This document shows positions 1-64,000 of a DNA stretch of 64,000 nucleotides, piece after piece. Source of the stretch: Mobula hypostoma (lineage: Eukaryota); assembly GCF_963921235.1 (NCBI RefSeq), contig NC_086108.1, forward strand, positions 23,870,001 through 23,934,000. The letters are read 5' to 3'. The translations under genes and the position numbers were made by a program. Position 1 is the first letter of the stretch, and each line of letters opens with the position of its first letter. The notes below the pieces were generated by a model. That model saw nothing but the letters and a program-made list of their open reading frames with translations, had not been told where the DNA came from and searched no databases.

Positions 1-1990
1 AACTTTTTTTAGTTGCTTTCTGTTGGCTTTGAAAGCTTCCTAATCTTCTAACTTTCTGCTAATTTTTACTCTATTATATGCTATCTCTTTCCCTTTTACG
101 TTAGCTTTGACTTCTTTTGTTAGCAATGGTTGTGTCATCTTTCCTTTAGAATACTCCTTCCTCTTTAGGATGTATATATCCTGTACCTTCAGAATTGTTT
201 CCAGAAATTCCAGACATTGCTGCTCTGCGGTCATCCCTGCTAGTTTTCTTTTCCAATCAATTCTGTCCAATTTCTCTCTCATGCCTCTGCAATGCCCTTT
301 ACTCCACTGTAATACCGATACATCTGACTTTAGCTCCTCCTTCTCAAATTTCAGGGTGAAGTCGATCACATTATGATCACTTGCCCCAAGAGATATTTTT
401 ACCTTAAACTCACTAATCAATTCTGGTTCATTATCCCAAATAGATGAGCCCCTTGGAGGCTCAATTACAAGCTGCTCTAAAAACCCATCTCACAGGCATT
501 CCAGAAATTGCCCCTCTTGGAATCCTGCAATTACCTGATTTTCCCAATCTACCTGCATATTGAAACCCCCCATGACTATTGTAACATTGCCCTTTTGACA
601 TGCATCTTCTATCTCCCATTGTAACTTGTAGACCACAGTCTTGCTTCTGTTTGGAGGACTTTATATAACTCCCATCAGGATCTTTTTACCCTTGCAGTTT
701 CTTAGCTCTGTCCACAATGATTCAACATTTTCCAACCCTATATCACCTCTTTCTAATGATTTAATTTCATTTTTTACCTACAGAGCTAAGTTACCCCCTC
801 TGTCTTCCTGCCTATCCTTTTGATACAATGTGTATCATTGGACATCTATATTCTTCTGTCAGCCATGATTCAGTGATGCCTACAATATTACACTTGCCAA
901 TCTGTAACTGTGCTACAAGTTCACCGACTCTATTCCATATACTGTGCGCATTCAAATATAACACCTTTAGTCCTGTATTCACCCTTTTCAATTTTGTCTG
1001 TGTTTTATGTTACAAGTCATCCTGATGACTGCAATTTTGCCCTATTATCAGCCTCTCCTGTTAGGAATCTCACTGCCTCTGTTCATCTTCAGCACTGTTA
1101 CTCTGGATCCTATGTATCTGCCAGATTAGTTTTAACCACCCAAACAATTCTAGCCAACCTGTACCCAAGGACATTGGACACCCTCTGGTTCAAGTGTAAC
1201 CTGTCCTTTTCGCTTAGGTCATGCCTTCCCAAGAAGAGATCCCAATGAATGATTCATCAAAACCCCTGTCCCCTACACCAGATGTTCAGCCATGTTTTCA
1301 CCAGCCAAACCATCTTATTCTTTCCCTCACTCGCATGTGGCATCGGCAGCAATCCAGAGATTACTACCCTGGAGGTCCTGTTTCTCGGCTTTTTACCTAG
1401 CTTCCCAAAATCTTTCTTCAGAACCTCCTCACCTTGTCTACCTTGTCTTTGGTGCCAATATGTACCAACACTTCCAGCTGCTCACCCTTACCCTTGAGAA
1501 TGCCATGGACACGATCCGAGGTATCCCTGATCCTAGCACCAAGGAGGCAACATATCATCTGGCCGTCTCTATCGTGCCCACAGAACCTCGCCTCTGTTCC
1601 TCTGACTAAGGAATCTCCTATCAACAGTGCAGTCCTCCACCTCTCTGCTCTTCTGAGCCACAGCACCAGACTCAGTGCCAGAGACCTGGTAACTGTGGCT
1701 CCTCCCCTGGGAGACCATCCGCTTAATAGTATCTAAAGTTACATACTTATTATTGAGTATACAGGTGTACCCTGCTCTGCATTCCGCCTCCTTCCCCGAC
1801 AGTCACCCAGTTACCTGTCTCCTTAAATCGGTACCTGTCTATCACCTCCTCATTTTCCTGTAGGAGCGTTAGGTCAAAAAGCTGCAGCTTCTGTTACTTA
1901 ATACTTTCTCTCATGAGCTGTAGCTTGGTGCACGTGGTGCAAATGTGTTTATCTGGGAGACTGGAGGTCCCACATACAGTACAAAACACT
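1..1990 (-). mobile_element. Decayed CR1 LINE, 5' part: ORF1 (CxxC motif and SGNH/GDSL esterase-like domain) and ORF2 APE endonuclease; continues off the left edge
   Basis: Minus strand reads LPDKHICTTCTKLQL near 1960. ORF 1418-1666 reads ALLIGDSLVRGTEARFCG...VLVHIGT. KVLYLNAHSIWNRVGEL...GITESWL starts near 966, and ORF 40-420 has LGASDHNVIDF. Frameshifts and stops are present. Confidence 0.9.
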
Positions 1991-2596
1991 GACCCTGGAG
2001 CCTTTCTGAGCCTTTCTAACTATACTATGCACTAATAGATGATGAATGAACAAATAAGAACACAGAGAGAGTAACTTGCAAGACATCATAAAAATCAATT
2101 CCAACACTTTCCCTACTGCTGATATCCAGGTTTCATACTACTGCAATAGCACAGTACACTCGCAAGGGAAACATTTGTTCATGGGTGGAAGAATGTATGG
2201 AAATGCAGGCACGTAGTAGAAGGTTGCAGGTTATGAAGCGGCTTTCCATGCCACACCAGGCCATTCATTATTTCAGTCCTATAGTTTCAACCATAGCACT
2301 TGGGTATCACACGTACTGCTCCTAGGTGTCTTATTAGTAAAAAAATTGCACCCTGCACTCTCAGCAATGTCATATACAGTTAATGGCCCAATCCCTCATT
2401 CTAACAGTCTTTCTTATAACATGTTCTCTATAGCATTACCAACTGGCTTCATGTGCAATCGTTATTCAATAACCATGCAATGGCCTGGCTTTAACTTCTT
2501 ATCCTTAGAGAGGGTATGGCAAAAACAAATCTTTCCATTTTGAGGATTTATTTTCCTTTGTTATACTGATGAGAGCAATATTAAATAAACATTTAT

Positions 2597-2828
2597 TAGA
2601 GATATGGCATGGTAACAGGACCTACCGGCCCAATGAACCCGCACTGCCCACTTACATCCAGTGACCAAATTTACCTACTAACCTGTACGTCTTTGGAATA
2701 TGGAAGGAAACAGGAGCTCCCGGTGGAAACCCATGTGGTTACAGGGAGAACGTACAAACCTCTTACTGGCAATGCTGGAAATTGAACCCTGATCACTGGT
2801 GCTGTAAAGGATTGTGCGTTACCACACC
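2597..2828 (-). mobile_element. tRNA-derived V-SINE (HE1-like)
   Basis: The reverse complement has a B-box-like GGTTCAATTTCC, a V-domain-like gtttgtacgttctccctgtaaccacatgggtttccaccgggagctcctgtttccttcc, and a CR1-like tail gggccggtaggtcctgttaccatgc. Confidence 0.8.
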
Positions 2829-3464
2829 GGCTCATGTTTTACAGTTCTTCACACCAAAACTTTACAGTTTAACGGTGAGCTGCTGTTGAACAAGGAGCAA
2901 AGCACTTTAATTCTCAGGCACCATTTAAAGCACAAGGGGGAGTGATGCTTTCAGTTCATCCCTGATGACAGCTAAGTTGGTGAAGGGGGGCCAAAATCAG
3001 GAAACACAGTAGCAGCAAAATCGAGAACTGCTCCCTGATCTATTCCCTCACTGGTCTGTCGAAGTGAGACATTCACTCCTGCCTCCTATTCAAAGTAAAA
3101 ACCAAATATGAATACCCAAGACAACATCAGAACCAGAGGTGCATGGTTAATCAGATCTTGTTGCCTTTGACTGAGTGTCTTTCCAGCAGAGTGTCTCACC
3201 ATCAGAAACCATTAGTTCAGAACAACTCCAGACACAACTTGTGTTGTTCAAGCTGGTGGGCACAGAATAATAGTTCCCCATTTGCTCTGATGATTTCTAG
3301 TGAATTTGAGGTTTGTAATCAGCTCAAGTCACCCAACTATAGTAACTGAAGTCTTTCTTATGGCTCAAAGTGGCAAGCACCACATTCTGGAACTGATTCT
3401 CAGTGTCACAGGATGATGCTGAAGTAGATGGCAGAATTGCTTCTTGCACCAAAGCCCAAAGTTA

Positions 3465-3785
3465 GAAGCCTGAGGTTTGCGAGTCTGAGTCCGAGACCAA
3501 GGACTAGAGGCCCAGAGGCAGCCTATGCTGGTATTGGAGACTGGTCTGTGTGTGACAGTGGTTGAGAACGTGGGAAAGGGGCCTGTTTTGCTGTTGTTGT
3601 CTTGTTTCATTGTCATTTTTGCTGTTTGTGTCATTGTGAACATTGTGGGCATGAAATGTGTTGGTGTCAAAATGTGAGACATCACTTGTGGGCTGCCCCC
3701 AGCACCTCCTTGGGCGTATTGGTTGTTAACATAAATAACCCATTTCACTGTATGAGCATGTGATAAATAAATATGAATCTGAACT
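3465..3785 (+). mobile_element. 3' part of an unclassified non-LTR retroposon (family B)
   Basis: The segment cttgtgggctgcccccagcac...gttgttaac...tttcactgt...aataaatatgaatctga matches the reverse complement of 11925-12070. Confidence 0.65.
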
Positions 3786-3889
3786 TTCTAAAGTTGTACT
3801 GTCAACCTGTCAGATCTTCCAAAATCCCAAGATGTTGGTACTTGCAATAATACTGTTAGAGCTCAGAGGGTCAAGCAGCAAATGTGAAG

Positions 3890-4470
3890 GCAAAACATTT
3901 AAGCTGACATTTCAGGTTGAGGTCCCGCATCAGGAGAGGGAACAGGAAAGATTGTCAGTATCTAGCAGTACACACAGGATGGAACAGAGGCTGGCATGTG
4001 ACAGGTAGAATGGACTGGGAGAGAGGGTGACGGGTAGCTGGAATCAGATGCAGGGAAGGGTGGGTGGAATGAACGAAAGGAGCAGAGAACTAGGTAGACA
4101 GATAAATGTGTTGGAGTAAAGTACTGGAATGTGGGTTACCTGAAATTGGGAAATTCAATGTCTGTACTCTAAGTTACCCAAGTGGAATATAAGATGTTCT
4201 CCTTCCAATTTCCATTTGGCCTCTGTGTATCAATGGAGAAGATTGATGGCAGACGGGTTCTTGTGGAAACTGTCTGTCCTCGGGCTTCTCTGTTGCTACA
4301 GAGAGGCAACACGCAAAGTCGAAGAACAACACTCCAAATTCCGCTTGGGTAATTCCAACCAAATGGTCTAGACTCAAAGCATCAACTTACAATTTTTACC
4401 TTCACAGAAATTGCTCAACCCATTGAGTTCTTACAGAATTATATTTTTTGTTGCAGATTCCAGCATCTAT
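3890..4470. mobile_element. Inverted pair of decayed Penelope-like 3' ends
   Basis: Minus 4135-4225 reads EAKWKLEGEHLIFHLGNL..IEFPNFR and plus 4302-4370 reads EATRKVEEQHSKFRLGN. Both resemble the Penelope GIY-YIG C-terminus (RKLEEQHLIFRLG...). A degenerate hammerhead core lies at 3902-3934 on minus. Confidence 0.7.
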
Positions 4471-4729
4471 CAAATAAAATTTGAGTTGAATTATGAGACG
4501 AATACAGACGAATGAAACAGAGTTTCCACAGTCTTTTGTCATCATCCCTGTGCCCATGGGAGGCGCTTTCCAGAAGGATCTAGTGCTGTTGAAATCAGCG
4601 AGGACAGTGTGAATTAAACTTGCTCTTTCATACCAGACTATTTGAACAGAGTTGTTCGCAAATAAGCTTAGTTGTTCTTTCCCTGGCCTTGTGAGTTCCA
4701 TCAAGGCAGTGGCTGCACAGCAAGATCTC

Positions 4730-4743
4730 CCTGTAGGTGGCAG
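4730..4743 (+). promoter_or_regulatory. Candidate CTCF site
   Basis: CCTGTAGGTGGCAG has one mismatch to the CCASYAGRKGGCRS consensus. Motif match only. Confidence 0.3.
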
Positions 4744-4929
4744 TGATGCACTAAAATTTAAACAGGCCTGCAATACTCTCAACTTCAATAGCAGCTTGCT
4801 GGAAACTTTATTCAACAGTCATTTTAAGAGAGCATCTAATTGTAAAATTATCTTGAGAACAACCTCACATCAAAAGATGAAACACATTGGCAAGAATGAC
4901 ACAAAAAAACAGAAAATTCTGGAAATCAT

Positions 4930-5094
4930 AAACACGAGAAATTCTGCAGATCCTGGAGATCCAAGGCAACACACACAAAGATGCTGGAGGAACTCAGCAG
5001 GTCAGGCAGCACCCATGGAAATGAATAAACAGTCAATGTTTCGAGCTGAGACCCTTCCTCAGGACCCTGTTGAGTTCCCCCAGCATTTTGGGTG
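4930..5094 (-). mobile_element. Penelope pLTR-derived short element: one full arm plus a truncated inverted arm, nested in an older related copy (about 4905-5220)
   Basis: Homologous to the 16-kb palindrome arm (atgctggaggaactcagcagg...gagacccttcctcaggac), followed by the inverted cctgttgagttcccccagcattttg. Confidence 0.75.
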
Positions 5095-8049
5095 AAATGT
5101 TGGAAACATACAGCAGGTCAGGCTATATCCAGGGAGTAAAAAGTTATCATGCTGAAATGTTGAGTTCAGCTTTATAATTTCAGTCTGACCTGCAGAGTGT
5201 TTGTGGCATTTTCTGTTTTTCTTTTCTTTTTATTTTTCTGCATCTGTGGTGTTATGCTTATTGATTACAAACACTTTCTGATTACTAATGCATGGATCCG
5301 AAGCAACCAGCTTTACCGAGGGATGGGTTTTTAGAATCTATTAACACCAAGTATTTAAGTTACCCTGGCTGCCAATGTCTCCCACTGATGATTTGCAGGT
5401 AAGAGAAGGACATTCGGTTCTTTGAAGAAAACCTCCTAAAACCAGGGAAGAATACTTCAGTTTGCAGGACGAACAACAAAACCAGGAACAAAACAAAGAA
5501 AAATTGAATACTTAAGCAAACCTTCAATCAGAACATTGCTAAAATTGCGGACTGGTTGTAATGAAGAAGACTGTTTACATGATGGGTATTCAGTTCTGTG
5601 AAGAGGACTGAATGCAACAGATTCTCCATGAAGAGGACTGACTGGACTAGGAAATGGTCAGCTGAATATCAAAGAGGTTGCCTGCTTGCTGTGGTGAATG
5701 TCAACAAGTCCTGATACGTTAAGGCACTTTGGAATTCTGCTTGTGGACCACAATTGATTGCTCCTCTCTACAATTCCTTGGAAAGTCAGTTAACTCACAA
5801 ACAATAGTATTGCTGCTGATGACTTCGTTGCACATGGCAAGTTGATGTCATGATTTTGGGTGAAGATCGCATCACTGACCCTCTGTACTGACTGCCTATC
5901 CAAGAGGCTTTCATTTTCACCACTTGCCTAGCCTAAAATGATCAGATAGCTTTGCTGATCATACCGTTATTGTTTCCTCCAAGAATCAAACTTACTTCAT
6001 AGTCATCACCTGTCCCACCTCCTTTAATCTTTTGTTGTCCACTACTCACTAACATAATAGTAACCTTTCTTATTTGTCAGTGCCCCACTCAAACTATATT
6101 TACACCTCATGGTCCAGGATTCTGACAAAATCAAATGTTGGAGACAGGTTCCTTCTGTGAAGTATCCCAAGGATATGCCATACACCAGTTTCCCAAGGAT
6201 TGAACAAGCACAGCAAACTGACAGTTAACTGAGAGTTAAGTATGGAACCTAGAAAAATGTGCTGGGGCTACAAGGAATGAGTTGACTCATGAAGCAGTGT
6301 GACATCACAAGTATAGTTTCACACTACTGTTGTATGCAATTCCAAATTAAAAGAGAACAGCACTATTTGTCTAATTACCACATTCCACTTTCTCATCAAG
6401 TGTGATACTCTCTGATATGACTAATGAACTACAATGATAACCTTCTAATGATTTGATGATAAAGGAAAATTCTCTTTAATATCAGTTATTTAAAAAAAAT
6501 TCAGATTCAAATGGTGAAAGAAAGCTCAAGGTTATGGTTATCAGAAGCCATCACCATTACTTCTGCATGATTGTTACAGTCCATTAACAACAGTCCTTGG
6601 TTAGCAAAGCTGTTTCAAATTATTAATGGTTCAAAGGTCTTGCGTCCAACACACATGCACACAAGTTCATCCGCATGTGCATGGGCAAACAAAAGCACAC
6701 ATATACAGGCATATTCACACACATACAGGAACTTGCATGTGCATCCGAACACACATACTCATGTGCACGAACATTGTTTTGTTCCATAAACATATATCCA
6801 TGGCTTGCAAGAACATGGCACAATCAAGCCAGATGCATCTCAACATAATTATAATCTCTCTAGCAGCAAATTTCTGTTCTACTCAAATGCTTTCTGAACA
6901 TTATATATGGCAAAATACAATAGGCCTCATGAAAACACTTGCCAATGTGTGCCTATTCTAATTTCTGCTAATCATCTATGTACTGTAGATTAATTAATCT
7001 ATGTTTTCTTTATCAGAAAATTGTAAGCGTCCCAAGCCTTAGACACAAGAGGTACTGCAGGTGCTGGAAGTTTGTTAGGTACTGGCCACCAGGTGAAGAA
7101 TTTGATTGTGCTCCCATTGGGGAGAAGTACTTACTGAGATTAGTAGCCCTGAGGAGTCTGCCACTAAGTCACCCGGCTGAATGCTGGCTCCCTGTGTCCA
7201 CTGGGCAAATTCAGAACACTGCTCCCAGAGTATTACAGAGAAAATCCAATGGGACAAGAGGGTTGGGCTGGTGGGGGCAGATCAGAAGAGGACCCATGAA
7301 AAAAAAGAGGTCCAGTTGTAGAGACTGGGTGTGGAAGAAGACAGGGACATTGATTCCATTGTGCATAATTTTACCATCAGTGAGGAATTGCCAATGTTTT
7401 CTGGTGAGAGTGTTATCACATTATAGGTCAATATTGGCAGCAGCAGGTATTTCAATCAGTTTGGAATGGGTGTGAGCAGAGTTGATATTTACATGGATAA
7501 ATTCTGAGGCTTGGAATCCAATTAATTTCACTGTAAAATCGATCAATTTTGTCTGCAAATACAAATTGCTCACATTTCATCTTCAAGCAATTAACTGTTT
7601 TGACTTCTAATTTACATATTAATTATTTTAGTTTAATTACGTGATAATTTCAGCCTGAAGTAACTTCTTGATAAGTGAACCCTTCCATATTTAGTCACTA
7701 AGCACAAATATATGCTGAATTCATTAGTAGGAATGTTTAAATTATACAGTATTTTGCTTTTTTTTTATCTAGACCAAAAAACTTTCACGTTCAGTTCCGA
7801 TGTGTGTCAAGTTGTGCAAACTCCTACAAGTGGTAATACCTAGCTTATCAACGGGCATCTAAGCATAAAGTAAGAAGGGCAAGCCGATAACCCAACTCTG
7901 AAGTTGTAGGTTGGTTGGGAAAGAGAAAGGATGTGATGAGAAGGAGGGTGTAGGGGAACAATTGAGTCAATACCGAGAGAGATTAGAGACATTACTGAGG
8001 CCAACTACCACAGCGAAAGTTCCTCAGGGCAATGTCTTAGATACGATCA

Positions 8050-8700
8050 AGTACACCAGTCAAGTAAATACTGTAGATGTAAGAGAAGGCTTGAGTCCGA
8101 TAATGCTGCAGCAAATAATTCACCTCCTGACCAAAAGGCCACCCCATCATCTACAAAGCATAAGTCGAGAGAGTGATACAATACTCTCCAGCTAGCCTTG
8201 ATGAGTACAGCATAAACAATGCTCAAGATACCTAATGCCATAAAGGACAACTCTGGCTACTCTTGAGGTGTCAATCAAGAATAGCCTGTATAATTCACAC
8301 CTCATCCATCACCCTGAAGACTCATTACCTCAACCATCAGCAAACAGTGCTCCAGTATACAACACCACAAAATGCACTGTAGTTACTTGCTCAGACTAAT
8401 CTGACAGTACCTCACAAACCTTCAGCCTCAACACCATAAAGTGTCAGGGCAGAAACACCACTGACTGAAAGTTCTTCTCCAAGTTACACATTTTCCTGAC
8501 TTGGAAATATATGACCAGTCTTTTATCCTTACTGGTTCCAAATCCTGGAACTCCTTACCGAAACCTCTGTTGCAGGACCTTCATCAAAAGGACTGCCATC
8601 GGTCCAGAGGAGAGCTAAACACAACCTTCTCAAAGGTAAAAAGGATGGACCATAAATAATGACTTGTTTGACAATGTCCAGACCCCAAACATAAAATGGA
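8050..8700 (+). mobile_element. Ancient non-LTR retrotransposon (CR1/L2 group) 3' remnant
   Basis: The tail aaatcctggaactcc...ggactgc...ccttctcaaagg...ggatgg..ataaat is shared with 11205-11427, 24490-24640 and, inverted, 50805-51210. Confidence 0.55.
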
Positions 8701-10181
8701 ATGTCCGAATCTCCATGAGGTGAAACACTGGTGAAGTGGGGAAACCAGATTGTATATTTTCCAGGATGGCTTGGAGCCATTCAAGGGACTATGAAGTTTC
8801 TCAAACTGCTTCAGCAAGTGAATAAAAAATTCTGTTTTTTAATCAATTGATTTGGAACAAAGACACCTCATACAAGGTTAGTGCAAAAGCAAACTGCAAA
8901 CCTCCAGAAGGAAGCCTGACCAGACTTGGCAATAAAATATATCACAGCTAGTGGAGTGATGTGAACAAGGCATGATGAATGTATGCTCTCTTGGACAAAT
9001 AGTAATCATAGATCACTGAGCCTTTTCAGGAATTGAACAGTACAGTGATCAGGTAATGGTTTTCAAGGATTCAAATTCAGCCCAGGCTCAAACATTGAAA
9101 CCTCTCTGCAGACCTTCGGGAAGTTAGATTGCACAGTCTAGGTCCTTGGTGAAATAGATCCTAATATATCCTGACATGCTGTTAAAATGAGTGATTTCAC
9201 TTAAGACACGCTGCAAGACAAACTGAGGACTGGAGGACTGGGGGAGTTTCAACATTAGTCATAGTAATTCTGACAAGTTCAGTTCGGGCACTGTGTCATT
9301 GCACTCAAATACCAACTAAATGATAATGCAAAGCAAGTGCTAATTATCACCTTTGTTTTCTCTGCAGTGCCCACTACTTGAGCAAAGTTCTAGGTGTGCC
9401 ACATTGGCATGCTTTAAGTATCCCCTCTCTGGGGCCTCCCATTGCATAAAGAGAAGAGGCTGAAACTGGATGAGGCAATACATAATTGGATCCATGGGCA
9501 ACACTGAGGTTAAACCTAAATCAGAAAAGTTAGATTAACAGAATGATTGGTTCAGAAGATGAGTAGCAGCAAGATTTCCAGATCGCTATCCTGCCGGGTG
9601 ACCACTGTACATGGAAACTATCCCACTCACTGCACGCCAGTGTTAGATTCTGGCTAGCTGCAGTCTCAGAGTAACTCTGTGTTAGTGGACATATGCAAGT
9701 AGCTAATAATGAAAGGAACTTCATTATTCTTTATTAAATAACAATGACATATCATATAGCAAGCATTTACACAGATTAACCCACTTGATTAGATGTGTGC
9801 TGTCTCTGTATATACATTTCCCATTGCACTGGCCACCTGCCAGAAACTTTAGGTACAAGGTCACTAAATAAACCTGTTCAGCATTGTTTCCCAGATGAAC
9901 CATTTGATACAGTGAATGTCATTGAACTGAATATGCACTGAAATATCTCCTCTTATTCAAAGGATAGGACCCAAGAAGGATGAGGTTACTGATGCTTGCA
10001 CTGAAAGGTTAACGGGAAACTTCTCTGCGGGGTCCATAATGCACATGCAAGGACTGTAGAATTGAGCCACAGAGAGAAGAGAATACCAGCCCTCAACCTG
10101 CAAAGAGTAGGTTGAATGTGGTCATGGGTGACATCTTAATCATAAAAGTTATGTCAAAGGAAAATTGATGTCATGCAATTG

Positions 10182-10746
10182 TGCATTCAGTGGCCATTTT
10201 ACCTGGTACTTCAGTACCTAATAAAATGGTCACCGAGTGTGTGTTTGTGGTCTTTTGCTGCTGTAGCCCATCCACCTCAAGGTTTGATGTGTTGTGTGCT
10301 CAGAGATGCTGATCTGAACATAACTGTTGTAACGTGTGGTTATTTGAATAACTGTCGCCTTCCAGTCAGCTTGAATCAGTCTGGTCATTCTTGTCAGACT
10401 TCTCTCATTAACAAGGCAGTTTTGCCTACAGAACTGCTGTTCACTGGATTTGTTTTTTGTTTTTTGGACAATTCTATGTGAACTAAATACTCTTGTGCAT
10501 GAAAATTTCAGGAGATCAGCAGTTTCTGAGATACTTAAACTACCCTGTCTGGCAACAACAATCATTCTACTGTCAAAGTTGCCTAGAACACATTCCTTCC
10601 TCCTTCTGGTGTTTGCTCTGAACAACAACTGAACCTTTTGACCATGTCTGCATGCTTTGATGCACTGAGCTGCTGCCACATGACTGATTTGATTTGCATT
10701 CACGAGCAGGTGTACAGGTGCACCTAATAAAGTGCCCAATGAGTGT
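10182..10746 (-). mobile_element. Internally deleted Tc1/mariner DNA transposon
   Basis: ORF 10230-10739 contains a Tc1 transposase N-terminal HTH region (MIVVARQGSLSISETADLLKFS...ADWKATVIQITTRYN...SISEHTTHQTLRWMGYSS). Degenerate TIRs are cattcagtggccatttta and taataaagtgcccaatgagtg. No DDE domain is present. Confidence 0.85.
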
Positions 10747-11204
10747 AAATGCTCTACCTTGCAAAGAGACTGGCGACATGTGTATCAGACATTGCTCATT
10801 TTATAGATACTATAAGTGTGGAGAAGGCTACAAAATGTGTGGCACAGTGGAACAAAAAGTCGAGCTTCGGCAACCTGGGTTCCGTCCTGGCCTCTGGTGC
10901 TTCTTGTATGGAGACTGCACATTGCCGCAACAACAAACAAACAGCTGGAGGAAGTCAAGGGGCTAGGCAGCTCCTGTGGAAGCAGAGGGACTGTTTGTAG
11001 GTGAGTAGCAGAATCTGGATTATGTCATTGGGAATGTATCAGAGGAAACACTAACAGGGGACTGGATTTCTCTGTGAATTACCTAAATGTCAGAAGGATA
11101 TAGAAACAAACAGCTTATCTGTGCAGTGAGGTTAAGATTAAAAACACTGAACATTGTCGTCTATTAGCGAATCATATATAGAGGTTGTCCCCCAAGGTAC
11201 ACAC

Positions 11205-11427
11205 AATCCTGACATGGAAGTATGTCACTGTCTTTTCACCATCCCTGAGTTAAAATGTTGGTACTCCCTCCCTGACAACGTTCCACTGACATGCTCACGT
11301 CTCAAGGAATGCAGTGTTTCAAGAAGTCAGCTTATCCCCACCATCAGCTTCTCAGGAGCAATTAGGGATGAGCAATTACATTCTGGATCAGCTTGAAAAG
11401 CCCACATCCCTTGAATGAATAAGGAAA
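11205..11427 (+). mobile_element. Ancient LINE 3' tail (same family as 8050-8700)
   Basis: Contains ttctcaggagcaattagggatgagcaat...cccacatcccttgaatgaataa. Confidence 0.55.
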
Positions 11428-12254
11428 GGTTCTGAGCAAGAAATAGATTCAATAATGATTGCTCCTGCTGCTCACAGTTTGACCATATCCTTAGCATGAA
11501 ACGCCAGCTGACAACACAACTCACTCTACCTTAATACAGTGGTGACCAATGACAAGACAGGGAGTGAGAGAACTAGAATCACAAAATTGCTAAAATATTG
11601 TCATTGCCGGATTAGTATGAGTGCAATGTCATGTGATAGACAGTTCTTAGGCTTTATGGTTCATCCTGTATTGTCTCCCTCCTTTTTCCTTCAACTTGCC
11701 TCATGCTGGAGTATGGCTTGCATGGAGAGCTGCTGAAACAGTGAGCATTCTGCTGAAATAATTTTATTCAAACATTCCGAAGGCTGCTTCACAGCCCCTG
11801 GTTTCTGCTTCATACGGAGGAGTGCTCATTCCAACATTTCTTCACTTCAGCGGAGAAATGTTCAGTGATGACATGAGCAGAAATTATTTTTCCCTTTACA
11901 TTGTTTCAGAAATAAACCCAATGAATCAGATCAGATTCATTGACATTTATCAGACGTACATCGAAACTCACAGTGAAAAGTGTTTTTTGCGTTAACAACC
12001 AATGCAACCTAAAGGTGTGCTGGGGGCAGCCTGCAAGTTTTGCCACACATTCTGGCACCAACATCGAATGCCCGCCATGTTAGTCAGAACAACACAAGCA
12101 ATAATAACAACAACATAATGGTATCAAAGAAAAGCAACAGCAGGACAAGCTGCTGTCCTTCTTCCCAGCCTTTCAGTCACTCACTCACACAGATTGACCT
12201 CCAACCCCAGGAGAGGCCACTAGTCCTCCAGCCTGCAATGGACTCATGGACTCG

Positions 12255-13720
12255 TGGCTATACTTTATCAGGAGTTTGAAGAGGTTTGGCATGTTAACAA
12301 ATACACTCAAAAACTTCTATAGTTATACCGTGGAGACAGGCTGCATCACTGTCTGGTATGGAGGCGCTATTGAACAGGACCAAAAGAAGCTGCAGAGGGT
12401 TGTAAATCTAGTCAGCTCCATCTTGGGTACTAGCCTACTGTTACATACTTCAAGGAGATCGTGTGACTTTCTTGTGAGAATGATGTATTGGTCTTTTGGA
12501 GGTCACATGATGTAATTTTCCCACTGATGTGAGGTCACGTGATGACATGTTCACCACGGGTATAAAAGGGAAGACCTCAGGTGACGCAGTTAGTTTTTAG
12601 TTTTCCAGCTAGAACGTTCGTCTATGTCTCCGGTTCTGTTGCATATTTGCTTTATGACGCAGTTTCATTTTTAAAATGGAGTTTTAGGTTCTATTGCAAG
12701 GCATAATAGTGATGGACTGGCAATTTCTATTAGATTTGTCGATGTACCTTTTCAGAAGTAGGGGAGAGTGAAGACTTTATCAAAGTACAGGATATGAAGG
12801 ATTAAATTAAGTCAAAACTGTTCGGCAGTTTAATAAAGGATCGACCTTATTGAGTCTTCGTTGAAGAAGTAGCGACCTGCATCGTAGATAACTCTTGCCA
12901 AAAGAAAAAGGAAGTTCATGCAAGGTGCTCTCTAGAAATTAAGGTCAGTTGTTTTAAGCCATTTATTTCCTTCATCGTGAATCCTTTGGACAGAACCAAC
13001 AGGAAAGTCGTGTCTATGAAGAAATCCTTCTCCAGAGAAGTCTCTCCCAATTGAATGTATAAATCTGTTGGACTTTCGAATTTACCATTTTAAGAACTGT
13101 ACTTTGACTTTACCATTTTAAGAGCTGTTTTCACATTTATCGCTTTAAGAATCAGTACCTAGTGACGATTTGTTGAACAGCCGCATAGCAGTTAACTTCC
13201 AGTTAAGGTTTTCGTTTGTTTTGTAATGTTTATCCGTGTTTAATAAATGTTTGGTTGTTTTTATATAACTTGACTCGATTGATATTCATTGTTGCCGGTT
13301 ACGTAACACTACGAAGTACCCAGGACATCTTTAGGAAGCGGTGACACAGAAAGGCAGCGTCTACTATTAAGGACCTCCAGCACCCAGGGCATGCCCTTTT
13401 CTCATTGTTACCATTAGGCAGGAGGTACAGAAGCCTGAAGGCACACACTCAACGATTCGGGAACAGCTTCTTCCCCTCTGCCATCTGATTCCTGAATGGA
13501 CATTGAATCTTTTGACATTACCTCACTTTTTAAAAAAATATACAGTATTTCTGTCCTTGCACAGTTTTAATCTATTCAATATACAAAATTGATTTACTGG
13601 TTTATTTATTATTATTTTTTTTCTCTCTCTGCTAGATTGTGTATTGCATTGAACTGCTAACAAATTTCACGTCACTTGCCGGTGACAATAAACCTGATTC
13701 TGATCCTGATTCTGATTCTG
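12255..13720 (+). mobile_element. 5'-truncated Rex1/Babar-type LINE, interrupted by a solo LTR
   Basis: LYFIRSLKRFGM...GCITVWYG...KKLQRVV before 12438 continues after 13312 as KAASTIKDLQHPGHALFSLLPLGRRYRSLKAHTQRFGNSFFPSAI. It ends in aataaa plus (ctgatt)n. Confidence 0.85.
12439..13308 (+). mobile_element. Solo LTR, 870 bp (probably Gypsy-type)
   Basis: TGTTAC...GTAACA termini, 4-bp TSD CTAC (12435-12438 and 13309-13312), TATAAAA near 12561 and AATAAA near 13242. The host LINE reading resumes across it. Confidence 0.9.
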
Positions 13721-14089
13721 ACTTGCGGACATTGGGCCTTGGACTTCCCCAGAGACTCGCAGACCCAGGTCTTCGGCCATCAAAGCACACGGTTTCCAGA
13801 CCCACAGACTTTGGTGGGTCAGTATCAACCCCAGAACTTGCTCATGACAGGACCCTGACCCGGACTCGCCAGCTTTCTATTCTTCATCATTGGTGGCTAG
13901 GCCTTCAATTGCTAAGACACTAAACACTGATATTCTCAAATCTGAATACCACATCCCTCCCACTTCCCTGTATCTACTCCTTAAAACCTATAATGTTTTC
14001 AGTCTCTGCTCATAAAATCTTCATAAGACCAGCCAACATTTGAATGATAATGCCTTGGGAATAGGTGACCCAGCATCTAGTGTCTATCC

Positions 14090-14410
14090 CTTGAGATGTG
14101 AGTATTGAGGTGCCTCTTGCAGAGAGAGTTAAGGCTTGGGATGGTCTAGAGTCACATGTAGGCTGACCAAGTAAAGATGGTACTATTCATCCTCCAATGA
14201 ACAACAGTGACCCACATGGATTCTTCCAATAATCTGGCAGTTAACATTACTCAGACTAAATGGTGAATTCTCACCTACTAGCAAATACCAGATTACTAAG
14301 TGAATTTAAATTCCATAGTTGGTATGGTGGAATTTGAACATATATCTCTGGATTGTTAATAAACATTTTTGGATTACTAGTCTGGTAACATCAGCACTGC
14401 CTTACCACTG
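14090..14410 (-). mobile_element. Old tRNA-headed SINE-like repeat
   Basis: The reverse complement has a tRNA-like head (ggcagtgctgatgttaccagactagtaatcc...gttcaaattccacc). Heavily decayed. Confidence 0.5.
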
Positions 14411-16056
14411 CACTTTATTTCATTGAAGATGTGATAACAAAAGAAAATATGCTGATTTTAGCTAGCACCCGGTTTGAATGCATGCAAGCAGTACTTCTGA
14501 TTAATACAGGGCAAATGACCTTTACAATTCTAAAATAGCTACAAATTATGGACAAGAGAATTTTATTTTTGATTCAGATGAATTATTTGGACCATGACCA
14601 CTGGCCACCCTTTCAAAATGCTTGATTCTTCATGAGCCTGTTTTTTACTGCTGGCAAGTGCTCACCTCAGTTGAGTACATAAGAGACCATTACATTCTGT
14701 GAAATGCTCTTTTCTTTTGCTGGTAAGTCACTGCTGTTCTCTCGCTTTCTTTTTCTGTATGTAGCTATCTCAGGAGATTGAAAGAGATTGTGCCCTTGTT
14801 TGAAGGACATCATTTGCCACTGAGATTTTACTGTGTCTGACTCCCAAACTCATAGCCCCTAATGACAGCACAAGTGGGGCCAGAAGCAACAAGAAATGAT
14901 TTGCAGGTATTCAAGATGCCAAAAAAAACATTACAATCAGGTTTCCAGGGATTGGTTAAATGCAAAAGATGACATTATCATGTAATTGCCTTGTGGTCTG
15001 TGTCTCAATTGCTATGCCCAACTATAGTTTGATAGATGAAGGATGAGGTTTATTAATCAAGCAAAGCAGGCTATAGCAGAAGCTGTAAATGGAAAATAAA
15101 AACAGGAAGTACTGGAAATGCACAGCAAGTCAAACAGTGTTGACTGAGAGGCACAAACTGTTGAATGTTTCAGAATTTACATCTGAGCTGGAAAATCTTA
15201 CAGTCCTTGAAAGTCAGTCTGGAGGTTGTAGAATCAGAGTAGTGGTGAGTGAAGTTATCCACTCCAATTCAGGAGCCTGATGGTTGCAGGATAAGAACCT
15301 GGTGGTATGGGACCTAAGGCTTTGTACCTCCTGACTGATGGTAGTAGCGAGAAGATGATGGAGATTTTTGATGATGAATGCTGCTTTCCTGAGGCAGTTC
15401 TCCATGTAACTATGCTCAATGGGGGGAGGGCATTACTTGTACCGTATAGACTAACCGGTAACCACTACATTTTGTAGACATTCTCGTTCCTGGGCATTAG
15501 TATTTCCCTACCAGGCCATGATGCAAATCAGTTAGGATGCTCTCTACTGTGCATTTATAGAAGTTTGTCAAATTTGGTGACACGCTAAATCTTACAGAGC
15601 TAAAGATGGCACTAGAGGACGACTTCTCCCAGCTCATCAGTGAAACAGTTAAATTCTTCCTATTCTATTGTCTCTATTTTCATTTCAGAGTGGCTGGCAT
15701 CCTATCAGAATTTTTGATTTACAGTGGCACCCAAAAACTGCGGTTCCGCATGACGGCATGTTCTCGTTCTTGGAGCTTGCTGATCAGCCGCACTTCAGTA
15801 TGTCCAGACTTGGCCTGAAGTCAGGCAACTTCAGGGCTTGCACAGCACTGTGGACACAAATTCTCACCAGTGTCACGTACTGGATTGTAGCGGGAGCCGG
15901 CACATCAAAGACAGCAAGAGTGGCTGTCAGAGGGCTCTGCACTCAGTAATCGATTTGCTGATTCTTGGGTCGGGGAACTCGAAATAAAAAAACAACAACA
16001 CACATCAAAGTTGCTGGTGAACGCAGCAGGCCAAGCAGCATCTATAGGAAGAGGCG

Positions 16057-16094
16057 CAGTCGACGTTTCAGGCCGAGACCCTTCGTCAGGTTAG
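16057..16094 (-). ncRNA. Mirror-image minimal hammerhead motif on the minus strand
   Basis: Minus reads CTGACGA AGGGTCTCGGCCT GAAA CGTC GACTG. The core is intact, but the 5' strand of stem I (ctaac) is disrupted at the palindrome centre. Confidence 0.6.
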
Positions 16095-16129
16095 TCCTGA
16101 CGAAGGGTCTCGGCCTGAAACGTCAACTG
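16092..16129 (+). ncRNA. Minimal type I hammerhead ribozyme motif (Penelope type)
   Basis: CTGACGA (16097-16103), stem II AGG-gtctcgg-CCT, GAAA (16117-16120), then CGTC with predicted cleavage after 16124. Stem I is tagtc/aactg, with the first pair broken by A16125. Confidence 0.7.
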
Positions 16130-19100
16130 CGCCTCTTCCTATAGATGCTGCTTGGCCTGCTGCGTTCACCAGCAACTTTGATGTGTGTTGCTTGAATTTC
16201 CAGCATCTGCAGAATTCCTGTTGTTTGCATAAAAAAACAACATTTCAGATTGACTGTAACATCGAAATAGCAAATGTTGTCCCACCTGTTGCTGTGGAAG
16301 GAGTGATATCTGTATCTTTCGTGTTAGTGAGAGTCTGTGGGATGTCAAAATGTTGGCGTGAACAGTTAGTTTTTGATGGACTGTAAATCGTGGTCTCTCT
16401 TTGGGGACTTTGCTTTTGCTTACATGGTGGGTGGTGGGAATGCTGATGCTTTATGCTAGAATAATTTGGGGAGGGGAAGGTTGATGCTACTTGCTGCTTC
16501 CTATGTGTGTGGGGGGGGGCAGGGGCTTTGTGATTCTTGTCTTTTTTCTGTCACTCATCCTTTGGGGTTTTTTTCTGTTTTGAGGATGTCTGTGGAGAGT
16601 ATGAACTTCAGGTTGCATATTGTATACATTCTCTGATATTAAATGGAACTATTGAACTATACAAACTTTTAAGAAAGTAGAGGTGTGGTCATGCATTCTT
16701 TCTGTTGACAGTTATGCTTGATACCAGGACAGATTCTTTGATTTTTTAATGCTAAGGAATTTAAAGCTACTGACCCTCTTCACCTCTAATCCTCTAGCAA
16801 AGACTGGCTCATGGACTTTTGGGTTCTGCCTCCTGTGGTTGATAATTAGCTCTTTGTTTCGCTGGCATTCAGTGAGAGATTGTTGTTATGGCATCACTCA
16901 CATTTTCAATTTCCCTCCTGCATGGCAATTCATTACCACCTCTGATTCAACCAATAACAGTGGCATCATCAGCAAAATAAAAAAAAATATGTCATTGGGG
17001 CTGTACTTTGCCACATTATCATAAGTATAAAGTGAGTGAGCAAGGAGTTAAGCACACAGCACAGTGACGCACCTATGGTAATGGTGAGTGTGGAGGAGAT
17101 GTTGTTACCAGTCTGTATTAACGGGCCTGTCAGTGAGGAGAGCCTTCTTCACCGAACAGACCAATGTTCATCACTCTATATTAGAAAGCTAAAAACTGCC
17201 CACACATCCACTCCACCTGACTCATAGCATGTGGAGGCAAGAAACTGTAAAAGCAACAATAGATTAAATAATTACTTCACCGCAGGAAGCTACTTACTCC
17301 ATTGCTGCTTTAGGGGAAGCTTTTAGAGTCAACTGACCTTCTATCCAATCCTCCTCTACCACCCTGTAAATTTCTCATCTCTTTTGTTCCATTTCCCCTT
17401 TGCAAACCATAAAATCTTGACTTTTTTGTCAAGTGAAGGTGCCATAATCCAGGTAAAATTGCAGTTTCTTATAGTGATGGTGAGAGCAATAAATGATTCA
17501 AGAGTGGCAAAAGAATAAGTGATTTAATTTGGCTTTAGGAAACTGGCATATATGCACAGCTTGTCTTAGTCAGGGTTGAGCTTTTGAGTGAGAATTTAAG
17601 TGCACTGACCTCTCTTCTATTCTAGTAATACTACATGTGGACAACTAAAACAAAAATCTTTGGTGCTTGTCTGGCCTAGATCCCATTGCTGGGGTCAGCA
17701 GGAGCAGTCACTAGAGTGAGTTGCCCTCCACTCGAATGGTGACTGATCTTGATGAATCGAGGCTGAGGAAAGGGAAATGGCAGAGTACAGAGTTTCAGTC
17801 CTTTGCTGTTGCTGACCCCTGGAATCTTGAGTGTTATATTCCCAACTTTGATTCCTGCTCCTGGTGATAGAATAGAGGGTGCATAATGTGTCAAAGAGCC
17901 CTTCGACGTTCACCATAATTGATTCTGGTGCACAGTGCAAAGGTACCTAACTGTGAACTATTACAAATATAGAAATAATTGCTGTTCCAGTGCAAAACAA
18001 CAGCACTGGCACCAAAATCCTCATCATAGCCTTAAACAGTTCCCCACTTTATAATGCTTTAGCAATAACTATAAAACATAAAGAGTATGTACAATGAAAC
18101 CGACATGTCTGTGATATCCAAACAGGGTCAGAATTGCCACTGTCCCCTTTCTTAACGGAACGTGAAAACTGAGAGTCTATCTGTAGTGAGATGGCAATGA
18201 CACGGCTCTGCAAAGGATGAGGAACCATTCAATGCAATCTGATTTTTAAAAAAATTGAAGACATAAATGTCATCCATCACTGGTCAGAAAAAATAGAATG
18301 GATGCCAATCATCCTGATGGAGTTCTTTTACGAGTCAAGACTGAAGATGGAATTGAAGAGGGAGCAATGCCATTTAAATATCACTATGTTGGGGATTCAG
18401 GCTACTTCAGTATTGGTCGCTGCTCAGCACATTCAGCACTGTGACATTTAAGCAGTAACTCTCTTTCCTTTCACTGCAAGCTCCCAGAACTGATCCAAAA
18501 CTAAAAATGCAGGACAGATGGAGGGACAGAATTCAAAGCTGTGCAACAGGGACCAGGCACTGTGGCTTTGAGGGAGAGTTACATGTTGATTATCTTTGAC
18601 TGGCTACAAACTGGCTGGATCAGTTTCCAGCACAGCAACTTGAAACAAGAATTTGTTGGTGGAATTGAGAAAGCAGATACTCAAAATGGTGCAGCAGCAG
18701 TGACATAAAGCTACTGTTTCTCTTCCGTAAATGTCAGAATGAGACAGCACAAATGGTTTTGAAGGGCACTTCTTCCTGCATGATATTTTATTATCTTTTC
18801 CTGCTAGTGGTATCTACATCTGAGCCATATATTAATTTTGTTAAACAGTCAAAAGTAATTGGCTAAGGTATTGTGCATCAGTGTCCACATTTTGTCTCTA
18901 AGACCATGTAAGTATGAGTCCCTTGTTTAATGTTTCATATTTTTCATGTTTCTGTCTGTAATAAATAAGTAAATCTATATGAGCCTTTTATACTCATATT
19001 CCAGCCTTCCCAGGTTGGGCAGACCCAGTGTGTTTCTGTAGATCCTTACCCTTTACAGCTCTGCTTTCTAAATAAAGGTATTTTGCAAAAAAAAAGACGT

Positions 19101-19634
19101 GGAATGGTATCAAAATACAGTACATCTGCACAGTCTGGTCTATAGTTCCTTATCCAAATATTCTTCTCACCTGAAAACTACATGACGTAAATTTCCTATG
19201 AGCAATGTAGCAAAAGACCAGCAAGTGATTAAAACATTTTTAAAGTGGGCTGCAGTGCAAGTGATAATCATTGGAGATGCTTTCCTAGATGTTTTGTGTG
19301 CATGAGATGTGCAGCACACCTTGCTCTACTCTGCGAGCATTTCCGGATGAGTGACACAATGAGGATCAAACAGTACTTTGTACCATACATTCTTACAATC
19401 TGTTTGATATCTTTCAATATGTCCTGTTCTAAAACCAGCTATCTTTCAATTTTGCTTCTTCCAATTTTCCATATGAATTGTTGTGCATCTGATTCTATGT
19501 GCTGTGATGCTGCTGGGTGTAACCTTTGTATGTGAAATAAATTTGTTCTTGGGTTTGACTAAGTTACTGAAATATGCCTGTATTATGTCACTAAAACTTT
19601 ACAGTTTTTGGCATTGTTAGCTTATAATATAGCC

Positions 19635-21335
19635 ACACCGGGCTCATCAATGATTATCATCTGTATCAATGACTTGGAAGAGAATACACAAGACATGACT
19701 AATAAGCTTGGAGAAATTTAGAGTAGGAGGAGCTAATGATGGCGAAGCGGTTTTTGTAGACCTTGATGATATCTTCCAGTATATCCGCAAAACAGTCTCT
19801 TTCTCATGCCCCTTCTTTCCTTTTCAAGGAAGCTGGGGTCCTGTCAGAGTTCACGATCTACAGCTATGTTCAAGCTACATTCTTCGTGGGTAGTGGGTTG
19901 TTGTTCTCAGAACTCCCAGGGTGGCCTGCGTTTCGGGATCTCCAGGAGTGGCTTGGAAGATGTGCGCCTTTGGGTTGTGGCCTTGTGGACGATCCGATTC
20001 CTCGCTGACTGAAGTTTCGCAGGAGATCAAAACATGGAGGCAGCCAGACGCCTCTGCACTTGAGCAATCTCTTTCTCTTGATGGTGAGAGAGAGTCTGCT
20101 CATTCTCGAGTCCGAGGAACTCGAATAAGCGACGCTGCAGATCGTAACATCGAAACAGTGAGCTGTTGGCCACCCTTTTTGCTGTGGCAGGAATGGTATC
20201 TCTCTCCCTCCCTCACTAGGGAGAGAGAGAACCTGTTTGACATAGCTACAGTAAGTGTTGGGATGGATAGTAGTTGGTGAAGGACTCTGGATCATAGTCT
20301 CTGAGGGCTTTGCTTTTGCTTGCATGGTGGGTGGTGTGGTGGGGGTTGATACTTTTGCTGGAGCAATTGGGGTGGTGGGAAAAAAGGGGTTGATGCTTTT
20401 TCTGCTGCTTGCATGTGGGAGGGGAGGGGGCTTTGGGGCTGTAACGTTTTTCTGTCATTCTTCTTTTGCTTTTTTTTTCATCTGCAAAGAGTAAGGATTT
20501 CAGGTTGCAGTGTATACATTCCTTGATATTAAGTAAAACCATTAAACCATGGAACTAAAATAGATTGTGTTATTAGCAGAAAAGATAGTTATCATGATTT
20601 ATGGAGAGATTTTGATCAGCTAGCTAAGTGGGTATTCTGAAGTGCAAATAGAGTTTAATTCAGACAAGTTTGAGGTATTGCATTTTGTAAAGACACATAA
20701 GTGTTGGACTTTCATCGTGTATGGTAACACCCTGGGCAAGTTCATAGAACATAGAGATCTAGGAGTGCAAGAACACGGTTCCCTGAAAGTAGCATTGCAG
20801 GTGGACAGGATGGCAATTAAGGCATTTGGTATGTTGACCTTCATCAGTCAGCGTGTAGAAGTTGGAATGTTATACTGCAAGTGTATAAGATGATGGTGAG
20901 GACGCATCTGTAATATTCTATTCACTTTCTGGATTATGGAGAGATTTTGAGCAGATTGGTCCCTTTTTCAGTGGCATGTAAGAGAATGATGGATGATTTT
21001 ATGCAGGTGTGTAAAATTATGAGAAGCCTAGATAGGGTGAATATGTACATTCCTTTCCCAGGGTTGGGTAATCAAGAACTAGAGGGCGTAGGTTTATGGT
21101 GAGAGGAGAGAGATTTAATTGGAACCTGAGGGGCAATTTTCCGCCCAGAGTGTGGTTAGTATATGGAACGAGCTGCCAAATGAAGCACTTGAGAAAGGTT
21201 TGTCAACAACATTTCAAAGGTTCTTGGATACGAAAAGTTTAGAGAGATATGGGACAAACACAGAAATGGGAATCACTTAGATGGGAATCTTGGTTGGCCA
21301 AAAGGTCAGATTCCATGCTGTATGACTTATGACTT
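19635..21335 (+). mobile_element. Decayed CR1 LINE 3' part (end of RT and 3' tail), interrupted by family A
   Basis: INDLEENTQDMTNK precedes 19710. After 20555 come TKI... and QIEFNSDKFEVLHF...RDLGVQEHGSLKVALQVDR, then a tail gggccaaaaggtc...ttccatgctgtatgact. Confidence 0.85.
19729..20552 (+). mobile_element. Non-coding retroposon family A, copy 2
   Basis: Starts ggagctaatgatggcg, contains ggaactcgaataagcgacg and ctttgcttttgcttgcatggtgggtgg, and ends gtatacattccttgatattaa. Confidence 0.7.
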
Positions 21336-21361
21336 AATATTTCTGCCCACTCAATTAACTA

Positions 21362-22635
21362 TAAGAACCTAGAACATAGAAATCTAAGCACATTACAGAC
21401 CATTCGGCTCACAATGTTGTGCCGACCATGTAACCTACTCTAGAAACTGTCCAGAATGACCCTACCACATAGCCCTCTATTTTTCTAAGCTCCATGTACT
21501 TATATAAGAGGCTCTTAAAATATCCTATTGTATCCGCCTCCATGACCATCCCCAGCAGTGTGTTCCACGCGCACACCAATCTGTTCAGAAAAACTTACCT
21601 CTGACATCCCCCTTGTATCTACTTCCAAGCACTTTAAAACTGTGCCCTCTCATGTTTGCTATTTCAGCCCTGCGAAAAAAACTCTGGCTATCCACATGAT
21701 CAGTGCCCCTCATCATCTTATACACCTCTATAAGATCACCTCTCATCCTCCGTCGCTCCAAGGAGAAAAGGCCAAGTTCACTTAACTTATTCTCATAAGG
21801 CACGCTCTCCAATCCAGGCAACATGCTTGTAAATCTCCTCCGCACTCTTTCTATAGTGTCCACATCCTTCCTGTAGTGAGGTGACCAGTACTGAACACAG
21901 TACTCCAAGTAGGGTCTAACTAAGATCTTATATAGCTGTAACATTATCACACAGCTTTTGAACTCAATCCCATGGTTGATGAATATCAACAGACCATACG
22001 CCTTCTTAACAACACTGTCAACCTGCGCCGCAGCTTTGAGTGACCTATGTACACGGACCCCAAGATCTCTCAGAACCTTCACACTGCCAAGAGTCTTACA
22101 ATTAATATTATATTCTGTCTTCAAATTTGACCTCCCAAAATGAACCACATCACACTTATCTGTGTTGTGCAGCAGCTTTGAGTGTCCTGTGGACTCGGAC
22201 CCCAAGATCCCTCTGATCCTCCACACTGCAAAGAGTCTTACTATTAATGCTATATTCTGTCATTCTATTTGACTACCCAAATGAACCACCTCACACTTAT
22301 CTGGGTTGAAGTCCATCTGCCACTTCTCAGCCCAGTTCTGCAAACTATCGATGTCCTGCTGTAACCTCTGATAACCCTCCAGACTATCCACAACACCTCC
22401 AACCTTTGTGTCATCAGCAAACTTACTAACCCACTCTTCTACTTCTTCATTCAGGTCATTTGTAAAAATCATAAAGATGAGGGGTCCCAGAACAGATTCC
22501 TGCAGAACAGCACTGGTAACCGACCTCCGTGCAGAATATGATTCATCTACAATCACCTTTGGGCAAGACAATTCTGGATACACAAAGCAAGGTCTCCTTG
22601 GATCCCATGCCCCCTTAGTTTCTGAATGAGTCTTG
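21362..22635 (-). mobile_element. CR1 LINE 3' part (RT C-terminus and tail), relatively well preserved
   Basis: ORF 22260-22667 reads VLQESVLGPLIFMIFTNDL...SKFADDTKVGG and ORF 21585-22226 reads LYKILVRPYLEYCVQYWSPH...LERRRMRGDLIEVYK. The tail repeat lies at about 21362-21385. Confidence 0.95.
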
Positions 22636-22649
22636 CACATGACCGCAGC

Positions 22650-22790
22650 CGTGTTGCTCATTTTCAAACCAGTACCATGGGATTTTTCATTTTCACTACA
22701 AAGATCCGAAGATGTATGAGTTTAGCATCTGAAGTGAAGGATGTCAGCTCTGACAATGTACCCCTTTCTTAATGAAACACTAGGAGCATG
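22650..22790 (-). mobile_element. Probable Deu-domain SINE remnant
   Basis: agtaccatgggatttttcat...gtttagcatctgaagtgaaggatgtcagctctgacaatgt resembles the reverse complement of the Deu domain as I recall it. Not checked by alignment. Confidence 0.45.
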
Positions 22791-25253
22791 AAACCTCTGG
22801 GTTGACCAACATCCACAAGACAATCACAGCTCAGCAAAATGGAACGGGAGATAAAAGTTAATTACAAGGTAATGATCGACAACATCAAGCTCAGCTTTCA
22901 AAATTGTACAAGCAGCACTAAGAAAGAAATGCTGACAGGGATAATTATTTCAGAGACAGGCACAACTTAATCTAAGTCTATGCCACTTCTGGAAAAGAAT
23001 TCATAATTGTTCAATCATGCAGAATTTTAGGAGCCATCATGGAAGACCAACATTGTATTGCAGTTGCCAATATTTTAATATCAGATGCAAGAGATTTTAA
23101 GTTTGGCAAATACTGGCTTGTTGCCCAGAAGCCTCCCACAGAGGTCTCTGGTGAGCAGATGTTTAAGAGCACAAGAGAATATTTTGTTAGTAGTAATTAC
23201 AAATTCCTGATCAAACCCAATCTACAATTTCCCTAAATATTACTAAAAATAACAGTGATCAGGTTTTGATTGTTTAATATTCTGGTCGAATGACTGAATG
23301 TGAGACAAAACATGCCCCTATTAGTGGAAACCAAGGCTTCAGTCCCTTCAGAACTAACCACTTCATCCAGGACAAATCCAATGTGGCTTAGCAAAACCTT
23401 TGATGCAGGTGAGCTAGGGCCCGGGGGGAGCTCTGTTTGATTCCTTCCTGGAAGTATATGCTCCTTGTTTACTAAAAGGTAGCAGAAATTGTGGGCTGTC
23501 GGCCATGTGCACAATGTGCCTGGCAGAGACAATTTTACTCACCCGGGGTTGGAAGTTTAACATAAAAATAGCAAATACGCACCTAGAGGTTTCAGTCAAA
23601 ACAAAATCCCAAAATGTAATTTGATTTGGTGGAAAGGAAAATATCTGCTAAATAGCTTTAACTATGTATTTAATAGTTGCTGCTCTGAATATATAAGGGT
23701 GGAAGGAGCTTTGCGGGATTTTTGTTTTGATTTGCTGAACTTCCCCAGTCATTTCCTTTAATGGCTACGATCCCAAAGTACTTCTGGTATCTGGAAGGCT
23801 ATTTGATTACATGGAGAACCATGATAAAGCACATCCACGTGGAGTATCCACTTCACAAGATGTCTACGCACAAGTACTATGTCACTCAAGAGATCTAAAT
23901 CTGAAATACTCAGCCACCTGTCTTCTTGCTGCCCTGTTTGCTACAAAGCCTGCTGGGGTAAATCTAATCAATGGAATTCAGCATTAATGGGTTCTATAAC
24001 AAGCCATCATTTGAGATCATTATCAGGTTGAAAAGTTACACCCCACCCATCACCATATCTTTCCTCCACTTTCACTGATCTTATAGCGTGACCAACCTGC
24101 AACAGCATTGATAACATATAATAATCTTACATTGCCAACTAAACCTTGTGATTTTCAGCACAACACCCTAAATCTAAAATTCACCGGAAGGAATTCCATA
24201 TCAATTAGAGAAGAACTGATTTTATTGGTAGGAGCCAATGGTCATCAACAGATGAAATGGTTGGGGACAAAAACTGTAAATCTGCAATAGATTGATTTTC
24301 TGCTGTTTCTCCAAGGGGTTGCCAACATATAGTGGTCTTACATTGCTGAATGTTTGCACCCAAATTATACCTGCTCACCATTGGTACATACCTACTATAA
24401 CATAAAGCAACACTAAGGCTACTCAAACAGCACTGCATGAACTAATAACTTCCTATAACAGATCTGCCTCCAAACCATTAATTCAGTCACAGAGTATAAA
24501 TCCTAGAAATTCCCGCATTGTTGTATTATGTTCTTCAGAGCAGCATGATGGTTTATAAAGATGCCTCACTGCCACATTCTCAAGGGCATAAGAGATAAGT
24601 GCTAGCCTTGTCATCAGTTCCCACATTCTATCAATGAACCATAATACATCTGGAGGTTCTGACGGGGTGGCCTAACTGGACATGCTCCAGTGACAGAGAG
24701 CATCGTCTTCTTCACAATATATCCTGTGTTCTCTCAGTCATCAGAATTTTATTTTAATTGTTGGGGCAATTAAACTGAAACCATGTTCAGTGATACATGA
24801 TCATCTATTTGCATACTCCAGTCACTGAAGAAATCACATTAGAAGCAGAATGTGCACTGGTGCATGCAAGGTGACTGGATGAAGCATGGGGAGGAATTCT
24901 TCATTGGTAGCTGGCACTGAATGTGCAGTTAGCATATTGGTCCTCTAGTTTTTGATTTCAAAGAAATCAAATTTACCAAAGACTTTGCAATCTGTACCTG
25001 GTGCTTTCACACATGTTCAATGTAAGCTGTCAATGACAACACTTACCTACATAGATTGGCGGGTACAAAGTAAATTGGTGCATTAATAAAGTAGCACCAC
25101 TAGAGTCTGCTTTCCGTGTCCTGTAGGAATTGGCAAACATCGCTGGATTGAAAATGCCTGCAATCCTAAGTATAACTGAACACTTTGATATTCATAAGAG
25201 ACTTCACAATATTCACATTGATTTTTAAGATGGATTCCTCCAGTGGTGACTTT

Positions 25254-25759
25254 AGTCATAGTCATAGTCATAGTCATAGTCATACTTTATTAATCCCGGG
25301 GGAAATTGGTTTTCGTTACAGTTGCACCATAAATAATTAAATAGTAATAATACCATAAATAATTAAATAGTAATATGTAAATTATGCCAGGAAATAAGTC
25401 CAGGACCAGCCTATTGGTTCAGGGTGTCTGACCCTCCAAGGGAGGAGTTGTAAATTTTGATGGCCACAGGGAAGAATGATTTTCTATGATGCTCCATGTT
25501 CTATCTCGGTAGAAAGAGTCTCTGGCTGAAAGTACTCCTGTGCCCAACCAGTACATTATGTAGAGGATGGGAGACATTGTCCAAGATGGCATGCAACTTA
25601 GACAGCATCCTCTTTTCAGACACCACCGTCACAGAGTCCAGTTCCATCCCCACAGCATCACTGGCCTTACGAATGAGTTTGTTGATTCTGTTGGCGTCTG
25701 CTACCCTCAGCCTGCTGCCCCAGCACACAACAGCAAACATGATCGCACTGGCCACCACA
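25254..25759 (-). mobile_element. Young 5'-truncated Rex1/Babar-type LINE
   Basis: ORF 25501-25758 reads VASAIMFAVVCWGS...NRINKLIRKASDAVG...ILDNVSHPLH. It has an (ATGACT)n tail and TSD GACTTT at 25248-25253 and 25760-25765. Confidence 0.88.
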
Positions 25760-26892
25760 GACTTTGACTGTTAGTGCATTCACTCAAGGTGCCAGTTGGC
25801 CTCAGCACCACATGGCAAATGTTTTTCAATGACAATATTAGTCTTCCATTCTGTGATGGATGCATTTCCATTTCGTCCCCATTTCCTTATATTTTGAACA
25901 ATCTCAATCTTTGTCCAATTACTAACCCACATAAGTAATCACAGTTAAAACATGACCCAACTAACTGAAGGTCTGTAGAGTCTGAGATGTTTGCTGCAAT
26001 CTAGAAAACAGTCTTCATCACAGTGAGAAATCTCTGGATGATTGGAAACCTTGTTGCCACCTGGCAAACATTCAGTACTTCCATCATCCTTCAAAGAAAT
26101 ATTTATGCAATACTCCGCAAAAGTAAACAACTCCTAAACTTGGATCAACAATCCTTCATTCACTTGTTATATTCACGTTTCCTTATTTCATGAGGTGAGA
26201 CCATTTTGTCCATTAAATCCATGATAACCCTCAGAGTAATTCCCTCTATCTCCTTCCCCCACTTACTTTGTTGAAGGTTAGTCTCTCTCTCTTTCATGCT
26301 TGTTAACTCCCCCTGACTTTTTATTTTATTCCCCTCTATAATTAGGGACATATTGCAGTAATCAATTAACCTAGGGTGTTGTTGCAATATGGATGAAACC
26401 AGAGAACTGAGGAGGTCTGTTTGGTCCCAGAGAAAGTGTCCATATCACTGGAGCTGAAGGGACAACAGGTCTACCAGCCGCATCTCTGTCTACTTCATTC
26501 TTTCTCCTTAATGTCTCTCTCTACTTCCTGTAGCTTTTCATCTTTCCTCCAATATCCTTCCTTGGCCGCACTAGCTCACCTTCACTGTTTACTCAACTTG
26601 AGTTAGTGGAATCACATTCAACTGCTTTTGCAGTTCAGTAATCAATGACTCTCAACAGCATGACATCAAAAACACCACAAATTAATATTAATCAAATCCC
26701 TTTCAGGTAATCTGACACTGGTATTGGGTTTTAATGAGCAGTTTATGATGTGAAACCGCAGAACAATTTTTTTTTATTTCGAAGTATCTCTAAGAACATA
26801 CTCACTGGGAATTTATTTTCCAGATATGTGTGTTGGAATTAGGGGAGGAAGTCAGTGAGAGTTTCAAGTTAAAATTTTCACCATGGAAGAAC

Positions 26893-27800
26893 TAGAAAGA
26901 ACATAGAACAGTACAGCACAGGAACAGGCCATTCGGCCCACAATGTTATGCCAAACCAGCTAAAAAGTGAGTCAAAAACAGCCTAACACTAATCCCGCCT
27001 ATCTACGCAATGTGCATATTCCTCCAACCTCCTTACATCCATGTGTCTATCCAAACGTCTCTTGAAAGCCTCCAATGTATTTGCCTCTACCACCATAACT
27101 GCCACCACATTCCAGGGATTCATGACTCTCTGGGTCAAAAACTTACCCCTTGCATCCCTTTGACCATACCCCTTTTCACTTTCAATGTATGCTCTCTGGT
27201 ATTAGACATTTCAACCCTGGGAAACAGATGCTCTCTGTCCACTCTATCTATGCCTTTCATAATCTTGTAAACCTCTATCAGATCTCCCCTCAGCCTCTGA
27301 CACTCTAGAGAAAACAACCAAAGTTTATCTAGTCTCCTGTGATAAGACGTGCTTTCTAAACCAGGCAGTATCCTGGTAAACCTCTTCTGCACCCTCCCTA
27401 AAGCCTCAACATCCTTCCTATAGTGGGGTGATCAGAACTGAATGCAATACTCCAGATGAGGCCTAACCAGAGCTTTCTAAAGTTGCGACATAACCTCTTG
27501 ACTTTTGAACTCAAAGCCTTGACTAATAAAAGTAAGCATTCCATAAGCCTTCTTAACCACCTTATTGACCTGTGTAGCCACTTTCAAAGACATATGAACT
27601 TGGACGCCAAGGTCTCTCTGCTCAGCAACGCTGTTATGGGTCTTGCCCTTAACAGTGTGCTGTCTCCTTGCATTTGACCTGCCAAGGTGCAACACCTCAC
27701 ATTTATCTGGGTTAAACTCCATCTGCCATTTTTCTGCCCACATCTGCAACTGATCTATATTGTGCTGTATTATTTTCCCATGTTCTACACTATCCAGAGC
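26893..27800 (-). mobile_element. CR1 LINE 3' part
   Basis: ORFs 27477-27749 (WAEKWQMEFNPDKCEVLHLG) and 27135-27392 (RLRGDLIEVYKIMKG), with a CR1 tail near 26900. Confidence 0.95.
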
Positions 27801-27846
27801 TCCCCCAATCTTGGTGGAAAGAGCACAACACTTTCAAGTGACTTTC

Positions 27847-28465
27847 TGTCACCTATCGTACTGGACTCTGGAGGAGCAGTTCATCTGTACGAACATCACT
27901 TCCTGTGCATAAGCAGTTTTTTATGTCATTTCCTGCGCAGGTTAGCTTTTATTCTATTTGAAGTGCATGGTGGAAAAACATATATCTCCATCCACATTTT
28001 ATTTGCCCTTAAAATAGTAACAGCTGTGAGTCAAGCTTTTGGTAATATTGGTAAATATTTAGTAGATACATTTTGAAAGAAATATTATGTTTAAATTTGT
28101 CTTTGTGCCACATGTTTACTTATGTTTACCCTGTATAGTTAGGGAGTGTTGCATACGTGCTCTACCTTGGTTAACATTGGTTGTGAGAATGATCAACAAT
28201 ATTTGTATATTCAGGTGTGTTCTATATTGAATAGAATATGTATTTTACTTAACTCTCTGCAGTTTCACCGAAAAGAAATCTCATTAAAAACCTTGAGGAA
28301 ACTTCAGTTGTGTGATTTTTGAGAAGCTGTTTAGCTCGCTGTGTAGCTATGTACATATGGACAGTGAGGACAGTTAAGACTTACTGTATTTGCTTCAGTG
28401 AGTTTTACATCCTGCGTATGTACCAGGGAACTGCCACACATCCTCTCATCCCACCGGCTGTGACA
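27847..28465. mobile_element. Possible old solo LTR
   Basis: TGTCAC...GTGACA termini and ATTAAA near 28284. The flanks (gactttc and gactc) do not form a clean TSD. Confidence 0.3.
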
Positions 28466-28994
28466 GACTCGTTGACAGATCAAGTCTTGTGAGAAAAATT
28501 GTGAGATTTATTGTGACAGTCCCCAGTTTCTACAATGAGGGCCTCTCTTTTGACTTGACTGGGCAGAAATTAAGCCCACCAATCATTTTGAATAATATAC
28601 ACCTTTCTAATCAAAGTTATGAGTTGAACAGAAGGTTTTGGTCTCTGAGGTATACTGGCATCTGGCTTTGTAACTTGCCTGCTGGCTTCCAGCAGATATC
28701 CTAATTGTGCAGTTTGACCCCGAGTTTCTGCTTGTCAGTGTCCTAAGGTCTGGAATTCCCAAGCTAAAATCTATTTGCTTCCTTATTACTCTCATTTTAA
28801 ATGTCCCTTAAAATCCATTTCCAGTCTAATTTCACTTTGTTCATCTTGCAGTCTAATTTATTTAATTGAAGTTAGTGCAGTTAATAAAGACTAAGTGATG
28901 GCCAAAATAAGGGAGAATTTGTCTGCTTCCCCAGAAGTGTCATTTAATCCTTTATGTTCATAACAGAAATATCAATCATCTTAATACCAGAAGT

Positions 28995-29260
28995 TCAGAG
29001 TATAAAACTAGGGTCATTTCGCATTTCCGCATGGCGGCAAACGAAGTCCACAAAGAAAGAAAACGGTGGACGGGGATGATGATGCTTCCTTTTATACCTG
29101 TAACCTTCAGTTATCCACTGTTCTTGGATGTTGTTCAGTGGTTTCTCCACTAGAGGGGTTATTCCTCTTGCTCTGTCCAAGAAACTCAGCCTCAGTAGGT
29201 AGCCCTAATTTTATCTGCAGCTAACAGATCTATTGTCGGAACTGCAAGCTGCAAATTCTG
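28995..29260 (-). mobile_element. Isolated BEL/Pao-like gag fragment
   Basis: LSFLDRARGITPLVEKPLNNIQEQWITEGYRYKRKHHHPRPPFSFFVDFVCRHAEMRNDPSF resembles fish BEL/Pao gag-region proteins as I recall them. Confidence 0.6.
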
Positions 29261-30936
29261 TTTTTGATTTTTAAGGGACTAGAAGAATGAGGAGTGGCTT
29301 AAATTTAAACATACAAGATACTAAGGGGAACAAAATCCCACAGGGTACATATTGAGATTTTTCAGTCATTGGAAAGTAAAAACAAGAGGACAAGGTATTG
29401 GGCCTGTCACTTAAATGAAAATGTGTATGACATTTATGAGGCTTAATCTGAATTGAGTGACAAGGGCGCGGTGAAGCGTGGTACCTTGTTTACTGCTGCA
29501 TTGTTTCGCAGATGAGCTCTGCTGAAGTTTTCACACATTTGTGAGGTCAATAACCCTCTTTTGGTGATAGGGACCAGATCCGTCGAGTATCCTTCCTGAC
29601 AAGGACTTGCCTAGTTATTTCCTCCCAAAGCCCCTCCATTCTGAGCTTTCTCAGCACCAGAGTGTGCAGAACCTCCCTGAAAGTGTCAGATGAGTTGAAG
29701 AAATTGGTTCTGTGCCTGTACTGTTCACCAGGCAAAGTAGCAGGTTCCCATATTGATTGGATTCATTCACTGCTTCCCCTCGTAGCTGTAACTAGGAGGA
29801 GAATTAGGCCAGATTAATTTCAGCTGCTGAAAATATTTGGGTGAGTATGCAAAAGTGGGGAAAACATCATGACTGACATCTCCTCAACACTTGAATCACT
29901 GCATAAGACAATTGCACCAGGATCATGACCAAGCAGTGCCAATTACACCATTGAGCGTCCCTGTGTTGGGGCATTCTACCGCATGTTTTCATAGACAACT
30001 GAATTTCTGGGTAATTGAGCCTTTCAGATATTGTGACTCCTGATTTGCATTCAAAGCTATTAACTTCAGCCTGAATGCTACAAAAATAACACATTTTCCT
30101 GTGAAAGGAACACTACTAAAATAAAGGTAATGATGAACAGATACATAGCCTATAACCAACGTTAGCCATTGTCCTTCTGAGATAAACGAAAATCAGTTGT
30201 GATAAATCTCTCCTTAAAAGGCTATGAGGCTTTGAATTCAGTGGAAATGTTACTCTTCAATAATAGTGTCATAGTTCAGAATGTAGGCTGTTGGGATGAA
30301 GGAGGAGTTTCACTATTTGAGCTTGTGTTGACATTTCACTTGTAGATATGCAAAATGCTTCATTACCATCATTTTATCACAAAGGGATAAATTATCCATT
30401 TTGGTTGGTTTCCATTTCCTCTGCACCTGGATTTCACTCTTAGCAACTGCTGATACCCTGAAGACAACTATTATCTTCTCAACAATCCGACTATTAAAAT
30501 ACTGAAGTAAACCGGGTGCATAATTTCAGCACTACAGGACTGAAAAACTCACACCATGATCACTTTCCATTTCTATGTTTGAATGCAATTGTGACTGGTA
30601 TATCAATTAACATGAGAAGGAAGGATTTTGTTCGATGTGCTTTGGTCCCTTAAAGGAGTTATCGTGACAGAAATTTAACTCTGAATCCTTACACTGAGCA
30701 CAGCTAAGATGCCCAAAATTGAACAGCATGATCTAGAATGAAAATCTGTATCCAAAGGTGTGGGATATGCAGAATTTATTTAATCACATTACCTCAGTGC
30801 TACAAATAGTATTCAAACAGCTGCAATGAAAGATAATGGTCACCTTTCTCTGCGTCACTGTTACACTGCTGAACAACTAATCTTTTGGTAATCTGGACCT
30901 TCTGTGATACATAGAGAGTATATTGTATGCTCAAAT

Positions 30937-31880
30937 GTTCAAAGTTCAAAGTGAATTTATTATCAAAGTACATTCATGTCACTGTATACAACCCTGAGAT
31001 TCATTTTCTTGTGGGGATTCACAGTAAATAAAAGAACCAATAGAATCAATGAAAGACTACACCCAGCAGGATAGACAAGTGACCTGTGTGCAAAGGACAA
31101 CAAACTGTGCAAATACAGAAAGAAAATAATAATAGCAATAAATAAATAAGCAATAACTATTGCGAACATGAGATGAAGTATCCTTGAATGTGACTCTGTA
31201 GGTTGTAGGGAAAATTTCAATAATGGGATGAGTCAAGCTGAGTGAAGTTATCCACTCTGGTTCAAGAGTCTGATGGTTGGGGATAACTGCTCTGGAACCT
31301 GGTAGTGTGAGTCCTGAGGCTCCTCTACATTCTTCCTGATAGCAGCAGTGAGGAGAGAGCATAGCCTGGATGTTGGGGGTCCTTGATGATGGATGTTGCT
31401 TTTCTGTGACAGTGCTCTGTGTAGATGCGCTCAGTGGAGAGGGCTTTACCCTTGATGGACTGGGCTGTATCCATTTTTTCTGTATGTTTTTCCATTCAAA
31501 GGCTTTGATGTTTCCATACCAGGCTGTGATTCAACCAGACAATATACTCTCCACCACATATCTATGGAAGTTTGTCAAAATGTTAAAAAAATGTGTAAGC
31601 TTCTAAGAAACAAGAGGCAGTGCCATGCTTTCTTCATAATGATTCTTAGGTGCTGGACCAAGGGTTGATCCTCTGAAATGATAACACCGAGGAATTTAAA
31701 GTTGCTGACCATCTCCACCTCTGATTCCCCGTTGAGAACTGGCTCCTCCTCCTGAAGCAATAATCAGCTCCTTGGTCTCACTGACATTGGGTGAGAGGGT
31801 TGTTGTCGGCCAGATTTTCGATCTCCCTCCTATAAGCCGATTCAACACCATCTCTTTGGATTCAGCCAATCTACCGTCTT
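30937..31880 (-). mobile_element. Decayed Rex1/Babar-type LINE 3' part
   Basis: Minus reads NVSETKELI and VEMVSNFKFLGVIISED...KKAWHCLLFLRSL, with a tail aataaattcactttgaactttgaac. Confidence 0.85.
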
Positions 31881-33626
31881 CCCACAACCTGTGAGATTTC
31901 CACAAGTCTAGCCAGGTGTCACCCATTCTTCATTGAGCTTAATTTTTTTTTGGCATAAATTCTAGGTTTTTGGGGAGGTTGTGAGGTCATCTGAACCTTT
32001 TTTCCTTCAGTACTCAACCGAATAAATGCACTATGTAAAACCTTGGTACCTTGTTACGTTTCGAGTATTGAACATAATAGAGGCAGTTTTTGAAAATACT
32101 TCAGCACAATCACAATCACAGGAATGTTACTTTATAACAGGCCATCACTGTAGAATAAAGAAATACCTCTACTAGGCAACGATTTCAAATTAGGGAGGTT
32201 TTGTGATAATACATTTACATTACATGTACGGTGTCACAGCAGCAGAAATTAAATTTTCACAATTTTTAATAAGATTATGTATCATTTTCCTATTTTAATT
32301 AACCTTCAGAATGCAGTACTATGATTGCATTGGGATAGACAGTCATTAATACAACCCTGTCTTTGACCTGCTCTCTGTTATTGTCCCAGCACAAATGTGA
32401 CAATTAACTTCCTAAACTGTCAACTGTTCTGTCTGGAAAGTAATTACTGCCATACGTGAAAAATTGGTGCACTGCTTGAGAAGTGCCCAAGAAATCCAAC
32501 CGCCTTTGCTAAGGTAAGCCCTGTTGAACATTCAAGATAACCTTTTCATATGAATCAGCTTAGGGGAGGTTTCGATCCTAGGATACTTGTGTCATTTTTG
32601 CCCACGGTCTCATATCCTGTGAGTTTCATCTCAGCACTATTACATTGTTATTTTCCTGTTACTGAGAGGCAGCCACAATACCAATCAGCAGTCAGGTGAG
32701 GAATATGGCACTCAAGCAGAACCCGTTGATTTTGATTGGGTCATTGTACAGAGGTTTAACATTGTACTAGAGTACCACACAGCAATCCATTATAGAACTG
32801 GTGAATTTAACAGTTCATAATCTGTTCAGCTCAGCTGTTGAGTAACAATTTTTGTTTGTGTACTTCACAGCCTTCTCCTGCACCTATCTCAAACCTACAT
32901 TAGAAACATCATCAATTGTGCATTTGTAAGCACAGTTATAATGCAGTGAAGTCTATGCACAATTACATTTAAGATGCTGGGACTTCATGACCATAGAGAT
33001 GGAAAGGTTGATTTTTCCAACAAAGCGCTGAAGTTTTATCCACAAAAGAGGAAAATAATTCATCTTAGCACAGATGATGTCTTCCCACCATCAGCTGCAT
33101 ACTCAATGACATCATGGCTTCTATGACGAATGTTTCCTGCATTGCCTATTTAATACAAACCCACAATGGAAATTAAATACTTACTAAATAAACCAAGTGC
33201 ATTTTGAGCTGGGATCAACAAATTGGTGCCTATTAAAGATTTTGCATAATGACACCACTGTCTTGCATACAGCATCTGCCAACCTCAGTTTTCAATGCTC
33301 CAGTTATGTTTTTAATGCAAACCCCACTGACTGTCCCGTAAACGCCCTGCATTTTGCAATGGCATGGGAAACATTGATATTATTGTACCTGATTGGAGCA
33401 GACCATCATCGAGAAGTGCCCAAATTTACAGAAGATTGCCATGTTCCTCTCCTCCAACTCCTTTTCTTGCTGTTTTTTCTCTCTTCCTATGACGCTGCCA
33501 TGGGAAAGCATCTGACACACATTGCGGTGATCATTACAGTAGTGATAACTCTATAGCCAGATCTTCGTACATCTCCTGATGGTTACTGCTCAGGACCTGT
33601 TTTATTGCATGACTCTAGGTACAAAA

Positions 33627-33639
33627 TGCCACCTAGTGG
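33627..33639 (-). promoter_or_regulatory. Candidate CTCF site
   Basis: Minus strand CCACTAGGTGGCA fits the CTCF core consensus and lies outside any repeat I recognised. Motif match only. Confidence 0.45.
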
Positions 33640-33666
33640 ATTTTTACAGGAGATATGATTGGGATT

Positions 33667-34385
33667 TGAATTGAATTGAACTTATTATTTACCTCCTTCA
33701 TATACATGAGGAGTAAAAATCTTTACGTTACATCTCCATCTAAATTTGCAATGTGCATTTTATAGTAATTTATAATAAATATTATGTACAACAGGACAGT
33801 CAATACAGCATAGAAGTACAGTTGCGTCAGCATGAATTAAGCAGTCTGATGGCCTGGTGGAAGAAGCTGTCTGAGAGCCTATTGGTCCTGGCTTTTATGT
33901 TGCGGTAACGTTTCCTGGATGAGAGCAGCTGAAACAGTTTGTGGTTGGTGTGACTTGAGTTCCCCAATGATCCTTTGGGCCCTTTTTACACACCTGTCTT
34001 TGTAAATGTCCTGAATAGTGGGAAATTCACATCTACAGATTCATTGGGCTGTCCGCACCACTCTCTGCAGAGTCCTGCGATTGAGGGAAGTACAGTTCCC
34101 ATATCAGGTAGTGATGCAGCCAGTCAGAATGCTCTCAATTGTGCCCCTATAGAAAGTTCTTAGGATTGGGGGCCCATACCCAACTTCTTCAACTGTCTGA
34201 GGTGACAGTGGCACTGTTGTGCATTTTTCACCACAGAGCTGGTGTGTACAGACCACGTGAGGTCCTTGGTGATGTTTATGCTGAGGGACTTAAATCTGTT
34301 CACCCCCTCAACCCCAGATCCATTGGTGTCAGTAGGGACTGGCCTGTCTCCATTCCTCCTATAGCTCCTTTGTTTTTGCGACATT
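33667..34385 (-). mobile_element. Rex1/Babar-type LINE 3' part
   Basis: ORF 34160-34396 reads VEGVNRFKSLSINITKDLTWSVHTSSVVKNAQQ...LRQLKKLGM, with a (ttcaa)n tail near 33670. Confidence 0.85.
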
Positions 34386-34469
34386 GAGCACCTCAAAAGT
34401 GTGAAATCTATTTTCCAGGCAATGCTATCTGCAACCTAAAAAATGCTGCTTAGGTCTAACTAATCCATG

Positions 34470-34770
34470 CTAGTGGGAGAGTCATGAACAAGGAGATATT
34501 ATTACAAAATAAGGAGCTGGTCATTTGAAATTAAGGTGTGGAGAAATTTCTTTTGCCGAAAGGTAGTGAATCTCTGAAATTCTCCATCTCTAAGAGGGAT
34601 AGAGGGCAGATCATTAGAAATATATGAGGCAGAGATAGATAAATTTTGAACGAGTGTACAATTGAGGGAACTGACACAGAAGTGGAGTTGTGGTCCGGAT
34701 AGATCCGCCATGACGATATTGAAAGGCATGGTGGGCCTGAGGGATATGATGGCCTACTCCTATTACTTTC
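34470..34770 (+). mobile_element. Old CR1 3' end
   Basis: Contains ggagaaatttcttttgccgaaaggtagtgaatctctgaaattctc...tggcctactcct. Confidence 0.7.
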
Positions 34771-35604
34771 TACCTGTGCTGCTGTGCTCTCATTTATCCC
34801 TGTGGCCCCAGATTACTCAGTTTTTCTGTATCCTGCTTAAACACTTTCTTTGTGCGGGGGAAAGTATGTGGCTTTATTTTTGTTCATGTGTAGCACTGCA
34901 TTTAACTGTTTCATCAGTCAATACACAAGGTAAGTAATGAGATCTTTGTTTTCTCATTGTTTTCTATTGAATGAACACCACCACACAATTTGGGCTCTTA
35001 ATCAATGCTGAAATTCTTGATTCCTGATTCCAAATTATTGATATAGCTGAAGAGCAATAGTGTTTCCTGTACTATTCCTTGCCACCCAAATAACTGATTT
35101 AGCACTTTCTCTCAGTCTCCCTTTTGAAAGCAACTTTCTAATTGTTACACCATTTCTGATAACATGATCTACATACAGATATGAGAACAATATTGGACCT
35201 TATCAAAGGTTTTTTTTTGGAATACACTGTATACACTGTGTGTAGTCACTCAGCCTATTTCTGGCTCTAAGGTACGAGGCTATCTGCTGAACTGAACATC
35301 TAGGAATGCAGAAATTTCTCCCAGCAAAAACAGAAACTATTGTTTTCAGTGTCTGCCACAGATTCCTTTCCTATTGACAGTCCTATCTTCAGCTAGGCTT
35401 TGGAATTTAATTCCTGAACCGTTCTCTTTTCTTTAAAGATGTCAGTTTATCATAAGTTTGATTATATTTTCAAACTCTTTCCTAATATTCCCCTTTACAT
35501 CCAAATGTCAAATATTGATAAAATTTTTAATATTACTGTAATGTGATCTGCACCTTTTGAAATGTATTTTAATGCTGCATAGATTTCATAAGAAGTGTTC
35601 CAAC

Positions 35605-36735
35605 AACAGAGAGGAGGAGGTATTTCTTTAGCCAGGGGCTGGTGAATCTGTGGAATTCATTGCACAGATGGATTGTAGAGGCCAAGTTACTGGGTATATT
35701 TGAAATGGAGGGGCAGAGCTACGATGGCACTTTAACAGCGACCCCTTCAAGCTCATCTCTGGAAACAGCTTAATTTCTACCTTTGATGTCTCTCTTTTCC
35801 CTTTTCAGGGTGGATGGGGTTCTGTTAGAGACCCTGACCTGGAGTTGCCCTCAGACTTTGGTTCTATGCGGTGTTAGTACTCACTCTCAGGGGCATACAA
35901 CCGGCCGCTTTTCGAAATCCTAAGGACGTGGCCTAGAAGACGAGCGCGCCTTCAGGGTTCCGAGGCTTTGCAGCCCTGTGGACGAACCGATGCAATGCCA
36001 GTGCCACCAGTTGAAGTGTCATCGGAGAAGACGGAACACTGGGAACAGGGATCAACTGCCGGGGGCTCCATACTCGACTTGCACGCTCTCTCTTTCTCTT
36101 GTTGGTTAGAGAGAGTTTGTTGCCGACTCTTGAGTCCAAGAACTCTGAAAAAAGCGACGCACCAGACTTTTTCATTGCAAATCAACAAGTTGTTTTGTTT
36201 ACGTCTCCCCTCTCTCTGAGTGGCATTTCTCTGCCCCTTTATTAGGGAGAGAGAGACCCTGTGCTATGTCAAATTTGTTAGGTGAACAATTAGTTTTTGT
36301 TGTACCGAAGATCATGGTCTTCCTTGGTGGCTTTGATATTGCTTGCTTGATGGGTGGAAGGGCTGATGCCTTTTGCTGAATTAAGTGGTGGAGGGGAGCA
36401 CCGTTACTATTCCTCTGCTTGTGCATGGGAGTGGGAGTGGGGCGTTTTGGAGTTCTAACGTTTTTACTGTCACTCATATTTTGGGGCACTCTCCTGTTTT
36501 CATGGATGTCTGCAAAGAACAAGAATTTTCAGATGTATATTGTATACATTTCCCTGATATTAAATGGAACTATTCAAATGGAGGTTGATAGGGACTTGAT
36601 CAGTAAGTGCATCAAACGTGTTGGGGAGAAGGCAGGAGAATGGGGTTGAGAGGGAAAATAAATCAGCTATGATCAAATAGCAGAGTAGACTCAATGGTCC
36701 AAATGGCCTATTTCTGCTCCTATATCTTGGAGTCT
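35605..36735 (+). mobile_element. CR1 3' end split by family A copy 3
   Basis: ttctttagccagggg..ggtgaatctgtggaattc...aaatggagg resumes after the insert as ttgatagg...ggggagaaggcaggagaatggggttgag. Confidence 0.8.
35712..36575 (+). mobile_element. Non-coding retroposon family A, copy 3 (apparently full length, 864 bp)
   Basis: 9-bp TSD AAATGGAGG at 35703-35711 and 36576-36584. Starts ggcagagctacgatggc and ends gtatacatttccctgatattaaatggaactattc. Confidence 0.85.
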
Positions 36736-38044
36736 GACGGTATTATCCCCATTTACATTCAGTTGACTGTGGCCGGCTGAACACTTTGATCATATGGCCA
36801 ATACTAGGCTCCTTTTACAAACATTCTATTCTACGATCTAATGATCAGATTAACAGTGGAAATGATCCAGCGATGTATTCAGCTTCTCTTCGAACAAATG
36901 CAACACAACTGTACTGACTCTTAAGAACTACTGACCCCTGAGAAAAAGCACCTGGGATGATATTGAGAACTTTGAGACCGGTGGAAGGAATGCACCAACT
37001 CACAAACCAGTCATCCAGCAATGGAAAAGGTGGCAGTTTCTACGTTGGCCTCATCAGCCACATAATAATCCATGAAATCAGAGTGGAGGTAGGCCATCCT
37101 ACATCCCAAGGGAATGCCTAAGAAGGACCTCTGCTGCTATTTCAAAGACTTCAGAGGTTTATTTGCTAGATAGAGTACTTTGTTCTCTGCCTCCGAAGTT
37201 CACATCCTTGAAATCATTGAATTTTGCACTGCTAGATTGTGATACATTTCTGCCTAGCATTATTTTGAGTTTCTATGACAAGTTCTACTTAGTAATTGCA
37301 ACTCTTGATAGAGACTGAAGCAAGAAATTCTGTCATGGATATGAGCTCAAAACTCAACCTAATTAGCCTGTGATAGTGTAATTCCTAATAGTGCAGTTCC
37401 AGCTTGGAAAATAGTCAGGAAAAAGAAATGGGAACGAGCATTTCTGAAAATGTGCGCAATTTTTGAATTTATTTCTTCACATTCAGAGGGCATGATCATC
37501 AACACAAGTCATTAGAACATATTGAAATACTATGAACTCTATTTTTTCTGTGTCAAGTACATAAGTATCTAAAGAACCAATACCTTATCAATATAATATA
37601 AACTACAATACAGAGAATTATTCAAAACTGACACAGACCTTAACATTTCCTTTATGATGATGAAAACTGCTATAAAGTTTCCTCTTTCCCTTTTGTAGTC
37701 CATTAACAGTGAGGTCAGAAAATTCATTTACAGAGAATAATTGAAAATAAATCTGGCAGCAGAAAACAGTTCAGCAGCTGGCACGGTCAAGGGGAAGAGA
37801 ACTTAAACAAGTGAGTATAAAGGATTGCGGTGCTAAAGAGAGATCAGGTGAAATTTCACAAGACAGGTAGATTTAGAAAAGGCATGAGAAGAGTAAGCAT
37901 ATGATCATATGAATGAAAGTTATTCAGCAAAGCAATAGGTCCTTTGGGCTACTGTATTCACAATGACCCACTCACAAGTTTATTTATCCTCTTACATTAA
38001 CTACACCTTCTTCTTTGCCACCCACCTGCACTACAGTGCTTGCA

Positions 38045-38460
38045 TTTTACAGTGGACAAACCTGCATGTCTCCTGGATATGGGAGAGAAGTAGAATATCC
38101 ATAGAAACCTGCAGAGAGAATGTGTAAGCTCCACACAAATACCATCAGTGGTCAGAACACACTTTACAGTATTGGCGACCCAGGTTCAATTCCTTCCACT
38201 GCTTGTAGGGAGTTTGCACGATCCCCTATGACTATGTGGGCTTCCTCCAGGTGCTCTGTTTCTCTCCCACAGTCCAAAGATGCACCGGATATTAGGTTAA
38301 TTGGTCATTGTAAATTGTCCTGTGATTAGCTTGGGATTAAATTGGGGGATTGCTGGTCTTGAAGGGCCAGAAGGGCCTATTCCCTGCTCTATGTCAATAA
38401 ATAAATGAACTGAACCAGAACATCTGGAGTTGTGAGGCAACATCTCTTAACTGCTGCGGC
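38045..38460. mobile_element. Plus-strand V-SINE (about 38160-38406) inserted in an older minus-strand V-SINE
   Basis: The inner copy has ggttcaattcc, the V-domain gggagtttgcacg...tcccacagtccaaaga and an aataaataaat tail. The flanks read as the two halves of an inverted copy. Confidence 0.75.
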
Positions 38461-39679
38461 AATGTGCTGTTCTGAGATATGGGAAAATAAATGAGGAGGA
38501 ATGTGATGAAGAATAAGAACAAATCTTAAGGGGATAAATGAGAAAGTAATTTTTGTCAACTTTAGCTACTGTGCAAAATTTCAAGCGAAATCTCGGAGAA
38601 ACTTATATTGAACAACAGAGGTTGTATTTTCCCAGTGTCAAGAAAATGATTCATGTACAGACATTTTTCACTCAGAACTGAATCAGAAAGAAGCCACCTT
38701 CGTTCTTGAGGCTTGCCAAAGAAGGAAGAAAAAGGAGGAGAGGAGCTTCCATAATTTCTCTGAAAAGCTGGCTTTGGTTTCTCAAAAAACAGGATCAAAT
38801 AGGAAAACTAACTAACTAAATATTAGAGCTCAGCTAGAACAAAGGAAGCTCAGAGTGTAGACAGGTCAGCTGAAAAGCATGACGAGTCAAAATTCGTCCT
38901 ACTCTTTGTCACGAAAGCTAGCAAGAAACATTGGAACATTGAAATCGTTGTTTTAGGAGGACTGAAGAAGGAAGTGAGATCACGAATAGAGACCCAGGGA
39001 ATCAGGAGTCTGGAGGTTATCATAATATTGTTTCCTTGCTGCAAAGTTGCATGTGTGTGCAAGCACAGGCACGTGGTGAGAAGGAAGAAAAACTAGAGTA
39101 TAGGATGTCAGGAGAATTTGGATAACCTGAGAGTTGCATTTAATAATGTTGCAATTATTGTTCAAATGTTAACGTTAATTTTATTCTCTCTCAGGAGATA
39201 TCAGAATCATACAGAAACCTAAATTATTTTGAACAATTTCATTGTTCTATTTCTTAAACATGGATAATGTTTATGATTATTTTTGTTAGGCGGCATTTTG
39301 TTAATTTCAAATGCTTTGTCTTTCTGTTCATGGCTGGTTATTCTCAAGCTTTCAAGAAGATAGCTGTTACATTGCTATGACAATATCGTAGTTAATTCAA
39401 TGCAAATGTAATGCAAATTCAGCATATTATGCATGTATACATGACAACTGAAGGTTCAACAAATGTGGAAACAGGTCAGGCATAAAGGTTGGTAAAAAAA
39501 GTAAATACAGAGACACAGTGAGAGAGGGACAGAAGAAAAGAAACAGTTGGGCAAAAGAAAAATAGTGAAATGACATAAAGATGTAAGACAAATATAACAA
39601 GAGAGTTCATGTGAAGGATGTAGAGAAATTACTGGTCATTTTTGTTATCCGGCTCCCCAAGAGCTGGTCAGCTAAGTCC

Positions 39680-40260
39680 AGAAGCTTATGCCAGGGAGGA
39701 AGATTCACTAGATTGGTTCAGGTCTGTGAGAGTGCTGTATTGTGAGAGATTGAGTAGATTAGTCTTGCCTCCCCTAGAATTGAGAAGGATGGGAGGAAAT
39801 CTCATTGAAACTTACAGAGAATTTAGGAAAGTACAACACAGGAACAAGCTCTTCAACCCAAAATATATGTACTGAACACAATGTCACGTTAAACTAAATT
39901 CCTTCTGCTGGTGCATGATCCATGTCCCTTCATATTCACAAAACTAATTGACTCCTAAATACCACTACAGTATCTGTCTTCCCAATACCCTGCCAGTCCA
40001 TCCTAGCCATCTTCCACTCTCTGCGTAAGAAATCTTGCACTGCACATCTCCCTTAAATTTGCTGCTCCCCAAACCTGAAATGCATGGCCTGTAGTATTTG
40101 GAACCTCTACTCTGAGGTGGGGTCTGATCCTATCTATGCCTGTGATCATTTTATAACCTTATATCAGGTACAAACTCTATCAAGACAGGTGCAGGGAGGA
40201 TGTTTGCACTGACTGAGAAGTCCAGAACCAGGGGTCAAAGTCTCAGAGGTCAGGATATGA
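39680..40260. mobile_element. Decayed CR1 fragments: a plus copy interrupted by a minus-strand 3' end at about 39815-40170
   Basis: LELRRMGGNLIETY on plus, then an inverted CR1 tail, then continuation at agtccagaaccaggggtc. Confidence 0.65.
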
Positions 40261-41109
40261 TTTGACAGTCAGGATCTTAATGTCAGCTTGGCACACCCAA
40301 TGAGTAATCGCAATACCAGGGATTACATTGGTTACTGTGAAGTTGTCCAGGCCATGCAGGTGGATGAATAAGCAGAATGGTCGTTAGGGGCATCTATAAG
40401 TGGAAAAGTGTGTGATGATAAAGCAAAGAGGTAGATACAAACCTGAGAGGAGCTATATATTTTTTCTAAAGATTTGGTATGGTTGGCCCCTGTCCAATAA
40501 AAAGCCTGAATCTGTATATAAGACACGCATCACTGTTGGGCTGTGCTTGCGTACTGATTTCAAACACTCGTTATATGTTTTTTGAAGTCACTGCACATAT
40601 CAGGACAACTTGTCTTAAAGTGTACTGTTGGACAGAATGCATGACAAAAAGTTATATTCTTCACAATCTGCACAGGAAGTCTCCAATTGCTTCAGTGTTC
40701 AGCTTTTTTATTACAGCATTCCAAACCCTGTCTCTTTGACAGTTTTCCAGACTTAACACTAAAATTAGCCATTTCAGTTCTGATCCACCCACTTACATCT
40801 CCTTTAGGCTATCCTTTTATTTCTTTCAATGTTGCTTATCCCACCACCATCTTCTTTTGGTTTAGATTAGAAGCTCTTTGAGTCATTCCTTCTCTTTCAT
40901 CCCATCAATGAACATGTGCTTTCCCCCACCTTCTCCTTCAGTTACCCCTGCATCTTAAAAATAGCTTATCTCTAGCTTCCTCCATCCTGATGGCAAGTCA
41001 CTGACATAAGATGTTACCTTGCAGAACTGCTGAGTATTTCCAAGTTGTTTTATTAATTTCGTAAGGGTTCCATGCCAGTGTTTTTATTTCAAATCTTGCT
41101 ATAATTAAC

Positions 41110-41680
41110 TCTACAAGGCACTGGTAAGGTAATACCTTATTTGTATCACTGGGTGTGGTTCTGATATCCATATTTAAGGAAGGATATACTTCGAATCTGT
41201 GCTGTCTCGGGGTGAGGGAAGAGAGGCTGTGTGAAGTGGTTTTGAATAATATTCTCTTTTCTTCACTGGAGTTATGAGGAAAGAAAGGTAATCTCACCAA
41301 GATGTGTAAGATTCTGAACAGGACTGATAGAATTGATGTTGATAAGTTGTTTTCTCTCTCCCAGCCACTGAATCAAAGGTCACTATCTGAGAATAAGCGA
41401 TGGATCAATTAGTATTGAGGCAAGAGCTGTAAATCTTTAGAATTCCTTACTCTAGACTAGGGTCCAGTCCCCAGGGTCCATGGACCCCTTGCTTAATTGT
41501 ATTGGTCCACGGCACAAAAAAGGTTGGCAATCCCTGCTCTAGAGAATCATGGATGCTCATTCATTGAGTATTTTCAAGCATATAGCTGCTAGATGTTTGC
41601 CAAATCAACAAAAAGAGGGTCAACAACTAACTCACTGAATGCTGGAGAACAAATAAAGGCCATTCTTGTCCACCCCTAAT
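41110..41680 (+). mobile_element. Highly decayed CR1 3' part
   Basis: Contains ttcactggagttatgaggaaagaaaggtaatctc...gtgtaagattctga and aatctttagaattcc. Confidence 0.55.
41458..41536. mobile_element. ~80-bp hAT/Charlie-type MITE
   Basis: Termini tagggtcc and ggttggcaatccctg, with 8-bp TSD CTCTAGAC/CTCTAGAG fitting the NTCTAGAN Charlie target preference. Confidence 0.8.
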
Positions 41681-42394
41681 GTTTAATGTACAGTTTAAGA
41701 ACTCGCATCCCCACACAAGTAGATCATTGAAAGTTTTTGAAGGTACAACAGAGCTGAAGATGAAGATGAAATAAAGGATATCACATAATTAACTAAACAT
41801 TCACAAGCAACAGTTCAATTCCATCCCACATTGGAGCTTCTGGCTGAAGTGTAGTCTCACCAGGTTGACAATACAGGGTGGGTTATTAATTGACTGGATT
41901 ATAGGAATCAGAGTGCATTTGTCAATGGTAACAGTTGTAATTAGGCATCTTTAACTAGTAGAACTCCTGAAGGGTCAGCCCTGTTACTCTTGTTGTTTAT
42001 AATCTTTATTAATGACCTCAGTGAGGTTCGTGCAAGTAAAACATCTGGGAGTGATTCCTTTGGTGTCAAGTTAAAAATACAGAACATGGTGTGTCATCTT
42101 TATTGAACAGACTCTGCTCCTTATTTGTGGGTACTCCTGTAAACTAAGGAAGTAGTTCAAAATTAAGTAGCTTCCTCCCCTCCATCAATCTTTGGGTCAA
42201 ATCCTATTTCCGACACTTGCATAAAAAATCTAACACCCGCTGTGTCATCTTTTAGATGATACAGTAAGTTGCTCTGCGAATCAATGTCTAAAAATAAATC
42301 CCTCTAGACAATGGCATAATTTGAATATTAAAAGCAGATCTGCAAAGTTGATATTTTTGCAATAAATGTCAATAAAAGTAAGGTCACCTATTCA

Positions 42395-42600
42395 GTTATT
42401 GTCTGTGGGATTCTTGTCTTCTCTTTGAAGATGAGTTGCAGCCATTACAGCTTAGTGGGCTCTGAGGTGACTGAGGGTTCTGAAGTGCAATTTGAGAACT
42501 GCTACTATGTACATTAACGGGGCCAAAGGTATCTGATGGGTGGCTAGATTGTGAGGTAGTACTCTCCTTCCGCCACTTTAACAACTTCGGTACCTGCACA
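42395..42600 (-). mobile_element. Old RTE LINE 3' remnant
   Basis: Minus ctcagtcacctcagagcccac...catcttcaa resembles 45957-46025 of the young RTE. Confidence 0.5.
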
Positions 42601-42698
42601 TTGACTGCTGTTTTACTCTTAAATTGGGAAAAAGTAATTTGCTGGAGGGAGAGCCTCTGCACTAGCAAACACTAAACAAATTCAGTTTACTTCTGTCC

Positions 42699-42720
42699 TA
42701 TATATATATATATATATATA
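42699..42720. repeat. (TA)11 microsatellite
   Basis: Read directly from the sequence. Confidence 0.95.
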
Positions 42721-43276
42721 AAATCTGTATTACTGGTGAGTGTCTGAGCATCCCTGATGGAGGAAATGAATCAGAGTGGTAGAGACATCCAGTGTTTTAC
42801 TAAGTAATCAAAGATATTACATTCAGTAATGAAAATGAGCAATGTAATTATTTACGCATTATAGTGCACTTCATCGATTCCAAAAATGTGCTATCTCTAC
42901 GTTCCTCCCTTTTCAGCAGAGAATACAGACTAAATTTCAATTTTACCTTATTCCATTTCAGGGATGCTATCAATTATTTTGCGAGTCAAGTAAGCTCCTG
43001 TGAAATATGCATTTATGTTCGAATAAATTGGTTCCAAAGTGAAAACTATGCACCAGAAGCATCAGCCTTGTTCTTTGGTGGTGTGTCTTTGACCTGAGTA
43101 TAATGTTCATTTTTTTTCCAACAGATGCTGCCTTACCTGCTAAGTGCTTCCAGTATTTTCTGTAGTAGATTTTAGATTTCTATCTTCTGTAGTCTTTGGA
43201 GTCATATCCTACAGATTATTGTTACTTCAATTGTCCATAATATACATGTTGATAAAAAATTGATTATTAAGTAATG

Positions 43277-43463
43277 GCAGCTCCTCTCTATGCCTTGTGG
43301 TCCATCAGATGGCAACCTTGCTACTTCTTTAGCATTTTGTCTGTGGCTAGCTCAATGCTCAACCCAGCTTGGATGGAAAGCATGCAAGGAGCCGGCTGGA
43401 TTTGAACCCAGGACCACTCGCCTTGAAGTGTGGTGCTGATGGCACTACACTACTGGCCGGCAG
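43277..43463 (-). mobile_element. tRNA-derived SINE (same family as 56973-57187)
   Basis: B box GGTTCAAATCC on minus and a 12-bp TSD TATTAAGTAATG at 43265-43276 and 43464-43475. Confidence 0.85.
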
Positions 43464-44107
43464 TATTAAGTAATGAACTACTTGTTTTTCTGATTTTAGA
43501 CTTTCAGGGTGCTTTCCTACATCTTCCAGTTTCTTATTAATATGTGTTTTAAATAGGCCGTCTGAATTAAAAGAGATTAATATGCCAACATATAGTTTTC
43601 TTCAAAGCCTGAAAGCAACAAGCAATTTGTTCACCTGTCACAGTAGCTGGAAAATGCCCTTATTAGTCAACATGTTAGAAAAGTAATTTATCTTCATCTG
43701 CAGCCAGCATATCAGCATACACCAGATGCACTCACTGAAGCTAACCAAAGCAAATACCAAGTGGCAAGTACACACATTTAGCACTCTCTGCTCAGTCGCT
43801 GTCTGTGTACAACAAGTGACAAGAAAGAAGCCCATATTCGGGTAGTTAACTCCTTAAACAGAATAGTGACTGACAAATCCATGACAAGGACAGCAACGAG
43901 AATTAATTGAGTGCAAGTTAAATGAATGACCCGTTGATGGGATAGTCTCCTTTGGAGTTTATATTTTTCAACAAAGATGAAGGGTACTTAACAAATGAGC
44001 CACTAATGCAGGCTGTTTACCATACTGACACAAAACATCTTTAACAGCTCACATCAAGCCTTGCTTCTGCCTTTGAAGAACGTGAAACATATATAACTTA
44101 AGAGTGG

Positions 44108-46046
44108 GTGATGAACTTGCTGGGACAGCTAAACTTCTCCATGATCTTCCACAAGCCTTCTCTGCTGACCGTATCGAAAGCCTTGGTTAGATCGACAAAG
44201 GTCACGAAGAGGTCACTGTGTTGCTCCTGGCATTTTTCCTGGAGTTGGGGCGCAGCAAAAATCATGTCCGTGGTCCCACGTTCAGCACGGAAGCCGCACT
44301 GGCTTTCTGGGAGCAGACCTTGCTCAAGATGTTGGAGAAGGCGGTTGAGCAGGACGCGGGCCAGAATCTTCCCCGCAATGGACAAGAGTGAGATGCCTCG
44401 GTGGTTGTCGCAAGACTGGCAGTTGCCTTTCCTCTTGTAGATATGGACTATGCTGGCATCTTTCAGCTGTTGCGGGACCTGTCCCTTTTTCCACATGGAC
44501 TGGAAGAGTACAGTCAGCTTTTGCATCATGACAGGGCCTCCTGCTTTGTATACCTCAGCAGGGATTGCATCGGGTCCTGGCGCTTTGCCACAGGAGAGTT
44601 GCTTCACTGCCTTCCTGACTTCATCTTCTGTGGGGAGGGTGTCGAGGTTCTTGTTGATCTCTACCTGGGGCAGGCGGGCAATGGCCTCGTCGTTGATGTT
44701 GGCATGGCGGTTAAGGACGTTGTTAAACTGCTCAGCCCACCGATCCAGAATCTGCTTCATCTGTTCGTCACAATCGTCCGGCAGTTCCACGACAGTATGA
44801 TGGTGAAAGTTCTGGATGACGGCGACGAGTTGGAGGCCTTCCCAGTGACAAATGGCGTCAAACAAGGCTGCGTTCTTGCCCCGACTCTGTTCAGTATGGT
44901 ATTCTCTGCCATGCTGACAGATGCCTTCCGTAACTACGAGGAAGGAATCCACATCGGGTACAGGACTGACGGCAGGTTGTTCAACCTTAGGCGCCTGCAG
45001 GTAGTTACAAAGGTGCAAGAGACTGTCATCAGAGACTTCTTGTTTGCTGATGACTGCGCACTCAACGCCAGCACAGAGCAGGAGATGCAGCGTGAAATGG
45101 ACTGCTTCTCACAAGCCTGCGACAACTTTGGGCTCACTATTAGCATCAAAAAGACCGAAGTTATGTACCAGCCTGCCCCAGGAAAGCCATACCAGGAGCC
45201 GTGCATCACGGTGAAGAGCCAGAACCTCCAGGTAGTCAACAACTTCACCTACTTGGGCAGCATACTCTCTCGCGCAGTGAACATAGACGCTAAGGTCAAC
45301 AACAGGATTGCCAAAGCCAGCGACGCCTTTGGGAGACTTGTGAGAATGTCTGGGAGCGGAGAGGACTCAGCCTTACCACCAAGCTGAAGGTCTACTGTGC
45401 GGTGGTCCTTACCACCCTCCTTTACGCCAGCGAGACCTGGAATGTCTACAGCGGACACGCCAAACAGCTCAACCACTTTCACCTGAGCTGTCTCCGCAGA
45501 CTCCTCCACGTCAGGTGGCAGGACAAAGTCCCTGACACGGAAATCCTGGAACGAGCTGGGCTCTGCAGTGTCTACACCCTCCTGCTGAAAGCCCAAGCCA
45601 GGTGGGCTGGACATGTGGTCAGAATACCAGACAGCCGATTGCCTAAGCAGCTGCTGTACGGAGAACTGTGTCAGGGCAAGCGATCAGTCAGGGGGCAGAA
45701 GAAATGTTACAAAGACTGCCTCAAAGCGTCCCTCAAAGGCCTGGGTGTCGACATCAACATGTGGGAGACGCTTGCCCTCGACCGTCCAGCTTGGTGCAGC
45801 AAGATCACCACAGGAGCCCGTGCAGCTGAAGTCAGGCGCATCATCGAGGCGCAACAAAAGCGTGCTGTGCGCAAGGCCCGAGCAGCATCCACTGCCACGA
45901 CAGCACCCACCCACTTGTGTCCCACATGTGGGCGAGCCTTCAGGGCCCGGATTGGCCTCATCAGTCACCTCCGGACCCACAGCCACCAATCTTCCATTTG
46001 ACTTTGAAGCCATGGTCATCTTCGATTGCAAAGGACGAACAACAAC
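44108..46046 (+). mobile_element. Young 5'-truncated RTE-clade LINE with a 5' inversion (44108-~44762 inverted)
   Basis: RT motifs GKAPGPDAIP, NHRGISLLS, ESQCGFR and FVDLTKAFDTV are on minus. GVKQGCVLAPTLF, DFLFADDCAL, FTYLGS and the C-terminal CPTCGRAFRARIGLISHLRTH are on plus. It has an (AAC)n tail, TSD AAGAGTGRGT and one frameshift near 45340. Confidence 0.95.
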
Positions 46047-46312
46047 AAGAGTGAGTACCTTTTTTCACACACCCACATTACAGTATTACAAAAACAAATT
46101 CAGAAAAGTACCAGTAATGGCTTATTAAGGACTGACCTTGGGAAAGATCAATTGAGTCCATAACAAGCAGTAATAACAACATGGCATAAGTGGCAAATCA
46201 TCTGAACAAAATGAATTGCTATTATCATCTAAGTGGGAATTGGGAAATCTAAAATAACAACAGAAAATGCCAGAAACAAAGCAGGTAACGCAGCATCAGT
46301 TGGAAAGAGAAC

Positions 46313-48750
46313 ACTTAGGAAGCAGTGACCATAATATGATTGAATTCATACTGCAGTTTGAGAGTGAGAAGCATAACTCACATGTATCAGTATCGCAATG
46401 GAATAACAGGAATTATAGAAGCATGAGAAAGGAGCTTGCCTAGGTAGATTGACGAAGCATACTGGCAGGGATGTCAGCAGAGCAGAAATGGCTGAAGTTT
46501 CTGGGAATAGTACACAAGGCACAGGATAGATATGTCCCACAGAAGAGGAAATTCTCAAATGGCAGGAGTAGGTAATCGTGGCTGACAAGGGAAGTTAAAG
46601 ACTGCACAGAATTCAAGGAAAGGGATATAAGATAGCAAAAGTAAGTGGGAAGTTGGAAGATTAGGAAGCTTTTAAAATCCAACAAAAGGCAACTAAAAAC
46701 GCTATAAGAAGGGGAAAGATTAAATGTGAGGGTAGACTAGCCAATAATTTAAAGCAGGATACCAAAAGTTTTTTTTCAGTTATGTAAGGAGTGAAAGGGA
46801 GGTGAGAGTTGGTAATCGACCACTGGAAACTGATGCTGGTGAGGTAGTAATGGGGGACAAAGATATGGCAGGTGAATTTAATGGGTACTTTGCATCTGTC
46901 TTCACTGTGGAAGACACAAGCAGAGTGTGTCAGGGAGCAGGGGTGAGTGCCATTGCTATTTCAAAGGAAAAAAGCAAATTCAAAGGTCTTAAGGTAGATA
47001 AGTCACCTGGGCCAGACGGACTACATCCCAAAGTCCTGAGAAAGGTTGCTGAAGAGATAATGGATGCATTGGTCATAATCTTTCCAGAATCACTTGATTC
47101 TGGCTTGGTCCCAGAGGACAGGAATACTGCAAATGTCACTCCGCTCTTTAAGAAGGGAAGAAGGCAAAAGAAAGGAAATTATAGACCAGTTAGCCTAACC
47201 TCAGTGGTTGGGAAAGTGTTGGAGTCTATTATTAAGGACAGGTTTCGGGGTGCTTGGAGACGAATGATAAAATAAGTCAAAGTCAGCATGGTTTCTGAGA
47301 AGTGAACTCTTGCCTGACAAATCTGTTAGAGTTCTTCGAGGAAGTAACAAACATGGTGGACAAAGGAGAGGTAGTAGATGGCATATAATTGGATTTTCAG
47401 AAGGTGTTTGATAAGATGTCACACATAAGGCTGCTTAACAAGATAAAATACTATGTAATACTATGGCATTACAGGAGAGATACTGGCATGGATAGAGGAA
47501 TGGCTCACAGGCAGGAGGCAGCAAGTGGGAATAAAATGGGTCTTTTCTGGTTTGTTGCCAGTGACTAGTAGTGTCCCTCAGGGGTCAGTATTGGGACAGC
47601 TGCTTTTCATATTGTTTGTCAGTGATTTAGATAATGGAATTAGTGGCTTTGTGGCAAAGTTTGCAGATGATACGAAGACAGGTGGAGTGGTAGATAATGC
47701 TGAGAAAGCAATGCGATGGCAACAGGACTTTGTTAGAGTGAGTTTTTGGGTTGATGATTCATTTACACTTAAATGACTTTGGCCACCAGTCTTCTGTTTA
47801 ACAAAGTACTGTGGATTGAGTTCACAACAATGCATTTCCTAAAAGCTGTGAATATCGGAATACTAGCCAGATGCTGCGGATGGAAGTGAGAAATTTACAG
47901 GTAGTTTCAAAGACAGTGATATCTATACTTTATAAATATGAATTGTCCTCTATGCTAGCACATAAAATACCAAATAAGTATATTGTGGATTTAACTTGCA
48001 CTCCTAAAGTCTGTGAGTACCAACTCAGACATGTGGGCGTCTGGAGGAGAGGATGAAGTCAGAAGGTGTGAGGTTTTAGTATGTAGCTTCAAAAGAAAGC
48101 ATTGTCTATGCATCATCTATAACGTTGTAAATAGGAATTGCCCTTTGTGTTTAGCATATAAATATCAAGTCCACATTGGGCTAGCAAACCTTTCTACCGA
48201 AAGCGTCTCTGTCCGTATGACGCCTGCTGTACCTTGTTTTGTCGAATAATGAAGCTGCTTTGTATCTACCAGTAACTCTGTCTCTCTGGTGATTACATCC
48301 ACGCCACAACAGACTTAAACAAATTGGAAGACTGAGCAAAAAAGTGGCAGATGGAATACAGTGTTGGGAAATGTACGATAATGCAGTTTAGTAAAAGAAA
48401 CAATAATGCAGGCTATTATCTAAACAGGGAGAAGGTTCAAACATCAGAGGTGCAGAGGGACTTGGGAGTCCTTGTGCAAGACTCCCAAAAGGTTAATTTA
48501 CAGGTTGAGTCTCTGGTAAAGAAGGTAAGTGCAATGTTGGCATTTATTTCAAGGAGAATAGAATATAAAAGCAAGGACATAAGGCACTAGTCAGGCCATA
48601 CTTGGAGTATTGTCAACAGTTTTAGGTCCTATATCTCAGTTTTAGGTCATTGGAGAGAGTCCAAAGGAGGTTCACGAGGATAATTCTGGGAATGAAGGGG
48701 TTAACATATGAGGTGTGTTTGGCAGTTTTGGGTCTGTACTCATTGCATAT
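46313..48750 (+). mobile_element. Decayed CR1 ORF2 (end of endonuclease through RT), interrupted by a solo LTR
   Basis: LGSSDHNMIEF, KSPGPDGLHP, GNYRPVSLTS, VPQGSVLG, KFADDTK and WQMEYSVGKC, with many stops and frameshifts. Confidence 0.93.
47731..48311. mobile_element. Solo LTR, 581 bp
   Basis: TGTT...AACA termini and a 5-bp TSD GACTT (47726-47730 and 48312-48316). The CR1 reading (QQDL..KLED) rejoins when it is removed. Confidence 0.9.
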
Positions 48751-50804
48751 TTTTTTAAAAAAGGCTGGATTTCTCTTCAATACTTAGATGGAATTTCCTT
48801 TCTGGAATAACCTGAAGGGATCCAAGCACTTAAGGAATTCCATAATTTATTTACATCCTTCACATGGCTCACCACTTAGCAATGGAGTTAATGGATGAAG
48901 GAAAGAGAAAGGAGAAAAGGAAAGAAAGGAAGCATTAACCCAAAATCTATTGGTATTAAAGGCATTCAAAGTGATTGCAGTACTGATGTTAAATAGTTAA
49001 AAAATTATTTCAACTGTTGCAGAACTTCCTCCTCTCTTATACCCTTCATTCAATATGGGGCGTGCATCAAGCTTGGATGTATCATATTGCCTATGAAGTG
49101 TTCAACTTCTGCGAAATATTAACAAGTAAACCATGAGGCTAGAAATGAGCCTGGTGCAAGAATTCATTCAATTGTTTGAATATAGTCATTACTTCAGAAA
49201 GTTGGTATTTGTGAGGCAGAAGAACTAGGCCTTGCATTAATATGCTGTCAGAGAGAAGAACATCTAATAGTCGGCATTCTCTGTCCAACCAACACAAAAA
49301 CACTAATTAAACTCAGTCAGGTCTGTTGCGCCAGCCACATTATTTCCAGATATCAAAGCAGATCCTCTGTTTTGAGCGCCGTCATAGGAAGTGATTAAAA
49401 GTGGGGAGGAAGAGAAGATACAAGGATGTTCTCTAAGCCTCCACAGGACAATGCAACATTTCACACTGACTCCTTGGAAGCCCCAATCCAACACTTCTCC
49501 AAGGCAAGGAGAAATATTTGGGAAGGTACTGATGATCTCAGGTCCATGCATCAGGAGCACATAAAGTCTACCTCACAAGCTGCCCAACCCTTGTCCTGTC
49601 AGCTAGCACCTGCCTCATTTGTGGCAAAGTCTGTAGACAGTTCCCATATTGATCTCATCCCTCACCTCAGAACCAGAGTGGAAGAAAATCAAACACGACC
49701 CCAAGGTACTGCTTAAGTAGTTTTAAATGCAATTCAATTCAGACTAAGTAATTACTTTAATCAACCAAAAGTCTGAAAGCATATCAGATATGCAAATTGA
49801 AATCAGCATGTTCTTGATACAACAGAGAAATTCAGCGTTAGCTGCCGGGAGGTGGAAACCTCTGATCATGACCCTGCTCATAAATATCATTCATCTGAAA
49901 AATTAAATAAAAACACCATTTCTACAGCAACTGCACCAATTAATAAATTATCATCCTTATTAAAGGTACTGAACTGTAGAATTGCATACAAATATTTGTA
50001 TTACAAATATTTCCAGTGTCATCACTAATTCTGGCAAATCAGTCTGCATTAAGTGGAAGTCTGTGAAGGAACGGCGAAGGAAAATAGCCCTTGAAGAAGT
50101 GAGAAGGAGGAGTCTCCACCCTATCAAAACAGTGCACTGTTCCCTCCCACTTCCCAATTCAGTTGAAAGCCCAATAACCCGAAGCAGCAATGCTGTTTTT
50201 TTCTCACCACAGATGCAGCTAACTCAGAAAGGACTGAACATTTTGTTTTTGCTGTGAGTTTCCAGCAAGTATAGATGTGTAGCTTTTCAAAGCTTTAAGA
50301 ATGCACTGATTGGAAAATGTTCCACATGCTAACTTCGTACATGTCGACCGAAACACTGAGGCCAGAATCACTACAGCCACAGTTGGGGCACCTGTATGGA
50401 TACACTCAACATCAGCTAGACCAAGGAATTGAATGTGGACTTCAGGAAGGGGTACAGGAGCCTGAAGACTGCCAATCATTAAGTACAGCTTCTACCCCTC
50501 TGCCATCAGATTTCTGATTCATCCATTGAACAGTATCTCAATAGTCCACATTTGCACGATTTATTTTTGTAACATAGTATATTGTTTTATGCTTTGTACT
50601 GTACTGTTGTCACCAAACAGCAAATTTCATGACCTATGTCAATGATAATAAATCTGATTGTAATTCCATACCACTTTTTATTGATAAGGGTAGTGGGAGA
50701 TAAAAGGTTTAAAACTCCCTGGTGTAGAATGTCGATCACATTAGACGTCTCTTCCTTTATGTTCTGTGCAACCCTATAAAGCAACTGCTAAGCATAACAA
50801 AACA

Positions 50805-51066
50805 ATATTTATTCATTCTAGCACAGTGGGTTCACAGGCTAAGCCAGCACTTAATTAGCCATCCCCAATTGCCTTTGAGAAGTCTATGGTGAGCTGCCTT
50901 CATGAAGAACTGTAGTCTTTGAGGTATGGGTGACCCCAGGAGTTCCCAACCTAGTGTACATGGATCCCTCCGTTAATGGCAGGGATCTATGGCATAGAAA
51001 AGGTTGGAAGCTCTGGTATACTCATAATGCTGTTTGGGGAGAGGGAGAGGGAGAGGGAGGGGGGGA

Positions 51067-51099
<33 letters not shown>

Positions 51100-51210
51100 A
51101 CGCACTTCGGGGCTTTGACTCACAAATATTGAACAGCTATATATTTTGAAGTCGGGATGATGTTTGGGTTAGAGGACAATTTTCAGAGTATTGTGACCCA
51201 GGATTTTATA
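50805..51210 (-). mobile_element. Ancient LINE 3' tail carrying a MITE and a (GA)n tract (about 51065-51098)
   Basis: gccatccccaattgcctttgagaag...gagctgccttc is the reverse complement of the tail at 11320-11380. Confidence 0.6.
50937..51015. mobile_element. ~80-bp hAT/Charlie-type MITE
   Basis: Termini caggagttcccaacct and aggttggaagctctg. Internal sequence is shared with 41458, 57527 and 58280. Confidence 0.75.
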
Positions 51211-51211
51211 A

Positions 51212-54180
51212 CATAGAACTTAGAACAGTACAGCACAGGAATAAGCCATTCGGTCCATAATGTTGTACTGAACCAGCTAAAGAGCCAATCAAAAACATCC
51301 AAACACTAATCTCTCCGATCTACACTATGTCCATATCTCTCCATCTTCCTTACCTCCATGTGCCTATCCAAACATCTCTTAAAAGCCTCTAATGTATTTG
51401 CCTTTCCCACCATACCAGGCACCACATTCCAGGTATCTGCAACTCTCAGAGTAACAAACATCCCTCACTCACCCCCTTGAACCTACCCCCTCTCACCTTC
51501 AACATATGCCTTCTAGAATTAGATATTTCAACCCTGGGAAACAGATACTCTCTGTCCACTCTATCTATGCCTCTCATAATCTTATAAATCTCTAACAGAT
51601 CTCCCTTCAGCCTCCGGCGCTCCAGAGAAAACAACCCAAGTTTATCCAGCTTCTCATGATAACACATGCCCTCTGAACCAGGCACATCCTGGTAAACCTT
51701 TTCTGCGCCCTCTCCAATAATGGGGTGACCAGAACTGTATGCAATATCCCAGATGTGGCCTAACCAGCATTTTCTAAAGTTGCAACATAACCTCTTGAAT
51801 TTGAACTCAGTGCTTACCTAACAAAAGCTAGCATTCCTAACCCTTCTCGCCTGTGGCCTGTTCCAGCAATCTCATCTCTTGCCTCGTTCAATAACATCCC
51901 ATCAACTCCCGGGGACATCCACCTTAATACATTACGAGGCCCAACACTCCCTCCTCCTTGACCTCTAATCGTCCTAACATATTTATACACTCAGTGCTGA
52001 TCTCCTGGTCCTCCACATCCCTTTCCTTGGTAAATACTGAAACAAAGTACTCATTAAATATCTCACTCACATTCTCTGCATTCAACCAAATGTTCTCTCC
52101 TTTATCCTTGAGTGGCCTTGCCCTCTCCCTAGTTGCTCTTGATGTATGTATAGAATGCCTTGGGATTCACCTTGATCCTACTTGCCAAGGTCTTTTCATG
52201 ACCTCTCCTGGCTTTAGTTCTTTTCTGGCTTTTTTGTACTCCTCATGTGCTTTGTTTGATTCTGACTTCTGAAGCTTTACATAATTCTCTCTTTTCTTCT
52301 TGACTAAATTCATCACCTCTCTGGACATTCAATGTTCTCTTATCTTCTCATCCCCGTCCTTCTTTCTGAAAGGAACATATCTTTACTGTACTCTCGCAAT
52401 TGATCTTTAAACACACTCCATATGTCTGATGTGGAATTGCCAGAGAAAAGGTGTTCCTAATTTATGCTTCTGATTTCCTGCCTACTGCCCTCCTGATTTA
52501 CTCTACTCCAATATAAAACTCTCCCACAAGGACCATACCTATCCTACCTATCCTTATCTAAGGCTATCTTCAAAGTTAAGGAGCTGTAGTCACTGTTACT
52601 TAAATATTCACCCACTGAAAGGTTAGTCACTTGGCCAGGCTCTTACCCAATACCAGGTCCCCTCCTCTCATAGGACCACCCACATGTTGATTTAAGAAAC
52701 CTTCCTGGATACACTTAACAAATTCTGCCCCATCTAAACCCTTTGCACTAAGAAGGTCTGAGTTTGTACGAGAGAAGTTGAAATCCCCCCATGACAACAA
52801 CCCTGTTATTTTTACACATTTCCTTAATGTGATTACATATCTGTTCCTCAATGTCTGTGTGGCTATTAGGGGGTCTGTAGTACAATCCCATCAGTGTGAT
52901 TGCATCCTTCCTATTCCTGAATTCTACCCAAATGGACTCAGGGTCTCACCCCTCCATTGTGTGTTCCCTCTTGAGTGCAGTTGTGATATTGTCCCTGATT
53001 AAGCAGTGCAACTCACTCCCCCTCCCCTTTACTTCCTCTTCTATCTTTTCTAAAACTTTGAAAACCAGGTACGTTAATCATCCATTCCTGCCCCTCGCTC
53101 AACCAAGTTTCAATAATGGCTACAACATCGTAGTTGCATGTAATGATCTTTGCTCTAACTTCATCACTCTTACCCATAATAGTCTTAGTGTTAAAATATA
53201 CAAACTTCAAACTATCCACCCTGAACTACCTCTTATTTCAACTTTGCCTATCTATACTTTCCCTGTCATCTACCTTCTGGTCCGATTCTTCCCTTACTGA
53301 CCTGAGGTTCCGGTTCCCAGCCCTCTGCAAAACTAGTTTAAACTCTCTCAAGTAGCATAAGCAAACCTCCCGGTATCTTGAAACCCTGCCTCTGCACCAT
53401 CTTCTTAGCCACTCATTCATCCATGCTATTGTCCCATTCCTATATGCACTAGCCCCTGTCACAGGGAGTAATCCAGGGATTACAACCTTGGAGGACTTTT
53501 GCTTCAGCATCTTCCCTAACACTACATAGTCTCTACATTGGACCTCTTCCCCTTTTCTGCCCATGTCATTGGTGCTAACATGCACCACAACCCCTAGCTG
53601 TTCCCCCTCCCCTTTGAGGACATCTTGCAGCCGCTCTGATACATCATGGACCCTAGCACCCAGGAGGCAACATATTATTCTGGTGTCTATTTTGTGGTCA
53701 CAGAATCTCCTCTCTGTCCTCCTACTATTGAGTCTGCTATAACTACAGTCTGCCTGACATTATCCTTTCTTCTTGGGCCCCAAAAATGATCACATTGCCA
53801 CCAGCCTAGCTGTGGTGCTCTGATCTCTGATCATCTACCCCCCCCCCCCCCGCCAAACGGTACTTAATGAGGTATACTTGTTGCTGAGGTGAATGACCAC
53901 AGGGGAACCCTATACTGACTACTTACACTGGTGGTCACCCACCTACTGTCCAAAGGCTGTATTCTGGGTGAGGCCACCTCTTCTAAAGTCTCATCTATAA
54001 TACCTTAATTCTTCTGAATGATCCTCAGTATATCCAATTCCATTTACAACTCCCTAACGTGGTCAAACAGGTGCTGAATTTGTGTGCACTTCCTGCAGAT
54101 GTAGTCATCAGGGAAATCGCAAGGTATCCTAAATTCCCACATCTGGCAGGAGAGGAGCATTCCATCCTGACTACTCCATA
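51212..54180 (-). mobile_element. CR1 LINE spanning ORF1 to the 3' tail, with the RT core missing (junction near 51850)
   Basis: ORF1 esterase-like VHVSTNDMGRK...KVVIPGLLPV, endonuclease LKFVYFNTKTIMGK...IIETWL and GDFNF, and a 3' part LERRRLKGDLLEIYK with a tail near 51215. It could be two joined copies. Confidence 0.85.
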
Positions 54181-55579
54181 CTAAAAAAAATCTTCTTCAC
54201 TGTTAAGGCAAAGCCTTCCCACTCTATCACTGGCACACCCTGACAATGGCTGCTCTGTTTGAGCCTACCTTCCTTTTATTTGCAGCAGTGTTTAGGCCTC
54301 TGACACCAACACTTACTGTGCCTGCCCCTGTCCCCCTAGCTGCTGGAAGTTGCTGGTGATCAAGCTGAAGCCACTGCCTGAAAGATAATCACAGTTTGGA
54401 CCCGCTCTGCTTTGAGGGAGGGGAGGGCTTGGATGTGAAGTATCCGATTGTTTGGACAGGAAGTCAGGGTACATCATGGAGAATTCAATGTGACCCAGCC
54501 AATACTATACTTTGCATATTGTTTAAGGTGGAAGATCTTTGGAAGTTAGCAGAACAGATGGAAAATGACCCTTTGCATCCCCAATGAAGAAGCAAATTAC
54601 TGGGGTGCTTTAATAGAAGGAGGATACTGAAAAACAAAGAAGAAATGCCAATTTGTGTTGAGCCTTGATGAAAATGCAAGGAATATTGTGAAGAGCTCTG
54701 GTCTCTAGATTCAAAAAATGAAACATGAAAATACCAGAGAAAATGTATGAAAGATTTGTTGGGCTGAGTAGGATTTAGAGGCCTACTTTCACATTGCACC
54801 TGAAAGCTAAGAAAACAAATTTAGATGCTGGAATTCTGAAGTCAAAAACTGCCAGTGCTGGAAATGCTCAGCAACTCAAAAAGCTTCTGGGGAATGAGAA
54901 ATAGAGTTAATATTTCAGAAATAAGATATAAGGTGTTTTATAATTTCCTTATCTGGTATAAAGTACAAGATAAGGAGATGAAGGGATAAAAGTAAGCACA
55001 TCAGCCAAGATGTTCTTGAGTGATGGAGCAAGCAGGGAGTGGGTGAGAGGTTCTGCTTGTTTCTTATGCCCTCTCTCCATTTTCACTTCATTAATTTTTC
55101 TGGGGTTCTGGGCCGAGAGTGGGACAAGAGGTGAGCATAATGATATCCTGACATTGTAAAATGGGGCCTCTATACTGTTATTACAGTCATCAAAAGATGG
55201 ATTCTGGCACCCCCATGTTTTGCAACAATGTAAGTATCTTGAAAAAAATGTTACCCATCTTCCCCGCATTAACCTACCCACTCACCCTCAAGCCTGTGAG
55301 GGTGAAATAATGATGTTTATTGCCATGGCTTTCCAGCTACTGAAAACATATTTCATCTGCTTAATGAAGAAAAATTCTTTATTTCACACTTTACTGAATC
55401 ACCTTTGCTAAAATAACAAGCACCTTTATTACAGGAATCTTGTAGCTCTTCTCTCGTGAATGCAGATTGGAAAAGGTTTTACTTTCCATGAACTGTAGCT
55501 TTCTTAATTACACAAACAACTTAAATCTCAAAATTATGGTGTATTTCTATTGACATTAGGTGGAAAGTGATTCAGTGAT

Positions 55580-55880
55580 TCAGTTAATAGAGTTGTTACC
55601 TCACAGTTCCAGCAACCTGGTTTCAATCCAGTCCATGTTAAGTTTAAACCACCTCCCTGCTATCAAGTGAATTTGCTCCAGATGCTTTAGTTTCCTCCCA
55701 TACAGCATAGCTGTGCAATTTTGTAGGTGAACTGGCCACTGCCAATATCTGTTGTTTCTGGTGGATTTGGTTTGGGAAGGTGGGGAGATGAAAAGGGGAT
55801 CAGAGTTAGATGAGTGTAAATGTGGCACTGTTGGCAGCACACACTCAGTAGAATAAAGAACATATTTTTTCCTGTATGAC
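55580..55880 (+). mobile_element. Decayed V-SINE
   Basis: Contains cctcacagttccagcaacctggtttcaatcc...ctccagatgctttagtttcctcccatac...ttcctgtatgactcta. Confidence 0.55.
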
Positions 55881-56972
55881 TCTAATGCATAAACCCCCAA
55901 AACAGGACACAGTACATTAACCTCCTGAATTATGTCTCTGTGTTCCATGAAATGGATGCAGCATTATGTTCCACTAAGACTGCTTTTGCCCCAATGCATT
56001 AGCATCTAAGTATCATAGTGGAGTCCCCTTTGCTTTCAAATGCCTGTCTAAGCTCCAGTGAGAAGATGAGCTGCTTCTCTCAAAGTCTAACACTGAAAAA
56101 CACTTGCAATGCCAATAATGAACACCTCTTAATTATAAGGTCAGATTTAAATGAGTGGGTTATCAGAATCCTTGACAACAATGACAATAAAGGAAACGTG
56201 AAAACCTGCTGCCAATTTGTAAATAAGCATGTTATAATGTCTGTAAACAGATAAAAAAAAACCTGGATAACCAAAGAATTCTTTTCATCCTAAGAGTTTT
56301 ACAGCTGAGACCATTCGGCCCGACCGATCTTTGTACTCATGGGAAACGCCGAGAAAGAATGGAGGAGGACAGATAGCACCTATCACAGGTGCTATCCAAG
56401 AGATTCAACATGGTAACAATGAAAGTCACCCATAATCAAAAAGATACGTGATGATTATCTTTATTCCTAATGCGTTGTGATTTTTTTTACAACCCTAGAG
56501 CAGTGAGGTATTTTCACAGGAAACAAACTATACTGGCTTGGCACCAGCTAGTTGGTTGTGACAGCACTTGACATTGGATTATATATTTGAAATCCAGGCA
56601 GACCTAGTGTACACATCAGTATCTGGATAGTAAATGGTTACAATAACAATGCTATTTAGAAATGATGTTATTTTTCAACAATCTTTTTTGAAGATTAATA
56701 ATTTTTGAACAATTTTTTGAAAATACTTTATCTATTACAGTCTGTCTCTGTTACACTTTTATTAATAGTGAAGCAATGAATTCACGTACACTGTATAAGC
56801 AATATTTTCCTCATCTATTTTCCTTAAAAAAGTCTATAATTATCGTTACTACTTCATTAATGAATAATAATCTCTGCTCAAAATTACCATGGCATCTGAG
56901 AGAGTTTTTTTTTAGAAGAATCTTGTCAATTTGCTGCATGTTCTCAAAAAGGTATCCCACCCTAGTATAGAA

Positions 56973-57187
56973 GAAGAACAAGAAAGCCCTTAACTCCGAG
57001 TGGAGTCATCGGGACGTCGTCATGATGACGGTTTCTTAGCAGGTTTTCCTATTTTTACGAGGCCGAATTGCTAGCTCGACGCTCAACCCAGCATGGATTG
57101 AAAGCATACAAGGGAGCCGGCTGGATTCGAACTTGGGAGCCTTCGCTCCAAAGTCCAGCGCTGATGCCAACACGCCACCAGCCAACA
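56973..57187 (-). mobile_element. tRNA-derived SINE, full length
   Basis: Minus strand has A box TGGCGTGTTGG, B box GTTCGAATCC and a (TTC)n-like tail. The 14-bp TSD ACCCTRGTATAGAA lies at 56959-56972 and 57188-57201. Confidence 0.9.
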
Positions 57188-57526
57188 ACCCTGGTATAGA
57201 ACCTCCACACATTTCCATATCCAGCTGAGGTTACGGATAACCACCTCTTCTAGATTTGTACAAATGCAATCCATTAATTGTGCCCTGACTGTTGACTAAC
57301 CAATTGGTACTGGATGGCTTACTGTTAACACCCAGAAAGCCAAAACTTCCATTTCCTCAGAGGCAATTTGTCCTCAACCAATTGGAATGCAGAGCATCTA
57401 TTTCTGTTTCCTTTGCTGGTTTAAAGAACATTTATGAAGAATGAAAATTAAAAATTCCTACTTAGAAAAGAAAAGATTGTGGACAGCAAAAGTACAATAA
57501 GGACACAGTGCAATAAAAGGTGAATA

Positions 57527-57607
57527 CATGGGTTTCCAAACTGGGGTCCATGGACCTTTTACTTAATGGTAAAGCTCCATGGCATGGCAAAGGGTTGGGA
57601 ACCCCTG
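57527..57607. mobile_element. ~80-bp hAT/Charlie-type MITE
   Basis: catgggtttccaaactggggtccatggacc...ggttgggaacccctg. Confidence 0.75.
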
Positions 57608-57796
57608 GTGGACAGACTATATAGTTTGACCGATGTTGTGAAGGCAGGAACTGAATCAGAAATGGAATCAAGTTTAATATCTCTGGCATATATTGTGAAA
57701 TTTGTTATTTTGCAGCAGAAGTAGATTGCAATAAATAATAATATTAAAAATTACAATAAGAACTAAATATAAAAAACAAATTAAGTAGTGAAAAAA

Positions 57797-58150
57797 GAGG
57801 TGTATAAGATGATGAGAGGCATTGATCATGTGGCTAGCCAGAGGCTTTTGCCCAGGGCTGAAAGGGCTAGCACAAGAGGGCACAGTTTTAAGGAACTTGG
57901 AAGGAGGTACAGGGGAGATGTCAGGGGTAAGTTTTTTATGCAGAGGGTGGTGAGTGCATGGAATGGGTTGCCGGCGACAGTGGTGGAGGCGGATACGATA
58001 GGGTCTTTTAAGAGACTCCTGGACAGGTACATGGAGCTCAGAAAAGTAGAGGGCAATGGGTAACCTCAGGTAATTTCTCAGGTAAGGACATGTTCGGCAC
58101 AGCTTTGTGGGCCGAGGGGCCTGTATTGTGCTGTAGGTTTTCTGTGTTTC
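57797..58150 (+). mobile_element. Well-preserved CR1 3' end
   Basis: [22 protein letters not shown]...[14 protein letters not shown], closely related to the inverted copy at 21380-21730. Confidence 0.93.
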
Positions 58151-58279
58151 TTTGTTTTTAAGAGAGGAAAAATATAGTGTGGTAACGTTCATGGATTCAT
58201 TGCCCATTCAGAAATCTGATAGCAGAAGGAAAAACCTTTTCTTGAAACACTGAGTGTGTCGCTTCAGTCTCCTGTACCT

Positions 58280-58358
58280 TTGAGGTTCTTAACCTGGGGT
58301 CACGGACCTCTTGCTTAATGGGATTAGTCTGTGGCATGAAAAAGATTGGGGACTCCTG
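58280..58358. mobile_element. ~80-bp hAT/Charlie-type MITE
   Basis: Same internal sequence as the other copies, with 8-bp TSD CTGTACCT/CTCTACCT. Confidence 0.75.
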
Positions 58359-58859
58359 CTCTACCTCCTCCTTGATGGTCACAATGAGAAGAAGGCATTT
58401 CTAGGGTGATGGGTGTCCTTAATGATCACTGTCGCCTTTCTGAGGCATTGCATTTTCAAGCTGGGGAGGCAAATGCCCGTGATGGAACTGGCTGAGTTTA
58501 CAACTTTCTGCAACTTTTTCTGATCCGGTGCAGAGGCTTCTCCATACCCAAAGGTGATCCTTGTAAATTTTCACTGTACTCTTCTAAATTTATTTACATT
58601 TTTCCCTTAGATAGATGACCAAAACTGCACACAATACTCCAAATTAAGCCTCACCAATGTCTTATACAACTCCAACATACATCCGATCTCCTGTACTCAA
58701 CACTTTGATTTTTGAAGGCTAATGTTCCAAAAGCCTTCTTTATGACCCCAACTACGTGATGCCACTGTCAATAAATTTTGGACCTGTATTCCCAGATCCC
58801 TTTGTTCTACCCCACTCCTCAGTGCTCAACGGTACACTGTGTAAGACCTACCCTGGTTT

Positions 58860-60217
58860 TCAAGTATGTACAAAATAAAAAAGAGATGAGAGTGGATATA
58901 GGACCGCTAGAAAACAAGGTTGGAGAAATAATAATGGGGGACAAGGCGATGGCAGATGAACTAAATGGGTATTTTGCATCAGCCTACTGTGGAAGACACT
59001 AGTGGTGACGTGGATGTTGTCGTGTGTGAAGTAAGAGAAGTGAGTGCAGTTACTATTACAAGGGAGAAGGTGCTCAGAAAGTTGAAAGACCTATGGGTAC
59101 ACAAGTCACCTGGAGCTGATGAACTGCTCCCCAGGGTTCTGAAAAAGGTAACGGTAGATATTGTGGAGGCTCTAGAAATGATCTTTCAAAAATCATTGGA
59201 CACTGGCACGGTGCTAGAGGACTGGAAATTGCAAATGTCACTCCACTCTTTAGGAAAGGAGGCAGATAGCAGAAAGGAAATTATAGACCAGTTAGTCTGA
59301 CCTCAGTAGTTGGGAGGATATTGAACTCAATTATTAAAGATGAGTTTATGGAGTACTTGGTGACACAGGACAAGATAGGACAAAGTCAGCATGGTTTCCT
59401 TCAGGGAAAGTCTTGCCTAACAAACCTGTTGGAATTCTTTGAGGAGATTACAAGTAGGATAGATAAAGGGGATGCAGTGGATGTTGCATATTTGGACTTT
59501 TAAAAGGCCTTTGACAAGGTACTACATATGAGGTTGCTTACCAAGTTAAGAGCCCATGCTATTACAGAAAACGTACTAACATGGATAGGGCATTGGTTAT
59601 TTGGTAGGATGCAATGGGTGGGAATGAATGGATCCTTGTCTGGTTGTAGCTGCCAGTGACTAGTGGTATTCTGGAGGGGTTGGTGTTGGGACCGTTTCTT
59701 TTTATGCTGTATATAAATGATTCAGATGATGGAATAGATGGCCTTGTTGTTAAGTTTGCAGATGGTATGAAGATAGGTGGACGGGCAGGTAGTGTTGAGG
59801 AAACGGGTAGGGTGCAGAAGGACTTAGATAGATTTGGAGAATGGGCAAGAGTATTGAAAGGGCTAGATAGAATAGATGTGGAAAGGGTGATTCCTATGGT
59901 GGGGTAAGTCTAGGATGAGAGGGTACATACTCAGGATAGAGGGGCATCCATTTAAAACAGAGATGTGGAGAAATTTCTTTAGTCAGAGGGTGGTGAATTT
60001 GTGGAATTTGTTACCACAGGCAGCTGTGGAGGTCAGCTTGTTTGGTGTATATAAAGCAGAGATTGATAGGTTCTTGATTGGACATGGCATCAAAGGTTAC
60101 AGGGAGAAGGGTGGGGAGTGGGGTTGAGGAGGTGAAAAAAAAATCAGCTATGATTGAATGGCAGAGCAGACATGATGGGCCAATTGGCCTAATTCTGCTT
60201 ATGGTCTTATGGTCTTA
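58860..60217 (+). mobile_element. CR1 ORF2 fragment plus 3' tail, with an internal deletion near 59850
   Basis: HKSPGAD, QSQHGFLQGKSCLTNLLEFF, KFADGMKIGG and RNFFSQRVVNLWN, then a (tatggtct)n tail. Confidence 0.9.
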
Positions 60218-60680
60218 CTCCCTCGCACTTGTCTGCATTAAATTCCATGTGCCTTTGTTCAGTCCATTTTTACAGCTAGTCGAAATCATGCTGCATGCTT
60301 TGATAGTCTTGATCGTTCTCCACTCCACCCCCAAATTTGTTGATCCATATCATTGATATAGAAAACTAACAACAACAACCGACCCAGCACCGATCCCTGC
60401 AGCCCTTCAAAAGTCACAGGCCAGTAAGAGAGGCAACCATCTACGACCACTCTCTGGCTTTTCTTACAAAGCCAAGGTCTAATTCAATTTACTACCTCAT
60501 CTTGAATGTCAAGCCACTGAACCTTCTTGACTAACCTCCCATGCAGGTCTTTGTCAAATGCTTTACTGAAGTCCATGAAGACAACATCCACTGCCTTGTC
60601 TTCATTAACTTTCTTGGTAACTTCCTTGAAAAGCTCTGTAAGATTGGTTATACATGACCTAACATAGACAAAACTATGGC

Positions 60681-61130
60681 AACTCACACAAACTACTGGA
60701 GGAACTCAGCCAGCTAGGCAGCATGAATGGAAAAGAGTAAACAGTGGATGTTTTGGGCTGAGACTCTTCTTCAGGACTGCAAAGGAAGGGGAGAATCAGA
60801 GTAACAAAGTGGGGGAAGGGAGGAAGAAACACAGTCTGGCAGAGTGAGATGATAGGTGAAACCAGGAGAGGGAGAGGGGTGAAGTAAAGAGCTGGAAAAT
60901 TGATTGGTGAAAGAGATAAAGAGCTGGAGGAAGGGGAAACTGATAGATGACGATAAAAGACCATGGAAGAAAAGGAAGGGGGAGGAGCACCAGAAGGAGG
61001 TGATGGGCAGGCAAGGAGATAAATTGAGAAAGGGAAGAAAGGGAAAGAGGAATGGGGAATGGTTGGGGTGGGGGGGTGATAATTACCGGAGGTTCAAGTA
61101 ATCAATGTTTATGCCATCAGATTGGAGGAC
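60681..61130 (-). mobile_element. Penelope-like element 3' fragment (ORF end, pyrimidine-rich UTR and pLTR arm)
   Basis: Minus reads LQSDGINIDYLNLR-stop at about 61083-61127, then a CT-rich UTR, then gtcCTGAAGAagagtctcagcccAAAAcatc and the arm shared with 15996-16090. Confidence 0.8.
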
Positions 61131-61549
61131 AGATAAAACATTGCTGACTATTCCTAATCAGTCCATGTCTATCCAAGTACTCATATATCCAGTCCCTTAG
61201 AGTAACTTCCAATAACTTTCCCACTACTGCTGTCAGGCTTGCCAGCCTGACATTTCCCGGTTTATTTTTAGAACCTTTCTTAAACAGCGGAACAACATTA
61301 GCTATACTTTCATACTCTGGTACCTCACCTATTGCTAAGGATGATTTGAATATCTCTACTAGGGCCACAGCAGTTTCTGTGCTTACATCCCACAGGGTCC
61401 TGGGTATCTGGACCTGGGGATTTATGTACTCTAATCTGCCACAAGCCAGCAAACACCTCCTTCTCTGTAATCTGTATAGAGTCCTTGACCTCACTGCTGC
61501 TTTGCCTCCCTTCTTTGGAGACTGTGTCTGCCTCCCAAGTAAATACAGA

Positions 61550-61710
61550 TGCACCTTTGCACTTTACAGATGCGCCTGTGTTGATTATCAGCAAGGAGGA
61601 GATATTATTTGCAATTAGCACTGACTGTAGTCTCCCATTGAGGAATTCAAGGATCCAGTTGCAGATGTGAGTGCAGATGCCCAGGTTTTAGAACATGTTA
61701 TTAACCTTGT
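61550..61710 (-). mobile_element. Rex1-type RT fragment
   Basis: Minus reads CNWILEFL...ANNISSLLIINTGA. Confidence 0.6.
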
Positions 61711-61719
61711 TAAATGGAC

Positions 61720-64000
61720 CCATGGGAGATGACCATGCCAACACTTATTAGTCAGGGAAACCCTCAGAGCAGCCTTTAAGGAGTGGAGAAACCATTTGCA
61801 AAGGACATTGGACTGCAGCGATACATTGTGATGTGACGTAGCCTAACGCCAAGGTTCTGGGCCATTGCAGCCCAGAGGTCTGAAGTGAATAGGGGACTGT
61901 GGTCAGAGGAAATTCAGGTGGGGTGCCAAACCGAACAACCCGGGTGCTGATTAACGCCCGAGCCACGTGTGGCCATCGTCAATGCAAGTGGGATGACCTC
62001 TGGCCACTCGGTAGTACAGTCCACCATGGTGAGAAGGTGCGTGAAACCATGGGAGGGGCAAAGAGGACCAACAAGGTCTGCATTGACATGGTCAAACTGT
62101 CACTCAGAAAGTGCCAATGGCACCTGAACATGACAGTTCATTTTTCCCTGCTGGCACTCCACACTAGCTGCAGTCCAATCATGCATATCCTTTCTGAGGC
62201 TGTGCCAAACAGACTTTAGTACAACCAGTTTCTATGAGTCCTTCCAGCCTGGATGTGAGAGGCCGTGTATGGAGTCAAAAACAGTCCCTCTCTGGTTTGC
62301 GGTCATGATGGGGTGAGGGTGATCATTTGAGACATTGCACAGAAGAGCAACCCCAGCTTCCCTGATCTTAATGTCAGCCAACCTCAGGTCTGTGATGCTG
62401 TTTGGTAAGCCTGGACTTCTGGGTCAGTAACTTGGTCAGCTGTTATGCTGGCGTGGTTAACCTCTATGTGTAAGTCTCAACGACTGGCCTTGAGAGGCAA
62501 TTGGATTATTTTTCCCTTTGATATGTTGTATATTTGTTGTGAGCTTGGATATGTAGGCCAGGTGACGTTGCTGTTGTGTAGACCAAGGGTCTGACATCTC
62601 AGCCATCATGTGCACAAGGGGTTTGTGGCCAGTGAATGCTGTGAAATGGTGACTCTGTAGAAGAAAATGAAATGGTGGACAGCCAGATAGAGACCGAGAA
62701 ACTCATGATCAAACGTCCTTTCAGGGGAATGGAGCTGCTGACTGAAGAAGGTTAGCTGCTGCCACAGCTCTGACCAGCTGTTTGTGCACAGCACCCACAG
62801 CATAGTCTGAAGCATCAGTAATAATGGCTATAGGTGCACTGGGGAGTAGGTGCTCATTTAGTATCATCAAATGTCCTCGTCCTATCTGCTGACCAGTCAA
62901 GCACATGATTGGGGTATTGCCTTCAAGTGCACTGCACAGGGGAAGCATAAACTCAGCAGCTCACAGAATAGAACGTTACCATACTTAAAATCTCCTATAG
63001 ATTTTTTTTGTATCGTGGGGCAGTGGGAAATCTATTATAATAGCTACTTTTGATGGGAGGGGTTTTGCACCTGCAGAGATGCGATGGCCTAGAAAGTCAG
63101 TGATTGACAACCCAAACTGGCTTTTAGCAGGGTTAATAATCAATTCGTGTTGGCTTAAGTGCTCGAAAAGTGTGTGGAAATGAGATACGTGTTCAGATTT
63201 AGACACAATTGCGACAAGAATGTCATCCAGGTAAACAAAAAAAAGTCTAAGTTTTTTAATACAGAGTCCATCAGCTGTTAAAAGCCTGTGCTGCATTTTT
63301 CAGTCCAAACGGCATGAGCGGAAACTCAGAAAGGACAAATGGGGTTATCACAGCTACTGTTGGAAAGTCCTCTGAGCACACAGGTACTTGATGGTAGCCC
63401 TAAGTAGGTCGACTTCAGAAAAAATTATCACTGTGGCTAAATGTGCTGAAAAATCTTAGATGTGTGGAACCGGGCAATGATCAGTGGTGGTGGCTTCGTT
63501 AAGGCATCTGTAATCACCACAGCCAGGGACCAAGGACCCATATGGAGGGGTAAAGCCCAGGGGCTATTCAACAGGTGTACAAGGCTGAGTTGTTCCATAT
63601 TGGCAAACTCAGCTTTCACAGTTGCCAGCTTTTCTGGGTCTAGTCCAAGCACACGGGCATGGACTGGTGGGCCATTTGTGGGAATGTGGTGTTCGATCCC
63701 ATGCCTTCTAGCTGTAGTGGAGAATGTGAATTTGGTGAGGTCTGAGAATTCACCCAGTAGTCAAGTAAACTCACATGCAGTGGTGTGTGTGCTTGGCAGA
63801 GCCATTGTGGGAAACTGACTGGGGAGACCGGGTCACACCCAAAGTCCTTGACATCCACAAGCCGGCAGTTCAAAAGATCCTACAGTCCTTGGGTACACAG
63901 GAATTCTGCACTGAGCAGAGGTCAAGCCACTTTAGCCAGAATGATGTGTAACGTTGCCGACTGAAGCAGAGCATCACCCATCGTGTTCCATAGGTCTGGA
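61720..64000 (-). mobile_element. Decayed Ty3/Gypsy pol (RT, RNase H, integrase), running off the right edge
   Basis: Minus reads SPWALPLHM, FVYLDDILVA, FLGHRISAG, TDASDYAVGAV and an integrase-like ARALISTRVVRFGTP. The RT-RH-IN order is Gypsy-type, and there are many frameshifts. Confidence 0.9.

Follow-up and report, generated by a model that had tools for sequence, protein, structure and literature searches.

A hammerhead-bearing palindrome in Mobula hypostoma as a probable minimal insertion of a Penelope-like retroelement

The palindrome described here lies in a 64-kb stretch of Mobula hypostoma DNA, the whole of which was analysed and is called the window, and is very probably a single, recent and minimal insertion made by a very abundant Penelope-like retroelement (PLE) and dead on arrival. 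Two truncated copies of the element's end-repeat stand head to head, each with a hammerhead ribozyme core, and one of them ends in a short tail. The architecture is already in print, and every part of the locus has a counterpart in the published accounts cited below. The features of the locus are as follows.

15984..15997, plus strand: left copy of the putative target-site duplication (TSD), 14 bp and A-rich, identified from the direct repeat; its last 2 nt (CA) are also the outer end of the inverted arm
15996..16090, minus strand: inverted end-repeat copy, tail-less, 95 nt, truncated at the 5' edge of the hammerhead
16057..16090, minus strand: minimal hammerhead (core pattern match 16065-16089), the 3' strand of stem I intact and the 5' strand lost at the junction
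16090..16095, plus strand: head-to-head junction and loop; GTTAGT continues the upstream sequence of a subfamily, and G16090 is assignable to either arm
16090..16190, plus strand: sense end-repeat copy, 5'-truncated and pLTR-like, 139 nt counting the 38-nt tail
16092..16129, plus strand: minimal type I hammerhead with CUGACGA, a bulged A, helix II and GAAAC-GUC (core pattern match 16097-16121)
After 16124, plus strand: predicted cut, the first stem I pair being broken by A16125
16191..16228, plus strand: 'tail' of 38 nt, at one end only; loose ends of the family fall at 16226/16228, and the window copy at 4930 has the tail
16229..16242, plus strand: right copy of the putative TSD, a direct repeat; a contig from the same-organism sequencing run X1 is exact across 16208-16313

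The arms (15996-16090 and 16096-16190) are each 95 nt long, agree at 94 of 95 positions and enclose a 5-nt loop, TTAGT. Their sole mismatch sets A16125 against a G on the minus strand (16061), a G-to-A transition of the CpG type. When the window was searched for inverted repeats with at least 20 paired bases, no more than 3 mismatches and a loop not exceeding 40 nt, the palindrome alone was returned. Likewise, the A-rich 14 bp at 15984-15997 and 16229-16242 form the only exact 14-mer repeat in the window spaced by 200-300 bp. The arms contain 5 and 6 CpGs, compared with a mean of 1.06 per 95-nt bin and with 17 of 673 bins that reach 5, and this retention fits a young insertion. The arm lengths and identity, the loop, the flanking repeat and the retained CpGs had all been described in an earlier sequence-only reading and stand as described, with the repeat best taken as a probable TSD. 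The 38 bp at 16191-16228, which that reading left unexplained, are sequence of the repeat family and match a Penelope 'tail'.

The end-repeat family is present far above single copy and has sharp ends. The palindrome stretch or part of it is contained in 20 of 24 listed public sequencing runs, four of which were analysed at 88% likeness, all as contigs. These are X1 from the same organism, X5 and X9 from relatives, and X21, whose RNA status is only a guess, so that it is not taken as evidence of expression. In X1, where 82,016 contigs matched, depth climbs sharply over 15992-16237 to a summed 2.0-5.9 million, compared with 6-9 in the single contigs of the flanks; the sum is not a copy number, as short overlapping contigs are added together. 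X5, X9 and X21 give the same depth profile. In X5, the flank contigs end at 15938 and resume at 16244.

At the 3' side, loose ends of the family lie behind 16226/16228 in X1, X5 and X21 and behind 16192 in X21, and the window copy at 60679 also ends near the equivalent of 16190-16192. The outer ends of the palindrome coincide with the two 3' ends of the family, which are separated by 38 nt, and its inner ends both lie at the 5' edge of the hammerhead. Loose ends before 16090 occur in all four runs (197, 95, 37 and 25 contigs), with a consensus agreement of 0.57-0.62. Upstream of the hammerhead the family enters a pyrimidine tract, with loose ends before 16093, or else a subfamily sequence whose junction is at G16090; the loop is accordingly the parent's own sequence, and the arms overlap by 1 nt, G16090. 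The arms also share minority variants: depth in X1 is mostly G at 16034 and A at 16131, and both arms carry the other letter. Shared letters of this kind favour a single template or a single source locus, which is compatible with both inversion routes considered below.

Four more copies of the family are found in the window at E<1e-3, and are listed here with two older inverted structures.

4930-5065: older family copy carrying the 38-nt extension
10927-10981 and 43126-43163: older family copies, E<1e-3
60679-60778: older family copy lacking the 38-nt extension; about 350 nt upstream lead via the pyrimidine tract to a short frame end
4978-5001/5066-5089: older head-to-head pair with a 64-nt spacer
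4174-4260/4266-4352: old inversion around a loop of 5 nt; its outer arms (3847-3907/4382-4442) are similar to the same end-repeat

The family copies are variably truncated at the 5' end and conserve their 3' ends. The tail is optional, 38 nt long and confined to one end, and both end classes are present. Pattern scans for the end-repeat returned 0 and 1 stretch in viral contigs, 0 and 6 in metagenomes and 1 in prokaryote genomes; these 8 loci are GC-rich, match over at most 31 nt and were taken as chance. No description of this particular end-repeat family was found in the literature covered, which takes in few subscription journals and no repeat databases.

PLE insertions are 5'-truncated, often have an adjacent inverted truncated copy at the 5' end, and carry a tail of 30-40 bp at one end only; the same account describes the origin of the inverted copy as undefined (PMC8557442). 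Inverted pLTRs, TSDs of 8-10 bp and palindromes at head-to-head junctions have also been described, and self-priming was proposed (PMC3846280). The locus is like endonuclease-positive PLE insertions (PMC8557442, PMC3846280) in its inverted 5'-truncated copy, which adjoins the 5' end head to head, its one-end tail, its putative TSD and its AT-rich target. Unlike the PLE insertions published in these texts, its copies are only 95-139 nt long and lack coding sequence, and the direct repeat, at 14 bp, exceeds the 8-10 bp cited for PLE TSDs.

A further parallel is provided by the Poseidon element PAc of the green anole (PMC11167929). Its tail is the stretch between two internal starts of reverse transcription, cutting and extension take place on both target strands, at AT-rich sites, and its hammerhead requires protein, with uncut RNA serving as the main template. 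The palindrome likewise shows two ends 38 nt apart that match the tail, and its insert spans the predicted cut, which suggests a template uncut there, as expected if uncut RNA is the template. In comparison with PAc, only the product is seen at the palindrome locus. The locus also resembles non-LTR retrozymes (PMC7229834; bioRxiv 10.64898/2026.07.22.740005), which are short, non-coding, equipped with a type I hammerhead and derived from PLE end-repeats. Retrozymes of this kind are direct tandem repeats, whereas the copies at the palindrome are inverted and form no tandem array.

Upstream of the older relatives lie degraded frame ends of merely 16-38 aa, and the peptides they encode resemble one another. 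These peptides may resemble the end of a PLE GIY-YIG domain. A Pfam scan of four candidate peptides upstream of older copies gave no match, and a scan covering 88 window frames (206 frames in the window reach at least 70 aa) found RVT_1 only in other, distant repeats. The candidate peptides had no scored homologue and no usable Atlas or PDB match; the sole homologue match was spurious and repetitive and was discarded. The putative assignment to the PLEs is argued from architecture and background knowledge, none of these searches having connected the repeat with a PLE frame that encodes a telomerase-like RT and a GIY-YIG endonuclease.

A bulged base preceding helix II and a palindromic 15.2-16.2 segment are typical of minimal PLE hammerheads, for which opposite-strand pairs 100-700 bp apart and low activity even in dimers have been reported (PMC4209133). 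As had been proposed, one core is found on each strand, with all core nucleotides intact on both; the core pattern has 5 matches in the window compared with 0.71 expected, and none of 100 shuffles attains 5. The core boxes, the bulged base, the palindromic 15.2-16.2 and the absence of helix III are all present, and the short helix I and opposite-strand arrangement are also those of metazoan PLE hammerheads (PMC4209133). Unlike the pairs of that account, the two at the palindrome abut, with 7 nt between cores. The helix II first put forward, AGG/CCT, is replaced by a better one in RNAfold, in which a bulged A is followed by GGGU/GCCU closing the loop CUCG, in the register of PMC4209133. This helix has 4 bp and a G-U pair at 10.1-11.1, where G-C is usual in that source, and stem I is broken. 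A covariance-model search, suggested in the sequence-only reading as a check, matched no hammerhead family in Rfam at E<=10, as would be expected for a motif that lacks helix III. The top Rfam match, mir-3926 (47.6 bits, gathering score 82), was rejected as a hairpin match.

An order of events that would account for the locus can be proposed. The element's presumed endonuclease would nick an A-rich target on both strands, with a stagger of 14 nt. Reverse transcription would begin within the RNA at the tail end (16228) and halt after 139 nt, at the 5' edge of the hammerhead. This stretch would be copied a second time, with the other start site, 38 nt further in (16190), as its boundary; the product would be joined to the first copy head to head through 1 nt of microhomology, and the duplication would then be filled by repair. 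The mirror copy may arise by two-ended priming, in which the second nick primes its own cDNA. Alternatively, the first cDNA may snap back and copy itself, and we regard the two routes as about equally likely. As the mirror half would be made anew at each insertion, its centre would be expected to vary. The hammerheads would be passengers of the end-repeat, unused at this locus. An ATT motif lies at both presumed nicks, a weak sign that was noticed after the fact.

The centres do vary. Fifteen junctions are listed from a larger set with 687 more; 4 lie outside the element and 11 join an antisense to a sense arm, and none of the 15 is a joint that skips the element as an empty site would. Among the junctions listed, no two of the 11 within the element fall at the same place, and their inverted arms measure 32-95 nt; the listed sides are only 20-26 nt long, and 9 of the 11 may have other letters between them. 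Three head-to-head structures are present in the window, and they have three different centres. The junction 16061-16099, which ends at the mirror image of the cut site, was weighed as a possible trace of cleavage and was not counted as one, as its microhomology amounts to 4 nt. The sequence-only reading had left a choice between a minimal Penelope product and an independent fold-back element, to be settled by arm lengths and centres across copies. With 11 of 11 listed junctions differing and two more centres in the window, the independent fold-back element is disfavoured, and the minimal Penelope product is the reading that is supported.

It is conceivable, if improbable, that the palindrome re-amplifies as a unit, as a non-autonomous fold-back derivative with fixed centre and ends that the PLE enzyme mobilises. 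Some types of junction are present in several copies, through microhomology hotspots or later amplification. Among the junctions listed, 6 of the 11 are found in two or three organisms each, and all 11 reach a depth of 34-182 in at least one run, compared with 6-9 for single flank contigs; such multi-copy classes common to several organisms are what a re-amplifying unit would leave, but microhomology hotspots could account for the recurrence as well. Sense halves also commonly begin at 16090-16099 (5 of the 11 listed junctions, the palindrome locus and the copy at 5065), a clustering that favours a unit but is partly an artefact, as the reference has no family sequence further upstream. The palindrome's own centre is reference sequence, so copies with an identical centre escape the junction count and would speak for the unit unseen. 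Against it stand the differences among all 11 listed junctions, the three centres in the window and the one-sided tail, which characterises primary PLE insertions (PMC8557442). A hairpin of -213 kcal/mol should, moreover, template poorly. There is a similarly small chance that some stubs with a fixed centre, possibly including this one, form a mobile class of double-hammerhead fold-back PLEs, unlike the tandem retrozymes. Junction classes with several to about 25 times the single-contig depth, common to several organisms, would be compatible with this idea.

We consider it very improbable that the inversion post-dates the insertion, or that two separate insertions came to lie side by side, for example through gene conversion or hairpin repair. 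The family is dense enough for such a coincidence, with its four further copies in 64 kb, but both arms lie between the copies of one 14-bp duplication, they agree at 94/95 positions and have minority variants in common, and the inverted arm terminates at the family's second end. A single primary PLE insertion remains the preferred reading.

That the insertion was dead on arrival is suggested by folding. Neither strand forms a helix I of 4-5 bp that closes at the cut site. In the plus hammerhead, the first pair of stem I is a C-A mismatch beside the cut, with 4 pairs beyond it; the minus one has 2 isolated pairs, its 5' strand being missing. The stem I strands of the family, 5' AGTC and 3' GACT, are complementary. 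The hairpin has an ensemble energy of -213.6 kcal/mol on the plus strand and -220.3 on the minus strand, and a fold constrained to have helices I and II and an open core lies 64 and 72 kcal/mol, respectively, above it. Even in isolated arms, opening the core costs 8 and 12 kcal/mol. A transcript from either strand would also have its antisense arm synthesised first. Both the inactivity suspected from an imperfect stem I and the competition between hairpin and ribozyme folds had been foreseen, and both agree with the calculations, stem I being broken in both copies and the hairpin favoured by 64-72 kcal/mol. Cleavage by the ribozymes at this locus is, on these models, very unlikely. The idea of a working ribozyme, or of an RNA switch between competing hairpin and hammerhead folds, is hardly credible, for although the core nucleotides are complete on both strands and the plus core might make one complete site in trans with the minus-strand cleavage site, the antisense arm is synthesised ahead of the sense one, an open core costs 8-12 kcal/mol even in isolated arms, stem I is broken twice, metazoan minimal hammerheads cleave poorly even as dimers (PMC4209133), and that of the anole depends on its protein (PMC11167929).

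Taken alone, the palindrome carries little weight; what it offers is a clean, young example of how PLEs insert. In a genome so rich in short TSD-bounded stubs, two-ended priming and snap-back self-priming could be told apart by counting. Such stubs may also seed near-perfect hairpins, which would give rise to double-stranded RNA if transcribed.

The palindromic, probably Penelope-like insertion at 15984-16242 is surrounded by older repeats (15520-15700 and 16326-16690), over which the depth of aligned contigs from public sequencing runs reaches thousands, exceeding 100,000 over 16607-16647 in the right flank. Copies related to these flanking repeats are also found within the window at 20253 and 36250.

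The end-repeat, the abundant pLTR-like repeat of this insertion, recurs in several arrangements, including a head-to-head structure at 3755-4478 that is both older and larger than the palindrome. The features of these regions, together with additional matches to the hammerhead core pattern, are as follows.

Features of the end-repeat family and further pattern matches
3755-3771/4462-4478, candidate decayed TSD bracketing the head-to-head structure
3847-3907/4382-4442, its outer arms, resembling the end-repeat
3902-3935, minus strand, decayed hammerhead within it
4174-4260/4266-4352, its inner inverted arms (87 nt, 71%, 5-nt loop)
4930-5065, minus strand, family copy with the 38-nt tail, within 4905-5220
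5095-5124/5182-5211, second, older inverted pair adjoining that copy
60679-61140, minus strand, longer family copy without the tail
1380-1421, minus strand, pattern match outside the family
37036-37057, minus strand, pattern match outside the family

The inner arms of the head-to-head structure appear to sit within a degraded frame end, and the bracketing direct pair is possibly a decayed TSD. The tailed copy is accompanied by an inverted arm of 24 nt, and the outer ends of its region form a perfect 13-nt inverted repeat. The longer copy includes a pyrimidine tract and a frame end of approximately 16 codons, and is directly adjoined by a LINE-like fragment. The two pattern matches outside the family are probably due to chance.

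Elsewhere in the window, a GC-rich and fairly intact LINE-type RT fragment (44098-46001) contains RVT_1 matches (E 6e-16 and 5e-13) and a C2H2 finger at its C-terminal end. One portion is encoded on the opposite strand, which suggests internal inversion.

Contigs covering 16003-16172 contain joints that go back from 16089 to 16003 (depth 210), from 16172 to 16094, and from 16121 to 16090, suggesting that the hammerhead unit forms short direct tandems elsewhere in the genome, which are possibly retrozyme-like. A 1250-nt contig (depth 867) from X21, a run guessed to be RNA, begins with 85 nt of end-repeat and continues beyond it, and the parent element's 3' part may lie on this contig.
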